The translations under genes were made by a program, and so were the position numbers. Below are positions 1 through 64,000 of a stretch of 64,000 nucleotides of DNA, piece after piece (the stretch's first letter is position 1; the number at the start of each line of letters is the position of its first letter). The notes under the pieces are model-generated. The model did not search any database. It saw nothing but the letters and a program-made list of their open reading frames with translations, and was not told where the DNA came from. This stretch comes from an uncultured delta proteobacterium (GTDB lineage: Bacteria; Desulfobacterota; Desulfomonilia; Desulfomonilales; Desulfomonilaceae), in assembly GCA_963789265.1 (NCBI GenBank), contig CAWBKB010000001.1, forward strand, positions 384,001 to 448,000, in the 5' to 3' direction.

Positions 1-1437
1 CAGGCGAGCTGCACGGCTGGCCGCGCGTCATTCATTACCGGGCGTATTCCAATCCGCTCAGCGCTCTCGGTCGTGGTGGCGCCGGGCGACCGGAACTTCC
101 TCAGAAAGGAAACTCCGACTATCGCCGAATTCTTCAAGAAGAACGGCTACCAGACGTACTTCTCGGGCAAGTGGCACCTGGGAGACACGCCTGTGGCCTA
201 TCCGATCGAGCACGGGTTCGACGAGATGAAGGCCTTTGCTGCGTACTATCCAGGCGTATACACCTATAGCAATACCTCGACGTGGTTTCACCCCTGGTTC
301 CCGTCCTTCAACAAGGAATACGCAAAGGCGTATTTCGAGGTCGTAAACATGTTCGAGTGGGAGGGCGTTGCCGGCAAGCCTGCCAAGAAGGTAGCGGAAA
401 TCAACTGGGATTACCTGGCTAACTTTGACGTTCGCCAGGCTGATTTCGCTATCGAGTACATTAAGAAGCATTCGAAGGACAGCAAGCCGTTCTTTATGGA
501 CATTAACTTTATGAAGATGCACAACCCTAACAACCCGGCTCCAAAATTCGCGGGCAAGAGTCGCCTGGGCCGGTACTCCGATTCCATGCTGGAACTCGAT
601 GACAACATCGGCCGAATCATGGATGTCATCCGTGCTGAAGCCCCTAACACGATCGTCATTCTGACCGCGGACAACGGCGCGTGGCAGGACGCCTGGCCAG
701 ATGCCGGGACTATTCCGTTCCGCGGAGAAAAAGGCACGCCATTTGAAGCCGGATTCCGAGTCCCGGGCCTGATGTGGTGGCCGAAGCATATCCCGGCGGA
801 TGCACGGTACCACGAGATGATGTCCCATATCGACTGCTGGGCGACGCTGGCTACCATGGCCGGACTGACACCTCCGCCGCACGGCGCGTGGCAAGACAAT
901 AACGGCAAGCCAATCTACTTTGACAGCATCGATAACAGCGCGTACATCCTTGGCAAGGCGAAACACTCCGCCCGCAAATCGTGGATCTATATCAACGGCG
1001 AGGCGCTCGGGGCCGTACGGGCGGACATTGGCGACGATCCCGCCAACCCCGACCTGAACATTGCGTGGAAGTACGTGTTCACGTCAAAGGATACGTGGCT
1101 TGGCCCGACCTTGAATTCGGGCGGTATCGGTGCGCTTTACAACCTCACGATGGATCCGTTCGAGAAGTACGACATGATCTTCAACGGAGCGGTCGCCACA
1201 CGGTCAACGACGACCTCGCCGGGCCGATATGCGGGGATGGATAACGGCTGGGCCTTATCGCTTATCCAGCCGGTCCTCATGGAGTTCGACAAATCCATCG
1301 TGGACTTCCCGAGTATCAAGCGGTTCCCGGGAGGTGCTTCCAACGATCAGATCCCGAATCTGCAGAACCCGGCTAATCCGGTACCGTTGCTGGATATGAA
1401 GAACCCCCCAAAGGTAATGGGCGGTATGGAGGACTAG
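1..1437 (+). CDS. Arylsulfatase (Cys-type), 5'-truncated by window edge
   Basis: Frame 1 from base 1 reads QASCTAGRASFITGRIPIR (CxAxR sulfatase motif), then GKWHLG, DNG and FEAGFRVP motifs; paralog of 2157-3761. Confidence 0.95.
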   Translation, partial: QASCTAGRASFITGRIPIRSALSVVVAPGDRNFLRKETPTIAEFFKKNGYQTYFSGKWHLGDTPVAYPIEHGFDEMKAFAAYYPGVYTYSNTSTWFHPWFPSFNKEYAKAYFEVVNMFEWEGVAGKPAKKVAEINWDYLANFDVRQADFAIEYIKKHSKDSKPFFMDINFMKMHNPNNPAPKFAGKSRLGRYSDSMLELDDNIGRIMDVIRAEAPNTIVILTADNGAWQDAWPDAGTIPFRGEKGTPFEAGFRVPGLMWWPKHIPADARYHEMMSHIDCWATLATMAGLTPPPHGAWQDNNGKPIYFDSIDNSAYILGKAKHSARKSWIYINGEALGAVRADIGDDPANPDLNIAWKYVFTSKDTWLGPTLNSGGIGALYNLTMDPFEKYDMIFNGAVATRSTTTSPGRYAGMDNGWALSLIQPVLMEFDKSIVDFPSIKRFPGGASNDQIPNLQNPANPVPLLDMKNPPKVMGGMED

Positions 1438-1462
1438 CTACCGTTAGCTTGATTTAAAGGTA

Positions 1463-1498
1463 ACTTAGCGGGCGGTCCGCAAGGGCTGCCCGCTAAGT
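1463..1498 (+). terminator. GC-rich hairpin after sulfatase, likely terminator or RNA-stability stem
   Basis: ACTTAGCGGGCGGTCC-GCAA-GGGCTGCCCGCTAAGT inverted repeat; weak U tract. Confidence 0.55.
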
Positions 1499-1570
1499 GT
1501 CCGTTTTGGCACTGCACTTGTCCGAAGCAATTCATTTAGGGCTGCATATCCCCGCAGAGAAGTCAGAAAG

Positions 1571-2029
1571 ATGATGCGCGTCTTTGTGCTTCTGTCTCTC
1601 GCCCTGCTGGCGTGTTTCTCACTCGAGCCGCAAGGATCACCAGCCGGCAATCCCTCGCTGGAAGGGAGCAGTGCAAAAGATTCTTCAACAGAAGGTCAAC
1701 AGGCTCAAAGTCCGAGGGAGTTTATAGAATCTCGTTTGGGTGGCAAGATAATAAAACTCGAAAGAGATCCTGAGGCATTGCTGAGGGCCGTGTTGTTCGT
1801 CGAACGAAACGGCTCCGTCACCCAACACGTATTGAAAGTAGGCCTGAACTCCAAGACAGATCTGCGGGAGGTGAGGATCGTAACGCCCAACGGGAACTCG
1901 ATAGGGGTCCCACCGTTGGTCGTTATGCCTCGGTCGCTGGTCTCTCCGTGCTGGTCCCGTTGCAAGGACAAATGCGGTCAAGGCACTGATTGTCTTGTGG
2001 CATGCTTGTTTGATTGCATTGTCGATTGA
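1571..2029 (+). CDS. Secreted (possibly lipo-) protein with C-terminal CX3CX3CX5CX3CX3C motif, copy 1
   Basis: Hydrophobic N-terminus ending LLAC; paralog at 7620-8090 keeps the frame and all six Cys. Confidence 0.8.
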   Translation: MMRVFVLLSLALLACFSLEPQGSPAGNPSLEGSSAKDSSTEGQQAQSPREFIESRLGGKIIKLERDPEALLRAVLFVERNGSVTQHVLKVGLNSKTDLREVRIVTPNGNSIGVPPLVVMPRSLVSPCWSRCKDKCGQGTDCLVACLFDCIVD

Positions 2030-2156
2030 GATCATGTGAGGGGTGAGCGTCTTCGGGGGCGCTCACTTCTCTGTGATCATTCCACGGCTGCTGCGAGGGA
2101 GGCTGCCAAGACTCCTCGCAGTTGCATTAGACTGTGATAGTGAAAGGAGGATATTT

Positions 2157-3761
2157 ATGGACTTGGCTAAACTGGCAAGAGTTCCTCTGCTCGCCGGACT
2201 GATTGTCCTCAGCTCCTGCCTGGCATTAGGTCCCGCGCTCGCGCAAGAAAAGAAAGCTCAGCCAGCCTCGGCTGATGCCAAGAAACCGAACATTGTCATG
2301 ATCATGACCGATGATGTCGGCTGGGGCGATCTGGGCTGTTACGGGGGAGGAGTGATGCGGGGCGCGCCCACTCCCAATCTGGATCGTCTGGCGGCCGAAG
2401 GGATGCGCTTCGTCAACTACTACGGTCAGGCCAGTTGCACCGCAGGCCGAGCTTCGTTCATCACGGGCCGGATCCCCATCCGGACTTCTCTGTCCTCCGT
2501 CCTAGTCCCGGGGGACCCCAACGGCCTGACCAAAAAGACCCCCACCATCGCACAGTATCTGAAACGGGCAGGGTACACGACGGTGCAACTGGGCAAGTGG
2601 CACCTCGGCGACCGGCCGGAGAATTTTCCCACCGCCAACGGATTTGACGAGATGTATTACATGCTCCCTTATTACGCGGGGGTTTATGCCTACGACTACC
2701 TGCCGCTGCACCCCAACTTCCCGGCAAAAGATGCGAAGTTCATGGCAGCGTGGAACAAAATGAATTTGGCCATGTGGGAAGGAAAGGCGGGAGAACCACC
2801 CAAAATTGTGAAGAAAAAGTTCGGTTACAAGGACTTGGCGACCGGGGATGACGATATGCGGTCCAAGGCTATCCAATGGATCAAGCAGCACGCCAAGGAC
2901 CCCAAACCATTTTTCCTCTATCTCTGCTTCCAGAAGGTACACAACCCCAACAATCCTTCCCCGCGCTGGAAAGGTAAGTCTCCCGGTGGCGGCAATTACC
3001 TTGATGCGCTCATGGAACTTGATGACAACTCGGGCCAGGTCGTTCAGGCGATTCGGGATCTGGGCATCGCTGAAAACACCATTGTCATCTGGACCACGGA
3101 CAATGGCGCATGGATTGACGCTTGGCCCGATGCGGGGTACACGCCGTTTCGCGGAATGAAGGGATCATCATTCGAAGGTGGGTTCCGGGTACCGGCAATC
3201 GCCTGGTGGCCGGGAAAGATCAAGGCTGGTTCCGTGAACACGGACATGTTTTCCCACATGGATTGGTGGCCGACCCTAAGCCGGATTATAGGCATAGAGC
3301 CCCCGCCTAGAGAGTGGAAGGATAACGAAGGTCAACCCATAATTTTCGACGGGATCGATCTCAGCGATTCGCTGCTCGGCAAGGGCCCGGGCAAGCGCGA
3401 GACATTTATCTTCTTCAACGACCAATCCTTCGGCGGGGTTCGTGTGAAGAATTTCAAGGCGCTCTGGACGGCCAAAGACACCTGGCTCGGACCGGATCTC
3501 TTCATGAAGACCCCCGCGATCTATGACCTCCGCTGGGACCCCGGCGAGCAGTACGACATGCTTTTCAACGGAGCCGCTCCAACGCGTGGGGACCTGAAGT
3601 CCTCACCTGGCCGGTTCTCCGGTTCCGATAACGGCTGGATCGCGTTGTTTGTCGGAAGTTTTGCCGCGCCGTTCTTCGAGGAGCTCAAAAAGTTCCCGAA
3701 CATTCCCTATAAACCGTACGGGCCGGGTTTCACCGAGATCATTCCGCGTCAGTACAAGTAG
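2157..3761 (+). CDS. Arylsulfatase (Cys-type), signal peptide
   Basis: AAGGAGG RBS before ATG 2157; KPNIVMIMTDD, SCTAGRASF, GKWHLG motifs. Confidence 0.95.
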   Translation: MDLAKLARVPLLAGLIVLSSCLALGPALAQEKKAQPASADAKKPNIVMIMTDDVGWGDLGCYGGGVMRGAPTPNLDRLAAEGMRFVNYYGQASCTAGRASFITGRIPIRTSLSSVLVPGDPNGLTKKTPTIAQYLKRAGYTTVQLGKWHLGDRPENFPTANGFDEMYYMLPYYAGVYAYDYLPLHPNFPAKDAKFMAAWNKMNLAMWEGKAGEPPKIVKKKFGYKDLATGDDDMRSKAIQWIKQHAKDPKPFFLYLCFQKVHNPNNPSPRWKGKSPGGGNYLDALMELDDNSGQVVQAIRDLGIAENTIVIWTTDNGAWIDAWPDAGYTPFRGMKGSSFEGGFRVPAIAWWPGKIKAGSVNTDMFSHMDWWPTLSRIIGIEPPPREWKDNEGQPIIFDGIDLSDSLLGKGPGKRETFIFFNDQSFGGVRVKNFKALWTAKDTWLGPDLFMKTPAIYDLRWDPGEQYDMLFNGAAPTRGDLKSSPGRFSGSDNGWIALFVGSFAAPFFEELKKFPNIPYKPYGPGFTEIIPRQYK

Positions 3762-3880
3762 GTCTAACGGCTCCGAGCTGACTGCATTCGGGGCAACGGA
3801 CGCTTTGCAACCATACTGTCCATCGTCGGGGAGCAAATCTTTCCCGACGATGGTCTTGCGGATATCCCGCCATCGACAGG

Positions 3881-4903
3881 ATGAACGTCATGAGACCGCT
3901 GCATATTAAGTTGACCACCACGTTGCTGGCGTTCTGGTTCATTGCCACAGTCCAGGCCGCGGACCCTTTGCTATCGTGGAATGACGGACAGGCCAAGCAA
4001 GCGATTATTCAGTTCGTGAAGGACACCACCGACAAGTCCGGTCCCAAGTACGTCCCTCCCGAAGACCGCATCGCCACCTTTGACCAGGACGGCACCCTGT
4101 GGGTGGAGCATCCAATGTACACACAGATGATCTACTGCCTGGAACAAGTCCCGGCGGTGGCCAAGGCTAAGCCTGAACTGGCCAACGTTGAGCCGTTCAA
4201 GACCGTGCTGTCCGGTGACAAGAAAGCGATTGCGAGGTTCACGAAGAAGGACTTTGAGAAGATCCTCGCGGCCACGCTCACCGGAATGACCGTGGATGAG
4301 TTCAACGCCGAAGTGAAGAAGTGGATCCTAATGGCCAAGCACCCGCGCTGGAATCGCCCCTACACCGAACTGGTCTATCAGCCGATGCTCGAATTGATGC
4401 AGTACTTGCGTGCCAACGGGTACAAGACTTACATCGTCACCGGCGGAGCCCAGGACTTTGTGCGCGTCTACTCCGAGGAGGCGTACGGTGTTCCACCCGA
4501 GCAGGTGGTGGGCACCGCAGGTAGGACGAATTACGGTTACGCGAAGGATGGCAGGCCGACACTCACGAAAGAGCCCAAACTCCTACTCAACGACGATAAC
4601 GCCGGCAAGCCCGAGGGAATTCACCTTATGATAGGCCGCCGGCCCCACGCTGCGTTCGGTAACTCGGACGGCGACCGGCAGATGCTTGAGTACACGAAGG
4701 CCGGCGGCGGGGCGCGGTTGTCGATGATTGTGCTGCACGACGATGCGAAGCGCGAGTATGCTTACGGACCGGCCCGAGGGCTGCCTGATACCAAGGTGGG
4801 CACTTTTACACCGGCGCTGTATGACGAAGCCAACAATAAGGGCTGGATCGTGATCAGTATGAAGAAAGACTGGAAGGTCATCTTTCGGTTCGAGATGAAA
4901 TGA
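3881..4903 (+). CDS. Secreted HAD-family hydrolase (non-specific acid phosphatase-like)
   Basis: FDQDGTLW (DxDGT) motif, GNSDGD motif, signal peptide. Confidence 0.9.
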   Translation: MNVMRPLHIKLTTTLLAFWFIATVQAADPLLSWNDGQAKQAIIQFVKDTTDKSGPKYVPPEDRIATFDQDGTLWVEHPMYTQMIYCLEQVPAVAKAKPELANVEPFKTVLSGDKKAIARFTKKDFEKILAATLTGMTVDEFNAEVKKWILMAKHPRWNRPYTELVYQPMLELMQYLRANGYKTYIVTGGAQDFVRVYSEEAYGVPPEQVVGTAGRTNYGYAKDGRPTLTKEPKLLLNDDNAGKPEGIHLMIGRRPHAAFGNSDGDRQMLEYTKAGGGARLSMIVLHDDAKREYAYGPARGLPDTKVGTFTPALYDEANNKGWIVISMKKDWKVIFRFEMK

Positions 4904-7587
4904 GAACTGGATTTTACATGAAACGTTTCCTGAAAACAAGTCTGAAAATTTATGAGCACGAGGTTACACGGTTCACGTGGCTTGCGGTGATCTTCTTTGC
5001 AGTCTTCTTCGTGACGGCGATCTTCCGCAACTACGTGGATACGGCATTTCTCAAGCGGTACGGGCCCAATTACATACCTTGGATGCTGGTAATAGGTGCT
5101 CTTCTGACTATGGTCGTGCTGGGTTTTGCCGATCGCATTGCGAAACGCTTTACGGACACGTATCTGATGACCCTTGTTTTGGCGGGATACGCGGCAAGTG
5201 TTACTTTATGCTGGCTCATGGTCAAGTCCAAATTCACCATCGTTTACCCGATCCTTTACCAGTTCATGGTGTTGCTGGACTCCATATTGCTCGTTTACCT
5301 CTGGAACATAGCCGGCGACTTGTTCGACGCTCGCCAGGGAAAGCGAATTTTTCCGCTTGTGACCGCAGCCCAAGTCTTGGGAACCACGGTCGGCAGTTTT
5401 CTGACCAAGCCGATCACCATTACCATTGGAGAAGATGCAGCGCTTTTGGTCTTTGCAGTGGTCTTTTTTCTCACCGCGCTCTTCATGGTCAAGACTAGCC
5501 GGAACATCGTAGGGGAACCCAAGCCGAAAAAAACTGCTGCCGACACGAGCGTGGAGAAGAAACGTCTGGCCGAAGTTCCCGGCATTATGAAGCAATTCCC
5601 CATAGTTCGCTATCTAATCATTTGCGGATTGATTCCCAACATACTCTTGCCCATATTCTCCTACCAGTTTAGCGTGATCGCCAATCACAGCTTTGCTTCC
5701 GAACAGAGCCTGATCACTTTTCTCAGTGTGTTCCGAGGATCAACCACCCTAGTCACTTTTGTGATCCTCTTTTTCGTGGGACGCCTGTATACGAGGATGG
5801 GGTTGCCGAATGCGTCACTGGTTCATCCCATTAACTTTACAATTACGTTTGGGGCTCTTACCGCCTTTTTCAATATTTACGCGGCGGCTTACGGCCAGTT
5901 CACCGCTATCCTAATCCAGCGGGCCATCTCAGGACCGGTGAACAAGATCCTTTTCAGCGTTGTTCCAAAAGCACTCGCTTCCTGGAGCCGAACCTTCATC
6001 AGGGGCACGGTGCTCAAGATCGGTATGCTTACCGGTTCCTTGCTTATGATTTTTCTGAAACCGGTCATGACACCCCGGGACTTCGCTTACATTGCGGTGG
6101 TCCTTGCCGCTTACTGGGTGTTTGAGACTCTCGTGTTCAGAAAAGAGTACAAACGCATACTCAAGCAGGTTATCGTTGCTGGGAAAATCGATTATGACCA
6201 GATCGAGGCAGTTCGTACCTTCGATGCGGGTGGTGCTCCCATGGGACTTGAATCTCACGCAGTTGAAAGGCCTCTGGAAGAAAGAGCCGAAGAGGAAGCG
6301 AAGCCTCCTGCCCACATGGCTCCGGATTTGGCGTTGAAAATGTTGGACGACTCCAGTCCTAGCGTTCGTATCGAGGCTGCCCTTGCCCTGGCCGTGAATC
6401 CTGACATGAGGGCGGTGAGAAAGCTCATCAAATGTCTGGAAGACCTGGACGACAAGGTTCGAGCCGCCGGGATAGATGCACTCATCGCTTATCCGCGGGA
6501 TATCCTTCCATCTTTGGAGACCTCTCTCCTGGACGCGAGTCCGAGGGGAAAGCAGACCATTCTTGAGGTTATCCGATTATCGCCGAGCATCAGCGATTTC
6601 GAGATGGCCCACCTGTTGGGCCGATCCGTCGAGGAGGCATATGGAAACCTCATTGTGATCAGGCGATTGCAGAGACTGGAACAGCATCCGAGTGTCCAAA
6701 TGCTGAACCAGCACCTTCTGGCGCGAAATGAAGAGATTCTCGGGCTCCTGTTCTATGGCTTGTGGGTTTATCACGCTGACATGCGGCTCATGTACCAGGC
6801 TCTCAAATCTGAGAACGCCTCGGTCGCAATAGAAATGGTCGAGACCTCGATCAGAGGGCAAAACCTTCCCTACCTCATACCCCTCATCGACGACTTACCG
6901 CTGGACGAAAAGATCCAGAAAGGACGCAAGCTTTTCAATCTGGTCTCCAGAGACGATGTGGAGCTACTTCTCACCCAGCTTGCCCATTCGGAAGACCGGT
7001 TCACCAGGATACTGGCCGTCTACGTCATGGGCGATCTCTTGCCCAATCCGGCTTTCATACCGGTGATCGAATCCCGCTTGGAAGACGAGGATCCTTTTGT
7101 GCGGCAGGTTGCGGAATATGCAGCGGCCAAAGCCATGGGAAAGGAGGCTCAAATGCCTGACATAATTGACATCATCAATAAATTAAAGATGTTTTCCCTT
7201 TTTCAGGGACTGGGCAACAGAGAACTCCATGCCATCGCCTCTGTTGCGATGCCACAACAATTGCACGCCGGGGATATCATTATCAGGGCCGGAGAGGATA
7301 ATCCATCCATTTATCTGGTGCTCTCGGGCAAGATCGTCATTTACCAGGATTACGAGACGCCTCAGCAGAAGGAAGTCAGGACGACGGAGGCGGACGGGTA
7401 CCTCAACTTTGTGCCGATGTTTACCAATCTCCCGCCTGCGAACACTTCAGTGGTAATAGAGGATGCTGAGGTACTGGTGCTTCCCCAGGGTCAACTCCAT
7501 GAGATCATGAGGGTGTATCCACAAATCGGCCTAAACATGCTGAAACTTGCGGCCATGATATTCAGGCAATTGGGCTATACGGCTTAA
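4900..7587 (+). CDS. Npt1/Npt2 (ATP/ADP translocase-like, MFS) transporter fused to HEAT repeats and a cNMP-binding domain
   Basis: About 12 TM segments with DLFDARQGKRIFPL motif; HEAT-like repeats (LDDSSPSVRIEAA, LEDEDPFVRQVA); C-terminal SLFQGL...IIRAGE...IYLVLSGKI cNMP fold. Start may be ATG 4918. Confidence 0.85.
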   Translation: MRTGFYMKRFLKTSLKIYEHEVTRFTWLAVIFFAVFFVTAIFRNYVDTAFLKRYGPNYIPWMLVIGALLTMVVLGFADRIAKRFTDTYLMTLVLAGYAASVTLCWLMVKSKFTIVYPILYQFMVLLDSILLVYLWNIAGDLFDARQGKRIFPLVTAAQVLGTTVGSFLTKPITITIGEDAALLVFAVVFFLTALFMVKTSRNIVGEPKPKKTAADTSVEKKRLAEVPGIMKQFPIVRYLIICGLIPNILLPIFSYQFSVIANHSFASEQSLITFLSVFRGSTTLVTFVILFFVGRLYTRMGLPNASLVHPINFTITFGALTAFFNIYAAAYGQFTAILIQRAISGPVNKILFSVVPKALASWSRTFIRGTVLKIGMLTGSLLMIFLKPVMTPRDFAYIAVVLAAYWVFETLVFRKEYKRILKQVIVAGKIDYDQIEAVRTFDAGGAPMGLESHAVERPLEERAEEEAKPPAHMAPDLALKMLDDSSPSVRIEAALALAVNPDMRAVRKLIKCLEDLDDKVRAAGIDALIAYPRDILPSLETSLLDASPRGKQTILEVIRLSPSISDFEMAHLLGRSVEEAYGNLIVIRRLQRLEQHPSVQMLNQHLLARNEEILGLLFYGLWVYHADMRLMYQALKSENASVAIEMVETSIRGQNLPYLIPLIDDLPLDEKIQKGRKLFNLVSRDDVELLLTQLAHSEDRFTRILAVYVMGDLLPNPAFIPVIESRLEDEDPFVRQVAEYAAAKAMGKEAQMPDIIDIINKLKMFSLFQGLGNRELHAIASVAMPQQLHAGDIIIRAGEDNPSIYLVLSGKIVIYQDYETPQQKEVRTTEADGYLNFVPMFTNLPPANTSVVIEDAEVLVLPQGQLHEIMRVYPQIGLNMLKLAAMIFRQLGYTA

Positions 7588-7619
7588 GACTTTCACTTAG
7601 TCGTGAGGAGTTCAAAAAG

Positions 7620-8090
7620 ATGCGTACTTATTTACTTCTTTCCGTTGCCCTGCTGACGACTGTCACGTTTCATGCCCAAGGCACATCGAACAACGATAAG
7701 TCTTCCGGGAGAAGCGTTGCAAAAGAGTCCTCGGCAGACCCTGAACAAGCTCAAAGTCCGAGGGAGTACATAGAATCTCGTTTGGGTGGCAAGATAATAA
7801 AACTCGAAAGAGATCCTGAGGCATTGCCGAGGGCCGTGTTGTTCGTCGAACGAAACGGCTCCGTCACCCGACACGTATTGAAGGTAGGCCTGAACTCCAA
7901 GACAGATCTGCGGGAGGTGAGGATTGTAACGCCCAATGCCGATAAGAGGGGATTCCCACCAGTGGTCGTAATCCCCCGGGCACTGATCTCCCCATGCTGG
8001 TTCCGTTGCAAGAACAAATGCGGCCTGGATACTCAGTGCCGCGTACGATGCTTGTTTGACTGCATTGTCTCTAAAGAAGCGGCAAAGTGA
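7620..8090 (+). CDS. Secreted six-cysteine protein, copy 2
   Basis: Signal peptide; 188-bp core 182/188 identical to 1703-1890; same Cys spacing. Confidence 0.8.
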   Translation: MRTYLLLSVALLTTVTFHAQGTSNNDKSSGRSVAKESSADPEQAQSPREYIESRLGGKIIKLERDPEALPRAVLFVERNGSVTRHVLKVGLNSKTDLREVRIVTPNADKRGFPPVVVIPRALISPCWFRCKNKCGLDTQCRVRCLFDCIVSKEAAK

Positions 8091-8102
8091 AAGGAGAAGT
8101 AT

Positions 8103-8168
8103 ATGAGCAACTTAGTAGTTATCCGGTACGATGATGAGTTCAAGGCGGAAGAGGCCGATCGGCAGTAA
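8103..8168 (+). pseudogene. N-terminal relic of a DUF1269-like membrane protein
   Basis: AAGGAG RBS then MSNLVVIRYDDEFKAEEADRQ*, resembling the typical DUF1269 N-terminus; stops after 21 aa. Confidence 0.55.
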
Positions 8169-8257
8169 CGGCCGGCGGAAGAGTAGGCAGCCCCGCAGGG
8201 GACAGCCAGCGACTTCGAAGGCGACCGAACAACACAACACACTAAAGGAAGCAAACG

Positions 8258-10630
8258 ATGAGACACAGCACAGTTAGGTCTGCGATCAGCCTCGCGTTGG
8301 TTGTTTGTTTTGCGCTGCCGGTGTTCGCGCAAGAAATTCTGCCGTTCCCGCCCAAACCTTCCGGCAGCATTGCCGCGCCCACCATGCAGGAGTCAATTTA
8401 TAGTCCGCTCCCGGCCGTGAAGCATCTGCCTAAGGATGCGCCGAACATTCTCATTGTGCTCATTGACGACGTCGGTCCCGCCCAGACGGATACTTACGGC
8501 GGGGAGATTCATACACCGACCTTGAGCAAGATAGCCGAGGAAGGGATCTCCTACAATTGCTTTCACACGACTGCAATGTGTTCGCCGACGCGCGCGGCTT
8601 TGCTGACCGGGCGAAACCAGCACCGAGTCGCCAGCGGCCAAATCGCCGAATTGGCCAATGATTGGGATGGATACATGGGCACCATCCCAAAGAGCAGCGC
8701 CACAGTAGCCGAGGTGCTCAAGGACTACGGTTATCACACCGGGGCGTGGGGCAAGTGGCACAACACGCCTGCCGTGCAAACTACCGCAGCAGGTCCTTTT
8801 GACAACTGGCCCACCGGCTACGGCTTCCAGTACTTCTATGGCTTTATTGGAGGGGAAGCGTCCCAGTACGAGCCGAACCTCGTACGAAACACGGCCTACG
8901 TCCAGCATCCCCACACTTCCGGTGGTCACAATTACTATCATCTGAGTGAGGACCTCGCAGATGACGCCGTCGGCTGGCTGCGGCAACACAAGGCCTCTGC
9001 CCCTGACAAGCCGTTCTTCATGTATTGGGCGAGCGGGGCCTCTCACGGCCCCCATCAAGTCCCGAAGGAATGGGCGGACAAGTACAAGGGCAAGTTTGAC
9101 GACGGATGGGACAAGTACCGCGAGCGCTGTTACCGACGTGCCAAGCAACTGGGCTGGATTCCGCAGAGCGCACAGTTGACCCCGCGACCCACCACTCTCG
9201 CTTCGTGGGATTCGATACCGGAAGACGAGAAGCCCTTCCAGCGCCGCTTGATGGAGGTGTTCGCCGGGTTTACCGAGCATGTGGACGCGCAAGTCGGCCG
9301 CATTGTCAACGAAATTGACCGCCTAGGCTATGGCCGGAACACCTTGATCTTGTTCATCTGGGGCGACAACGGCGCCTCAGCCGAAGGCCAGAACGGCACG
9401 ATCAGCGAATTGCTCGCTCAGAACAACATCCCAACCACCACGAAGCAGCAGATCAAGGCGCTGGATGAACTCGGTGGCCTCGACGTGCTCGGTTCACCCA
9501 AGACCGACAACATGTATCACGCCGGCTGGGCTTGGGCCGGTGGCTCTCCCTATCAGTACACGAAGTTGATCGCATCGCACTTCGGCGGTACCCGGAACCC
9601 GATGGCCGTGCGCTGGCCGGCGAAGATCAAGGCCGATGCCACGCCGCGCTCTCAGTTCCTGCACGTGAACGATGTAGTGCCGACCATCTACGCTATCTTG
9701 GGCATCACACCTCCCCGTGTGGTCAATGGCATTCCGCAAGACCCGTTTGACGGCGTAAGTTTTACCGGCACCTTCAACGATGCGAAAGCCAAGGAAGTGA
9801 AACGCACTCAGTATTTCGAGGTCATGGGTAGTCGCAGCATCTATCACGACGGCTGGATCGCGTCCGTGGTCGGCCCGCGCATCCCGTGGATTCCCGGTCT
9901 GCCGAAGGGCATCCTCGAATGGACGCCCGACAAGGACAAGTGGGAGCTCTACAACCTCAACGAGGACTGGTCGCAGGCCAACGATTTGGCCGCCAAGATG
10001 CCGGTGAAACTCGCCGAATTGAAGAAACTGTTCCTGGTGGAGTTCGCAATGAACCGTGGCTTGCCCATCGGTGGCGGCCTGTGGGTCCCCATGTTCCACC
10101 CTGAACTGCGCGCGGCGCCGCCCTACACGTCGTGGACCTTTCCGGGCGCGATCACGCGGATGCCTGAATTCGCCGCGCCGGCATTGGGCAACAAGCCCAA
10201 CGTTGTGACCATTGACGCAGACGTCCCGGCCAATGCCAACGGCGTGCTCTACAAGCTCGGTGCTTTCTCCGGCGGCCTCACCTGCTACGTTAAGGATGGC
10301 ACGCTGTCGTACGAGTACAACCTGTTCGAGATCCAGCGCACCGACATTAAGGCCAAGGAAAAACTGCCCATCGGCAAGGTGAAGATCGAAGTCGAGACTT
10401 CGTACGTCCAGCCCAAGCCGGCGGGCCCGCTGAAGGTAGTATTAAAGGTCAATGGCAAGGAAGTTGCCTCGGGCGTGGTGCCCGTCAGCGCGCCGCTGGG
10501 GTTTACCGCCAACGAGTGCCTGGACTTCGGTATCGACCTCGGCTCGCCGGTTGGTCTCGAGTATTACGACCAGGCGCCGTTTAAGTTCAACGGCAAGATC
10601 GAGCAAGCCCACGTGGAATACACCAAATAG
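8258..10630 (+). CDS. Arylsulfatase (Cys-type, long form with C-terminal beta domain)
   Basis: PNILIVLIDD, CSPTRAALLTGRN, GKWH motifs; signal peptide. Confidence 0.95.
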   Translation: MRHSTVRSAISLALVVCFALPVFAQEILPFPPKPSGSIAAPTMQESIYSPLPAVKHLPKDAPNILIVLIDDVGPAQTDTYGGEIHTPTLSKIAEEGISYNCFHTTAMCSPTRAALLTGRNQHRVASGQIAELANDWDGYMGTIPKSSATVAEVLKDYGYHTGAWGKWHNTPAVQTTAAGPFDNWPTGYGFQYFYGFIGGEASQYEPNLVRNTAYVQHPHTSGGHNYYHLSEDLADDAVGWLRQHKASAPDKPFFMYWASGASHGPHQVPKEWADKYKGKFDDGWDKYRERCYRRAKQLGWIPQSAQLTPRPTTLASWDSIPEDEKPFQRRLMEVFAGFTEHVDAQVGRIVNEIDRLGYGRNTLILFIWGDNGASAEGQNGTISELLAQNNIPTTTKQQIKALDELGGLDVLGSPKTDNMYHAGWAWAGGSPYQYTKLIASHFGGTRNPMAVRWPAKIKADATPRSQFLHVNDVVPTIYAILGITPPRVVNGIPQDPFDGVSFTGTFNDAKAKEVKRTQYFEVMGSRSIYHDGWIASVVGPRIPWIPGLPKGILEWTPDKDKWELYNLNEDWSQANDLAAKMPVKLAELKKLFLVEFAMNRGLPIGGGLWVPMFHPELRAAPPYTSWTFPGAITRMPEFAAPALGNKPNVVTIDADVPANANGVLYKLGAFSGGLTCYVKDGTLSYEYNLFEIQRTDIKAKEKLPIGKVKIEVETSYVQPKPAGPLKVVLKVNGKEVASGVVPVSAPLGFTANECLDFGIDLGSPVGLEYYDQAPFKFNGKIEQAHVEYTK

Positions 10631-10895
10631 CAGAAAGGTTCGTATGCGGTGAATGTCGTCCAACCTACATTGCTCAAATCGGCACTGGGCGCTGTCATCT
10701 CTATGATGACGCTTCCAGCGCCCGCTCTTGAGTGCTGCCGAACAGAAAATTCTCGTGGGAAAGAGCCAGCGGAACAAAGGGGCGAGCGAGTTACTGAAAT
10801 GCAAATCTTGGGCAGCCCAAGGTCGGGCCACCCGCCCATTCCGAGTCTTTCGAAAAGATAGTTTGACCACGACAAACATGAAAGGAAGTCATGGC

Positions 10896-12368
10896 ATGAA
10901 AATGAAGATTACTGTGAGCACAGTTTTGGCGTTTCTGCTAGTAAGTCTTATTGCAGTCCAGCCGGTCACAGCCCAGCAAGCCTCCAAAGTCAACGAGGCA
11001 GAGGCGCACGCCATTGGTGTCCAAGCTTACGTTTATTTTTATTCGCTCATCACGATGGATGTGACGCGAAGGCAGCTCACCAACGTCGAGCCGGGCAAGG
11101 GGTCAATCGGTGGTCCGATGAACATGTTCAACAACATCGCGGCGTTTCCGACCGTGGAGATGAGGGTGGTCGTGCGGCCCAACTTCGATACTCTCTATTC
11201 GTCGGCGTGGCTCGATCTCACCAAGGAGCCCGTGATCGTTTCAGTCCCCGATACAGGCGGTCGCTACTATCTGATCCCAATGCTCGACATGTGGACAGAC
11301 GTGTTCGCGTCGCCGGGATGGCGCACGACCGGCACCAAGGCGAGCAATTTCATCATCGTTCCGCCTGGCTGGCGGCCAGACTTGAAAGATCGGTTGATCG
11401 AGAAGTTCAAACTCCCGAAGGAGACCCAACGCATCGATGCTCCTACCCCATACGTCTGGGTCATCGGCCGAACCAAGACTGACGGCCCACCGGACTACGA
11501 TGCTGTTCACAAGATCCAGGCCGGGTACAAGGTTACGCCGCTCTCACAGTTCGGCAAGGCACCCCGGTCTGTTCAAGTCAAGATCGATCCCACGATAGAC
11601 ATGAAGACTCCGCCTAAGACGCAAGTTGACACCATGCCGGCCGGCAAGTTCTTCGCTTATGCCGCCGAGTTGTTGAAAGTGATTCCCCCACATATCACCG
11701 ATGAGCCGATTATCGCGATGATGAAGCGCATCGGCTTCGAAAAGGGCAAAAGTTTCGACATCAACAAGGTTGACCCTGTGATAAGAAGAGCCCTGGAAAG
11801 TGTCCCGGAGGACGCTCAGAAGCTCATGGAGTGGAAGATCCCCACGCTTGCAAAGGTCGTGAACGGCTGGTCAATGAATACAGATACCATGGGAGTGTAT
11901 GGCAATTACTACCTCAAGCGCGCCATAGTCGCCCAGCAGGGCCTCGGCGCCAACCTGCCCGGAGATGCGATTTATCCTCTGAATCTCGGCGACAAGTCAG
12001 GCAAGCCCCTCGACGGCTCAAACAAGTACACAATCCACTTTGACAAGGCCGCCATGCCACCTGTGAACGCCTTTTGGTCGATCACTCTCTATGACCAGGA
12101 GGGTTTTCAGGTCGCGAACAGCCTTAATCGATTCGCGGTCAGCAGTTGGATGCCATTCAAGTACAACCCGGATGGGTCGCTCGATCTCTATTTCCAGACT
12201 GAGAGCCCGGGCAAGGACAAAGAGTGGAACTGGCTGCCCGCGCCGAAAGGGCCGTTCAATCTGACCATGCGCCTTTATGCGCCAAAACAGGAAGTTCTTG
12301 TCGGGAAGTGGAATCCACCGCCGGTTGTGAGAGTACAGGCACTCCCGAGCGTAACGGGCGGCCAGTAG
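10896..12368 (+). CDS. DUF1254/DUF1214 exported protein
   Basis: VVRPNFDTLYSSAWLDL, FWSITLYD, NWLPAP, LTMRLYAP motifs; signal peptide from ATG 10896. Confidence 0.92.
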   Translation: MKMKITVSTVLAFLLVSLIAVQPVTAQQASKVNEAEAHAIGVQAYVYFYSLITMDVTRRQLTNVEPGKGSIGGPMNMFNNIAAFPTVEMRVVVRPNFDTLYSSAWLDLTKEPVIVSVPDTGGRYYLIPMLDMWTDVFASPGWRTTGTKASNFIIVPPGWRPDLKDRLIEKFKLPKETQRIDAPTPYVWVIGRTKTDGPPDYDAVHKIQAGYKVTPLSQFGKAPRSVQVKIDPTIDMKTPPKTQVDTMPAGKFFAYAAELLKVIPPHITDEPIIAMMKRIGFEKGKSFDINKVDPVIRRALESVPEDAQKLMEWKIPTLAKVVNGWSMNTDTMGVYGNYYLKRAIVAQQGLGANLPGDAIYPLNLGDKSGKPLDGSNKYTIHFDKAAMPPVNAFWSITLYDQEGFQVANSLNRFAVSSWMPFKYNPDGSLDLYFQTESPGKDKEWNWLPAPKGPFNLTMRLYAPKQEVLVGKWNPPPVVRVQALPSVTGGQ

Positions 12369-12529
12369 GGAATTAGGGAAGACATTGGCGGCGTGCCGTC
12401 ATCCTGGGCCGTGCGCCTAAAGCCCGGATGGTCTAATTAGTGGACGATGGCAAGAATGGGAACCCCTGACCACTGCTTTGTCTTTTTGCTTTCACTCCAT
12501 GCTCTAGTGAAGAAAGGTTTTATCATTTT

Positions 12530-12697
12530 ATGAATTTTGGTGAGCGTGTCCCCTCAATCAATCAAGATTTGGTCAGGTGCGAACGTATTATGGCGCTGGC
12601 TCTTTTGCTTGCCGTGATATGTATCTTTTTGGCCACGTTTAAACTGGCTTTGGGGCTTAACTCGAGAACAATGCCAGGTCAACAAAAGAGCGAGTAA
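12530..12697 (+). pseudogene. Truncated relic paralog of the PsiE-like membrane gene at 17527
   Basis: MNFGERVPSINQDLVRCERIMALALLLAVICIFLATFKLALGLN aligns with the 17527 N-terminus, then breaks off. Confidence 0.65.
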
Positions 12698-12831
12698 GTG
12701 ACCGAAATGCAAATCCGGAGGCGGGCCAACACGGGCCTGCTGGCGTACATTCCGAACGAATCGCCAAATCATGCAAGGAATCGAAGCCGCTGCCCTTTGG
12801 CTGCTCGGGGGATAAAGAAAGGATCAAGCCC

Positions 12832-15327
12832 ATGATGAAAGGAAAAGCAGCAATCTGGACGGTCTTGGTAGTCGCCCTAGCGGTCATGCCGGTGACTCTT
12901 CCTGTAATAGCCCAGCAGATTACCGGCGTACCGGGCTCACCGGATGCGACCACCACCATTGACGGAAAGCAGCTTCCACCGCCAAACCCGAAATTCGGTG
13001 GAGTGATCAAAGAGAAAGCCTCGGAGTCGAAGGCCTGGTGGCCGCCGCGCATCGTGCCGCCGAAGGGCGCACCCAACGTGCTGCTCATCATGACCGACGA
13101 TGTCGGCTATGGTGCGCCGGGCACCTTCGGCGGCGTCGTCCCGACCCCGGCCTTGGATCGCATCGCGAAGAATGGGCTTAGGTACACGAACTTTCAGTCC
13201 ACGTCGCTGTGCTCGCCGACGCGGGCAGCATTGATCACGGGACGCAACCATCACGTGGCGGGCTTTGGGGTCGTGGGCGAAATTGCGACGGGATTCCCGG
13301 GTTACGACTCGTACATCAGGAAGGAGAACGGCACCATCGGCACCATCCTGAAAGAGAACGGGTACGCGACCTCCTGGTTCGGCAAGGACCACAACACTCC
13401 CTTCTACCAGGCGAGTCAGGCCGGGCCGTTCGATCAATGGCCGACCGGGATGGGCTTCGAGTATTTCTACGGCTTCGTCGGCGGCGACACCAGCCAGTGG
13501 CAACCAAACCTGTTCCGCAATACGACGGCCATCTACCCCTTCCAGGGCCACCCAGGCTGGAACCTGACCACGGCCATGGCCGACGAGGCGATTCAGTACA
13601 TGAAGCAACTCAAAGAGATCGCTCCCGACAAACCGTTCTTTGTCTATTACGTGCCTGGCGGCACGCACGCGCCGCATCATCCGACGCCGGAATGGATCGA
13701 GAAGATCGGCGGCATGCACCTCTTCGATCAGGGTTGGAACAAGCTCCGCGAAACTATCTTCGCTAACCAGAAGCGGCTGGGCATCATGCCCAAGAACGCC
13801 AAGCTGACGCCGTGGCCGAAGGAACTGCCGGAGTGGGATTCCCTCAGCAGGGTGGAGAAGAAGCTCTTCATCAAGCAGGCCGACGTGTACGGGGCGTACC
13901 TCGCGTACACCGACCACGAGATCGGACGGGTCATCCAGGCCGTCGAAGACCTCGGCGAGCTCGACAATACCTTGATCATCTACATCAGCGGCGACAACGG
14001 AGCGAGCGCTGAAGGCATGCTCAACGGCACGCCGAACGAGTTCACCACGTTCAATGGCGTTGCCGTGCCGGTCAAGGACCAGTTTCTCTGGTACCCGTTT
14101 TGGGGCTCGGAACGGACGTTCCCGCACTTTGCTGCGGCCTGGGCATGGGCGATGGACACGCCGTTCAAGTGGATGAAACAGGTGGCGTCGCACCGCGGCG
14201 GGACGTCCCAGGGCATGGCCATGTCCTGGCCAGGCCACATCAAGGACGCGGGCGGCATCCGCCGCCAGTTCCACCACATCATCGACATCGTGCCGACCAT
14301 TCTGGAGGCGACTGGCATCTCGGCGCCCGATACGATCAACGGCATCAAGCAGCGCCCCATCGAAGGGGTGAGCATGGCGTACACGTGGGTGAAGGCGAAC
14401 GCCAACGCGCCTACGCGTCACACCACGCAGTACTTCGAGATGCTCGGCAATCGCGCCATATACAACGATGGCTGGATGGCGGTCACGACCCCGGCAAATC
14501 TTCCGTGGGAGCTGAGCACCGCCACACCTCCTGATGTGATCACCGGGTACAACTGGGAGCTTTACAACGTCCAGGAGGACCCCACCGAGTTCAACGACCT
14601 GGCCGCCAAGATGCCTGAGAAGCTCAAGCAGATGCAGGCCCTCTTCTATCTGGAGGCGAAGAAGTACGACGTGCTGCCGCTAGACAACACGACGCTCAGC
14701 CGCTGGAATGCGCCGAAGCCAAGCCTCACGGCGGGACGAAAGGTCTTTACGTATTCAGGCGAATTGACCGGCGTGCCTGCCAGCGCTGCGCCGGACATCC
14801 TGAATAAGTCGTACACAATCACTGCGGAGGTTGAGATCCCGAATGGGGGCGCGGAAGGCATGATCGTCACCCAGGGCGGGCGCTTCGGCGGCTACGGCCT
14901 ATTCCTGAGCAAAGGCGAATTCGGCTTCAACCGGGGCAAGGTGGTGTTCCTCTACAACCTGCTCGACCTCAAGCGCACGATGTGGGAGGGGCCTGAGTTG
15001 AAAGCCGGAAAGCACACCATCGTCTTCGACTTCAAGTCCGACGGTAAAGGTTTGGGAAAGGGGGGCACGGGCGTGCTGTCCGTGGACGGTAAGGAAGTGG
15101 CCCGTAATTCCATGGAACACACCACTCCGATCACGTTCCCGGAGGACGAAACCTTCGACATCGGCGAGGACACCCGCACCCCGGTTGCGATGCTGGAGTA
15201 TCGCTACGATTGTCCGTTTAAGTTCACCGGCAAGATCAACAAGCTAACATTTAAGCTCGGACCGACGCAGCTCACAGAAGCAGAACAAAGACAAATTGCT
15301 GTGGGCGCCGCCGGGTGGCAAGACTAA
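12832..15327 (+). CDS. Arylsulfatase (Cys-type, long form)
   Basis: PNVLLIMTDD, CSPTRAALITGRN; signal peptide; paralog of 8258-10630. Confidence 0.95.
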   Translation: MMKGKAAIWTVLVVALAVMPVTLPVIAQQITGVPGSPDATTTIDGKQLPPPNPKFGGVIKEKASESKAWWPPRIVPPKGAPNVLLIMTDDVGYGAPGTFGGVVPTPALDRIAKNGLRYTNFQSTSLCSPTRAALITGRNHHVAGFGVVGEIATGFPGYDSYIRKENGTIGTILKENGYATSWFGKDHNTPFYQASQAGPFDQWPTGMGFEYFYGFVGGDTSQWQPNLFRNTTAIYPFQGHPGWNLTTAMADEAIQYMKQLKEIAPDKPFFVYYVPGGTHAPHHPTPEWIEKIGGMHLFDQGWNKLRETIFANQKRLGIMPKNAKLTPWPKELPEWDSLSRVEKKLFIKQADVYGAYLAYTDHEIGRVIQAVEDLGELDNTLIIYISGDNGASAEGMLNGTPNEFTTFNGVAVPVKDQFLWYPFWGSERTFPHFAAAWAWAMDTPFKWMKQVASHRGGTSQGMAMSWPGHIKDAGGIRRQFHHIIDIVPTILEATGISAPDTINGIKQRPIEGVSMAYTWVKANANAPTRHTTQYFEMLGNRAIYNDGWMAVTTPANLPWELSTATPPDVITGYNWELYNVQEDPTEFNDLAAKMPEKLKQMQALFYLEAKKYDVLPLDNTTLSRWNAPKPSLTAGRKVFTYSGELTGVPASAAPDILNKSYTITAEVEIPNGGAEGMIVTQGGRFGGYGLFLSKGEFGFNRGKVVFLYNLLDLKRTMWEGPELKAGKHTIVFDFKSDGKGLGKGGTGVLSVDGKEVARNSMEHTTPITFPEDETFDIGEDTRTPVAMLEYRYDCPFKFTGKINKLTFKLGPTQLTEAEQRQIAVGAAGWQD

Positions 15328-15341
15328 ACGCGGTTCGACAA

Positions 15342-15478
15342 ATGAAAAACTGCTGCCTTTCGCCGCTGTGGCCAAAGCGACCACGGGTTTGGCGCTGCTG
15401 GTTGTTCCAGCGCTCGGCGGGCGGCTATTGCTCGGCGCCGAGCTTACCGGAATTTCGGTTCCTGTAAGCTCCTGTTAG
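15342..15478 (+). pseudogene. Relic of the small membrane protein gene that is intact at 16990
   Basis: KLLPFAAVAKATTGLALLVVPALGGRLLLGAELTG matches RLLAVVGAGEAFTGLALVIYPSPVVRLLFGAEIAG; ATG out of frame by one A; truncated. Confidence 0.6.
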
Positions 15479-15536
15479 CCGGTATCGGCACTCAATCGTA
15501 CAAGAGCTATCATGGTCCTAGCGAAAAGGAGTTGTC

Positions 15537-16955
15537 ATGAGATCGCCATCGAGGTTTTGGAGACTCTGCAAACTGTTGATTTTGGCCACCGCCTGCCTCG
15601 CACTCGTAATTTCCGTGATAAGCTGTGGGGTGGTGAAGGAAGGAGAAGCCTATCTTTATGGCATGGAATCATACGTATTTGGTTATCCGCTGGTGATGAT
15701 GGATGTGTCCCGAGAAGTGCTGACGGCCGCGGCGGCGCCAAACTCGGAGGGCACGGCCGCGCCGATCAACCAGCTCGCCAAGATGCCGCACTACGTCAGC
15801 CCCGATTTCAAGAACGTCGTGCGCATCAGCCTGAACTCCCTGTGGACGACCGGCTGGGTGGATCTCGAGAAGGACGCTATCGTGCTGTCGGTGCCAGACA
15901 CCAAGGACCGGTATTACGTGTTCTCGCTAATGAACATGTGGACCGACGTGTTTGGCTCCATCGGCAAGCGTACGACCGGAACGGGTCCGGGCAACTTCCT
16001 CATCGTCGGACCGAACTGGAAGGGCACTGCGCCGCCGGATGTTAAGCAAACTTTCCGGTCACCGACGCGGTACGCCTGGCTCCTCGCACAGACGCAGGTG
16101 AACGGCCCGGATGATTTCGCGGCGGTGAACGCGCTCCAGGCCCAATACAAGCTGACGCCGCTCTCCGCCTGGCGCAAGCCCTACACGCCGCCGGACAACG
16201 TACCAATCGATCCGAAAGTCGACCTCAACCTCATTCCGCCCGATCAGGTGGCCCGGATGGATGCCGGCACGTTCTTCAACCGCCTCGCGCTCGCGATGAA
16301 GGACAATCCGCCTTACGCTGACGACAAGCCGATGATCGAGAAGCTGAAGAAGCTCGGCATCGAGCCAGGCAAGCCCTTCGACATTGCCAAGGTGGATCCT
16401 AAGATAGCGGCGGGCCTCGCCAAGGCGGTCAAGGAAGTGCAGATCAAGATGGCGGAAGAAATCACCAAGATAAAGAACGTGAACGGCTGGATCAACCTGA
16501 CCAACCTGGGCCGCTACGGCACCGACTACAACACGCGGGCCGGCGTCGCGTACATGGGGCTCGGCGCCAACATGAAGGAGGATACCCTCTATCCCACGGC
16601 GTACTTCGACGGCGACGGCAAGTTGCTCGACAGCGCCAACAGGTACATCCTGCACTTCGAGAAGAACGCGCTGCCGCCGACGAACGCTACCTGGTCCGTG
16701 TCGCAGTACAAAGGCAACTTCTACGAGCGGAACGTCCTCAACCGCTATGTGATCGCCCCCTGGATGCCGCTCAAGTTCAACGCGGACGGCTCGCTCGATA
16801 TCTACCTCCAGGTCGACTCGCCAGGGCCGGAAAAGGAGTCGAACTGGCTGCCGACCCCGCCGGGGCAGTTCAATCTCACGCTACGCAATTATTTCCCGAA
16901 GGAAGCGGCGTGGGATGGCACCTACAAGGTGCCACCGGTCAAGAAGGTGCGGTGA
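15537..16955 (+). CDS. DUF1254/DUF1214 exported protein (possible lipoprotein)
   Basis: GYPLV, MNMWTDVF, GRYGTDYNTRA, NWLPTP motifs; AAGGAG RBS. Confidence 0.92.
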   Translation: MRSPSRFWRLCKLLILATACLALVISVISCGVVKEGEAYLYGMESYVFGYPLVMMDVSREVLTAAAAPNSEGTAAPINQLAKMPHYVSPDFKNVVRISLNSLWTTGWVDLEKDAIVLSVPDTKDRYYVFSLMNMWTDVFGSIGKRTTGTGPGNFLIVGPNWKGTAPPDVKQTFRSPTRYAWLLAQTQVNGPDDFAAVNALQAQYKLTPLSAWRKPYTPPDNVPIDPKVDLNLIPPDQVARMDAGTFFNRLALAMKDNPPYADDKPMIEKLKKLGIEPGKPFDIAKVDPKIAAGLAKAVKEVQIKMAEEITKIKNVNGWINLTNLGRYGTDYNTRAGVAYMGLGANMKEDTLYPTAYFDGDGKLLDSANRYILHFEKNALPPTNATWSVSQYKGNFYERNVLNRYVIAPWMPLKFNADGSLDIYLQVDSPGPEKESNWLPTPPGQFNLTLRNYFPKEAAWDGTYKVPPVKKVR

Positions 16956-16989
16956 ATCGGTTCCCATGTCTTCGCGTGGAGAAAAAGAA

Positions 16990-17397
16990 ATGGCAATAAG
17001 AAGGTTGCTTGCTGTCGTGGGAGCAGGTGAAGCTTTCACGGGGCTTGCTTTGGTGATCTACCCTTCGCCGGTCGTCCGGCTGTTGTTCGGAGCGGAAATT
17101 GCCGGCGCGGGGACTGTGATGAGTCGAATGGCCGGCATCGCACTGATCGCGCTGGGGGTCGCCTGCTGGCCGGGCCCACCGCTGGTCGGCATGCAGACCT
17201 ACAGCGCCCTGGCGACAGTCTATCTCGCTTACGTCGGTATCCGTGGCGAATGGGCCGGGCCACTGTTGTGGCCGGCGGTCGCGTTACACGCTGTCTTGAC
17301 GCTCCTTCTAGCAAGGGCGTGGTTTAGGACTAGACGGACTTGGGGGCTCAGCCATGAAAGGGTCGAAACAAAGCTCGAGAAATGGAGGCTTGACTAA
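16990..17397 (+). CDS. Small 4-TM membrane protein
   Basis: Hydrophobic ORF, EAFTGLAL and LWPAVALH motifs; relic paralog at 15342. Confidence 0.75.
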   Translation: MAIRRLLAVVGAGEAFTGLALVIYPSPVVRLLFGAEIAGAGTVMSRMAGIALIALGVACWPGPPLVGMQTYSALATVYLAYVGIRGEWAGPLLWPAVALHAVLTLLLARAWFRTRRTWGLSHERVETKLEKWRLD

Positions 17398-17526
17398 TAA
17401 GGCGCTACAATAAAAGATTGCCCCGGGGAGGCAGGGGAAGGCGACCAGGAGGACCATCTTCTTTTCGGGTAATGCCTGGAGAGGCCGGGATATTTGTAAT
17501 CACAGGAAACCCAGCAGAATGACACG

Positions 17527-17925
17527 ATGATGAATTTTGGCGAGCGTATCTCTTCCGTCAATCAACAACTGGTCAGGTGGTGCGAAAGCGTTATAGCACT
17601 GGCTCTTTTGCTTGCTGTGATATGCCTTTTCGTGGGCACGTTGAAAATGGCTTTGGGGCTTGACTGGAGCGCCATGACAACACTGCACGAGATTGGACAG
17701 AGAGTTCTCTTAATAGCCATAGGTTTGGAGCTGGTGCAGCTCTCATTTCTCACGAATTGTCTTCGCTGGTGAATTTGCTGGCTTCTGTCATTGCAAGAAG
17801 GATGCTCGAACCGCAAACCGACTTCTGAGAGTTTCCCACTGGGTGTGAGCGCCTTCGCGGGACTCATGGCTACCAGGCGCTATCTGCTAAATGGAGTGTG
17901 GCAAGACGCCGGCGATAAGGAGTGA
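17527..17925 (+). pseudogene. PsiE-like (phosphate-starvation-inducible) membrane protein, frameshifted
   Basis: VLLIAIGLELV continues in another frame as LISHELSSLVNLLASVIARRML, then an internal TGA and a further shift. Confidence 0.6.
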
Positions 17926-17974
17926 ATTGATTGATGAGAAGCTCCCACGTCTATGATGCGTGTAGTAAACGGAA

Positions 17975-19660
17975 ATGGAAAATTTAGTTCGTAGAAATAA
18001 TTTGTCGGCTGTGTGCACCCGTTACTCTGTAATAATGCTATGTCTTTTGTTGTTGTGCGCCCTTACGAACATTGCTGAAGCAGCCCAAGCCGTTCATCCC
18101 CTAGCTCCACCAGACACCTCAAGTCCGAGAGCAACGCTTAGCACGTTTCTAGACGAAATGAACAAGGCCGTGGATGCATACAAGTCTGGCCACAGAGACC
18201 AGGCCAGGAGTTTCCTTGAGAGCGCTGTACGCTGCCTCAATCTCCATGGGGAACCGCCGGCCATCAGGACTGTCCTGGGGTTATATTCTTCACTATTCCT
18301 CAAGGAAACCCTCGATCGGATTGATGTTCCGCCTCTCGACGAGATTCCTGACGCCAAGACCGTTGAAACCCAAAAGCTTACCAGTTGGACCCTTCCCTAC
18401 ACAGAGATCACTATTTCGGCTGTCAAGGATGGGCCTGCTGGTGCGCAATTCCTCTTTTCACCTAAGACGGTAAAAAGATCCGAAGAATTCTACGACAAAG
18501 TCAGGAATCTGCCTTACAAACCTGGGGCACAAGGAGCTCTCTACGAGCAGTTGACTTCTTCGGCCGGGCCACTTGTTTCGAAAGAACTCATGGATCGGCT
18601 GCCGCTTTGGAGTAGGACAAAAATCTTCGGACAGACTGTATGGCAATGGACAGGATTGATTTTGTACTTCTTGGTCGGTGCGTGGGCCGCGATGCTAATA
18701 TATAGGTGTGTCCGCAAGGGGCTCGGCATTCTTGACGCGAAACTCAATTCAAATCTAGACCAATCAGTAGGCGGCCTCGTCATGCCTATCCTACTAATCC
18801 TGTTTGCGGAGACGGGGCTCTGGTTTGTCGTGTACTGTCTTCACCTTCGGGCTGCCGACATGTATTTGGCGATAGCTTTTGTATTCTTGCTGATCTCTTA
18901 TGGCGCGAGGATATGGTTCATCGGCGCTGTCCTCAATCGAGCTGCCGCAGTTGTAATTGCCCTCGGTAGATTTGAACCGGCTGGCATGCGTGCGCAACTC
19001 ATACGTTTCGGATTTGACGTGGTGACTGTCGTAATTGTAGTTGGTGCTTCCATTCGCCTGGGGGCTCGCTTGGGTCTGCCTACGTACTCTTTGGTCACAG
19101 GATTAGGCATCGGTGGGCTAGCCGTGGCCTTGGCAGGACGAGAAGCCCTGTCAAATCTACTCGGCACCATCGCCATTCTTTTGGATCAACCCTTCAGATT
19201 GGGGGATTTCGTTGTATTGGGAGAGGGAGACCGAGGAACTGTCATTGGAATAGGTCTCCGCAGCACTCGCATTGAAAGGCTGGACGGGATACTCGTATCA
19301 ATCCCCAACGCGAATATAGCAAACATGAAGATCATCAACGAGAGTGCTCCAGTGGTCGAAGCCCGGATCAGCGTGCCCGTGGGGGCGGCCTATGGATCGC
19401 CTGTGAACGAAGTTGAGCAGGCATTATTAGCTGCTTCCCAGAGGTGCGAGTACGTGTTGCCTGAACCCGCCCCATCGGTGAGGTTTGTGAGCTTTGGCGA
19501 TTCAGCGCTGGAATTTGAGTTGCTGGTATGGATCATTCAGCCGGAATTCAGAGCAAAGGCAACAGATCAGATCAACCGAGCTATCTGCGAGGAGTTCCAG
19601 AAACAGGGAATCGAGATGCCCTTCCCGCAGCGAGACGTTCACATTCGAACGGAAAAATAG
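17975..19660 (+). CDS. mscS: MscS-family mechanosensitive channel with periplasmic N-terminal domain
   Basis: DTSSPRATL, GLGIGGLAVALA, IGLRSTRI, IPNA, MPFPQRDVH motifs. Confidence 0.92.
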   Translation: MENLVRRNNLSAVCTRYSVIMLCLLLLCALTNIAEAAQAVHPLAPPDTSSPRATLSTFLDEMNKAVDAYKSGHRDQARSFLESAVRCLNLHGEPPAIRTVLGLYSSLFLKETLDRIDVPPLDEIPDAKTVETQKLTSWTLPYTEITISAVKDGPAGAQFLFSPKTVKRSEEFYDKVRNLPYKPGAQGALYEQLTSSAGPLVSKELMDRLPLWSRTKIFGQTVWQWTGLILYFLVGAWAAMLIYRCVRKGLGILDAKLNSNLDQSVGGLVMPILLILFAETGLWFVVYCLHLRAADMYLAIAFVFLLISYGARIWFIGAVLNRAAAVVIALGRFEPAGMRAQLIRFGFDVVTVVIVVGASIRLGARLGLPTYSLVTGLGIGGLAVALAGREALSNLLGTIAILLDQPFRLGDFVVLGEGDRGTVIGIGLRSTRIERLDGILVSIPNANIANMKIINESAPVVEARISVPVGAAYGSPVNEVEQALLAASQRCEYVLPEPAPSVRFVSFGDSALEFELLVWIIQPEFRAKATDQINRAICEEFQKQGIEMPFPQRDVHIRTEK

Positions 19661-19730
19661 ATCGCAGCCAAAGAAGTTCCTAACTGGTACACTGGCTTGT
19701 TCATTCTGTTGTAAGGAAAGGAATGTTTCC

Positions 19731-20669
19731 ATGCGAAATTCAATGCTGATGATCGTGTTAATTCTAGTGGTGGCCACGGCCTCAGCCTTTGCTGCAGAGG
19801 TCAAGAAGGGCGCGGGCAAAGCACCGGCTTCGGTTCAAGCATCAAGTGCCCAAACTGCCGATGAGAAAGCTGTCCGCTCTACGGCAGCAGCATTCACATC
19901 AGCCTTCGACAAAGGCGACGCTAAGGAGATCGCCTCCCTTTGGACACCTGACTGCGAATATATCGACGAGACCGGTCGGATATTCCGAGGACGTGATGCA
20001 ATCGAGAAAGCATATGCAGCATTCTTTGCAGCAAACCCAGGTCTTAAGATCGTGACCTCTATCTCGTCAGTCAGGATCATAGCGGGTCATTCAGCCATAG
20101 AGAACGGTACGGCGGTCGTCAAGAAGGCGGACGGCGCAGTTTTGTCGCGGGGTTCTTACACTGCAATGCACCTGAAAGAACAAGGCAAATGGCTCATGGT
20201 CAGCGTTCGGGAGCATGCTTCCCCGACGCTGTCCAAGCGTCCAACTTTTCAAGATCTCGCGTGGTTGATTGGAGATTGGAGTGCGACAAAGGACTCGAAT
20301 ACTCTGGACTTCAGTATCAAATGGATCTCGGAAAAGAAGTTTATCGAACTCACCTACAGTGTTCGGGACAAGGGTGCTCTGGTGAGGTCAGGTATTCAGG
20401 TCATCGGCCGCGACCCATCGTCAGGCAACGTAATCTCCTGGAGCTTTGATTCCACCGGAGGCTATGGCCGGGGGCAATGGAGAATCCTGAAAAAAGGGTT
20501 CATAATCGAATCTCGGGGCATGATGCCGGATGGCGCACTAACCGCATCGAGCGACATTGTTTCGAGAATTAATGGGGACAGTTTTTCCTGGCAATCCGTC
20601 GATCGAACCGTAGCGGGGCAAACCTTGAGTGATGAAGAACCCGTGGTACTGAAACGCAAACACCGGTAA
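19731..20669 (+). CDS. Exported SgcJ/EcaC-like (DUF4440, NTF2/SnoaL fold) protein
   Basis: Signal peptide; AFDKGDAKEIASLW, GRDAIEKAY; LAWLIGDW second domain. Confidence 0.8.
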   Translation: MRNSMLMIVLILVVATASAFAAEVKKGAGKAPASVQASSAQTADEKAVRSTAAAFTSAFDKGDAKEIASLWTPDCEYIDETGRIFRGRDAIEKAYAAFFAANPGLKIVTSISSVRIIAGHSAIENGTAVVKKADGAVLSRGSYTAMHLKEQGKWLMVSVREHASPTLSKRPTFQDLAWLIGDWSATKDSNTLDFSIKWISEKKFIELTYSVRDKGALVRSGIQVIGRDPSSGNVISWSFDSTGGYGRGQWRILKKGFIIESRGMMPDGALTASSDIVSRINGDSFSWQSVDRTVAGQTLSDEEPVVLKRKHR

Positions 20670-20751
20670 GAAAAGATTCTCAATTTTGTCAAAACACTTT
20701 CATCACAAGTTTATGAGGTTCGCACAAGAGAACTTCAACACGAGGTCGAAA

Positions 20752-21918
20752 ATGAACAAGCTAATAGGATTACTGCTGGCGGCGTTACTGGTTACGGCCC
20801 TTCCCCTGGGGGACGCTCTGGGCCGAGGTTTCGGCGGATTCAGAGGCGGCGGATTTGGCGGGGGTGGATTTGACCGAGGTCGTGTTGGAGGCTTCGGGGG
20901 AGGTGGGTTTGATCGTGGGGGTTTTGGTGACCGAGACTTCGGGGGCTTCCGCAGCAACGAGGGCGGATTTAGGTCCGAGCGGGCTGAAACGTTTCGTTCA
21001 GAAAGAGAACGAAAACCTTCGCGCGAAACGTCCAGACCTGCGGCCGGGTACGGTGAAGGCAAATTCCGGGGGTCTGCCGGGGTATCTAGGACTCAGTTAG
21101 ACAAGTTTCTAGGCTTCCCCACCGACGCGGGGGTTGGTCATGTTGCTTCGGCGCACGCTGGCTTTAAAGGAACGCGCGTGACTGCAGGTCGTGTGCAAGG
21201 CCCCAGGGGTGGATCTGCGGCCTTTGTCTCTGGAACACACGTCCGTTACATCCCCCCTGACGTGCGTAGTGCGCGGGGATTGGCAGTGCGACATGCATTT
21301 TACGGACACAACCTGTTCCATCCGGCATGGTTCAGGGCACATCGTGCGGCATGGACCACTGCGGCACTTACTGCGTCTGCTTGGGCTGCTGCAAGCTGGA
21401 GCAGCGCCTCAGACTGGTTGGACTGCGATTCGGAGCCCGAGGACTACGATTACGGCAGCACAGTCCTGTACCAGGGCGGTAATGTGTACGTGGAAGGACA
21501 GCGAGTTGGAACTGACGCGCAGTACTACGATCAGGCAAGTTCGCTTGCAGCTTCCGGCGATGCCAAGGGGCACGATCAAGCCGACTGGTTGCCCCTTGGA
21601 GTATTCGGGATGGTACAGGGCCAGCAGACTGACCCCACCATGATTTTTCAGTTGGCGGTCAACCATAAGGGAATTATACGAGGCAACTTCTACAACACTA
21701 TCACAGATACCACGCTGCCTATTCACGGGGCAGTGGACAAAAAGACCCAACGAGCCGCGTGGACAATGGGGGACAACAAGAGCACAGTGATTGATACCGG
21801 CCTGGCAAACCTCACAAAGGACGAAGGTACAGCTCTCATGCACTTGGGAAAAGATCGAACCCAAGAGTGGCTGCTGGTCAGATTGAAAGGTAAGGCTGAG
21901 AAAAAGAACGATTCGTAA
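20752..21918 (+). CDS. Exported Gly/Arg-rich 'protocadherin-like' surface protein
   Basis: Signal peptide, GGF/RGG repeats, YDYG..VY, WLPLGVF, QLAVN..GIIRGN, GLANLT motifs. Confidence 0.75.
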   Translation: MNKLIGLLLAALLVTALPLGDALGRGFGGFRGGGFGGGGFDRGRVGGFGGGGFDRGGFGDRDFGGFRSNEGGFRSERAETFRSERERKPSRETSRPAAGYGEGKFRGSAGVSRTQLDKFLGFPTDAGVGHVASAHAGFKGTRVTAGRVQGPRGGSAAFVSGTHVRYIPPDVRSARGLAVRHAFYGHNLFHPAWFRAHRAAWTTAALTASAWAAASWSSASDWLDCDSEPEDYDYGSTVLYQGGNVYVEGQRVGTDAQYYDQASSLAASGDAKGHDQADWLPLGVFGMVQGQQTDPTMIFQLAVNHKGIIRGNFYNTITDTTLPIHGAVDKKTQRAAWTMGDNKSTVIDTGLANLTKDEGTALMHLGKDRTQEWLLVRLKGKAEKKNDS

Positions 21919-22349
21919 ATAACACCCATTCACATGATGGTTCAGCCGACCAAGTTAACCGTCCATTTTCGCGTTTTATCTTCCTGCGGAATGGGGAGCC
22001 ACTGGATCGTCCGCGTTAAGGGGAACATACGGCGTTACTACGGGCTCCCCTGTACTGGCCGGATTTCCTCAACGTTTCCTTCAACATCTGGTCTACCGGA
22101 TACGCTTATGACGGGAGTAAAGAGGAGGTTCGTACTGTTGCTCGGCAACATTCCATTCCACAGCAATTGAAACCCTTCCTCGGCAGCTTTTTTCACCCCT
22201 TGCCCGAGTAACGTATTCCCTTCAAGGTTTACCTCGCACCCATTTTTCGAGTCTCTATAAACCAAGCCAAGGTAAGACAATCGGCTCGCTTCCCGAGTTG
22301 TTACAGCAATTTGCCGCGCCTCTTGAAATAAAATAGCCTGTCTTTTTAA

Positions 22350-22379
22350 TTGACTAATATATTTACTTCATGCTATACT
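22350..22379 (+). promoter_or_regulatory. sigma70-type promoter
   Basis: TTGACT-18 nt-TATACT with extended -10 TG, in an AT-rich spacer upstream of 22463. Confidence 0.55.
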
Positions 22380-22462
22380 TAACCATAAGACTTTAGCAAT
22401 TTTCCTAGCATGCGAAGTTTGCGGGACTTTTGGGTGAGAACTTCCAAGGAGTAGAGGTCATC

Positions 22463-23530
22463 ATGTCCAAAATATCTGTGAGCGCCGTGATTAGTGCCAT
22501 TTTGTCTGTTGGGCTGCTCGTAGCAGTAGCTTCAGCCCAGATGAGCCCCTGGGGAGCCTCAGGAGGCTATTCAGCCTACCCGGGCATTGCGCCGCCACAT
22601 CCTCCGGTGAAATGCCGGCCACCAGCTCCGCCAACCTGTTTTCAAAATCCGAACCCAGGTTGTGCCCCGTTCCCGGGTTTCAATCCCTGCCCTTGCCCTC
22701 CGCAGCAGTGTACGCCTGAGCCGTTCATGGAGCCTTCCGTGTACGTAGGGTACCTCTATAAGGATCATGGGGCTGGGGTTAATATTCAGTTCAACAACGG
22801 GGATGTCGTTGGGATAACATCAACGAGAAATGACTTCACCTTGCAGGGTGTTTGGTTGGAACTCACGGCGCCGGTCCGTCTCTGTCAAAATGCTGGGTTA
22901 TTTTTTGCCTTGTCGCATCTGTTTCCAGTGCAGTCCGATGCTTTGGAATCGTATGGGCAAGTGGGTGGTGCTGCAAAACGAGAGTGGAATCCTGATATCC
23001 AATGGTGGGAACTGGACGCAGCCCTCAGTTATCGCCTGTCCCAAGGTGCATTCGGATTGGCTGGTTTCCGATGGTCCTCTTTCGTGGTGGACTTCGGTCA
23101 AGCCACGAATCAGCAGGGCTTTTCTACCTCACCGGATCAGGCCCAGCTTTCGGTAAACGCTTATATCCCTTACTTGGGTCTCGAATTGCAGGCTAACCCT
23201 GACTGCAATAGCAGTTTCAAGGCTACATTCCTGGGGTTCCCGGCTCTTCCCAGCGATGTCGAGTTCCAGGAGACTCTGACCCCGACAGGCCAGGTGTCGA
23301 CAAGATTCTCCGGCACAACAGACTACAAGTCAGGGTACTTTCTCGAGGGTTTGGTAGAATCCTCCGTGAAGATGGCTGCTTGCAGCCTGGGAGCATTTGT
23401 GAGGTTCGACGCTATTCATACTGATCGCACCCGTGATTTCACCGCTCCAGACGGAAGCAGCAGATCGGCTGATATCCAGTTTGACAGAAGAAATTGGATA
23501 TTTGGTGGAAAATTAGGCTTTGTTTTCTGA
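22463..23530 (+). CDS. Putative outer-membrane beta-barrel with Pro/Cys-rich N-terminal extension
   Basis: Signal peptide, amphipathic beta strands, terminal Phe (GKLGFVF). Confidence 0.75.
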   Translation: MSKISVSAVISAILSVGLLVAVASAQMSPWGASGGYSAYPGIAPPHPPVKCRPPAPPTCFQNPNPGCAPFPGFNPCPCPPQQCTPEPFMEPSVYVGYLYKDHGAGVNIQFNNGDVVGITSTRNDFTLQGVWLELTAPVRLCQNAGLFFALSHLFPVQSDALESYGQVGGAAKREWNPDIQWWELDAALSYRLSQGAFGLAGFRWSSFVVDFGQATNQQGFSTSPDQAQLSVNAYIPYLGLELQANPDCNSSFKATFLGFPALPSDVEFQETLTPTGQVSTRFSGTTDYKSGYFLEGLVESSVKMAACSLGAFVRFDAIHTDRTRDFTAPDGSSRSADIQFDRRNWIFGGKLGFVF

Positions 23531-23759
23531 TAGCGGTTTCAGTCAAGAAGTCAAAAATAGATTACAAGACCTTTTAATGGGTGACCCCGGATTTGCGGAT
23601 TTTTCTCCTAGGACCGGCTTAGATTTATACAAAAGGGGACATAGCTCTTTTGCCGGGAATAACGACACAGTAGGTGAGAAATCAAGACCTGCCGCGGTCC
23701 GCAAAAGAAAAGCGGGAAGTACGAAGAAGTAGCCGCGCGGATTTCAAATTACAAGACCT

Positions 23760-23912
23760 GATCACAGATTTTCCATACGATTGCTACGCTGTATGACGTG
23801 ATGAGGCATTGCCGGCGCGACCACTCGTGCTACTTGACCCATGGGAGTGTCTTAGAGAATTAGATTCGTTTGCCAACAATTAAGTATGGGGGCCCGGAAT
23901 TATTCCGGAATT
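23760..23912 (-). mobile_element. Partial RAYT-derived miniature element
   Basis: Minus strand encodes MGQVARVVAPAMPHHVIQRSNR (RAYT N-terminus); ends in AATTAAGTATGGGGGCCCGGAATT repeat. Confidence 0.75.
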
Positions 23913-24017
23913 ACTCGACAGGGGGCCATTTGATGGGTGACCCCTATGCTTGAATAGGCCCAAGGAATGTCTTACAGTACAACATAGATTAATTGGTATT
24001 CCAGGTGGGGATCGTGA

Positions 24018-24290
24018 ATGTTAAACGTGTTGGGTTTTATGTCTAGCGTCGGTTTTCTTGCTGATAACGGCGCTCGTATTGGCAACGAACGATAGTTGGG
24101 TAGTTATCAAGGACAAGAATGGGATTTGCAAGTTTATTGAGGCGCAAAAAAAAGATACCCAAGACTATCGCAGGGCGGTTCAAAAACAAAGAAGAGGCAG
24201 AAAAAGCAAAAGTCAAGGAATGTGCAGGGAGGGGTCCACCTCAGCTCTTTAACAGTATAGGTGGGGTATCCATGAAGCAGAGGTAGCGAC
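24018..24290 (+). pseudogene. Small secreted protein, frameshifted
   Basis: WVVIKDKNGICKFIEAQK continues as KIPKTIAGRFKNKEEAEKAKVKEC if one A is removed from the A8 run near 24147-24154; the 5' end is also out of frame. Confidence 0.5.
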
Positions 24291-24320
24291 AAGGTGGCAA
24301 TAATAAGCAGGGAGGCAAAA

Positions 24321-24740
24321 ATGGAAGACTTTATTCAACTTGCAACGGAAAAGCTGGGTGTTAGCGACGAATCAGTTAAGTCGGCGATGGGGGCCATTCT
24401 GGGCCTGGTGCAAAAGAACGCGGACGGAGAAGATTTTCAGCAACTCTTAGATAAGCTTCCCGGCGTTGAAGGGCTGCTGGACAATTCCGGCCAAGTGTCA
24501 CCCGAACAAGGCGGTGGAGGCTTGCTGTCAGGTCTGATGCGTGGCGTGGGGGCTATGATCGGCGGGAAAGCTGGGGACGCGCTGGAAGCCGCCTCAGCGC
24601 TGAAGGAATCCGGAATAGGGCTTGATAATCTGGGAAGTCTGGTGACAATGTTCACCGAATTTGCGAAGGAGAGGGCGGGATCGGAACTCGTAGACAAGAT
24701 TCTTGCCGATGTGCCGGGGCTGCCGGGTCTAAAAGAGTAG
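24321..24740 (+). CDS. DUF2780-like protein
   Basis: GGAGG RBS; LGVS...AMGAILGLVQ...LPG, Gly-rich linker typical of the family. Confidence 0.75.
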   Translation: MEDFIQLATEKLGVSDESVKSAMGAILGLVQKNADGEDFQQLLDKLPGVEGLLDNSGQVSPEQGGGGLLSGLMRGVGAMIGGKAGDALEAASALKESGIGLDNLGSLVTMFTEFAKERAGSELVDKILADVPGLPGLKE

Positions 24741-24752
24741 CTTGCGAGGCCC

Positions 24753-24915
24753 GGAATTCCGTGTACACCATACTCATTTCCCTTGCCGCGTGTGGCGATG
24801 AGATCGTCTACTGGTCTGTCGACGATGTTCGTGGTCCGAGTCACCCCGGTTTCGGTAGGAGCTTCCAACGACCAATGATGACACTGAGAATTAAGTATGG
24901 TGTCCCCAGAACTCC
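24753..24915. mobile_element. Miniature element bounded by the same ~26-bp inverted repeats
   Basis: GAATTCCGTGTACACCATACTCATTT ... AATTAAGTATGGTGTCCCCAGAACTC; interior differs from the other copies. Confidence 0.7.
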
Positions 24916-25417
24916 CGAGTCCAAGTCCGAACCGGAGAAACCTGTGACGGATTCCCCGTACACGGCTTCCCGAGCCTCATGACCGACCAGGGGACGTTGA
25001 CCAAGAACCGCATTCACATCAAAAACACCGGTGCAACGTTCGATTTGTATGCCACCCCGACGCCGGTGCAAAGCGGGGCTTTTGAACTCCTGGGCGTTTC
25101 ATCAGGATCGTAGCCACTAACTACCTCGCATCTCTCGACTCAAATCAATCATAAACAAACTCTTACGTAAATCACCTTTTCGAACTTCCGTTTAAACTGC
25201 TGCAAATATCGCCCGGATCATGAACCGGGCATGATGTGTCGTTTCTCAGCATTCCTGTAAAGACTGTTCTCGATATCTGGAAACAACGTTAGCAGGTAGA
25301 CTCGCCCTTTAAGCGACTCAAGCTGCACCTACTCCTCTTTTGCTCATCTTCAGTCAATCTGGTGAAGAGCCACACAGGGGCCGTAAAGATACCTTATCGT
25401 GACTACCGCCGGGAAAG

Positions 25418-26389
25418 TCACCCTTCAAAGATTTTCTTTGGGTTTTCAACCATTATTGTGCGAATCTGCTCATCGGTCACTCCCGACTCCTTGAGCTCGG
25501 GTATGATATTTTTGAAAACATGTGTCGGATACCAATTTCCAACTATTTCTTTGGGCAATATTACATCGCCACCAAGCCAGTTGAGCACCACATCGTGTGA
25601 AAACATCAACTGGCTCGCATATCCCATAGAGATTAGTCCTACGATGCAACCCTTCCTGAAATTATCCGGGCCTGCCGACCACAACTCAGCGTCGAGACCG
25701 AGTCGATCAAAGGCCAGATTTACACCCTTATCAAGAATCCTGGCATGGTACTTTAGATCGGCAGATCCCCCTGCATGACCAATCGCGATTTGCTTTGGGT
25801 TGGCACCCTCGGATACAAGTATATCAACTTGTTCAGGGCCCATGGTTCCCGCCTCTGTATGAGTTATGATCGGAATTCCCGTTCTCTTTTGTGCTCTTCC
25901 TGCCGCCTGAAGGGCCATCTGTTCATAATCTGTGATGGCATTCAACCCTGTGGCCACTTTAATAACACCTGCCTTTATTCCGGTATCTCCTATACCTAGC
26001 TCAATTTCTTTGGCGAACAACTCGGTCAACATTTCAACCCCATTCGTAAACAGACCTTGGAACTTGAAATAAGGGGAACCACCTTGACCTTCAGTATAAA
26101 GCCCTGTCGAGCACACAATATTCACGCCGGATTTTTGAGACACTTCGCTGTAAAACTTCGGATCTCGTCCAGAATCAGATGGTGTCGCATCAACATAGGT
26201 CTTTACGCCACACGCTTTTATGTCGTCCATAGCTTTTAGAGCGATTGCAAGAGCCTTTTCTTTGTCTTGTGGCTTGCTTGTGTGCGCATACCAACCGGCG
26301 TATCCAAATTGTAGATGTTCATGCATCAGTGTTATTCCCATTTCATCTGACGAAACAGGACCACACACGGTGTTAATCATCTTAGTCAT
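25418..26389 (-). CDS. Phosphotriesterase-family (PTE/Php) amidohydrolase
   Basis: GITLMHEH, GVIKVA, THT, IGH and SHD metal-ligand motifs. Confidence 0.92.
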   Translation of the reverse strand: MTKMINTVCGPVSSDEMGITLMHEHLQFGYAGWYAHTSKPQDKEKALAIALKAMDDIKACGVKTYVDATPSDSGRDPKFYSEVSQKSGVNIVCSTGLYTEGQGGSPYFKFQGLFTNGVEMLTELFAKEIELGIGDTGIKAGVIKVATGLNAITDYEQMALQAAGRAQKRTGIPIITHTEAGTMGPEQVDILVSEGANPKQIAIGHAGGSADLKYHARILDKGVNLAFDRLGLDAELWSAGPDNFRKGCIVGLISMGYASQLMFSHDVVLNWLGGDVILPKEIVGNWYPTHVFKNIIPELKESGVTDEQIRTIMVENPKKIFEG

Positions 26390-26500
26390 TTCCTTTCTCC
26401 TTTTTTCGATAACGATCGAAGATTGGCATTTCGGGAATATTGCATCCCAAAATGATGCTCAATAGCTACGCTGAACAATCTGCAATAAAGATTACTTTGC

Positions 26501-28420
26501 TTATGCTTGCATCCCCGCAAGATAGCCTGTTTCCAGGGCTTCCATGACTTTTCCCACTTTAGCGGCATCACCTACAGTGATCACTGTATAAGGCTTGCCA
26601 TCAAGCTCTTTTTTAAGATCGTTATTGGGCTTGCTACCCGAAGCCACAACAACTGTTTCGGAACTTATTGTCTCAGTTACACTGTCCTTAACTACAACCA
26701 CTCCGTCCACCATCACATCCTTAACTGTAGTATTCACAAGGACTCGTACCTTATTTTTCTCTAAGTCCTGTAACAAAGCCATTCTGTTTATGTTTGGCAC
26801 CTCCGTTGCGATCTCGGACATCATTTCAACCAACGTGACTACCTTACCGTGGTTTGCCAGATGGTTGGCCGTCTCAGCGCCGACCATGCCTCCTCCAATT
26901 ACGACAACCTTAGCGCTAACCGCAACTTTTCCGGCAAGTACTGTATAAGCATGAACAACGTTAGGCTTGTCAACACCCGAGATTTCAGGCAAGACCGGTC
27001 TGCCGCCAGTTGCTAGAATTACGACATCAGGTTTTTCGGAATCAATTAGTTCAGGTGTAACTTCGGCGTTCAGAGTAACATTGACTTTCATCTTGTCTAA
27101 TTGGCCAATTTGCCAGCCGACGAAGTTGCCAATCTCTCCCTTGTTGGGTGGTACGCTGGCCAGGTAAAATAGTCCGCCTAAATGGCCTTCCTTTTCATAC
27201 AAGCTTACTTTGTGACCTGCTTTCGCAGCGGTGATGGCAGCCTCCATTCCAGCAGGGCCGCCCCCTATGACCAAAAGTTTTTTCTTGACGGCCGCCGGTT
27301 TTATAGCTAATTCAGCCTCTTTGCCAAGTGTTGGATTCAAAACACATTTGATCGGTTGATCGGTAAATAGTATACCAATGCACCCCTCGTTACAGGCGAT
27401 GCAAGGGCGAATTTCGTCAAATTCGCCCGCCGCAGCCTTCTTAGGGAACTCCGGATCGGCCAGCGATGCCCTACCCATAGCAACAAAATCAGCCTTGCGA
27501 CCCGCAATAATGGAATCTGCCACGAAAGGATCATTAATTCGGCCAACAGTAATAACCGGCATACTGATGACCTTCTTTACTTCCTCCGCATAACCAGCGA
27601 GCCAGCCATGGGGAGTGGACGAAGCGGGTACAATTTTGTCTGCGCTGGCATAAACACCGCAGGAGACATGCAAGACATCGATCCTCGCTCGTTCCAATAA
27701 AATGGCTATCGCTTTCGTATCCTCTATAGATCTACCGCCGGGAACGAATTCGTCGCAAGAAATGCGGAAACCCAACCCGAAATCGTTACGAGTTTTAGCC
27801 CTGATGTTTGCTACAACCTCGAGCGGGAACCTCATTCTATTCAAAAGATGCCCACCATACTTGTCGGTTCTCTTGTTTGAGTATGGAGACATAAATTCTG
27901 CAATGAGATATCCGTGGGCTCCATGTATTTCAACACCATCAAATCCAGCTTTTTGTGCTCTTAGAGCGCAATCGCCAAATTTTTCCACCATCCTTTCGAT
28001 GTCGTCAATCGTCAGTTCGTCCGGCAATTCTTGCATTGCCGGGCATGGAATCGGGGAAGGAGCCAGCGGTGGGCACATGGTAATCAGATGGCTCGTCTGT
28101 CTCCCGCAATGATATATTTGTGCGAATATTTTGCTTGCGTACTGATGGACTCTTTTCGTCAACTCTGAATGACCTGCAATCTGGCTATCATTCCACAGCC
28201 CCGCGACACAAGAGAAGCCTTTGCCCGTGGGGTCTATCGCATAATCTTCAGTGATGATCAGCCCCCAGCCGCCTTTTGCTTTGGCTTCATGGTATGCTAT
28301 GTACCTTTCTGTAGCCGTGCCATCCTGGTTGCAGTAATCCGTTACCATTGGGCTTACAACCAGTCTGTTAGGAATTTCCACCTTTCCAATCTTCATGGGA
28401 CTGAACAGTTTTTTAAACAT
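26501..28420 (-). CDS. NADH:flavin oxidoreductase (Old Yellow Enzyme / 2,4-dienoyl-CoA reductase-like, Fe-S + FAD)
   Basis: GFDGVEIHGAHGYL, NKRTDKYGG, CIACNEGC...C, two GGG dinucleotide-binding motifs. Confidence 0.93.
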   Translation of the reverse strand: MFKKLFSPMKIGKVEIPNRLVVSPMVTDYCNQDGTATERYIAYHEAKAKGGWGLIITEDYAIDPTGKGFSCVAGLWNDSQIAGHSELTKRVHQYASKIFAQIYHCGRQTSHLITMCPPLAPSPIPCPAMQELPDELTIDDIERMVEKFGDCALRAQKAGFDGVEIHGAHGYLIAEFMSPYSNKRTDKYGGHLLNRMRFPLEVVANIRAKTRNDFGLGFRISCDEFVPGGRSIEDTKAIAILLERARIDVLHVSCGVYASADKIVPASSTPHGWLAGYAEEVKKVISMPVITVGRINDPFVADSIIAGRKADFVAMGRASLADPEFPKKAAAGEFDEIRPCIACNEGCIGILFTDQPIKCVLNPTLGKEAELAIKPAAVKKKLLVIGGGPAGMEAAITAAKAGHKVSLYEKEGHLGGLFYLASVPPNKGEIGNFVGWQIGQLDKMKVNVTLNAEVTPELIDSEKPDVVILATGGRPVLPEISGVDKPNVVHAYTVLAGKVAVSAKVVVIGGGMVGAETANHLANHGKVVTLVEMMSEIATEVPNINRMALLQDLEKNKVRVLVNTTVKDVMVDGVVVVKDSVTETISSETVVVASGSKPNNDLKKELDGKPYTVITVGDAAKVGKVMEALETGYLAGMQA

Positions 28421-28444
28421 CGGCCATTCCTCCTTAGATAGGGA

Positions 28445-28635
28445 TTACTGTTTCTTCGGGAACACGCCTGTAGGATCGCATTCTTCTTTAAAAATTCGAA
28501 TAAGCTCAGGCGCAGGTGATTCTGTCTCGTACACATTGGAAGCAATCTTGAGATCCCAACCAGTGTTTTCCTTGATCTGTGCCACCGTTGCTCCAGGGTG
28601 ATAGGAAGCGAGATACATTTCTTTGTTTCGGGCAA
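28445..28635 (-). pseudogene. 3' fragment of a CoA-transferase beta subunit (glutaconate CoA-transferase-like)
   Basis: KEMYLASYHPGATVAQIKENTGWDLKI...ETESPAPELIRI...DPTG. Confidence 0.7.
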
Positions 28636-28760
28636 AAACAGAGTCATCAAGATCGCTATAATGTAACCTACCGTGCATAAAGCTATTCCCGTGGCCAGGT
28701 TGTACTTGGCCTCAAGCGACCCGAGGACAAACGGGGCAAACGCTGAAAGTAAGAACATTG
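28620..28760 (-). pseudogene. 3' fragment of an MFS transporter
   Basis: SAFAPFVLGSL...IAILMTLFLPETK, the classic MFS TM11-12 'PETK' ending. Confidence 0.65.
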
Positions 28761-29889
28761 TCAAGACGATTGATTCGGTCAACAAAGGCCGCGTTTGGCT
28801 GCTGTTCCCCTTGGCCCGCCACTCCGGCACCAGTCCCGAACGGCGCTCGTACGCCATGGAGAAAGGGAACCAAAGTCAAAGGGATGTTCATGATGCTCCC
28901 CAGCGTCACGCTTGGACCTACCGCGCGTCTCACAGCCCCATCCCAATGGAACGCGATTCTATACGGAAAAACTCCCAGAAATTGTTCTTGTCCTCATTCC
29001 TCGATCTGTTGCACGAATAACTATCGGAACACTGATTAAGATGAGACAGGTTAACCTCAAAGCCGCGAGCCACCCGCGAAGCCTCCTTGGGCAAGACTCA
29101 CATTTTGGCGTCTGCTCTGCCCCCTAAGTCTGCCTCGGCCAGATCGGCGGTAAGTGGATGCAGCTAGTCTGACATTCGCCAAGATCATGGCCAATGGAAA
29201 CGTGATTTGACGCGGGGCGCTAGCTTAAGCAGTAGAGTAGGGGTTGACAGAATATTTGTCAATAAAAAAATAGATTGGAGACAAATTATGACCCGGCAGC
29301 CCCTGATGATTTGAACGTTGTCTCCCGCCTGTCATGCGGGAAAACAAACGGACCGTCAATGACTGAGCGGTCTAGACTGATGCTTGCCGACCGGCTTCTT
29401 GGGAATCAGAGGCTCCATCTTCCGCCATTGCTCATCGTCAGATACACGACTCGTTTGCTAACCGGCCTTACCTCCGGCGAGACAGATATGTCAAAAATAT
29501 CTGGAACCTAAAGCCTTCAAACTAGCCTGATCTCAAGTGCTTAACAGTAATGAACGGTTTTACAATCGGCTGTGGGGATTACAGGCAATAGAATATATAT
29601 CAGTGACTAAAATAACTTGACAATGATTATGGCGGCCCGCTATAGAATGGTCACATTGATCAAAAATTGCTTTGGATTTGATGATCTCTGTCGCAAATTA
29701 ACCGGAGGAAGACGAGACTTGGAGGTCGTTGGGCCAATATCTGGAAGTTCGACCAGAATGCTGTGTCTGAACCACTTTGTTCTGGCGTGATCCCTACTGA
29801 GGTTTTTTTTCGATTCCGAAAAGTGGAGCAGTTGACATTGTTCCGGTTTTTTTGACAGCGATTCCCAGCTTAGAAAGGAGAATCGGACT

Positions 29890-31464
29890 ATGAACATTAC
29901 TCTAACACCGATGCGATTTCTCGACAGAGCGTCAACTCTATTCGGATCCAGGACTGCGGTGGTTTGTGAAGGTCGACGCTGGACTTATACCGAGTTCAAT
30001 GAGCGGGTAAACCGCCTTTCCAAAGCGCTGGTGCGGCTGGGGGTACGACCGGGGGATCGGATAGCCTTTCTGGGCTACAATTCACATCAGCTTCTGGAAT
30101 GCTACTACGGTATCCCCAGGATGGGTGCCGTCCTTCTGCCGCTAAACATCAGGCTGATTGCATCGGACTTCGAATATATCTGCAATGACTCAGGGCCGAA
30201 TGTTGTGTTCATCGACCCGGAGTTGCTGGACAAGATCGAGCCTATCCTTTCAAAGATTCCGTCAGTCAAGGGATTTTACCTTCTCGAACCGATGGGAAAC
30301 CCGCCAGACTGGATTACCGGCCAGTACGAGGATCTCCTTGAGGGCGCTTCTCCCGAGCTCGTGTGCACCTCCGCCAACTTCCCGTTCCAGGAAGACGACA
30401 TGGCGGAACTGTTCTACACGAGCGGTACTACAGGGTCCCCCAAGGGGGTGATACTAACTCACCGCAATTTGTATCTACACGCTCTGTGCGCGATGGCCAG
30501 CATGCCCGTCGCGGAAACGGACATTCAACTGCATCTGATCCCGCTGTTTCACGTGAACGGATGGGGTACTCCTCATTATGTGACGGCCAAGGGTGGAGCC
30601 CACGTAATGGTGAAGAAATTCGATCCCGCTGGGGTCCTCGATATTGTCCAGAAGGAGAGGGTTACGAGGTTCTTCATCGTGCCGACAATGGTAACCGCTC
30701 TTCTCGAGCATCCTGCATTCTCCTCTTACGACAAGTCTAGCGTGAAAGAAATTCTCATAGGCGGGGCGCCGCCGCCAACCGGAATGTGTGCTCGGGTGGA
30801 GGAAGCCTTTGGCTGCGTGGTACACGGCGGATTCGGCATGAGCGAAACCTGCCCTCTCATCGCGTTGCCTGAACTGCCCCCCGATCTCGAACGTGAGACT
30901 TCTCGGCATCGTGCTCATGAAACATGGGGTTTCCCTCTTGTGGGTGTGGAATACAAGGTGGTTGATTCCGAAGGTGCTGAGCTGCCGTGGGACGGGAAAA
31001 CTGTGGGCGAATTGTTGGTGAGGGGCGACATGGTCATGAAGGGTTATCTGAATAAGCCTGCGGAGACCCAAAAGTCGCTCAAGGACGGATGGTATCACTC
31101 GGGCGACCTCGTTTCGATGGGACCAGACGGATCTTTATATATCCGAGACCGTATGAAAGACATCATCATCAGCGGGGGCGAAAACATCTCCTCGCTTGAG
31201 ATAGAGCAGGTCCTCTATTCTAATCCGGAGATCCTCGAGTGCGCTGTTATAGCCAAGGTAGATCCGAAATGGGGTGAGATACCGAAAGCGATAGTTGTTC
31301 TTCAACCGGGTTCAAAGTTGACCTCGCAGGACATCGTGAACTTTACAAGGGAACGAATGGCTCACTTCAAGACTCTGAGAGAAGCAGAAATAGTGCCGGA
31401 GCTGCCTAAAGGCGGCACAGGTAAAATACAGAAATCTGTGCTTCGCAAGATGTACGGCAATTAG
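29890..31464 (+). CDS. Long-chain fatty-acid-CoA ligase (AMP-binding)
   Basis: YTSGTTGSPKG, FGMSET, GWYHSGD, DRMKDIIISGGEN, GTGKIQK; AAGGAG RBS. Confidence 0.95.
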   Translation: MNITLTPMRFLDRASTLFGSRTAVVCEGRRWTYTEFNERVNRLSKALVRLGVRPGDRIAFLGYNSHQLLECYYGIPRMGAVLLPLNIRLIASDFEYICNDSGPNVVFIDPELLDKIEPILSKIPSVKGFYLLEPMGNPPDWITGQYEDLLEGASPELVCTSANFPFQEDDMAELFYTSGTTGSPKGVILTHRNLYLHALCAMASMPVAETDIQLHLIPLFHVNGWGTPHYVTAKGGAHVMVKKFDPAGVLDIVQKERVTRFFIVPTMVTALLEHPAFSSYDKSSVKEILIGGAPPPTGMCARVEEAFGCVVHGGFGMSETCPLIALPELPPDLERETSRHRAHETWGFPLVGVEYKVVDSEGAELPWDGKTVGELLVRGDMVMKGYLNKPAETQKSLKDGWYHSGDLVSMGPDGSLYIRDRMKDIIISGGENISSLEIEQVLYSNPEILECAVIAKVDPKWGEIPKAIVVLQPGSKLTSQDIVNFTRERMAHFKTLREAEIVPELPKGGTGKIQKSVLRKMYGN

Positions 31465-31477
31465 ACTGGGAGACGAC

Positions 31478-32732
31478 ATGCAGGCGGTAGGTAGTTATGC
31501 GGGAAACGGTGAGCGTGACATTGGAGACACTAAGGTATCCAGCACCAGATCGCGGATTTTGTGCGCGGCCGAAGAGGTCATGTCAGAGAAAGGGATTGCC
31601 GGATCATCCATTTCGGAGATAGCTCGAAAGGCTGGAGTGGCCGATTCCGTCATCTATCAGTACTTCAAGGGGAAACAGGATCTCCTCTTTTCTGTGCCCG
31701 GAGAGAGGATGAAGGAGGTTTTGGCCATCCTGGAGGAACAGCTCACCGGTATTCAGGACGTGCAGAGTCAGTTGCGAAAGATGATCTGGTTTCATTTGAG
31801 ATACAACGACACCCACAGAGGTTATGCACGACTCTTACTCCTGGAGTGCCGCTCATCCAAGGCTTTTTACGATACACCTGCCTATTCGTTGGTCAGGGAG
31901 TACGCGGGCATTCTCTCTTCTATAATCGAGCGGGGCATCAAGGAAGGCAAGTTTCGAGCGGACGCTCAAACCAAACTCGTCCGAGACGTCATTTTGGGGA
32001 CGTTAGATATGGAAACCGTAGGGTCTCTTGCAAGCGGCGAGATACCGGACAGTGAGGCGGATTTCGAAGACATTATGACCCTGGTGGACGCCATGATCGG
32101 CCTGAAGGAGCCTCAAGAGACCGGGCGAGTCAATAGGATGGACGAAATTATCAATGCCGCCCAGAAAGTGTTTGCGGAGAAGGATTACCGCCGGGCCAGG
32201 ATCTCAGAAATAGCCAAGCTGGTCGGCATCTCGGACGCTACTGTCTACGAGTACTTTCGGAACAAGGAAGACATACTGTTGTCCCTCGCGGAAAAGCGCT
32301 TCGACACCTACTTGCTGGATGTTTCAAACGTATTCGAAATCAAGAACCCGGTCCGCAAGCTTCGCAGGTTGATCAAGTACCATTTCGGCATCTTCCTCAG
32401 TCAACACGAATTCTTGAAGATCTTTCTGTTGCAGCTCCAGCTCAATAGATGCTTCTACGGGTCAAAAGCGTTCGACGCGTTCCGCTCGTACCTGCAGCGT
32501 GATTGAGAATGTAATCCAAGAGGGAAAAGAAGCGGGTATTTTCTCATCAGCGGTCAACAAACGGGTCTTCAGAAACATGTTTCTGGGTGCATTCAGCCAC
32601 TTGGCGCTGCGTTGGCTCATCGTGCGCGAATCCACCGACACTGACAGGATGGAGGAGATAAATGAGGTAACTGACCTGCTCGCGTCGGCTGTGACAGTGC
32701 AGCCGGTTCGAGACCAGCCGGCACAGGATTGA
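31478..32732 (+). CDS. Tandem-domain TetR/AcrR regulator, +1 frameshift at 32498
   Basis: Two HTHs (ISEIARKAGVADSVIYQYF, ISEIAKLVGISDATVYEYF); the C-terminus continues in ORF 32499-32732. Confidence 0.85.
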
Positions 32733-32777
32733 CTCGACTGAATTCGAAGATAGGGCTTCAGAAATTCCGGGTACAAG

Positions 32778-33329
32778 GAATTCCGGGTACACCATACTCA
32801 ATTCCCTTTTGAAGTTCCTTTTGGTACGGGTTTCCGCATGACGAAAATAGGCCGTAATTCTGCGATTGCCTCGCTGTATGACGTGATGAGGCATTCTCGG
32901 AGCCACCCCTCGTGCTGCCTGACCGAAAGGCGTGCCTCATACCAACTCCCATAGCTAGAAAGCTACAACGAAGCATGAAAACGTCAGTAGGACCGGCATC
33001 TTGCCGGTCGGTAACAGGACGTTTTCATAGGATTTGCTTTCGCACAAGTGGCACCGTGTTTCCGGTAGGGGCGGGTTTCAAACCCGCCCTTACATATCGT
33101 CATGCCCGCATAGGCGGGCATTTGTAGGGGCGAATGGCATTCGCCCTGGGCGACCGCCGGTCGCCCCTACAGTCCCCGGATCGAAGTCCGGAGTGATCTC
33201 GCGGAACGCGGGATAGGCAGGACGCCTGCCCCACCATATCCTCGCAGGGTTATCACTTGTTTGATGGCGCACTGGTATTAGAGAATAAGATTCGTTTGTC
33301 AACAATCAAGTATGGTGTACCCGGAAGTA
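32778..33329 (-). mobile_element. RAYT-derived miniature element interrupted by a nested insertion
   Basis: Same ends and interior as 33923-34131, with 32940-33277 inserted. Confidence 0.8.
32940..33277. repeat. Nested TACCA...TGGTA element carrying a cluster of GTAG-type REP palindromes
   Basis: GTAGGACCGGCATCTTGCCGGTC (32987), GTAGGGGCGGGTTTCAAACCCGCCC (33065), GTAGGGGCGAATGGCATTCGCCC + GGGCGACCGCCGGTCGCCCCTAC (33124-33170), GGCAGGACGCCTGCCCCAC (33216). Confidence 0.75.
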
Positions 33330-33359
33330 TCAGACGCTCATTTCTTTCGTCCAGGATGC

Positions 33360-33815
33360 TTACGGCTCCTTTCCTATTATCGCCCTGGCGGCCAAAGCGG
33401 TGATTATCCCGTAGGGCAGATTTATCAGCAGCAGGTAGACTGTGAACACCGGCCCCCCAAACTGAAGCCCGAAATACCCTGCGCCCCTCATCGGCAGGAA
33501 GATCAAAAACAACGCCAGCACCGGTGCGAGGAAGTATAGAAGACCGAACAGGTAGAGTCGCTTCCAGGCGGTCTTGATAAGGAGCCCGAACGGGATGCCC
33601 CACAGCCCGCCCCAGAAGAGCGGCCTGTATACATCCGGCGCTTTCAAGGAGATCGGGCCCTTTACCCCGAATATTGCGCTAACCCCGAACCCAAACAGGA
33701 TGTGGCTGAAAAGGACCACGGCCAGTCCGCCTACAACCCCCGCCGTGAAGCAGATTGCCACCCGTTGTATCAGGGTTAAACCTTTTCCCATCACGTTCAA
33801 ACCTTTTTCGTCCAT
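33360..33815 (-). CDS. Small 4-TM membrane protein
   Basis: Hydrophobic ORF, YRPLFWGGLWG motif, AAGGGG RBS. Confidence 0.75.
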   Translation of the reverse strand: MDEKGLNVMGKGLTLIQRVAICFTAGVVGGLAVVLFSHILFGFGVSAIFGVKGPISLKAPDVYRPLFWGGLWGIPFGLLIKTAWKRLYLFGLLYFLAPVLALFLIFLPMRGAGYFGLQFGGPVFTVYLLLINLPYGIITALAARAIIGKEP

Positions 33816-33922
33816 GTTCAAACCCCCTTTATTGGTGCGCCACAAGAAGGCCTTGCAGAAGGTTGCCAGCCCATATACCATGCTCATACGGTAAACTGCG
33901 AAAACCTCTTAATTATCTATAG

Positions 33923-34131
33923 GAATTCCGGGTACACCATGCTCAATTCCCTTTGGAAGTTCCTTTCGGTCCGGGTTTCCTCATGACGAAAAAAGGTCGG
34001 CAGTCTGCGATTGCCGCGCCGTATGACGTGATGAGGCATTCTCGGAGCCACCGCTCGTGCTACTTGACCCAAAGGCATATCAGAGAATAAGACTGGTTTG
34101 TCAACAATTAAATGTGGTGTACCCGGAACTC
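33923..34131 (-). mobile_element. Complete 209-bp RAYT-derived miniature inverted-repeat element
   Basis: Ends GAATTCCGGGTACACCATGCTCAATT / AATTAAATGTGGTGTACCCGGAACTC; interior encodes GQVARAVAPRMPHHVIRRGNRRLPTFF. Confidence 0.85.
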
Positions 34132-34142
34132 CCATTTTCTTC

Positions 34143-34187
34143 TTGACACTCGGCCGGCAAAGTTTTACACTTCGTAATATGTCGAAT
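34143..34187 (+). promoter_or_regulatory. sigma70 promoter and ArsR operator-like palindrome
   Basis: TTGACA(34143)-17 nt-TACACT(34166); TTCG-TAATATGT-CGAA overlaps the predicted transcription start. Confidence 0.7.
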
Positions 34188-34556
34188 AATAGAACCGTAA
34201 ACCTGCAGCGATGCGCCGACATGTTCAAAGCGCTGGGCAATTCCCATCGACTGGCCATCTTTCTCAGGCTCATCTCCTGTTGCCCTCCGGGCACCCAGTG
34301 GGTGGAAGGGCCTGAATCGCGGCGGGTCGTGGGTCAACTGGGTGAAGAACTGGACATTGCCCCGTCGACGCTTTCTCACCACATCAAAGAACTTCGCACA
34401 GCCGGACTCATCCGTGCAGAAAGGCGAGGCAAACAAATCGAATGCTCGGTCGATGCGAAGGCGCTGGACACCTTGATTGATCTTTTGGCAGGTCAAAGAT
34501 CGGATGATTCACCTGCGGGTCAGAACCGTTGCCGTACGTGCGAAGAGGCGGACTGA
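34179..34556 (+). CDS. arsR: ArsR/SmtB regulator
   Basis: FKALGNSHRLAI, SCC pair, PSTLSHHIKELRTAGLI, ERRGK; upstream of arsM. Confidence 0.88.
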   Translation: MSNNRTVNLQRCADMFKALGNSHRLAIFLRLISCCPPGTQWVEGPESRRVVGQLGEELDIAPSTLSHHIKELRTAGLIRAERRGKQIECSVDAKALDTLIDLLAGQRSDDSPAGQNRCRTCEEAD

Positions 34557-34717
34557 AGCTCCGATCATCAGGTCACTTCACTCCTCAAAATTCCTGAACA
34601 TAGGTAGCACAGGTTTCTGTCCGGCCTACTCACGTGGATACGTTGGTCCGCTTGAAGGGTCGTGTCAGCGCAGAGGAGTTCTTTATCTTTATCACCCGGA
34701 AAGGGGGACGATCACAA

Positions 34718-35245
34718 ATGCTTTCAACAAGTGCAGTATCAAAGGACCTGGGCCGCATGATGGAACTGGCTCAACTGGGATTCCATTGCAGCGACATACT
34801 TGTCTTCATGGGCCTGGAGGCTCAGGGGAAGGTCAATCCCGATGCCGTTCGACTTGCGTCTGCTCTCGCCGGCGGTGTCGGCTCGTCCGGAGATATCTGT
34901 GGGGCATTCACAGGAGGTGCTTGTCTTCTCGGACTCTATGCCGGCAGGGGCGTATCCGACGAAGAAGAGGACCCCAGGCTCCGCATGATGATCTCAGAGC
35001 TATTGGACTGGTTCTCGGCTGAGCAGGAAAAGCGATACGGCGGGATTCATTGCAGCGAAATCACCGAGGATGATCCTCAAAACATGCCTATGAGATGCCC
35101 TCAGATTGTCGCGGCTGTTTACCGCAGAGTAAGGGCAATCCTTGACCAAAATGGCTTCGACTGGAAAGTTGGACCAAAGCCGGTGAGACGAAGGGAAACA
35201 GCGTCCTCTTGTAGCGCTGCCTGCCCGGTTGCAGCGAGGCTGTGA
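34718..35245 (+). CDS. C_GCAxxG_C_C family putative redox protein
   Basis: GFHCS, ICGAFTGG, GIHCSEI, RCPQIV motifs. Confidence 0.88.
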   Translation: MLSTSAVSKDLGRMMELAQLGFHCSDILVFMGLEAQGKVNPDAVRLASALAGGVGSSGDICGAFTGGACLLGLYAGRGVSDEEEDPRLRMMISELLDWFSAEQEKRYGGIHCSEITEDDPQNMPMRCPQIVAAVYRRVRAILDQNGFDWKVGPKPVRRRETASSCSAACPVAARL

Positions 35246-35274
35246 CCAAAGCGCTCATTTGATAGGAGTACCAG

Positions 35275-36079
35275 ATGAAAGATACAGAACCGGTTGAAAT
35301 TAGGGAGTCCGTGAGGAAAAAATACGGTAAAATAGCGCATCAGAGGCCCTCATGCGGGTGCGGGCCCCCAAGCTGCTGCGGAGGCCCTGCATCCGGACCT
35401 GACGGTTCGTCCGCAATCCGGGTGGGATATTCGCGGGAAGATTTAGAAACCGCGCCATTGGGGTCCGAATTGGGGCTTGGGTGCGGCAATCCGCAGGCCG
35501 TGGCCCATTTGCAGCCCGGAGAAATCGTTTCTGGATCTCGGTAGCGGAGCCGGATTTGACAGTTTTCTGGCGGCCAAAAAAGTAGGACCAACCGGACATG
35601 TCATCGGCGTGGACATGACCCCGGAAATGCTGGACAAAGCGCGGGACTTCGCGAAAAACGATTCGTACCCGAATGTGGAATTCCGACTGGGAGAGATCGA
35701 AAACCTCCCGTTGGCGGATGCCAGTGTGGACGTGATCATTTCCAATTGTGTGATAAATCTTTCCATAGACAAACTGCGTGTCTTCCGCGAGGCATTCCGC
35801 GTTTTGAAGCCGGGAGGCCGACTGGCCATTTCCGACATAGTCGCTATTGGAGAATTGCCCGATAATATCCGTAGGGATCTCGATCTGTATGCAAGTTGTA
35901 TTTCAGGAGCCATCAGCCTTGCCGAAATTGAAGGGATGCTTCAACAATCGGGGTTCCAGGACATACGTATTCGATGCAAAGACCGGAGCGGCGAGTACAT
36001 TAGTCACTGGGCCAAAGCAGACAATATCAAGGATCTGATTGCCTCGGCGTCTATTGAAGCGGTGAAGCCAACGCAGTAA
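35275..36079 (+). CDS. arsM: Arsenite methyltransferase, +1 frameshift at 35528-35530
   Basis: SCC N-terminus, LGLGCGNP, then LDLGSGAGFD, GVDMTPEM, ISNCVINL, SCISGA in the next frame. Confidence 0.9.
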
Positions 36080-36253
36080 CCGGAGAGACTTCCAAACAAA
36101 AAGATACGGTGCAGGAGCGGAACGCGTGGCACGGTATGTAAAAGCACCTTTTACAGCCAGGCCGTAAGCCCGCTCCTGCTCGGCCAGCCGAAAAGCAGGG
36201 AACAGTCTCAGGGAAAATGGGCGGCGACAGTTGAAAAGATGGCCCTGGAAGCC

Positions 36254-36301
36254 GGCAGTCCCAAGGGGTTTAGAACCCCTGTCTCCGCCGTGAGAGGGCG
36301 G
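36254..36301 (-). repeat. tRNA-Glu 3'-end duplication (att site) 1
   Basis: 48 bp matching 47904-47951 with one mismatch. Confidence 0.9.
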
Positions 36302-36387
36302 GCCAACAAATAATAATATCAATCACTTGACCAATTTGCTCGAATTCCGGCGCTCTCAACATCCGTCATAGTAACCTGAAATCCATC

Positions 36388-36600
36388 TTACAAGTCACGC
36401 AAGAGCAGCTCATACTCTGCATGAGAACCGACCCAGAACTACACTATAGCATCATCATCCTTCAGGCCCAAAGCTCTCCAACCGATACCGACACGAATGG
36501 GATAAACGGGCATGCGCTTGCCGACGAGCTTAAACTTTACGTTGGGATGGTTAGGATTTTCTTTCCATAACTTGTAGTTTTTGCGGCCAAGATGACGATG
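36388..36600 (-). pseudogene. RelE/ParE-like toxin relic
   Basis: YKLWKENPNHPNVKFK...IRVGIGWRALG...IV, then FWVGSHAEYELLL in a shifted frame; no start codon. Confidence 0.7.
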
Positions 36601-36616
36601 CACCTCAAAATTGGAA

Positions 36617-37102
36617 TTATCGAGTTCCCCATTGTGTGTCGAGATGCGGATCGTATTCTTGATCGTCGTCCGGTCGAAACCCTTTCTCATATTCAAAAAG
36701 ATCAACCACGTGCCCCTGCATATATGGACGGCCAGTCCTAGGGCAACGGTGAAATTCCCAAGTGTGTTCAAGATATGCCTTGATAAGTTTACTCCTAGGG
36801 CTACGCTCAGGCCGGTAACTGTACGTCAAATTCATTTTTGTCTTGGCAATCGTTTTCTCCTCCCCCTCATGCACCCGAATATCGAAGTAATGGTGTTGCT
36901 CGTCAAAAAACTTGCGCTTCGTAATCTGATGATCCTCGAAATCCGCATATCCCTCCCATCGCTTCGTTCCGAATTCCATGTAAAAACCTTCTTCGGCAAT
37001 GATAGGAAGAAAAGCTGAGAGGCCCGCCTGTAGATCGTGGAGCCGAGCCCATTCCAGAATTATCTCTCTCGCCTCTTTTTCCGTAACAGGAGCCTGTGTC
37101 AT
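36617..37102 (-). CDS. Hypothetical protein, probable NTF2/SnoaL-like fold
   Basis: GGAGGG RBS; pattern W..L.D...GYADFE....FFDEQH...HTW. Confidence 0.65.
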   Translation of the reverse strand: MTQAPVTEKEAREIILEWARLHDLQAGLSAFLPIIAEEGFYMEFGTKRWEGYADFEDHQITKRKFFDEQHHYFDIRVHEGEEKTIAKTKMNLTYSYRPERSPRSKLIKAYLEHTWEFHRCPRTGRPYMQGHVVDLFEYEKGFRPDDDQEYDPHLDTQWGTR

Positions 37103-37441
37103 GAGAATTCCCTCCACAGGCTGATAATACACCAGGAGTCGGAGCAGACGCAAGTTTGCCGCCAGCAGACAGTCCGGAGTTGTCACAGGATACTTGGACT
37201 GGAATCATGCGGTGGACCTGCCCCCTTATTCGATAAGTCCAATTGCGCTGTTGACTAGCGCTGTGCAAATGCCGAAGTTTTGTTAATAGGGTTTCGTCGG
37301 CTTCGCGCCAAACCGAGGATATGTGCCTTGGATGGCAATTGCGGGAGCGCTTCGCTCTGCCGACGATCTCACTGCGAAGGATCTTGAACAAGGCACCGAT
37401 AGCACGGCGTCCGGCAAATAATACAGAGAAAGGAGTTAACA

Positions 37442-37852
37442 ATGGCCGCCATAGATAACAGGACATTGGTTCGTTCACGCATCGAAAAGGGATGCAACCA
37501 GCACGATCTGGATGCTGCTTACGAGTTGGTCAATGAAGACTACATACTGCACGACCCAGCGATGCCGGACTCTCAAGGCCGCGAGGCTCATAAAGAAATG
37601 TGCAAGGGTTTTGCTGATGCAATGCGGGACTCCCATTGCACCATAGAAGACCAAGTCGCGGAGGGAGATAAAGTGGTGACACGCTGGACATTCTCGGCCT
37701 GTCAGACCAAAGACCTGCCAGAATTGCCGTCCAAGGGCAAGTGCTTCAAGGTGGACGGGATCACCATCAGCCGAATCGCTGACGGAAAGGTTGCGGAAGA
37801 ATGGGTGAACATGGACGCTTTGGGCATGCGGCAACAACTCGGGAGCGCCTAA
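37442..37852 (+). CDS. Ester cyclase / SnoaL-like protein
   Basis: TIEDQVAEGDKVVTRWT, GITISRIADGKVAEEW, DALGMRQQLG. Confidence 0.9.
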   Translation: MAAIDNRTLVRSRIEKGCNQHDLDAAYELVNEDYILHDPAMPDSQGREAHKEMCKGFADAMRDSHCTIEDQVAEGDKVVTRWTFSACQTKDLPELPSKGKCFKVDGITISRIADGKVAEEWVNMDALGMRQQLGSA

Positions 37853-37883
37853 ACAACCCGGTCACTGAACCTTCCCTGTAAGT

Positions 37884-38042
37884 TTCGGGGACACCGCACT
37901 TAATTTGGGTTACGATCCGCTAATTAAGGAAGGTGTCCCCAAATCTCTCAGATCTCATTTTTGTGCAGCCATCATTGTACAAGAATTCCGGGTACACCAT
38001 ACTCAATTCCCTTTGGGGGTTCCTTTCGGTTCAGGTTTCCGC
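37884..38042. mobile_element. Minimal 60-bp inverted-repeat pair plus a truncated left half of the RAYT miniature
   Basis: TTCGGGGACACCGCACTTAATT...AATTAAGGAAGGTGTCCCCAAAT (37884-37944); GAATTCCGGGTACACCATACTCAATTCCCTTTGG from 37983. Confidence 0.7.
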
Positions 38043-38154
38043 CTATGGAATACTCTGGCAAGCTCGTTTTCCTGTCTAGTTATGAAATCATCACGCCCGC
38101 GGGGCCTGCCGGTTCGTTCGTGGAGACGCAAGCTCTGATGTCGAGGTGATATGC

Positions 38155-38203
38155 TGGCAGTCCCAAGGGGTTTCGAACCCCTGTCTCCGCCGTGAGAGGG
38201 CGG
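38155..38203 (-). repeat. tRNA-Glu 3'-end duplication (att site) 2
   Basis: 49-bp perfect match to 47903-47951. Confidence 0.92.
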
Positions 38204-38697
38204 GCCAACATAGGTATAATATCAGTCAGTTAACTGATTTTCCCAAATTTGAGCACCCTCAACATCTCTGAATGTAACCCGAAATTACTCGACATTCAAG
38301 TAAAACGGGGGAAAGCGGGGGTTGACCATGAGGGACAGTGACGTTGACACGGAGGAGGACCTTGAGATAGGCTTAAACGACTGCATGAAGAGGGTCCTTG
38401 CGAGGAAAAGAGACGGCGGCTACTCAATTCGCGTGTGTCGATAACGCCAGAAACCGCAGCGTGAAAGTCCGAAATATTGAGGAGCAGCTACCAAGATCTA
38501 TAAAACAGGCCCGAAAATTATTGTATGTCATTCGCGACCGTACTGAACGCTAAACGGATTCTTCCGAGGATGAGTAATCTCCGTGACTCATGGAATTGCT
38601 ATGGATGGACTGGTGAGCAGATGCTCCGGCACAATGTTGAATTCTCGTTGGTCCCCGTCACGTACAGATTTGGACGGACGGGCCATGGGGCCGAATA

Positions 38698-40473
38698 ATG
38701 ACAGACGAGGAGAAATCGAAATCTGGGCTCATTGAGGAACTGAAGTCTCTGCGACGAAGACTCGAAGCAGCCGAGGCCGAAACCGTAGACTGCCAAAGTT
38801 TGGAAGAGCGTCTCAAGGAACAAATTGATTTCGATCATCTTCTGCTCGATGCTTCACCATCCTTCTTCATCGCTGTAGACCCTCAGGGCAAGATACTCTC
38901 GGCCAATAGGGCGTTCCTGGCAATGACCGGATACGAGTTGGATGAAGTCAAAGGAGCTGATTACCTGTCTACATTTATTCCAGAGGACGAACGGGGGGAT
39001 CTGATCAAGCTGATGAGATCTATGGTACAGAGTGGGGCGCCTACAATTAACCGCAACCGTATATTGAAGAAAGATGGCACGAAATTCAGTGTCGAGTGGC
39101 ACGGCCGTCCGGTGATCAAAGCGAATGGAGAAACCGATTACTTCTTTGCCATCGGCAGTGACGTCTCTCAGCGTGATAAGTCCGAGCATGAAATCCGACA
39201 GGCTCAAGAACAGCTTGAAATCAAAGTAGAACAGCGTACAGCGGAACTCCTCATCCTCAACGAGCAACTGGAACGACAGATCTTCGAGGTGAAACGAACG
39301 GAAGAGCAGCTCAAAGAAAGTGAACGACGGTATCGCGTGCTTACGGATAGCTCGTTAACCGGGATATACATTCACCAGAATGGGCGCTTCACCTTTGTCA
39401 ATGAACGACTTGCCCAAATGCTCGGCTACTTGCCGGAGGAAATGCTCGGCGAGAGCATCTGGAAGTTCGTATACCCGGATGACAAAGAGCGCATAATGCA
39501 GACTGTCAGTGAACGAGGACAGCAGACTGCGGACGATCCACCATACGAATTCCGAGTCAGATGCAAAGATGGAAGCCTCAAATGGGTCGAGGCCCTTCCC
39601 ACTGAAATCGCGTTTCGCGGCGCAAGCGCACACATGGGAAACGTTGCGGACATTTCGGAACGGAAGCGTGTAGAGCAGGCACTAGAGGAAAAGATAAGAA
39701 CGATCGACGAGCTGTACCAGCACATTATTCAGTCCCGGCAAGTACAAGCGATCGAGGAGCATACAGCGAACGTGGCGCACGAGTTAAGACAGCCTTTGAC
39801 CATCATTGGCGGATTTGCCCGCAGGCTCAAAGCAGTTTGTGTTCCCTGCCCCAAATGCGAGAACTTTGCAAAGTCACCCGGAGACGAACTCTTTCAAATT
39901 GTGATCGATGAAGTGAAGCGCTTGGAGCGCATACTGGGGGGGCTCATCGACTTCACGAAACGGGACAAACTCGTCATTCAACCGGCCGATCCGAATTCAC
40001 TTATCGCGTACGTGCTCAGGATCAACAGAAACAGGATAGATGAGAAGAATCTACGCTTGGCGCTGAACATCGCACAGGACGTGAAAAGCGTTCCACTGGA
40101 TCAGACCCGATTTCAGCACGTACTCAGAAATCTGATCGCCAACGCGATTGAAGCGTCTCCGCCGAGTGAGACCATTCATGTGGAATCAACTATTTCCGAA
40201 CCCAGCGAAGAGGCTCGCCGCACGGGGAAACTCCAATCGAGAATCTATTACACGCTCAGGGTTCGAAACCGTGGAACACCAATTTCCAAGGACGAACTTG
40301 AGAAGATATTCAATCCCTTCTTCACCACGAAGGACTACGGAACCGGTCTCGGACTGACATTGTCGAGAAAGATCGTGGAAGATCATAATGGGTCGATTTC
40401 CGCAACATCCGACAAGGAAGGAACCGTTTTCACCGTGATGATCCCCATGCCGGAGACCGACTTTTCCACATAA
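38698..40473 (+). CDS. Cytoplasmic PAS-PAS sensor histidine kinase
   Basis: Two PAS/PAC domains, VAHELRQPL H-box, NLIANA N-box, FNPFFTTK, GTGLGL. Confidence 0.93.
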   Translation: MTDEEKSKSGLIEELKSLRRRLEAAEAETVDCQSLEERLKEQIDFDHLLLDASPSFFIAVDPQGKILSANRAFLAMTGYELDEVKGADYLSTFIPEDERGDLIKLMRSMVQSGAPTINRNRILKKDGTKFSVEWHGRPVIKANGETDYFFAIGSDVSQRDKSEHEIRQAQEQLEIKVEQRTAELLILNEQLERQIFEVKRTEEQLKESERRYRVLTDSSLTGIYIHQNGRFTFVNERLAQMLGYLPEEMLGESIWKFVYPDDKERIMQTVSERGQQTADDPPYEFRVRCKDGSLKWVEALPTEIAFRGASAHMGNVADISERKRVEQALEEKIRTIDELYQHIIQSRQVQAIEEHTANVAHELRQPLTIIGGFARRLKAVCVPCPKCENFAKSPGDELFQIVIDEVKRLERILGGLIDFTKRDKLVIQPADPNSLIAYVLRINRNRIDEKNLRLALNIAQDVKSVPLDQTRFQHVLRNLIANAIEASPPSETIHVESTISEPSEEARRTGKLQSRIYYTLRVRNRGTPISKDELEKIFNPFFTTKDYGTGLGLTLSRKIVEDHNGSISATSDKEGTVFTVMIPMPETDFST

Positions 40474-40486
40474 GTGGAGGTTAATT

Positions 40487-40898
40487 GTGAAGAACCTCAT
40501 CGAATGGACCCCCGACCTGGCAGTCAATGTCCCTGTGATCGACGATCAGCACAAAGAGTTGTACAGCCGGATGAATGGCCTCTGTAACGCGATCATGGAA
40601 GGTAAAGGCAGGAATGAAGTGGGCTCTTTTGTACAGGTACCTCTCCGAATACACCACGTTCCACTTTGACGCCGAGGAAGCGCTCATGAGACAGCATGAG
40701 TATCCGGGTTACGACGCACAGCTAGCCGCTCATAGCCTTTTCAGAGAACGCGTTCTCAAAATGGCCGTACAAGCCGATTCCGACGTGATCGCCTCAGAAC
40801 TCGTTGTGACGGTGGTAAATGAAATGAAGAACTGGTTCTCCAATCATATACGCACCATGGACAAAAAGATCGGAGATTTCCTCGCAGCATCAGGATAG
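40487..40898 (+). CDS. Bacteriohemerythrin, +1 frameshift near 40633
   Basis: WTPDLAVNVPVIDDQHKEL, then YTTFHFDAEEALM, YPGY, WFSNHIRTMDK. Confidence 0.88.
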
Positions 40899-40932
40899 CT
40901 CTTCGGTCACGTATGTTTCGCGATCATCGTGT

Positions 40933-42489
40933 CTATTTCAGGAGACGTTTTTGCGACCCTAGCAGCTCTTTAGCAGATGGCGGGCCCCAACTTCCCGCTT
41001 GGTATGTCTCAACCGGCGCGACACACCCGGACGGAGATTCACACGCTTCCAGCACCGGGTCAAGGAAAGCCCAGCACGACTCCACCTGATCTTCTCGCCA
41101 GAAAAGCATGTGCTCGCCTTGCACGCAATCGAGGAGGGCCTTTTCGTACGCGCCCAGCCTCGGCCCGGAATGGTCTTCCTTGTAATCAAAATCCATGGTG
41201 ACGAGTTTGAGGTTCACTTCAGCTCCCGGCTGTTTCGTTTGGAAGGTAAGTTGGATCTTCTCTTCAGGTTGGATGCGAATGATGAGCCGGTTGGCGATGA
41301 TGACCTCGCCGATCGCTCCTCGGAACATCGAGTGCGCAACTCTCTTGAACTCGATAATGATCTCGGTAACTTTCCGTGGCAGGCGCTTGCCGGAGACAAG
41401 GTAGAACGGCACGCCATGCCAGCGTCCATTATCCACGAAGAGCTTCATCATAGCGTACGTAGGCGTCGTCGAACCGTTCCGGACTCCCGGCTCTTCTCGA
41501 TACCCGGGCACTCTGACCTCGTTTATTACTCCCGGACCATATTGACCCAACGCAAGGCTATCTCGCAACCGGCTCAAGTCCAGAGGCCGAATTGACTTAA
41601 ACACTTTTGATTTCTCTTCTCGCACGCACTCGGAGTCGAACCGTGCGGGTGATTCCATGGCCACCAGTGAGAGCAATTGCATCATATGGTTCTGAAACAT
41701 GTCTCTCAGCACGCCCGAACCATCATAGTAAGCCGCACGACCCTCGACTCCCAGGCTCTCGGCCGCAGTTACGTGCACGTGATCGATATACAAACGGTTC
41801 CACAACGGCTCGAAGATGGCATTGGCAAACCGAAAGACCAACACGTTCTGAACCGTTTCTTTGGCGAGGTAGTGGTCGATACGAAAGATCTGCTCCTCCC
41901 GGAAGTTTGCGCGCAACGATTCATTGAGTCGGCGGGACGATTGAAGGTCCCTTCCAAAAGGTTTTTCTACCACGATCCTGGTCGAACCGTTGCCGGATTG
42001 ACCTTCCGATGAGAGGCCGACTTCACTCAAACCAGACGAGATTCTCTCGTACGCAGCGGGCGGGACCGCCAGATAGAATATGCGATTGCCTAGGGTGCCG
42101 CGTGCGCTGTCAAGGCTAGCGAGAGTATCGCGGAGCCCTCGGAATGATTCAGTGGAATCGTAATCGAGTTGGTGATAGAAGAGAGAAGCTGCAAAGTCGG
42201 ACCAGCCTGAGAGGTCGCTCTGACCCGAATCCGAAAGCTTTGCCCTAACCGCCTTCCGGAAATCATCACTGGTCATGGGGGACCGCCCAGATCCGATCAC
42301 CAGGAACGGTTGAGGCAAACGTTTCCGCTGATGCAAATTGAACAGAGCAGGCGCCAATTTTCTGAAGCTCAAATCACCGGTAGCCCCGAAAATTACCAGA
42401 GCGCACGGATCACCGGGAACACGTGATTGTGCAAGGATGTCACCGCCTATCGTATTGGAATTACTCGCGCTCATGTCTCGGGCTTCCAT
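40933..42489 (-). CDS. zwf: Glucose-6-phosphate 1-dehydrogenase
   Basis: GATGDL, VVEKPFG, RIDHYLAKE, RDMFQNH, YQAGSWGP. Confidence 0.95.
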   Translation of the reverse strand: MEARDMSASNSNTIGGDILAQSRVPGDPCALVIFGATGDLSFRKLAPALFNLHQRKRLPQPFLVIGSGRSPMTSDDFRKAVRAKLSDSGQSDLSGWSDFAASLFYHQLDYDSTESFRGLRDTLASLDSARGTLGNRIFYLAVPPAAYERISSGLSEVGLSSEGQSGNGSTRIVVEKPFGRDLQSSRRLNESLRANFREEQIFRIDHYLAKETVQNVLVFRFANAIFEPLWNRLYIDHVHVTAAESLGVEGRAAYYDGSGVLRDMFQNHMMQLLSLVAMESPARFDSECVREEKSKVFKSIRPLDLSRLRDSLALGQYGPGVINEVRVPGYREEPGVRNGSTTPTYAMMKLFVDNGRWHGVPFYLVSGKRLPRKVTEIIIEFKRVAHSMFRGAIGEVIIANRLIIRIQPEEKIQLTFQTKQPGAEVNLKLVTMDFDYKEDHSGPRLGAYEKALLDCVQGEHMLFWREDQVESCWAFLDPVLEACESPSGCVAPVETYQAGSWGPPSAKELLGSQKRLLK

Positions 42490-42569
42490 TTACTACTGTC
42501 AGATATAGTGCTCACCCTGGTCTGTTTAAACAAGAACTTGCCCTATGCTTTGCGGAGATACTTGGCAAA

Positions 42570-42680
42570 ACCCTCTTGACCGATCAGCAAGGTTGGGCCA
42601 CGAGCATTCAGCGGATCTTGAGACACAAGAACGTCTCAACCACGGAGCGGGGCATTAAAAGAAATTAACCACGATACAGT
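42570..42680 (+). pseudogene. Tyrosine-recombinase C-terminal relic
   Basis: SIQRILRHKNVSTTER resembles the integrase box-II tail (IQxxLxH...TTxxY) with the catalytic Tyr lost. Confidence 0.55.
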
Positions 42681-43067
42681 ATGATGGCCCATTCGGCATT
42701 GTGTAATTGCCGGTCGTCGAAGCTGCCCCTGAAGCCTTTTGAAGCGGCTCTCAAAAAGCGACAGAAAAAGCGGGGGAAAGGCAAAAAGGGTGGTGATAAG
42801 CCTGCTATGTTGATCCCATAAGAGCTACTCTTTTCTCTGTATTGGCCTGTAAATTGGATCCTCAAGGTGAAAAGCTGGTTTACAACCACACGATGAAGGC
42901 GACGACTACTGAGATCGCCAAAGGCAGGGCTCTACTCCTTTGGTAAGCTGTTGAAGAAAACAAATCCGCCTCCGAATATTACCTGTATGCCCAATCTAAC
43001 TGCGTCTTCAGTTTTTCATATCCCGTGACTGATCAAGGGAATGATATGGCATGGCTAGCTGCATCAC

Positions 43068-43851
43068 TCAGGCAACCATCGTGACCTTGCCGTCGCGTAG
43101 GCGGTAGACTGCACCTACGACCTTCACCTTGTCTTCGTTGACTCGCCCTGCCAATATCGGATCAAACCCTTTTAGCCGCTCAACCCCGATAGCAACATTG
43201 GCGCGGATCGCCCGCCGCGGCCTTGCTCTTGGCGACCGCCGGCTTGATGAGTCCCACCAGATCGTCGATCGCTCCAGGCAGCGCATCCTTGGCGTGAATA
43301 TGCTTTATGGCCGCCTTGACCGCACCGCAGTCACTGTGGCCAAGAACCATGATCAGCGGCACATTGAGTTCTGCGACAGCGTATTCGATGCTCCCTTTGA
43401 CAACAGGGCCCGCTCCGCCAACCACATTGCCGGCAACTCGCACCACGAAGAGATCGCCTAGCCCGACGTCGAAGAGGATCTCGGGTGCTACCCGAGAGTC
43501 CGCGCAGCCGACGATAACGGCAATGGGGAACTGCCCCTCCGTGAGCGTAGAAAAGTCCTTGGGCCTGCGCCGGGGATTCGAAGGCCGTCCTTTCACAAAG
43601 CGTTCATTGCCCGCAAGCAGCGCACGCAGCGCCTCGTCGGCGCCCATTGGTGGCAGAGCCTTGGGTGCCGCCCTTTTTTGCTCAGCTGCGACAAGCGCAC
43701 CGGAACTGGAAAGGCTCAGGCCCACGGTGGTGACGGCGACTGTCGCTAGTTTCACGAACTCACGGCGTGAAAACTTCCCGTTCATGTTCTCGCGTCTCAT
43801 GCTCTTCTTCCTCCTCGTGTCTCGTAGTCTTTTTACCGGTCGCTCCTTCAT
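43068..43851 (-). pseudogene. Beta-carbonic anhydrase with Tat signal, frameshifted near 43205
   Basis: SRREFVK Tat motif, GCADSRV, VRVAGN, GHSDCGAV; C-terminus IRANV...KVVGAVYRL in another frame. True start probably downstream of 43851. Confidence 0.85.
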
Positions 43852-44335
43852 GCTGCTGTGCGAGTGAACAAGTAACCCGGAATTATGCTGCGGTCTTGCC
43901 GTTTGGGGGTCTTCGGGACAACAACGGTGCGAGGGATTTTGCGTGGGAATCCGAAAAGTCTCGGTGTCTCATCCCACAAGACTCGACAAAGACAAAGCCG
44001 TCCTCACGTTGCCGAAAAAGACTCTTTTGCCCTGTTTCTGAGCGTACCTCACCCCAGGTGACTACGTCAAACATTCTTCACATCCATGCCCGTCACCCGA
44101 ACACAGCGCGGTAAAGAGCTGCCAAGGGAACGCCGATGCAACATGAACATATCATCCCTGACTTTGACGCGACGCCGTCGCTTTGACCTTGATCGGACGC
44201 TATGGTCTATGAAACCGGCCTCATGGCCATCAGGTCAACCACACGGCAGGGAGGCTAAATCGAAGTGGAAGAAAAAACGGGGGAAAAGTCTCGAGGAAAA
44301 TGGGCGGTGACAACCGGGAAACTGGCTCTGGAAGC

Positions 44336-44383
44336 TGGCAGTCCCAAGGGGTTTCGAACCCCTGTCTCCGCCGTGAGAGGGCG
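44336..44383 (-). repeat. tRNA-Glu 3'-end duplication (att site) 3
   Basis: 48-bp perfect match to 47903-47950. Confidence 0.92.
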
Positions 44384-44638
44384 ACGAACAAGTCAATAAT
44401 TTCAAGATCTTTCCCAATAACCCCAACAATTTCAGTCCCTGACAATCCCCCCCGGTCTCTGGCAATCCCTGCCAGTTTCTCCTGGTGAGAGCAAAATGTG
44501 AGCATTCTCCAGAGGTCTCTTACCCGTTTTTGCCTTGCCCCCCCCACAATTCCATTCGACATCTCCTGTTAGACCATCACCCTCCCCGGAGTAACTGCCA
44601 TGTGAGTCCAACAACTGACATTCTGCGACAATATTAAT

Positions 44639-45400
44639 TCAAAATCTGCACGAGATCTTGGGGGACAGATCACGCCCAGGACGTCTCTTCCAAGGAATCC
44701 ACATGGGAACCTTGCTTTGGTAGTCGCTATACTTCTCGCCAAAGTCCGCCAGAAGGTCCGCTTCTTCAAAAGCGGCTCCTACACAGATCCACACGGTCCA
44801 GAGGACGTTAAAAAGCAGTCGATCCGCTGTCAGATCCGGGCACGACCACAGCATCAGGATCACCAGCAAATAAAGAGGATGGCGAACCCACAGGTATGGC
44901 CCGCACGCAACGAACTCTTGAGATCGAATTCGCTTGCCGCTCAACTCAGCTCTGATGGGATCAAGACCAAATGTGTCGAATGCCCGTAGCGAAAATATAG
45001 TCCAGAAACATCCTGCGAACGTGATAAACGAGAAGCCTCTCACAAACCAACGAGCAGCACCCTGAAGCTCATACAGCGAGATGGCAGACCCTTGCCAAAA
45101 CACTATCAGTCCTGTCAACACCAAACCCGATACAATCGTGTAAAGAGCTCCGTGGTAGAGCGGCGGGATGAAGTTGGACAAGCGGTTGCGGAAGCCCCTG
45201 CGTACCATGCCGCTATGCTGTGCAAAAAAGATGACCGACAGCAAGCCGTCCCAAACGAGCGCCTTCCCTTGTGTCAGTTCCATTTGAACAAGGAGGAGTG
45301 GCCCACGATACAGGAAAAGTATGAATATTAGTAAAGACCCTTGTCCAACGATGCTTGCCGATACTAGGAGCAATCTTAAGATTATCTGTGCCTTCAGCAA
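44639..45400 (-). CDS. MddA/nurim-like membrane methyltransferase (ICMT superfamily)
   Basis: FFAQHSGMVR, GPYLWVRHPLY, LTADRLLF, EEADL..FGEKY..Y..KVPM. Confidence 0.8.
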   Translation of the reverse strand: MLKAQIILRLLLVSASIVGQGSLLIFILFLYRGPLLLVQMELTQGKALVWDGLLSVIFFAQHSGMVRRGFRNRLSNFIPPLYHGALYTIVSGLVLTGLIVFWQGSAISLYELQGAARWFVRGFSFITFAGCFWTIFSLRAFDTFGLDPIRAELSGKRIRSQEFVACGPYLWVRHPLYLLVILMLWSCPDLTADRLLFNVLWTVWICVGAAFEEADLLADFGEKYSDYQSKVPMWIPWKRRPGRDLSPKISCRF

Positions 45401-45839
45401 GATGACTTCTCCTTGCGAAATACCTGATGGCCCCTTTTACTAGAGACGCTATACGTTGATGCTTTCCGATTCGTCAAGTGCTTGACCACCACGAACAAAT
45501 GCTCTGTAGAATGGCGGCCGGATAGCAGACAGCTGTCTCTAAGAAGCCATTATGCCGAGGGAGACGCAGATCGCCCCCAAGAATCTGGCGGGGGGGGCAA
45601 GAAAATTGGTTATATTCCGATGATAACCCTCTACTCTCGGCCTTTAGACCGACATATAAATGTGGCATGGAGCTTTCCGAACGCCCTTTGACAGGGGAGG
45701 AGACGGGATGTTGAATATTAACCTTATGACCAATGCTCGAGTGTGGCAAACGGCAATGGGCAACAAGAATATGAATCCCTCTGGGGATTATTTTGATCTT
45801 AATGAAAAAGAAAAAGGGGTCAGAAAAGGGGTCATGAAA

Positions 45840-45928
45840 AAGGGGTCAAGTCTCTTCTTGACTCATATTGTGCGAGTCGCTCGCTGTGAGGCTGTTCGAA
45901 AGTGAGTCAAGAGTAGATCTGACCCCTT
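45840..45928. repeat. 89-bp miniature inverted-repeat element, copy A
   Basis: AAGGGGTCAAGTCTCTTCTTGACTCA...TGAGTCAAGAGTAGATCTGACCCCTT; 87/89 identical to 47508-47596. Confidence 0.9.
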
Positions 45929-46386
45929 CCCTGGTCGGATTTCACGAATCGGGCATGGCCAAACATTTGTGGAAGGCCATAAGAATACTAGATAGTGAAT
46001 TGGCGAAAACTGCCGAAACAATGAATCCGGAGTCACTCGTAGATGCTTCTGTCAAGACAGAAGACTTGATAGAAAAATGTCTCAGTGAGGCTCGTAGCGC
46101 TACATTCGCCTTTCGTCGCAAGCAAATCAATGAATATACTTCTCTAGCCCTAAGAATGGCGTCCATTGCATCACTCAGTCTAGCATTTTACAAAGCAGGT
46201 TTGTCGTTGCCGGCCAGCCTCCTTTCTGGCATGACCGCAACTAATTTTCTTGCCAATAACAGGCCCACCGAATCTCGGGTACGTGGGATCGAGAATAGGA
46301 TCACGGATTGGATCCAGTCTAACAAATTTAGATCCTTGTCAACACATCTGTGGTGGATTGAAAAATGGAAGAAAACTGGTCACTAA
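45929..46386 (+). pseudogene. Probable 3' fragment of an AT-rich hypothetical gene
   Basis: Open frame starts at the edge of the repeat without a convincing RBS; no family recognised. Confidence 0.4.
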
Positions 46387-46736
46387 AATTCGAAATCAAT
46401 AAGTTGATAGAGTGAACAATAGTCACTGAAACGGACGTAATAGACTGTGAGGCAATCAGTGCGCATAAAACGTTTGTCGAAACAGGTAAACAGAAAGGCT
46501 GTGGACAAAGTTGTCCAGGACTCTGTCCACAGAAAATCCGCACCAAAACTGGACCAGACAACTTGGACACCATTTTAGGAAGTGACCAGGAGAAAAAAAT
46601 TATCCACACCAAAAAGCATTATCGGATGTGTAACGCCTTGTAACTTTCTTGAAGCATTCTGCCGGCCAACTAGGGTGTCCACTCTGTCTGCATTGACCGC
46701 AAAGCATCAGAATTCCTTCTAATAAAACTTACCTTT

Positions 46737-47447
46737 CTATTTTAGCGGGTTCAAAAATGTTGTCCTCAATTCTTCGGAAAAAATACCAGCTAAGTAGACC
46801 GAAATCATAGTTTCTTCTGCTTTTTTATTGTGATGTATCAGAAGCACTAATCCGATAATTAAGAAAACGATAAGAGCAAACCAAATTGTGATTGTGAGTT
46901 CCCGGTACGGATAATCCTGCCAAGATTCCCCCGTAATTACACATCCTAATATGAACCCTAATATTATGGCTATTATCCAGTTTTCGCCAACATACATATA
47001 GCGCCGTCTAGTCCTTCCCCATTCTCTTAAAGCCTGCCCAGGATCAGAATATTGAATCCATACAAAAAAAGGATCGAAGCGTCTCTTCTTCTGAGATTCT
47101 AATAGACTATCTTTTATTGCCTGAGGTGTATGGCCCAGTCTCAGCCTTATTTCCTTTGTTACGGTTTTCCGCATTTCGTCTTTGCCATGAAAATACTGAA
47201 AGACTATTATAGATATTACTCGAATAATCTGGCCTACAGAACTCAGTCCTACTCCTATGGCAGCGAGCCGGAGCATTGTTGCCGTGGGATCACAGCCAAG
47301 AATAATGATCGCATACCCATACTCAGCATATTCGATAGAGAGCTTTGAATTTAGAACGAACATGGTGCCTGCCGCAATCAACGCGAAGACAATTCCGCTT
47401 ACTGTGCTGTCGAATATGATATGTTTATCGTCCAACATTGCCCCCAC
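46737..47447 (-). CDS. AT-rich hypothetical 4-TM membrane protein
   Basis: 236-aa ORF with two pairs of hydrophobic helices; low GC. Confidence 0.65.
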   Translation of the reverse strand: MGAMLDDKHIIFDSTVSGIVFALIAAGTMFVLNSKLSIEYAEYGYAIIILGCDPTATMLRLAAIGVGLSSVGQIIRVISIIVFQYFHGKDEMRKTVTKEIRLRLGHTPQAIKDSLLESQKKRRFDPFFVWIQYSDPGQALREWGRTRRRYMYVGENWIIAIILGFILGCVITGESWQDYPYRELTITIWFALIVFLIIGLVLLIHHNKKAEETMISVYLAGIFSEELRTTFLNPLK

Positions 47448-47507
47448 TTATTGAAGTGACGGTTCGCCATCTACTGGCGCCCAGCATGGTAAACCCAAAG
47501 AAAAGAA

Positions 47508-47596
47508 AAGGGGTCAAGTCTCTTCTTGACTCATATTGAGCGAGTCGCTCGCTGTGAGGCTGTTCGAAAGTGAGTCAAGAGTAGATCTGCCCCCTT
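47508..47596. repeat. 89-bp miniature inverted-repeat element, copy B
   Basis: Direct repeat of 45840-45928. Confidence 0.9.
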
Positions 47597-47902
47597 CCCA
47601 CTAACTATTTTCATCATGGAAACTCCTTCCCTCCCGTGCGGACCGCGTTTACAACTTCCCGGGGCCTTTGACCGCCACTTGAGATGTGTCGGCCCTTCAT
47701 TATTGGCTTCCAATAGCCTGCGCGTGACAAATGTGTCACGAAGGAATCGGAGGTTGTCCGCTGCTTTCCCACCCCACTGCCGTCCCAATCAATATTTGCA
47801 TAAAAATCTTTATGGTTGACAGGGTTTTGCCTCCAAGAAATTTCCCGCTAGTCAGAATATTGTATCGGTCCTACCCCCACTGTGTGACAAGGAAATAACT
47901 CT

Positions 47903-47978
47903 TGGCAGTCCCAAGGGGTTTCGAACCCCTGTCTCCGCCGTGAGAGGGCGGTGTCCTAGGCCTCTAGACGATGGGACC
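47903..47978 (-). tRNA. tRNA-Glu (anticodon CTC)
   Basis: GGTCCCATCGTCTAGAGGCCTAGGACACCGCC-CTCTCAC-GGCGGAGACAGGGGTTCGAAACCCCTTGGGACTGCCA; 76 nt, encoded CCA. Confidence 0.97.
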
Positions 47979-47988
47979 TCACGATTAT

Positions 47989-48017
47989 TGCATACCAAGC
48001 GTACGCCCTGTTGTCAA
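47989..48017 (-). promoter_or_regulatory. sigma70 promoter of tRNA-Glu
   Basis: TTGACA-17 nt-TATGCA, 10 nt upstream of the tRNA. Confidence 0.6.
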
Positions 48018-48170
48018 GCATATCTCCCGATTTCGCGCACCTGAGCGTCCTTCAGCCCACACGTTTCTCGGTCGTTGCAACTTTTTTTGCAGGGCTGCAT
48101 CCAAGAAAAGCAGACAGTAGTGTCGGGCCATGCGCATCAATTGCTGACTCGACCTGGGGTGGAGCTAATA

Positions 48171-48404
48171 ATGAATGACAAGACGAGGAGTTTTCTTGCC
48201 GATTTACGCAGGGGAATGAGTTCGGGGGAATTGATGAGTAAATACAATCTCTCCCCAAAAAGGCTGGAACAGATCCTGAGCAGGCTCAGACAGTCCGACC
48301 TGGCCGCGCTGAGGCAGCTCTGGGAACGAGATAAACTTACGGATACTCAATTTATGAGGGCTTTCTCTGAAGTAGAGACCGACCTGAATAGCGATGATTC
48401 GTAA
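48171..48404 (+). CDS. Small hypothetical protein (DLRRGMSSGELMSKYNLS helical/HTH-like motif)
   Basis: GGAG RBS; compact helical sequence. Confidence 0.65.
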   Translation: MNDKTRSFLADLRRGMSSGELMSKYNLSPKRLEQILSRLRQSDLAALRQLWERDKLTDTQFMRAFSEVETDLNSDDS

Positions 48405-48481
48405 CATGCGCCGATCACACATCTTGCATAGCGCATATTCGGCGGTGAATGGTAATCACAACTGCTCGGCAGGAAATTAAG

Positions 48482-48569
48482 ATTCACCGCAGAGGGCGCC
48501 GAGATCGCAGAGACAAATGATGCAGACAAAAAAGAACTCTCCGCGGTCTCTGCGTGCTCTGCGGTAAAT
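48482..48569. repeat. Palindromic intergenic repeat (TTCACCGCAGAG type)
   Basis: ATTCACCGCAGAGGGCGCCGAGATCGCAGAG ... CTCTCCGCGGTCTCTGCGTGCTCTGCGGTAAAT, between convergent genes. Confidence 0.7.
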
Positions 48570-48581
48570 TGTTTTTTGTAA

Positions 48582-49232
48582 TCAATCAACTTTTACATTC
48601 CACACGTACTTTACCCATTGCGTTCCGTAACGGCCCTCGGCCACGAGGCGCAGCGGGAAACCATGTTTCACCGGAAGTTTCACGCCATTCACCTGATAGG
48701 CGAGAAACATCTTGTCAGACCGTGCTTCATTCAGCCGGAACCTCTCCACCTTTTCATAATTGCCTTGAGGTCCCTTTATTGTGACATAAGCTGCGTCATC
48801 TTTTACACCGGCCCTTTTTAGAAGCTCACGTATGTAAATCCCATTCCATGTTCCGTTGTTTGCAAATATGCCAGGGCACACCAAAAGAACCGTCTTTTCA
48901 ATTGAAGGCAGGTCCAGAATCTCCGAATACTTGAAGCTGAGAGGGTTTTCGACCTTGCCGTCCACGACCAGCCGCCACTTGTCCAGGTCCGCCTTGTAGT
49001 CCTCGAGGCCCATTGTTCTAAAGTCCGTGAGCGGCGTGACTTCGAGGTTGCTCGTATCCAGATCGGCAGGGTTTTTGTCAACAAGCTGTTCCCTTCTCGT
49101 CCCGCGAGGAACCACCGTTTTCTTGGCAATCGCCCAAATTCTGTGGACACCCAGGAAAGATGCCCCCAGAAATAGGGACAATAAAGACAAACTCTTGAGA
49201 GCAAAGGCTACGAAGGTTCTTCTTGTAAGCAT
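48582..49232 (-). CDS. Molybdopterin-dependent oxidoreductase (sulfite oxidase/MsrP-like), Tat signal
   Basis: LTRRTF, WRLVVDGKVENP, LVCPG, HGFPLRLV, WVKYV. Confidence 0.88.
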   Translation of the reverse strand: MLTRRTFVAFALKSLSLLSLFLGASFLGVHRIWAIAKKTVVPRGTRREQLVDKNPADLDTSNLEVTPLTDFRTMGLEDYKADLDKWRLVVDGKVENPLSFKYSEILDLPSIEKTVLLVCPGIFANNGTWNGIYIRELLKRAGVKDDAAYVTIKGPQGNYEKVERFRLNEARSDKMFLAYQVNGVKLPVKHGFPLRLVAEGRYGTQWVKYVWNVKVD

Positions 49233-49245
49233 CTTTGTTCCCCTC

Positions 49246-51538
49246 CTATCGGCTCCAGCCCAGCCAATATCCGAAAAGCTTTTTCACAAACGGGGTAAGA
49301 CGTGTCCGGCTGTAGGCGTCCGCTACGTGTTTGATGGCCTCGGCCTGGGTCGGATAGGGATGGATCACGCCCGAGACTGTTTTCAGACCCAGCTTCCCAA
49401 CCATAGCCAGGGTTATTTCGCTGATCATCTCTCCGGCGTGGGAGGCAACAATGGTTGCACCCAGGATTTTATCAGTCCCTTTCTCGGTGTGTATCTTTAC
49501 GAATCCTTCTTCTTCTCCATCGGCTATGGCTCGGTCCACATGGCTGAATGCGCGAAAATAGGTGTCTAAGGCTATCCCTTTCTTCTCGGCTTCCTTCTCG
49601 TAAATGCCGACGTGAGCAATCTCCGGGTCCGTGTACGTGCACCACGGAACTATCAGGCCGCTCAACTTCTTGGACCCCCTGAAAAGACTATTCTGAATGA
49701 CGATACGGGCCGCGGCGTCGGCCGCATGAGTAAACTTGAAGTTCATGCAGATATCTCCCGCGGCATAGATATGCGGATTCGTAGTCTGCAACCGATCGTT
49801 TACCACGACCCCTCGGCTTTCGCATCGGACTCCCGCGGCCTCCAGATTCAGGTTTTCAACGTTGGGCACACGCCCGGCACCAACAAGTATCTCATCTACA
49901 GCAATGGAACCGACCTGGGACTTGACCTCGTAGTGCAGGACCTTTTCACCGTTCTGAAGCTTCACTTCTTTGAGGTCGGAATCCAAGATCAGGTCAATGC
50001 CCTCATCTATGAACTTCCTTTGCACTATTTCTGCTGCATCTGCGTCTTCCCGGTCGAGTATATGTGGATTCTTGTGGAACAACACTACCTTACAGCCCAG
50101 ACGGCGGAAGGCTTGAGCCATTTCGCACCCAATAGGGCCGCCGCCGATTATTGCAAGGCGCCGCGGACGCTCCGTAAGCGAGAATATCGTCTCGTTGGTA
50201 AGGAATCCGGCTTCGGCCAAACCCGGGATGGACGGGTGCAATGCCCTGGCGCCGGTGGCAATGACAGCTTTACTGAAGTGAAGCGTCTTGCCGGCCACAA
50301 CAACGGAATTCGGACCGGCAAAGCGGGCGTGCCCGAGAAACACATCGACGCCCAGCTCCTTGAAGCGCTTGGCAGAATCATTGTAGCTGATGCGGGCCCT
50401 CAGGCGTCGCATTCGTTCCATAACTGTGGAAAAATCGGCTACCGAACCGGGCGGAACCCTGATGCCGAACCCATCTGCCATAAGAATCTCCCCGTAGACT
50501 CTTGACGAGCCTATCAGGCACTTCGAGGGCACGCACCCGACGTTTAAACAGTCGCCGCCGAGCAGGAATCGCTCCACGAGCGCAACCTTCGCACCCAAAC
50601 CGGCAGCACCCGCGGCCGTGACCGAGACCCGCGGTTCCTGCACCTATCACGACGAGGTTGTACCGTTCCGCGGGTTCGGGATTTGTCCAATCGGCAGGAT
50701 GAACGTTGGAGATGAGTTCTCTGTTATGTTCGTCATCGGGCGGCACTTGCACCGCGGCGCTCTCTACCGGGTCGGGTTCCTCCGTAAGATTCGATCCGGC
50801 GTTTCTCGATGTTTCCGCGACTTTGAGGCTCTTCCGGGCCAAACGAGTCACGAAGCCCGCAACGAGTATCGTAGCGGCCAAACCAATCCAAAAGAAGACT
50901 TGCCCAGCCACCCCGCTTTGGACCTTTCCCGCGGCCACATCGGCAATTGACCGCGCGGCCGATCCGAAATACACGTACATGAGGCCGCCCGGCAACATGC
51001 CGATCATGGAAGCCAAGGCGTAACTTTTAAAAGAGACCTTGGTCAGTCCGAGAGAATAGTTGAGAAGATTGAACGGGAATATGGGGCTCAGCCGCAGCAG
51101 AAGAACGATCTTGAACCCCTCTCTACCGACGGCCTCGTCAATCGCGCTAAATTTGGGATTGCCGGAGACTTTGCGCGCCACCCATTCACGTGCAAAGGTG
51201 CGACCGACCAGGAAAGCGGCACAGGCCCCCAGAACTGCGCCGGTCCAGGCAGTTGCAAGCCCCAGCGAAACTCCGAAAAGAAAACCGGCCCCCAAAGTTA
51301 GCACCGAGCCCGGCAGGAAAAACACGCAGGCCAACACATAAAATGCTGTGACGAATATAGGCCCCCACACGCCCAAGCTTTGCGTCCACTCCAACACCGC
51401 AATCATGTACTGCCTGACAGGCAACAGCCACAATGCTGCAATCAGGCAGCATAGAATTACTGCCAATGCGACTAGCCTGATGCCCCTCGTCACATTACGA
51501 GTCGGCGATTTTGCCCGCAGTTCGGCTGAATTGTTCAT
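49246..51538 (-). CDS. TVP38/TMEM64 (VTT/DedA) domain fused to a MerA/LpdA-like flavoprotein disulfide reductase; +1 frameshift at ~50622
   Basis: PGSVLTLGAG, LRLSPIFPFNLLNY; YNLVVIGAGTAGL|VTAAGAA, GGDCLNVGCVPSK, HPYPT. Confidence 0.87.
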
Positions 51539-51823
51539 ACTGCCTCCTTGAGATAACCCTGTTAGTACTAATTTGCATCATCAAGAACAATTGGAGAGGC
51601 CGTCCCAAATTTACCGCGATGAATCATCACATTCCAAGTTTACAGCTTCTGTGTGCACATTCATAGAGATGGAGCCGCCGGTCACGCGTGAAAAAATCCT
51701 TTTCAAAAAAATCTGCGACGGGGTATTTTAGAGGGTCTTAGGGCAGGGGGCCTGCCCATTTGCCCCATCTATTGTCAACGTGTTTCCTACTGGGCGTATG
51801 TTCCTGAGAAAGGCAAGGCACGC

Positions 51824-53923
51824 GTGAGGCATCTATTTTGGCCGTCATCGGTAGTAGTTATAGGCGTATCAACCAGGCCGGAAAACCTCGGTAAGGAGAT
51901 CGCCAGGAATCTCTTTGAATTCAGATACACGGGCGTGATCCATCTTGTGGGCCCACATGGAGGCGTCCTCTTCGGCCGTAAAATTCACCCATCCCTCGAT
52001 GAAATTACAGAGCCAATAGACTTGGCCGTGATCCTCACTCCTGCCAAAACGGTTCCGGGCATCATGGAACAGTGCGGCCGGAAAGGTATACGCCGGGTCA
52101 TCATAGAAAGCGGCGGATTCGGGGAGTTCGACGATGAAGGCCGAGAGGCCGGTGCTCGATTGAAGGCAATCGCGCAAGAATACGATCTCCGTTTCATAGG
52201 CCCAAATTGTATCGGGATAATGAACTCCTCGAACGGATTGGCCACGCCGTTCACCACTATGCAAAACGTGTTTCCACGCGGCCGAGTGGGCATAATTGCA
52301 CAAAGCGGCGGAGTTGCACTGTCTTTTCTTAATATGTTTCACAGCGAACAGTTAGGTTACAGCAAGTTTGCCGCCATAGGTAACAAACTGAATATCGACG
52401 AAAATGACCTCCTGGAATATTACATCGAAGATCCCGAGACTCACGTGATTTGCCTTTACCTCGAATCGGTCCACGACGGAAAGAGGTTCATAGAAATTGC
52501 CCGCCGGTCGCCGAAGCCGATCGTGGTGCACAAAGCTAATATCGGGGCGCTCAGTAAGGTGATCGCTCAGTCGCACACGGAAGCGCTCGCGGATGACGAT
52601 AGTGTGGTGGATGCGGCTTTTCGACAGGCCGGAATTGTAAGATTCAGGGATATGCAGAATTATCTGGATTTTGTAAAAATACTTCAGTTGCCGGCAATGA
52701 AGGGAAGAAACCTCGCAATTGTGTCCCGGTCGGGCGGGCACGCGGTTATTGCCGCGGATGCCGCATTCCTTCACGGTTTTCATCTGCCGCCGTTCGGCAA
52801 CGAGTTTCTCACCGAAATCCGCCAACATCTCCGGGCTGACGTGATACGTCTCGCTAATCCTCTCGATTTGGGCGATCTATTCGATTTTGACGTGTACGTC
52901 CGCATCATCGAGCATACCCTCAGGCAAGAAAACGTGGATGGTATTGTCTTTCTTCACACCTATTTCGCCGCGATCGAAGGTGAGTCTTCGCGCAAGCTGC
53001 TTCAGTCCGCGGCCTCTCTATCAGAGAAGTACACAAAGCCTGTGGCTTTGTGCGTATCGACCGAGCAATCCGAGCTTTCCCGCCTGCACGAAGAATTTGA
53101 GTTTCCCATATTCCTCAGCCCGGAGCGAGCAATATTGGCTTTGGACACCTCTATCAAGAACCAAGAACGCAAACTTGCCATATCGACTCGCCGGGACGTT
53201 CAGCAATCAGACCTTGCTGCAAAGGATGAGATTATTGCGAAGATTATTCGCGACGTTGCTGGAGCAAAGGGTCAGCCTCTATTGCACGAGGCGCTGAACA
53301 TCGTTGAAGCTGCGGGGCTACCGGTGCCGGATTACCGGACAATCACGAATCTCGAGCAGACCGACGAGCAACTCTCGGGCCTAACGGGGCCGTACGCTGT
53401 CAAGGTCATTGCGGGAACGCTTTCTCACAAATCCGACCAGGGTGGCGTGGCGCTTGGACTATCCGGCGGACCGGTTGTCCGCGGTGCAGTTGCAAACATG
53501 CTGGAGCGCTTCGGCTCGCCAGGTACAGGATTATACGGTGTGCTCGTACAGCAAATGGCCTCACGGGTTCCAGGATCCTTTGAGCTGATTGTGGGTGGCA
53601 AAAGAGATCCTAATTTCGGGCCTGTGGTTCTGTTGGGACACGGGGGCGTATTCGTAGAGGCTTTCAGCAAGATGTCTCTACGGATAGCGCCTCTATCGTC
53701 CGAAGAGATCGAGGAAATGATCGACGATCTGCCGGGATCGGAGATCTTCAAAGGCTTGCGTGGCCGAGCGCCGATCGACAGAGCATCCCTTAAGGATGCA
53801 ATCCTTCGCGTGGCCTATCTCATGGTTCGTTTCCCGGAAATTGACTCAATAGACATCAATCCGCTCCTGGTTTCAGAATCAGGGGCTCAGGCCATCGACG
53901 CGCGTATCTTCCTGAAGATTTGA
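51824..53923 (+). CDS. Acetate/acyl-CoA ligase (ADP-forming), fused CoA-binding + ATP-grasp domains
   Basis: GPNCIG, AQSGG, SHTEALA, NPLDLG, HKSDQGGV, DINPL. Confidence 0.92.
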   Translation: MRHLFWPSSVVVIGVSTRPENLGKEIARNLFEFRYTGVIHLVGPHGGVLFGRKIHPSLDEITEPIDLAVILTPAKTVPGIMEQCGRKGIRRVIIESGGFGEFDDEGREAGARLKAIAQEYDLRFIGPNCIGIMNSSNGLATPFTTMQNVFPRGRVGIIAQSGGVALSFLNMFHSEQLGYSKFAAIGNKLNIDENDLLEYYIEDPETHVICLYLESVHDGKRFIEIARRSPKPIVVHKANIGALSKVIAQSHTEALADDDSVVDAAFRQAGIVRFRDMQNYLDFVKILQLPAMKGRNLAIVSRSGGHAVIAADAAFLHGFHLPPFGNEFLTEIRQHLRADVIRLANPLDLGDLFDFDVYVRIIEHTLRQENVDGIVFLHTYFAAIEGESSRKLLQSAASLSEKYTKPVALCVSTEQSELSRLHEEFEFPIFLSPERAILALDTSIKNQERKLAISTRRDVQQSDLAAKDEIIAKIIRDVAGAKGQPLLHEALNIVEAAGLPVPDYRTITNLEQTDEQLSGLTGPYAVKVIAGTLSHKSDQGGVALGLSGGPVVRGAVANMLERFGSPGTGLYGVLVQQMASRVPGSFELIVGGKRDPNFGPVVLLGHGGVFVEAFSKMSLRIAPLSSEEIEEMIDDLPGSEIFKGLRGRAPIDRASLKDAILRVAYLMVRFPEIDSIDINPLLVSESGAQAIDARIFLKI

Positions 53924-54036
53924 ATGATTCTTGGATTCCGCGGCCTAGTTGGGAAACCCATCCACCTCTCGCACATCCTCTCGCGGTCTGCCGGACATCA
54001 GGGAGCGGGATGTCCGCTCCCAATTACTTGACCCCA

Positions 54037-54339
54037 TCATCCGCCAATATCGCCCGGAGAGACGTCCTGCCAAACGTCTTGATATATTGGCTTGAAACCT
54101 TTGAACTTCTCATCAAACTCAAACTTTTCGAGCTCCGGAGCAGCAGCGCATGTCGCTTTTAGCCGCCCGATTCTGTCCTCGAATTCTTCCAGAATCATGT
54201 GCAGTTCGTTGATATGAGGATAAACTTTCGACTTGTCACCTGTGGACGTCTTGTCGAATTTCTTCACGACCTCGTCGAGTTTGGCACGCCAGCCGGCGAG
54301 TTCTGTTACGAAGTTCTCGCAATATTGTTCAAGTTCCAT
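54037..54339 (-). CDS. Hypothetical helical protein
   Basis: AAGGAG RBS; MELEQYC...ELAGWRAKL, coiled-coil-like. Confidence 0.7.
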   Translation of the reverse strand: MELEQYCENFVTELAGWRAKLDEVVKKFDKTSTGDKSKVYPHINELHMILEEFEDRIGRLKATCAAAPELEKFEFDEKFKGFKPIYQDVWQDVSPGDIGG

Positions 54340-54690
54340 TGTTCTCACTCCTTATCTCTCTAAATTCGTCTGCGCATACTTACCATGCATATTCGTGCAG
54401 GTGCCGGTCTCATAATATTTAGATGCTGAGGAGTCGTTTTTGATTGTTTATCTCTCATGGTTCTCCAAAATCGTAATCAAATTACCGTTGCCGACCGTAC
54501 CACTGTCGTCAAAAATCGGCTGTCTCCACGGCTTCTTGTGCTTTCGGCCTTTGTTAAAGACCTCCAGGTGACATTTCCAACTGTCGATTCGGGAAACCCC
54601 ATTGTTTTCAGGCGTAACCCAAAAGGATCTTCTGATCCAGACTTGACCTTTCCCCCAAAATCATTGATAAAAAGGGCGGAGGACGAACCG

Positions 54691-55062
54691 TTGCCGAGAG
54701 TGCGAGTCATATTCTACAAAGACGATGATGGAACGGTTCCGATGGTCGAGTGGATAGAAAATCTTCAGAAGAAGCCCCGAGAAAAGAGTTTTGAATGGAT
54801 TGAGCGACTGAGAGCCTTTGGATACGAGCTGCACCGCCCCTATGCAGATACACTCAGAAACGGCATTCATGAACTTCGGTTCAGATTTCAGAGGGTCAAC
54901 TACCGAATGCTCTACTTCTTTCATGGCAGTTCCGCCGTAATCCTTACGCATGGGTTGACCAAAGAGAAAAATATCTCGGACAGCGAAATCGACCGTGCTC
55001 TGGGTCTGAAAAAGAGGTTTGAAGCCGATCCTGGAGCACACACTTTCTATTGGGAGCAATGA
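54691..55062 (+). CDS. RelE/HigB (Gp49-like) toxin
   Basis: GGAGG RBS + TTG; RPYADTLRNGIHELR, YRMLYFF, LTHGLTK. Confidence 0.88.
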   Translation: MPRVRVIFYKDDDGTVPMVEWIENLQKKPREKSFEWIERLRAFGYELHRPYADTLRNGIHELRFRFQRVNYRMLYFFHGSSAVILTHGLTKEKNISDSEIDRALGLKKRFEADPGAHTFYWEQ

Positions 55063-55064
55063 GG

Positions 55065-55415
55065 ATGGGACAAAAGAAACTCAGTTCAGATGCTCATCAG
55101 TGGATGTACAACCGATACGTCAAAGATGATCCGGAAGCCCAGGCCTTTTTGGCAGAAGTGAAGGTTCAGGCCGATCTTGCCGGACAAATTTATTCTATCC
55201 GCAATAAGCTCCACATGACGAGGGAAGACCTGACCGAATATTCCGGCCTGACTCCGGAGATCATTGAAGACCTTGAAGAATCCGACTACGACGGCGACTG
55301 GGATGTGGCAATCAATCAAATCAACAGAGCCTTTCATGCCTGGATGTCAGACGTGATTATCCCCGTTTCCCGGATGACCCCGGATGACTACTCGGTGAAG
55401 GTTGTGAATGCGTGA
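55065..55415 (+). CDS. Xre-HTH antitoxin (HigA-like)
   Basis: IYSIRNKLHMTREDL...IEDLEESDYDG; directly follows the toxin. Confidence 0.8.
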   Translation: MGQKKLSSDAHQWMYNRYVKDDPEAQAFLAEVKVQADLAGQIYSIRNKLHMTREDLTEYSGLTPEIIEDLEESDYDGDWDVAINQINRAFHAWMSDVIIPVSRMTPDDYSVKVVNA

Positions 55416-55465
55416 GGGTATGCGTGGCATGATAATTGGCCATTGGGTCGCAAAAGCCAGGTACA

Positions 55466-55801
55466 TCAAGTTCGGGCGTTGTCCCCGGTTGCCCGTTTCG
55501 TCGATGGGCGGACTCCCCACTCTTTCCAGAACGCTTCTACTTTGTCGCGCTCCAAGCCAATCTTTATGAACGCGGCCTCCAGCCGCGCTGCCTCTTCTTC
55601 CGCCTCTCCCGCTTCGATCTGGTGAACTAGATCCGCGTCTCTGAGCAGCCCTTGTCCAATGTAATATTTGATAACCGATTGATAGCCGGACATCTCCTTG
55701 AGACGAGCGATCTTTTTCAGTTTCTCCAGGAGGTCAATGGGCATCCTCATGGAAATGCTGGTGCTAGGACGATCCTTAGTAAGAACCAATTTCTTCTTCA
55801 T
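55466..55801 (-). CDS. BrnA/CopG-like RHH antitoxin
   Basis: SISMRMPIDLLEKLKKIA...GYQSVIKYYI; overlaps brnT. Confidence 0.8.
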   Translation of the reverse strand: MKKKLVLTKDRPSTSISMRMPIDLLEKLKKIARLKEMSGYQSVIKYYIGQGLLRDADLVHQIEAGEAEEEAARLEAAFIKIGLERDKVEAFWKEWGVRPSTKRATGDNART

Positions 55802-56099
55802 AACGTCCCCTTTCTTCAGGAGTAGCCTTTCGAGCGGAAATTATGCGCCAGGCATCTTGGCCGGCATCGGCAACCACGACAAGAATCGGGGTCGCCAGGT
55901 GTTCCGCGAGGGCGAAGGAAATGATTCCGAACCTCTGCTCGCCTTCTTTGTAGAGTTCCTCCGTTACCTGCACATCGTTTGCTACCGCTTGGGAGGCAAC
56001 CTCAAAAGAAATTCCGAGGTCGCGCAGGTTTCTGTCAGCCTTGTCGGAGTCCCACGAAAACCTGAATCCGTGAAACTCATACCAGACGTCACGTCCCAC
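55776..56099 (-). CDS. brnT: BrnT-family toxin
   Basis: FSWDSDKADRN..GISFE, RIISARKAT. Confidence 0.85.
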   Translation of the reverse strand: MGRDVWYEFHGFRFSWDSDKADRNLRDLGISFEVASQAVANDVQVTEELYKEGEQRFGIISFALAEHLATPILVVVADAGQDAWRIISARKATPEERGRYEEEIGSY

Positions 56100-56246
56100 A
56101 GTCTATCCTCCTGCATATACATTGTCAACGCATTCCGGGAAAAGTTCCTTATGGCAAAATCTAGCTATAAGCCCAGCATCGGGTCGATTCGTGATAGACG
56201 TACCGAGCCAACGGATGCCAAGGCTCCATGATAGCACCTCCTACCA

Positions 56247-56275
56247 TTGAGACCGTGCCCCGGGTTGGGTATAAT
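56247..56275 (+). promoter_or_regulatory. sigma70 promoter of purL
   Basis: TTGAGA-17 nt-TATAAT. Confidence 0.7.
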
Positions 56276-56319
56276 CGGGTCGTTTTTTCGCGAATTTAGA
56301 ATTCCTCAAGGAATCCAAC

Positions 56320-59286
56320 ATGCCTCACAGAATAGAAGTATGTTTGAAGTCGTCTCTGCCTGACCCCACGGGCCGCAGAATATCCGCACGCATCGCCTCG
56401 GACCTCGGGTTTGCGGTCGAAAATCTGCGTGTGGCGGACGAATTCATTATAGACCGTAGCCTTAGCCGCGGAGACCTCGAAACGCTTGTCGAAGAAGTCT
56501 TTCAAGATCCTGTCATACAAGACGCGGTGATAGATGAGCCGCTGGCAATACCGTTTGACTGGCTCATTGAGGTCGGCTTTCGGCCGGGCGTCACCGACAA
56601 TGTGGCGCGAACGGCACGCGAGGCTGTGGAAAGAACTTTGGGTGTGCAATTTCAGAGCGGGGAAGGGCTTTACACGCGTAAGCTCTATTTTATAAAGGGC
56701 AACATAACAAAATTGCGGGCTGAAGCCATAGCCAAAGACCTCCTTGCAAACGATCTGATCCAGACTCACACCGTCTTTGGTCCGAGGGATAATCGAAGCG
56801 CAATCACGGTTCCCCGAGTTACTGCCCATTCCAGCGTAGCAATACGTAGGATAGACCTGAATGTAAATGATGAGGAACTCCTCCGCATAAGCAGGGAAGG
56901 GGTGCTTGCTCTCAGCCTGGAAGAGATGCAGGCAATACGTGATTATTACGCAGGTCCCGAATTCCTTGAAAAACGCAGAGCAGCAGGTCTAGGCCCTGAA
57001 ACCACCGATTGCGAACTCGAAGTGCTGGCTCAAACATGGTCGGAGCATTGCAAGCACAAGATCTTCAACGCGTTGATCCAGTATCACGAAGCCGGCAAAT
57101 CCAGAGAAATTGACAGCCTCTTCCGGACCTGCGTCCAGGGATCCACCGAGAAGATTCGTGCCGAACTCGGGAAAAACGACTTCTGCCTGTCCGTGTTCAA
57201 GGACAATGCGGGTGTAATCCGGTTTGACGACGAATGGAACCTGGTGGTCAAAGTGGAGACGCATAACTCACCGTCTGCCTTGGACCCTTATGGCGGCGCT
57301 CTCACCGGCATAGTCGGAGTGAACCGAGACCCGTTCGGTACGGGAATGGGCTCACGCTTGATCTTCAATACGGATGTGTTCTGCTTTGCACCGCCCGACT
57401 TTAAAGGGACCATTCCTCCCAGGCTGCTCCATCCACGGCGTGTTTTCGAAGGGGTGCGGGAAGGGGTCGAGCACGGAGGGAACAAAAGCGGTATACCCAC
57501 AGTCAATGGAGCGGTGGTATTCGACGATCGCTACCTTGGTAAGCCTCTTGTCTACTGCGGAACAGGCGGGATCATGCCCGCTGAGATCAACGGTCGGCCG
57601 GCCCACGTCAAACGCGCCCGGCCCGGCGACCGCATTGTTATGACAGGCGGCCGCATCGGCAAAGACGGCATCCACGGGGCGACCTTTTCGTCCGAGGAAC
57701 TCCACGAAGGTTCGCCGGTGAGCGCAGTCCAGATCGGTGATCCTATCACTCAAAAACGAATGACGGACTTTCTGCTCGTTGCTCGCGACCGCGGGTTTTA
57801 TTCCTCGATTACGGATAACGGGGCAGGGGGGCTGTCTTCGTCGGTGGGTGAAATGGCTCGCGAATCCGGTGGAGCCAGGCTGCACCTTGACCGGGCCCCA
57901 CTCAAGTATCCCGGACTTCAGCCCTGGGAGATACTGCTTTCCGAGGCGCAGGAACGCATGACCGTTGCTGTTCCGCCGGAGAAGCTGGACGAGTTCCTTT
58001 CACTCGCGAAAACCCTCGATGTGGAAGCCACGGATCTGGGTGAGTACACCGACGACGGGCTTTTCACGGTGCTGTGGGAGGAACGGCCCGCCGCGGTCCT
58101 GCCGCTGGATTTTCTGCACGACGGGCTTCCCCGAATGCGCCTGACCGCGCGGTGGGACCAGAAAACCTGCCCTGAGCCCTCCTTCGGCGATCCCTCGGAC
58201 CTGACACCGGCACTGACGGAATTGATGGGCCGCTGGAATATCTGTTCCAAAGAGCGGCTGATCCGTCAGTACGACCACGAAGTACAAGGAGGTACCATAA
58301 TCAAGCCCCTGGTCGGTGTTCAGAACGACGGGCCGGCGGACGCGGCCGTGCTTCGGCCGCTATTGGACAGGTTTCGCGGTGTAGCGGTCGGGTGTGGTAT
58401 AGCACCGCGTTATTCAGATCTCGACACTTACTGGATGATGGCCGCGTGCATAGATGAGGCAGTCCGCAACATTGTGGCCGTAGGAGCCGATCCCGATCAG
58501 ATGGCAGGGCTCGACAACTTCTGCTGGTGCGATCCGGTTCAGTCCGAGAAAACACCGGACGGGGAATACAAGCTTGCTCAATTGGTCCGCGCAAATGAGG
58601 CGCTCTACGACATCACCACGGCGTATCGAATTCCTTGTATTTCCGGCAAAGACAGCATGAAGAACGATTATCATATAGGAGACACCAAAATCTCTATCCC
58701 TCCAACTGTGCTATTTACCGCGGTCGGGATCGTTCCTGACGTGAGACTTGCGGTTACCCCCGACTTCAAGCGAGCAGGGGACTCGATCTACGTTCTTGGC
58801 GTCACTCGTGACCAGACCGGAGGTTCCGAGTATTTCGCTTCTCGCGGGTTTTTGGGAAACAGAGTTCCAAAGGTGGCTGACCGGGCACTGGCCATAAACA
58901 TGTATCGAGCTTTGCATAGGGGCATAATATCCGGCCTGTTGGCTTCCTGCCACGACCTTTCCGATGGCGGACTTGGAGTTGCCCTAGCAGAAAGCGCGTT
59001 CGCCGGAGGCTTGGGCGTCCGACTTGCCCTTGGAAATTTGGCATTGGAAGATGTGCAGCGCAACGATGTGGCCCTGTTTTCAGAGACCCCGTGCCGCTTT
59101 CTAGTCAGTGTCTCTCAAGAGAAACGGATTGCGTTCGAAAGGACCATGAACGGATTCCCCGTGGCTTGCGTAGGAGAAGTTACAGAGGAGCCTCGAGTGA
59201 TTGTAACCGGGCTCGATGGAAACGCGGTTGTGGACGCGGCCATTTTGCGGCTGAAAAAGGCTTGGCAGGAGCCACTTGGCGTTTAA
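56320..59286 (+). CDS. purL: Phosphoribosylformylglycinamidine synthase PurL with N-terminal PurS-like domains
   Basis: QTWSEHCKHKIF, KVETHNSPS, DNGAGG, SEAQERM, HDLSDGG. Confidence 0.96.
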   Translation: MPHRIEVCLKSSLPDPTGRRISARIASDLGFAVENLRVADEFIIDRSLSRGDLETLVEEVFQDPVIQDAVIDEPLAIPFDWLIEVGFRPGVTDNVARTAREAVERTLGVQFQSGEGLYTRKLYFIKGNITKLRAEAIAKDLLANDLIQTHTVFGPRDNRSAITVPRVTAHSSVAIRRIDLNVNDEELLRISREGVLALSLEEMQAIRDYYAGPEFLEKRRAAGLGPETTDCELEVLAQTWSEHCKHKIFNALIQYHEAGKSREIDSLFRTCVQGSTEKIRAELGKNDFCLSVFKDNAGVIRFDDEWNLVVKVETHNSPSALDPYGGALTGIVGVNRDPFGTGMGSRLIFNTDVFCFAPPDFKGTIPPRLLHPRRVFEGVREGVEHGGNKSGIPTVNGAVVFDDRYLGKPLVYCGTGGIMPAEINGRPAHVKRARPGDRIVMTGGRIGKDGIHGATFSSEELHEGSPVSAVQIGDPITQKRMTDFLLVARDRGFYSSITDNGAGGLSSSVGEMARESGGARLHLDRAPLKYPGLQPWEILLSEAQERMTVAVPPEKLDEFLSLAKTLDVEATDLGEYTDDGLFTVLWEERPAAVLPLDFLHDGLPRMRLTARWDQKTCPEPSFGDPSDLTPALTELMGRWNICSKERLIRQYDHEVQGGTIIKPLVGVQNDGPADAAVLRPLLDRFRGVAVGCGIAPRYSDLDTYWMMAACIDEAVRNIVAVGADPDQMAGLDNFCWCDPVQSEKTPDGEYKLAQLVRANEALYDITTAYRIPCISGKDSMKNDYHIGDTKISIPPTVLFTAVGIVPDVRLAVTPDFKRAGDSIYVLGVTRDQTGGSEYFASRGFLGNRVPKVADRALAINMYRALHRGIISGLLASCHDLSDGGLGVALAESAFAGGLGVRLALGNLALEDVQRNDVALFSETPCRFLVSVSQEKRIAFERTMNGFPVACVGEVTEEPRVIVTGLDGNAVVDAAILRLKKAWQEPLGV

Positions 59287-59459
59287 AGACTTTCCGCGAT
59301 CCTCTTGCTCTCAAGAGCGGTTTGCGCTAAAGAGGGGTACATGGGCATAGGCGTTAGAATAAGAAGGCACTTCGATGCTACCTCCTTTAGTAAAGGGAGG
59401 AAGGAGGATTTTGAATGCGAATCGGTATTAGATCCTGGAACGCATTTCGGTAGGAGACG

Positions 59460-61277
59460 ATGAACATCCTAGGAATTTCCGCATTTTATCACGACAGCGC
59501 GGCGTGCCTCATCAAGGACGGCGTTATTTTCGCGGCGGCACAGGAAGAGCGCTTTTCTCGAGTTAAACACGATCACGCTTTTCCCCACGAGGCGATAAAT
59601 TACTGCCTCGAAGAAGGCGGCCTGACTGCGAAAGATCTTGATTACGTTGCATTTTATGACAAGCCGCTAATTAAATTCGAGAGACTGCTCGAAACGTACA
59701 TATCTTTCGCTCCCAGGGGCTGGGCCTCATTCTTGATGGCCATGCCGTTGTGGCTCAAGCAGAAGCTGCACATTCCCAAACTCATCGGCAAGAGCCTGGG
59801 GTACGAAGGCAAGATCGTTTTTCCCGAGCACCACGAATCTCACGCGGCCAGCGCTTTCTTCCCGTCTCCCTATCAAAGAGCAGCGTTCCTGACCATGGAC
59901 GGGGTAGGCGAATGGGCTACCGCTAGCTTCGGCGTAGGAGAGGGAAATAAGATCCGAATTGATTACGAGATCAAGTTTCCTCATTCACTCGGCCTACTTT
60001 ATTCGGCTTTTACCTATTTTACCGGATTCAAAGTCAATTCCGGCGAATACAAGGTGATGGGACTAGCCCCGTACGGCGAGCCAAAGTATGTAGACGTGAT
60101 CCTTAAGGAGCTGATCGACATCAAGGACGACGGCTCCTTCAAGTTGAACATGGATTACTTCACTTACCCCTACGGCCTCACCATGACAGGCAGGGCTTTT
60201 GAGAAACTCTTCGGAGGCCCGGCTCGAAAGCCGGAGAGCAAGCTCACGCAGAGAGAAATGGATTTGGCCAAGTCTGTCCAGGTTGTCACCGAGGAAGTGA
60301 TGATCCGAACGGCCCGGCATATCCATAAACTTACCGGCGAGAAGCGCCTTTGTCTGGCCGGTGGAGTTGCTTTGAACTGCGTCGGCAACGGGCGCATCCT
60401 TCGAGAGGGACCCTTTGAGGAAGTATGGATCCAGCCTGCCGCAGGAGATGCAGGAGGAGCACTGGGAGCCGCTCTGTTCGTGTGGCATCAGCTTTTGGAT
60501 AAGGAAAGGGTTGTTGATGAGGTACACGATTTGCAAGTGGGCTCGTACCTGGGACCTGCTTATCGAGAAACCGAAATCAGAGCATTCCTCGATTCCAACA
60601 GCTATCCTTACGAGTACCTGGCGGATGGGCTTCTGCCCGCGACCGTCGCGGACCTGATCGCGCAGGGAAAAGTAATAGGGTGGTTCCAGGGACGCATGGA
60701 GTTCGGCCCTCGCGCACTCGGATCAAGGTCCATCATTGGAGATCCACGCAATCCGCAGATGCAGTCTCAGATGAACCTGAAGATCAAATACCGGGAGAGT
60801 TTCAGGCCGTTTGCTCCTTCAGTTCTTGCTGAGGAGGTCGGGCACTATTTCCAGTTGGACAGGCCCTCGCCGTACATGCTCCTCGTAGCATACGTGGATG
60901 AAAAGATCAGGCGCCGGATGACCGATGAGGAGGACCGTCTCTGGGGAATTGACAAGCTAAATGTGGCCCGCTCTGAAATCCCTGCTATCACTCACGTGGA
61001 TTATTCCGCCCGCATCCAGACGGTTCACAAGGAGACTAATCCGCTGTATCATGACACAATCAGCGCTTTCCAAGAAAAGACGGGTTGTCCTGTGGTAGTG
61101 AACACATCGTTCAATGTCCGTGGCGAGCCCATTGTCATGAGCCCGGAGCACGCGTATCTCTGCTTCATGCGAACCGAGATGGATTATCTCGTGTTGGGCC
61201 CCTTTCTGCTGGACAAGAAGAAGCAACCGGCTTTAAAAGACGATAAGGACTGGAGAAAGGAATTCAGTCTCGATTGA
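59460..61277 (+). CDS. Carbamoyltransferase (NodU/CmcH/SxtI family)
   Basis: HDSAA, EERFSR, EHHESHAAS, EFGPRALG, KYRESFRPFAP, NTSFN. Confidence 0.95.
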   Translation: MNILGISAFYHDSAACLIKDGVIFAAAQEERFSRVKHDHAFPHEAINYCLEEGGLTAKDLDYVAFYDKPLIKFERLLETYISFAPRGWASFLMAMPLWLKQKLHIPKLIGKSLGYEGKIVFPEHHESHAASAFFPSPYQRAAFLTMDGVGEWATASFGVGEGNKIRIDYEIKFPHSLGLLYSAFTYFTGFKVNSGEYKVMGLAPYGEPKYVDVILKELIDIKDDGSFKLNMDYFTYPYGLTMTGRAFEKLFGGPARKPESKLTQREMDLAKSVQVVTEEVMIRTARHIHKLTGEKRLCLAGGVALNCVGNGRILREGPFEEVWIQPAAGDAGGALGAALFVWHQLLDKERVVDEVHDLQVGSYLGPAYRETEIRAFLDSNSYPYEYLADGLLPATVADLIAQGKVIGWFQGRMEFGPRALGSRSIIGDPRNPQMQSQMNLKIKYRESFRPFAPSVLAEEVGHYFQLDRPSPYMLLVAYVDEKIRRRMTDEEDRLWGIDKLNVARSEIPAITHVDYSARIQTVHKETNPLYHDTISAFQEKTGCPVVVNTSFNVRGEPIVMSPEHAYLCFMRTEMDYLVLGPFLLDKKKQPALKDDKDWRKEFSLD

Positions 61278-61329
61278 TCCCGGCGGGTCTGCTGCGGCGA
61301 GGCTTAAATGAGAAAGTTGTGTGACCGTG

Positions 61330-61770
61330 ATGAGCGTTATAGAAGACATAAAGAGTGAAATCAGATCGGCACAGAAGGAGCGGTCGAGCCGCGACCTTAC
61401 AATACTGGCGCTACTGTTCCTTTTAATCGGTGTGGGGCTAGGGGGATTGCAGGTCTTCTGGAAAGGCAACTCCACCGGCTGGTTTTGGATAAGCGCCGGC
61501 GTCATCCTGAGCGCCCTCAGGTTGATCACGCCGCTATTCAAGAAAGTTTACCGCTTCTGGCTGGCACTTTCGGTGATTTTGGGCTATTTTGTATCCAGAA
61601 TTCTGTTGACGATCATTTTTTTCGTCGTAATAACCCCTGTCAGCTTGATCTTTAGGATCACAGGCAAAGACCCCATGGAAAGGAAACTGGATCCCCAGGC
61701 AGATTCCTATTGGATGCGAAAAGAACAGGAAACGGATACAAGCGTAGAAAGATACGAGAGGCAATTTTAA
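61330..61770 (+). CDS. SxtJ-family membrane protein
   Basis: W..L..ILG..VSRILL.IIFF.VITP..LI.R..GKDP, SYW, ERQF ending. Confidence 0.88.
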   Translation: MSVIEDIKSEIRSAQKERSSRDLTILALLFLLIGVGLGGLQVFWKGNSTGWFWISAGVILSALRLITPLFKKVYRFWLALSVILGYFVSRILLTIIFFVVITPVSLIFRITGKDPMERKLDPQADSYWMRKEQETDTSVERYERQF

Positions 61771-61807
61771 TTGATGAAATGAAATCGCCTACAGAGGAGG
61801 AACCGGC

Positions 61808-61960
61808 ATGTCGTTGGTGAAAGAATTCTGGGATTTCATGAAAGTTCGCAAGAAGTTTTGGCTTGCCCCTATTTTGATTGTACTGGTCATATTGTCGGCT
61901 TTTGTTATTTTAGCCGCCAGTTCGCCGGTCGCGGCGCCTTTCATCTACACCCTTTTCTAG
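61808..61960 (+). CDS. DUF5989 / SxtK-like 50-aa membrane protein (absent from ORF track)
   Basis: GAGGAGG RBS; MSLVKEFWDFMKVRKKFWLAPILIVLVILSAFVILAASSPVAAPFIYTLF. Confidence 0.9.
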   Translation: MSLVKEFWDFMKVRKKFWLAPILIVLVILSAFVILAASSPVAAPFIYTLF

Positions 61961-62234
61961 GGGCTGAGCAAAAGTGGGACCTGGAGTCGTGCGGGAGTCT
62001 TCTTTCCGGAAGTTTTTCGCCGACTCCCCTTTTTGATCCGCTTGGCAAACCTTCAGGCAATGCCGGTGGTTGATGACCGGTGAATTGTCCCTGCCGCACG
62101 CGGCCACGTCAAGTGGTCTCCTCAAGGTTGGCTCGTGAGACCGGGCTTCGGAATATCCCCCACAATCACTAGTCCGACGTCGCGAGGTGAAGCTGCCAGG
62201 GAGGCCACGTACAACTATATCTCGGGAGGAACGG

Positions 62235-64000
62235 ATGACTGAGTCTAGCCAATCCAAGGATTCGGCGTCCTTGGATGAAAACGTGGAACGCCCTTCAAGT
62301 CAGATGAAAAGAGCTACCGCCGTCGTGGGCCAAAGATCGCGGAGTTGGGTCGGCTCGATTGGGCGTTTCTTCTTCATCTGTCTTTACATTGGCTTTCTGG
62401 CCGCAGTGGTGGTCGGAATCCTTGGGGGACTCGAATATTACGCATATCTGAAGATACGAGTTTCTCCTTTAGGAGATGCGTACAAGAATCGAGATATGGA
62501 CCTGGCGCGCCGGAGTTCACAAGTAGTGGCCCCGGAGTTCGGGTACGAACCTACGCCCGGATTCGCCGCAGTACGGAACACGCGCCTCGGGAATTCGCAC
62601 GAGTACATCAACGATGAGAGTTTCAAGGACTTCGCCGACGTCCCCCTGGATAAGCCCGCCAACGAATATCGTGTATTCGTAACAGGAGGTTCCGTAATAT
62701 ACGGCCGAGGACCTGTGCCGCCCGCGGATGCGGTAACCGACTACTACGAAGTGACGTTCCGGTGGACCATTCCTCACCTCATGCAGGAGATTCTAAATGC
62801 AGATCCAAGGGTGCGCGAGAAGATCAATGGCAAGAAGATCCGTGTCATCAATGCCGGGGTGCCCGGCTATGTGATTCAAAACAGCTTGATGCGGTACCTG
62901 GCCAAGCTGCGTCTGTTTCACCCTGATTTAATAGTAGCGCTTGACGGGGCCAACGAGGTCCATACTGTGGCGCGGCCTCTGAAGGACTGGAATTACTTTA
63001 CTGAGGGGCAATATTATGAAGTAGTGAACGATGTCATGGACATGAGCAGCCGGGGCATAATGAATTACCTCACCCTCTGGTTGAAGAGGAACACTTACTT
63101 TTTCACCTGGTTGGCAATGAAGAAAGGGGAGGGGCCCGGCATATTGATGGAAGACCGCGGATTTGCCGCCTATCCTCAAGATGCTACCCCGGAGATGATA
63201 GCCTATCGCGATCGAAACATAGACCAGGTGGCGGATGTTGAAGCCATATTTCACAAGGTTTTGGAGACCGATCATGTTCCGCATGTGTTGGCTTTGCAGC
63301 CCATGTTCCGTAACTGCAAGAAGAAGCGGACGCCGATGGAAGAGAAGATAGAAAAGGTCACAGGCATGGAGAAGATAGGGTTCTACGACGCTAGACAGAC
63401 CTATGACGTTCTGGTGGACAAGATCAAAAAGCGGGCCCGGGAGGCCGGCTACGACGTGCTGGACCTGACAAAAATTTACGATAACGTGACGTCATGGGTT
63501 TTCACAGACTGGTGTCATCTCACCAATGGGGCCAATTACATCATGGCCAAGAAATTGGCCACGCAGGTGAAGAACCAAGTATTCGGCTTGACCCCGGAGA
63601 AAGACGATCTGCTGGCGACACCCAAGGACACATACTTTCGGGACTATTCAAAGAATGCCAAGGTCCTCGTCAATGATAAGCCCACCGACAGCGGCTTGCG
63701 CATCCTCAAGGGATATCCCGGACCGCAGCTTTTAGTAGAGTCGGCTCACCACAGCTCGGGACTCCCCAAAGTGGTACTCGATCTGGGTGCTGTTGTGCCG
63801 GTTTCCAGGCTAAGGATTGTCTGGGGCGATAAGAAATCCGTCCCCTCGAACTGGAAGGTGGAGCTGTCCACCGATGGCAAGACCTGGGAGCCGTGGCTTG
63901 CTGTGAACAAGACTCATACGGACAATTTCGACCAATGGCCGGGCTTCGAGTACTTGGCCTTTAGGGAGATGCCGGCCCGATATGTAAGGTACATGCCTTC
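62235..64000 (+). CDS. Membrane-anchored SGNH/GDSL hydrolase with C-terminal discoidin (F5/8C)-like domain, 3'-truncated by window edge
   Basis: GGAGG RBS; TM helix; RVFVTGGSVIYG, INAGVPG, DGANE, FTDWCHLT; VLDLG...VELSTDGKTW, ARYVR. Confidence 0.85.
   Translation, partial: MTESSQSKDSASLDENVERPSSQMKRATAVVGQRSRSWVGSIGRFFFICLYIGFLAAVVVGILGGLEYYAYLKIRVSPLGDAYKNRDMDLARRSSQVVAPEFGYEPTPGFAAVRNTRLGNSHEYINDESFKDFADVPLDKPANEYRVFVTGGSVIYGRGPVPPADAVTDYYEVTFRWTIPHLMQEILNADPRVREKINGKKIRVINAGVPGYVIQNSLMRYLAKLRLFHPDLIVALDGANEVHTVARPLKDWNYFTEGQYYEVVNDVMDMSSRGIMNYLTLWLKRNTYFFTWLAMKKGEGPGILMEDRGFAAYPQDATPEMIAYRDRNIDQVADVEAIFHKVLETDHVPHVLALQPMFRNCKKKRTPMEEKIEKVTGMEKIGFYDARQTYDVLVDKIKKRAREAGYDVLDLTKIYDNVTSWVFTDWCHLTNGANYIMAKKLATQVKNQVFGLTPEKDDLLATPKDTYFRDYSKNAKVLVNDKPTDSGLRILKGYPGPQLLVESAHHSSGLPKVVLDLGAVVPVSRLRIVWGDKKSVPSNWKVELSTDGKTWEPWLAVNKTHTDNFDQWPGFEYLAFREMPARYVRYMP

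Follow-up and report, generated by a model that had tools for sequence, protein, structure and literature searches.

The window, i.e. the whole stretch of 64,000 nt that was analysed, corresponds to C1:384001-448000 of a 6.06-Mb genome in 9 contigs (labelled G000). It carries two direct copies of one element, E1 and E2, placed on either side of a small gene that will be referred to as the cargo. A TetR block lies to the left of E1 and an ArsR module to the right of E2. The features are:

23778-23900, plus strand: partial copy with a transposase N-terminal remnant and a degenerate right end (tblastn E=5.5e-7)
24753-24915 (right edge approximate), plus strand: small complete element of a related subfamily (end motifs at C1:408754, plus, and C1:408894, minus)
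32761-32776, plus strand: additional, incomplete end motif GAAATTCCGGGTACAA that forms a tandem with the beginning of E1 (from the sequence; synteny with the relative G001 ends at 32760)
32777-33330, plus strand: E1, RAYT-like Y1 miniature split by a nested insert (repeat families D3, D5, D6, D8 and D10); left arm 32777-32935, right arm 33276-33330, transposase remnant on the minus strand
32936-33280, no strand assigned: nested palindromic-repeat cluster inside E1, absent from E2
33331-33920, minus strand: cargo module, i.e. promoter region, gene and 28 nt of native 3' flank (homology to G001, G004 and G019)
33360-33815, minus strand: cargo gene, 151-aa membrane protein (open reading frame)
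33922-34135, plus strand: E2, intact 214-nt miniature (tblastn with the L052 RAYT)
34136-36079, plus strand: ArsR / C_GCAxxG_C_C / methyltransferase module (homologues align from 34134-34136)
37982-38176, plus strand: third copy, a left end with ~53 C-terminal transposase codons (tblastn with L068 residues 175-227, E=3.3e-5)

Once the nested insert of E1 is set aside, E1 and E2 align with 187 matches and 23 mismatches (89% identity); the repeat comparison gives 90% identity over 156 nt and 88% over 51 nt. They are mutually the closest copies genome-wide. Each copy has inverted termini (left GGAATTCCGGGTACACCAT..., right ...ATGGTGTACCCGGAA) that pair over 26-30 nt with 80-85% complementarity. 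The 590 nt separating the two copies contain one credible gene, on the minus strand. Thus the arrangement announced by the original prediction, a single membrane-protein gene between two same-orientation copies, is indeed present. The prediction had also described a DUF2780 gene bounded by the same ends and a second repeat family at 45840-47596. Both are found: the DUF2780 gene (24294-24740) has the partial copy on its left and the small complete element on its right, and the 94-nt repeats at 45838-45931 and 47506-47599 are 98% identical. The latter belong to a separate, MITE-like family with ~8 full copies in the genome.

The nested insert of E1 (~340 nt) is itself repetitive: its pieces recur at dozens of positions in every one of five relatives from the genus, and the region shows depth spikes in the Logan contigs of all four runs, X1 to X4. 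On inspection, its GTAG-tagged repeats appear to be canonical REPs. With such repeats, a chimeric join could have produced the whole arrangement, and the window does contain at least one single-base indel error (at 32491). But each of the four junctions is spanned by short-read Logan contigs of run X1, with 0-1 differences; the locus is therefore no misassembly. Run X1 may be the source sample and its support is then not independent; the parts of the window uncovered in runs X2-X4 carry no evidential weight. An assembly artefact is therefore extremely improbable, being effectively ruled out already by the X1 contigs.

Four hydrophobic helices are predicted by inspection in the cargo protein. 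A Pfam scan of this protein returned no family. It has 2758 homologues, mostly of 151 aa and named "hypothetical"; the source names of the close ones point to Desulfomonilaceae. An atlas lookup gave unnamed clusters, with DUF6789 only at 0.84.

Identity of the elements and of their full-length relatives

The 18-mer end GAATTCCGGGKACACCAT is found in at least 123 stretches of genome contigs from many phyla including, among the matches listed, Desulfobacterota, Planctomycetota, Armatimonadota, Nitrospirota, Methylomirabilota, Elusimicrobia and others. In at least six of the 80 loci fetched (L052, L062, L058, L118, L098 and L068) inverted 18-mers flank an open frame of 170-252 aa that begins M..ARVV.PG.PHH[VI]TQRGNRRQ.TFF. 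The profile scan covered two of these full-length frames, L052 and L118, and both match PF01797 (Y1_Tnp; 49 and 46 bits respectively, for a cut-off of 23). Many of the other loci fetched carry tandem motif arrays, or two inverted motifs separated by 60-300 nt. The full unit, ~0.75-0.95 kb long with one transposase gene between inverted 21-27-nt ends, is present in several copies in some genomes: L052 and L062 are 92% identical over 957 nt, L068 and L095 99.3% identical over 866 nt. This indicates that the unit behaves like an insertion sequence and not like a single domesticated gene.

What remains of this transposase in G000 was searched by tblastn with the full-length relatives. E2 matches residues 4-45 of the L052 RAYT (62% identity, E=5.6e-11) and E1 matches the full-length L052 RAYT at C1:416933-416823 (E=6.8e-6). 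Other stubs lie at C7:233339-233563 (residues 3-77, the longest), at C1:578722-578871 and at 23777-23866 of the window. For E2, E1 and these three copies, the matches are confined to the N-terminal 30-77 residues. On the minus strand of E2 the transposase ATG stands at 34078-34076 and is followed by ~34 retained codons; the last ~12 codons (KPGPKGTSKGN*), read by eye, appear to be kept in another frame of the left arm. What E1 and E2 retain of the gene is thus ~34 codons from its beginning and ~12 from its end. The HUH motif and the catalytic tyrosine are deleted: the alignments of E1 and E2 cover only residues 4-45 of the L052 frame (232 residues), in which the NHVH and Y motifs, located by inspection, come later.

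Direct searches did not reveal the homology: Pfam gave no match for the remnant ORFs of E1 and E2, and blastp between the element ORFs and the six Y1 genes of G000 reached only E~0.5. Their homology to the transposase was set up instead through the full-length relatives of other genomes. With these same relatives, tblastn found no full-length cognate transposase gene in G000 (95.6% complete). The only full-length matches in G000, two DnaA_C-type Y1 genes of ~35% identity, are unrelated. Since the HUH and tyrosine motifs are missing and no full-length cognate gene is present in G000, E1 and E2 are inert now. They are short, non-coding, bounded by inverted repeats and internally deleted from an autonomous element, as MITEs are. 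We take E1 and E2 for old, non-autonomous copies, derived by internal deletion from a small IS200-like element of the RAYT-like, Y1/HUH type. The label "RAYT miniature", given at first without database searches, therefore holds: the copies are internally deleted, and the same ends flank full-length Y1 genes elsewhere.

The 21-mer end occurs at 52 sites in G000 at up to 4 mismatches and at none in the reversed genome, hence the termini are not due to chance. Two types of end are distinguished, T-type (GGGTACACC) and G-type (GGGGACACC). The termini of E2 pair so that the whole element forms a long hairpin (-37.9 kcal/mol, z=-3.4, matched by 2 of 200 shuffles). Single ends alone fold no better than shuffles (z=-0.56 to +1.25); the single end motif has no palindrome and, by inspection, no GTAG tag. 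No conserved insertion target is visible at the 52 sites, and no target duplication was seen for these elements. Repeated 1.3-kb spacings of the motif in one Armatimonadota genome were set aside, the segments not being homologous.

Both the distribution and the orientation of the copies are biased. The sites are clustered: 7 of the 52 lie within 14 kb at the locus, for a genome-wide mean of ~1 per 115 kb. On C1, between 0.36 and 1.83 Mb, 14 of 15 BLAST HSPs of E2 are in plus orientation (11 of 12 elements by hand count). The cumulative GC skew of C1 rises up to ~2.0 Mb, so this stretch belongs to one replichore. Strand bias is a known trait of Y1 single-strand transposition, IS608 and ISDra2 having a lagging-strand bias. 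On this replichore the family is thus in plus orientation by default, and the shared orientation of E1 and E2 is not evidence for a composite. The clustering and the genome-wide orientation bias favour an alternative in which the cargo moved by other means and the miniatures inserted later, one by one, at preferred gene borders (directly behind a stop codon or in front of a promoter) of repeat-rich islands, the bracket being a by-product of density. The absence of a conserved target at the 52 sites speaks against it. On the whole we consider such independent insertions rather unlikely.

Synteny around the elements and mobility of the cargo

The closest relative, G001, is colinear with the window from 25234 to 32760 (88-95% nt identity). 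Synteny stops at 32760. Alignment with the contigs of relatives in runs X3 and X4 breaks at this position too, and starts at 34133 on the far side. Beyond this break G001 continues into what looks like an acyl-CoA dehydrogenase-like gene, which has no orthologue in G000, and it has neither cargo nor element at the TetR site. The cargo of G001 sits elsewhere, between blocks syntenic to C1:2268464-2269533 (read as an alcohol dehydrogenase gene) and C1:2271295 onward of G000; its neighbour on the other side from the dehydrogenase is a DUF302-like gene. The matching 1.76-kb interval of G000 is devoid of cargo, appears from its reading frame to hold an MscS-like ORF, and contains no element copy.

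On the other side of E1, homology to other cargo loci begins at 33331 (G001 and G004) and reaches 33920 (G019), E2 starting at 33922. Homologues of the ArsR operon in five genomes (G069 at 80%, G077, G019, G066 and G065) align from 34134-34136, just past E2 and ~10 nt before the -35 box; the DNA upstream of these five operons is other than in G000. At each of the four element ends, homology to relatives therefore breaks off at a distance of 1-4 nt, and the order TetR block, E1, cargo, E2, ArsR module leaves no DNA over. This indicates that E1 and E2 form the seams of three modules unrelated to one another. After a simple insertion the interrupted sequence should resume past the element; this is seen at none of the four ends, which argues against independent insertions.

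The cargo was then compared between genomes. Close homologues (80-85% aa and 88-91% nt identity) are found in 7 of the 69 other genomes of the family, namely in 3 of 6 genomes of the same genus and 4 of 5 of genus g14; G000 has one copy. The cargo segment (450-580 nt) is the sole block common to eight genomes of two genera within 8 kb on each side. No window neighbour gene and no element copy was found at the cargo loci of G004, G001 and G019 (8 kb on each side) or on the 3.5-kb contig of G005. The flanks of the cargo vary widely in 80 metagenome loci; in several of them, L243 among others, the neighbouring ORFs seem by eye to encode a DedA-type membrane protein and a pyridine-nucleotide disulfide oxidoreductase. 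Between G000 and the other genomes the dS of the cargo is 0.15-0.23 and its dN ~0.09-0.10, even between genera, and its dS is close to that of three genes syntenic between G000 and G001 (0.16-0.20). This makes the cargo a horizontally mobile gene. The possibility that its synteny would be kept in relatives lacking the elements had been named beforehand as an objection to gene capture; the objection fails, as such relatives carry the cargo, but elsewhere.

The run X3 relative, which is 95.6% identical to the window in the ArsR region, has no E2 upstream of it. Thus E2 arrived late, and was already diverged from E1 when it did. The divergence between E1 and E2 (0.118, JC) is lower than the dS between G000 and G001, and makes any composite event an old one.

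These breaks must be set in their context. Two other element-bearing regions of 20 kb, C1:1822-1842 kb and C7:310-330 kb, have nothing, or one 950-nt block, in common with G001, so non-synteny is the local norm: the elements reside in strain-specific mosaic islands. Many other small repeat families are also found at module borders in G000, thus this element family need not be causal. The DUF2780 segment (23946-24735) is found in G004 within a gene-scale mosaic lacking the end motifs. The left edge of the synteny with G001 (25234) was a further candidate, but 320 nt of unique DNA separate it from the element at 24753-24915 and it is not an exact seam. Stable simple insertions exist, since a solo end motif upstream of an ORF read as Ada-like has a position conserved in G001; this motif is in favour of independent insertions.

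Recurrence of the bracket and possible routes to its assembly

Besides that of G000, 87 cargo loci were available. Clear end motifs are found in G066, which belongs to another genus, and a weak one in L218. A "motif" at L262:11563 was rejected because, by eye, it seems to open an ORF for a putative GntR-family regulator. In G066 the order is a 250-nt miniature with a transposase N-terminal remnant, 220 nt including a remnant of the 94-nt MITE family, the cargo, 31 nt and an end motif, followed by a gene read as an IS1634-like transposase. The native 3' flank of the cargo was not found to continue beyond the element in G066. The relative orientation is the same as in G000 and the 3' junction lies within ~4 nt of that of G000. 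The flanking elements differ nevertheless: G066 has G-type ends where G000 has T-type ends, and the internal alignment reaches only ~69% with many gaps. As the end subfamilies differ, the two brackets are probably independent: to judge from the ends, they would have been built separately, or their ends replaced. In G065 a solo end motif precedes the ArsR -35 box by 17 nt, at the place that the end of E2 occupies in G000. With ~1 motif site per 115 kb these junction coincidences in G066 and G065 are unlikely by chance, and they point to an insertion preference for gene borders or to elements that travel and recombine with the modules.

Tentatively, we favour the explanation that the miniatures, inert as they are, provided the seams for recombination, or a portable homology, within a mosaic island, and this may well be the case. 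The modules would have been joined by recombination at or between element copies, which would act as portable homology or as cleavage sites. The route could be a double crossover, or the integration of a circle carrying one element and the cargo beside a resident element. This explanation is consistent with the synteny to G001 up to 32760 (92-95% nt), with the cargo at 33331-33920 and the ArsR homology from 34134-34136, as well as with the relocation of the cargo relative to G001, its mobility, the E1-E2 divergence and the recurrence of the bracket or junction in G066 and G065. Against it, the G000 counterpart of the G001 cargo site is free of element copies, and no parental or reciprocal product of the recombination was found. 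Moreover ~89% identity over ~210 nt makes E1 and E2 a poor substrate for RecA-type recombination today. Since the G066 and G000 brackets are probably independent, an insertion preference or an active capture fits at least as well as passive seams.

In G066 and G065 the same positions were hit by different subfamilies, and the MITE remnant lying between element and cargo in G066 shows stepwise accretion, both being in favour of independent insertions.

The composite idea of the original prediction would be the mobilisation of E1-cargo-E2 as a single-stranded unit by a cognate Y1 transposase provided in trans and using the left end of E1 and the right end of E2. The space between the elements is filled exactly by the cargo, E1 and E2 are each other's closest copies, and the cargo is absent without scar at the locus of G001 type, as expected for a seamless Y1 excision. 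That E2 arrived late and was yet already diverged from E1 goes in the same direction, as do the bracketing of the cargo by the same element family in G066 and the demonstrable mobility of full-length units elsewhere. But none of the 87 other cargo loci has an identical composite, the bracket of G066 comes from another end subfamily and G000 lacks a cognate transposase. In addition, the left flank of E1 and the right flank of E2 are contiguous in no relative searched, at the level of species, and our literature search found no such report for REP/RAYT elements. We therefore consider composite mobilisation unlikely, and one-step composite transposition less likely than the route through recombination seams.

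Two observations had been proposed from the start as checks. The first, a relative that lacks the cargo and keeps a single element at the site, was sought among species-level relatives, none of which shows it or an empty site. The second, circle junctions, was sought together with deletion junctions in the contigs of the four runs, which are blind to rare forms; no circle junction was seen, which weighs little against a composite given the low power, and no deletion junction either. Joints that seemed to go back (34071 to 33293, and 33980 to 33290) correspond to other copies of the family with different internal lengths. An HUH-based gene capture system with composite boundaries thus stays a hypothesis: element ends and homology seams coincide, but neither a second composite nor an empty site nor a cognate transposase was found. 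Taken together the data hint that the miniatures help shuffle single genes. A wider version, in which the cross-phylum Y1 ends would be portable cleavage and joining sites that shuffle single-gene modules among Desulfomonilaceae, with the cargo bracketed at least twice, seems doubtful to us.

Comparison with known systems

REP/RAYT elements are usually seen as residents that carry no gene and multiply nothing but themselves. The elements described here resemble REPIN/RAYT systems, also called TnpA-REP or REPtron (Nunvar 2010, PMC2817692; Bertels & Rainey 2011, PMC3116915; Bertels 2017, PMC5581495; Quentin 2018, PMC6006769): a Y1/HUH transposase gene lies between inverted short repeats, and gene-less doublets that fold into long hairpins are dispersed in intergenic DNA. 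Several differences appear. The end motif is non-palindromic and, by inspection, lacks a GTAG tag; the copy number is low (52 motif sites) and there is no cognate RAYT in G000. The full unit is multi-copy in some genomes, like an insertion sequence, the miniatures keep gene stubs, and the 18-mer is identical across phyla. REPtrons are said, in the text available from PMC6006769, not to move as units. Further REP/RAYT literature comprises PMC3337134, PMC3479197 and PMC8266576.

In the literature searched, a Y1 family with an 18-nt end identical across many phyla is without match. The end motif itself gave two irrelevant primer matches and no relevant one in literature text. No proposal of gene capture by REP/RAYT pairs was retrieved in this literature.

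With the IS200/IS605 family the elements share a PF01797 Y1 transposase, a strand-biased orientation, the lack of target duplication and the existence of deletion derivatives. PATEs are such non-autonomous derivatives of this family. Unlike IS200/IS605, the present elements have terminal inverted repeats and no significant subterminal hairpins.

Composites made of MITE pairs are known, namely the Tn3-derived TIME-COMPs and the MITE-flanked integrons of Acinetobacter, which rely on DDE transposases and generate target duplications. Here too, two miniatures in direct orientation surround a passenger in a new context. The chemistry would be of the HUH/Y1 type, in contrast to these composites, and movement as a unit is a hypothesis. 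If miniature pairs do carry or exchange genes, mosaicism at the scale of genes would be driven by HUH/Y1 enzymes as well as by DDE elements. The locus offers a natural E1-gene-E2 construct with exact seams, and candidate cognate enzymes exist in other genomes.

IS26 translocatable units, or a Campbell-type integration at a resident repeat, also yield a repeat-cargo-repeat arrangement in which the gap is filled exactly. Unlike for that route, neither a circle nor a site with a resident single element nor an active enzyme was found here. The portable-site reading, if true, would make these elements an HUH-based counterpart of both MITE composites and IS26 translocatable units.

End motifs and other repeat families

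An end motif and an element stub lie elsewhere on contig C1 of the source genome. Other repeats are nested in E1, one of the two RAYT-like miniatures that flank the cargo (a 151-aa membrane-protein gene), or occur at further sites in this genome and its relatives.

C1:576227-578908: end motif and right-hand element stub (transposase N-terminal remnant), 2.6 kb apart
Window 32936-33280: GTAG-tagged palindrome cluster, nested in E1
Window 45838-45931 and 47506-47599: 94-nt MITE-like palindromic element, the pair enclosing two ORFs
Loci of the relatives G019, G004 and G005, and C1:2269743-2269949 of the source genome: conserved non-coding sequence of ~150-200 nt (AAATCG.AGCAATTT...CCGAACTAATTGACGGCTC...)

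Between the motif and the stub at C1:576227-578908 are two ORFs, putatively of Ada/AlkA type and MGMT type from reading of the sequence. The left motif is kept in the closest relative, G001, and synteny between the two genomes stops directly past the first (Ada/AlkA-type-like) ORF, at a different small repeat.

The GTAG-tagged palindromes appear by inspection to be canonical REP-like sequences. The source genome also encodes two KLPHWR-type RAYT-like genes (L004 and L005), which may be their cognates. The 94-nt element is present in about eight full copies in this genome. In G064 and G066, the region upstream of the cargo gene carries remnants of this element family. The conserved non-coding sequence adjoins the cargo in three relatives (G019, G004 and G005), and its occurrence in the source genome lies at the interval that matches the cargo locus of G001.

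Reading frames and the tRNA-Glu(CTC) region

Window 31478-32732: TetR-TetR tandem gene, with an apparent frameshift at ~32491 splitting the double-TetR frame
Window 47903-47978 (-): tRNA-Glu(CTC) gene
Window 36253-36301, 38155-38203 and 44336-44384: partial copies of the 49-nt 3' end of this tRNA gene

Base 32491 is absent from the aligned contig of run X1, possibly the source sample; the relatives in runs X3 and X4 have one base fewer at 32492, and in G001 the frame is unbroken (444 aa). The frameshift is probably a one-base assembly error, judging from these alignments. The coding sequence of a methyltransferase gene (35275-36079) also appears divided over two frames. Relative to the window, G001 lacks ~1.2 kb (30095-31309) belonging to the AMP-binding (acyl-CoA synthetase) gene.

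The three partial tRNA copies are 96-100% identical to the 3' end and are spread across 11.6 kb upstream of the gene. This arrangement resembles the outcome of several islands having integrated one after another at the tRNA; the ORFs scanned between the gene and its partial copies included no integrase.

The 18-mer end across phyla

The 18-mer end GAATTCCGGGKACACCAT had no occurrence in the literature searched for the motif. At least 123 loci from many phyla in the contig collection scanned (genome_contigs) carry it unchanged, 80 of them retrieved as L050-L129, while the transposases that it flanks have diverged, with 45-70% identity where their N-terminal stubs align. Lineage-specificity is usual for REP-type sequences.
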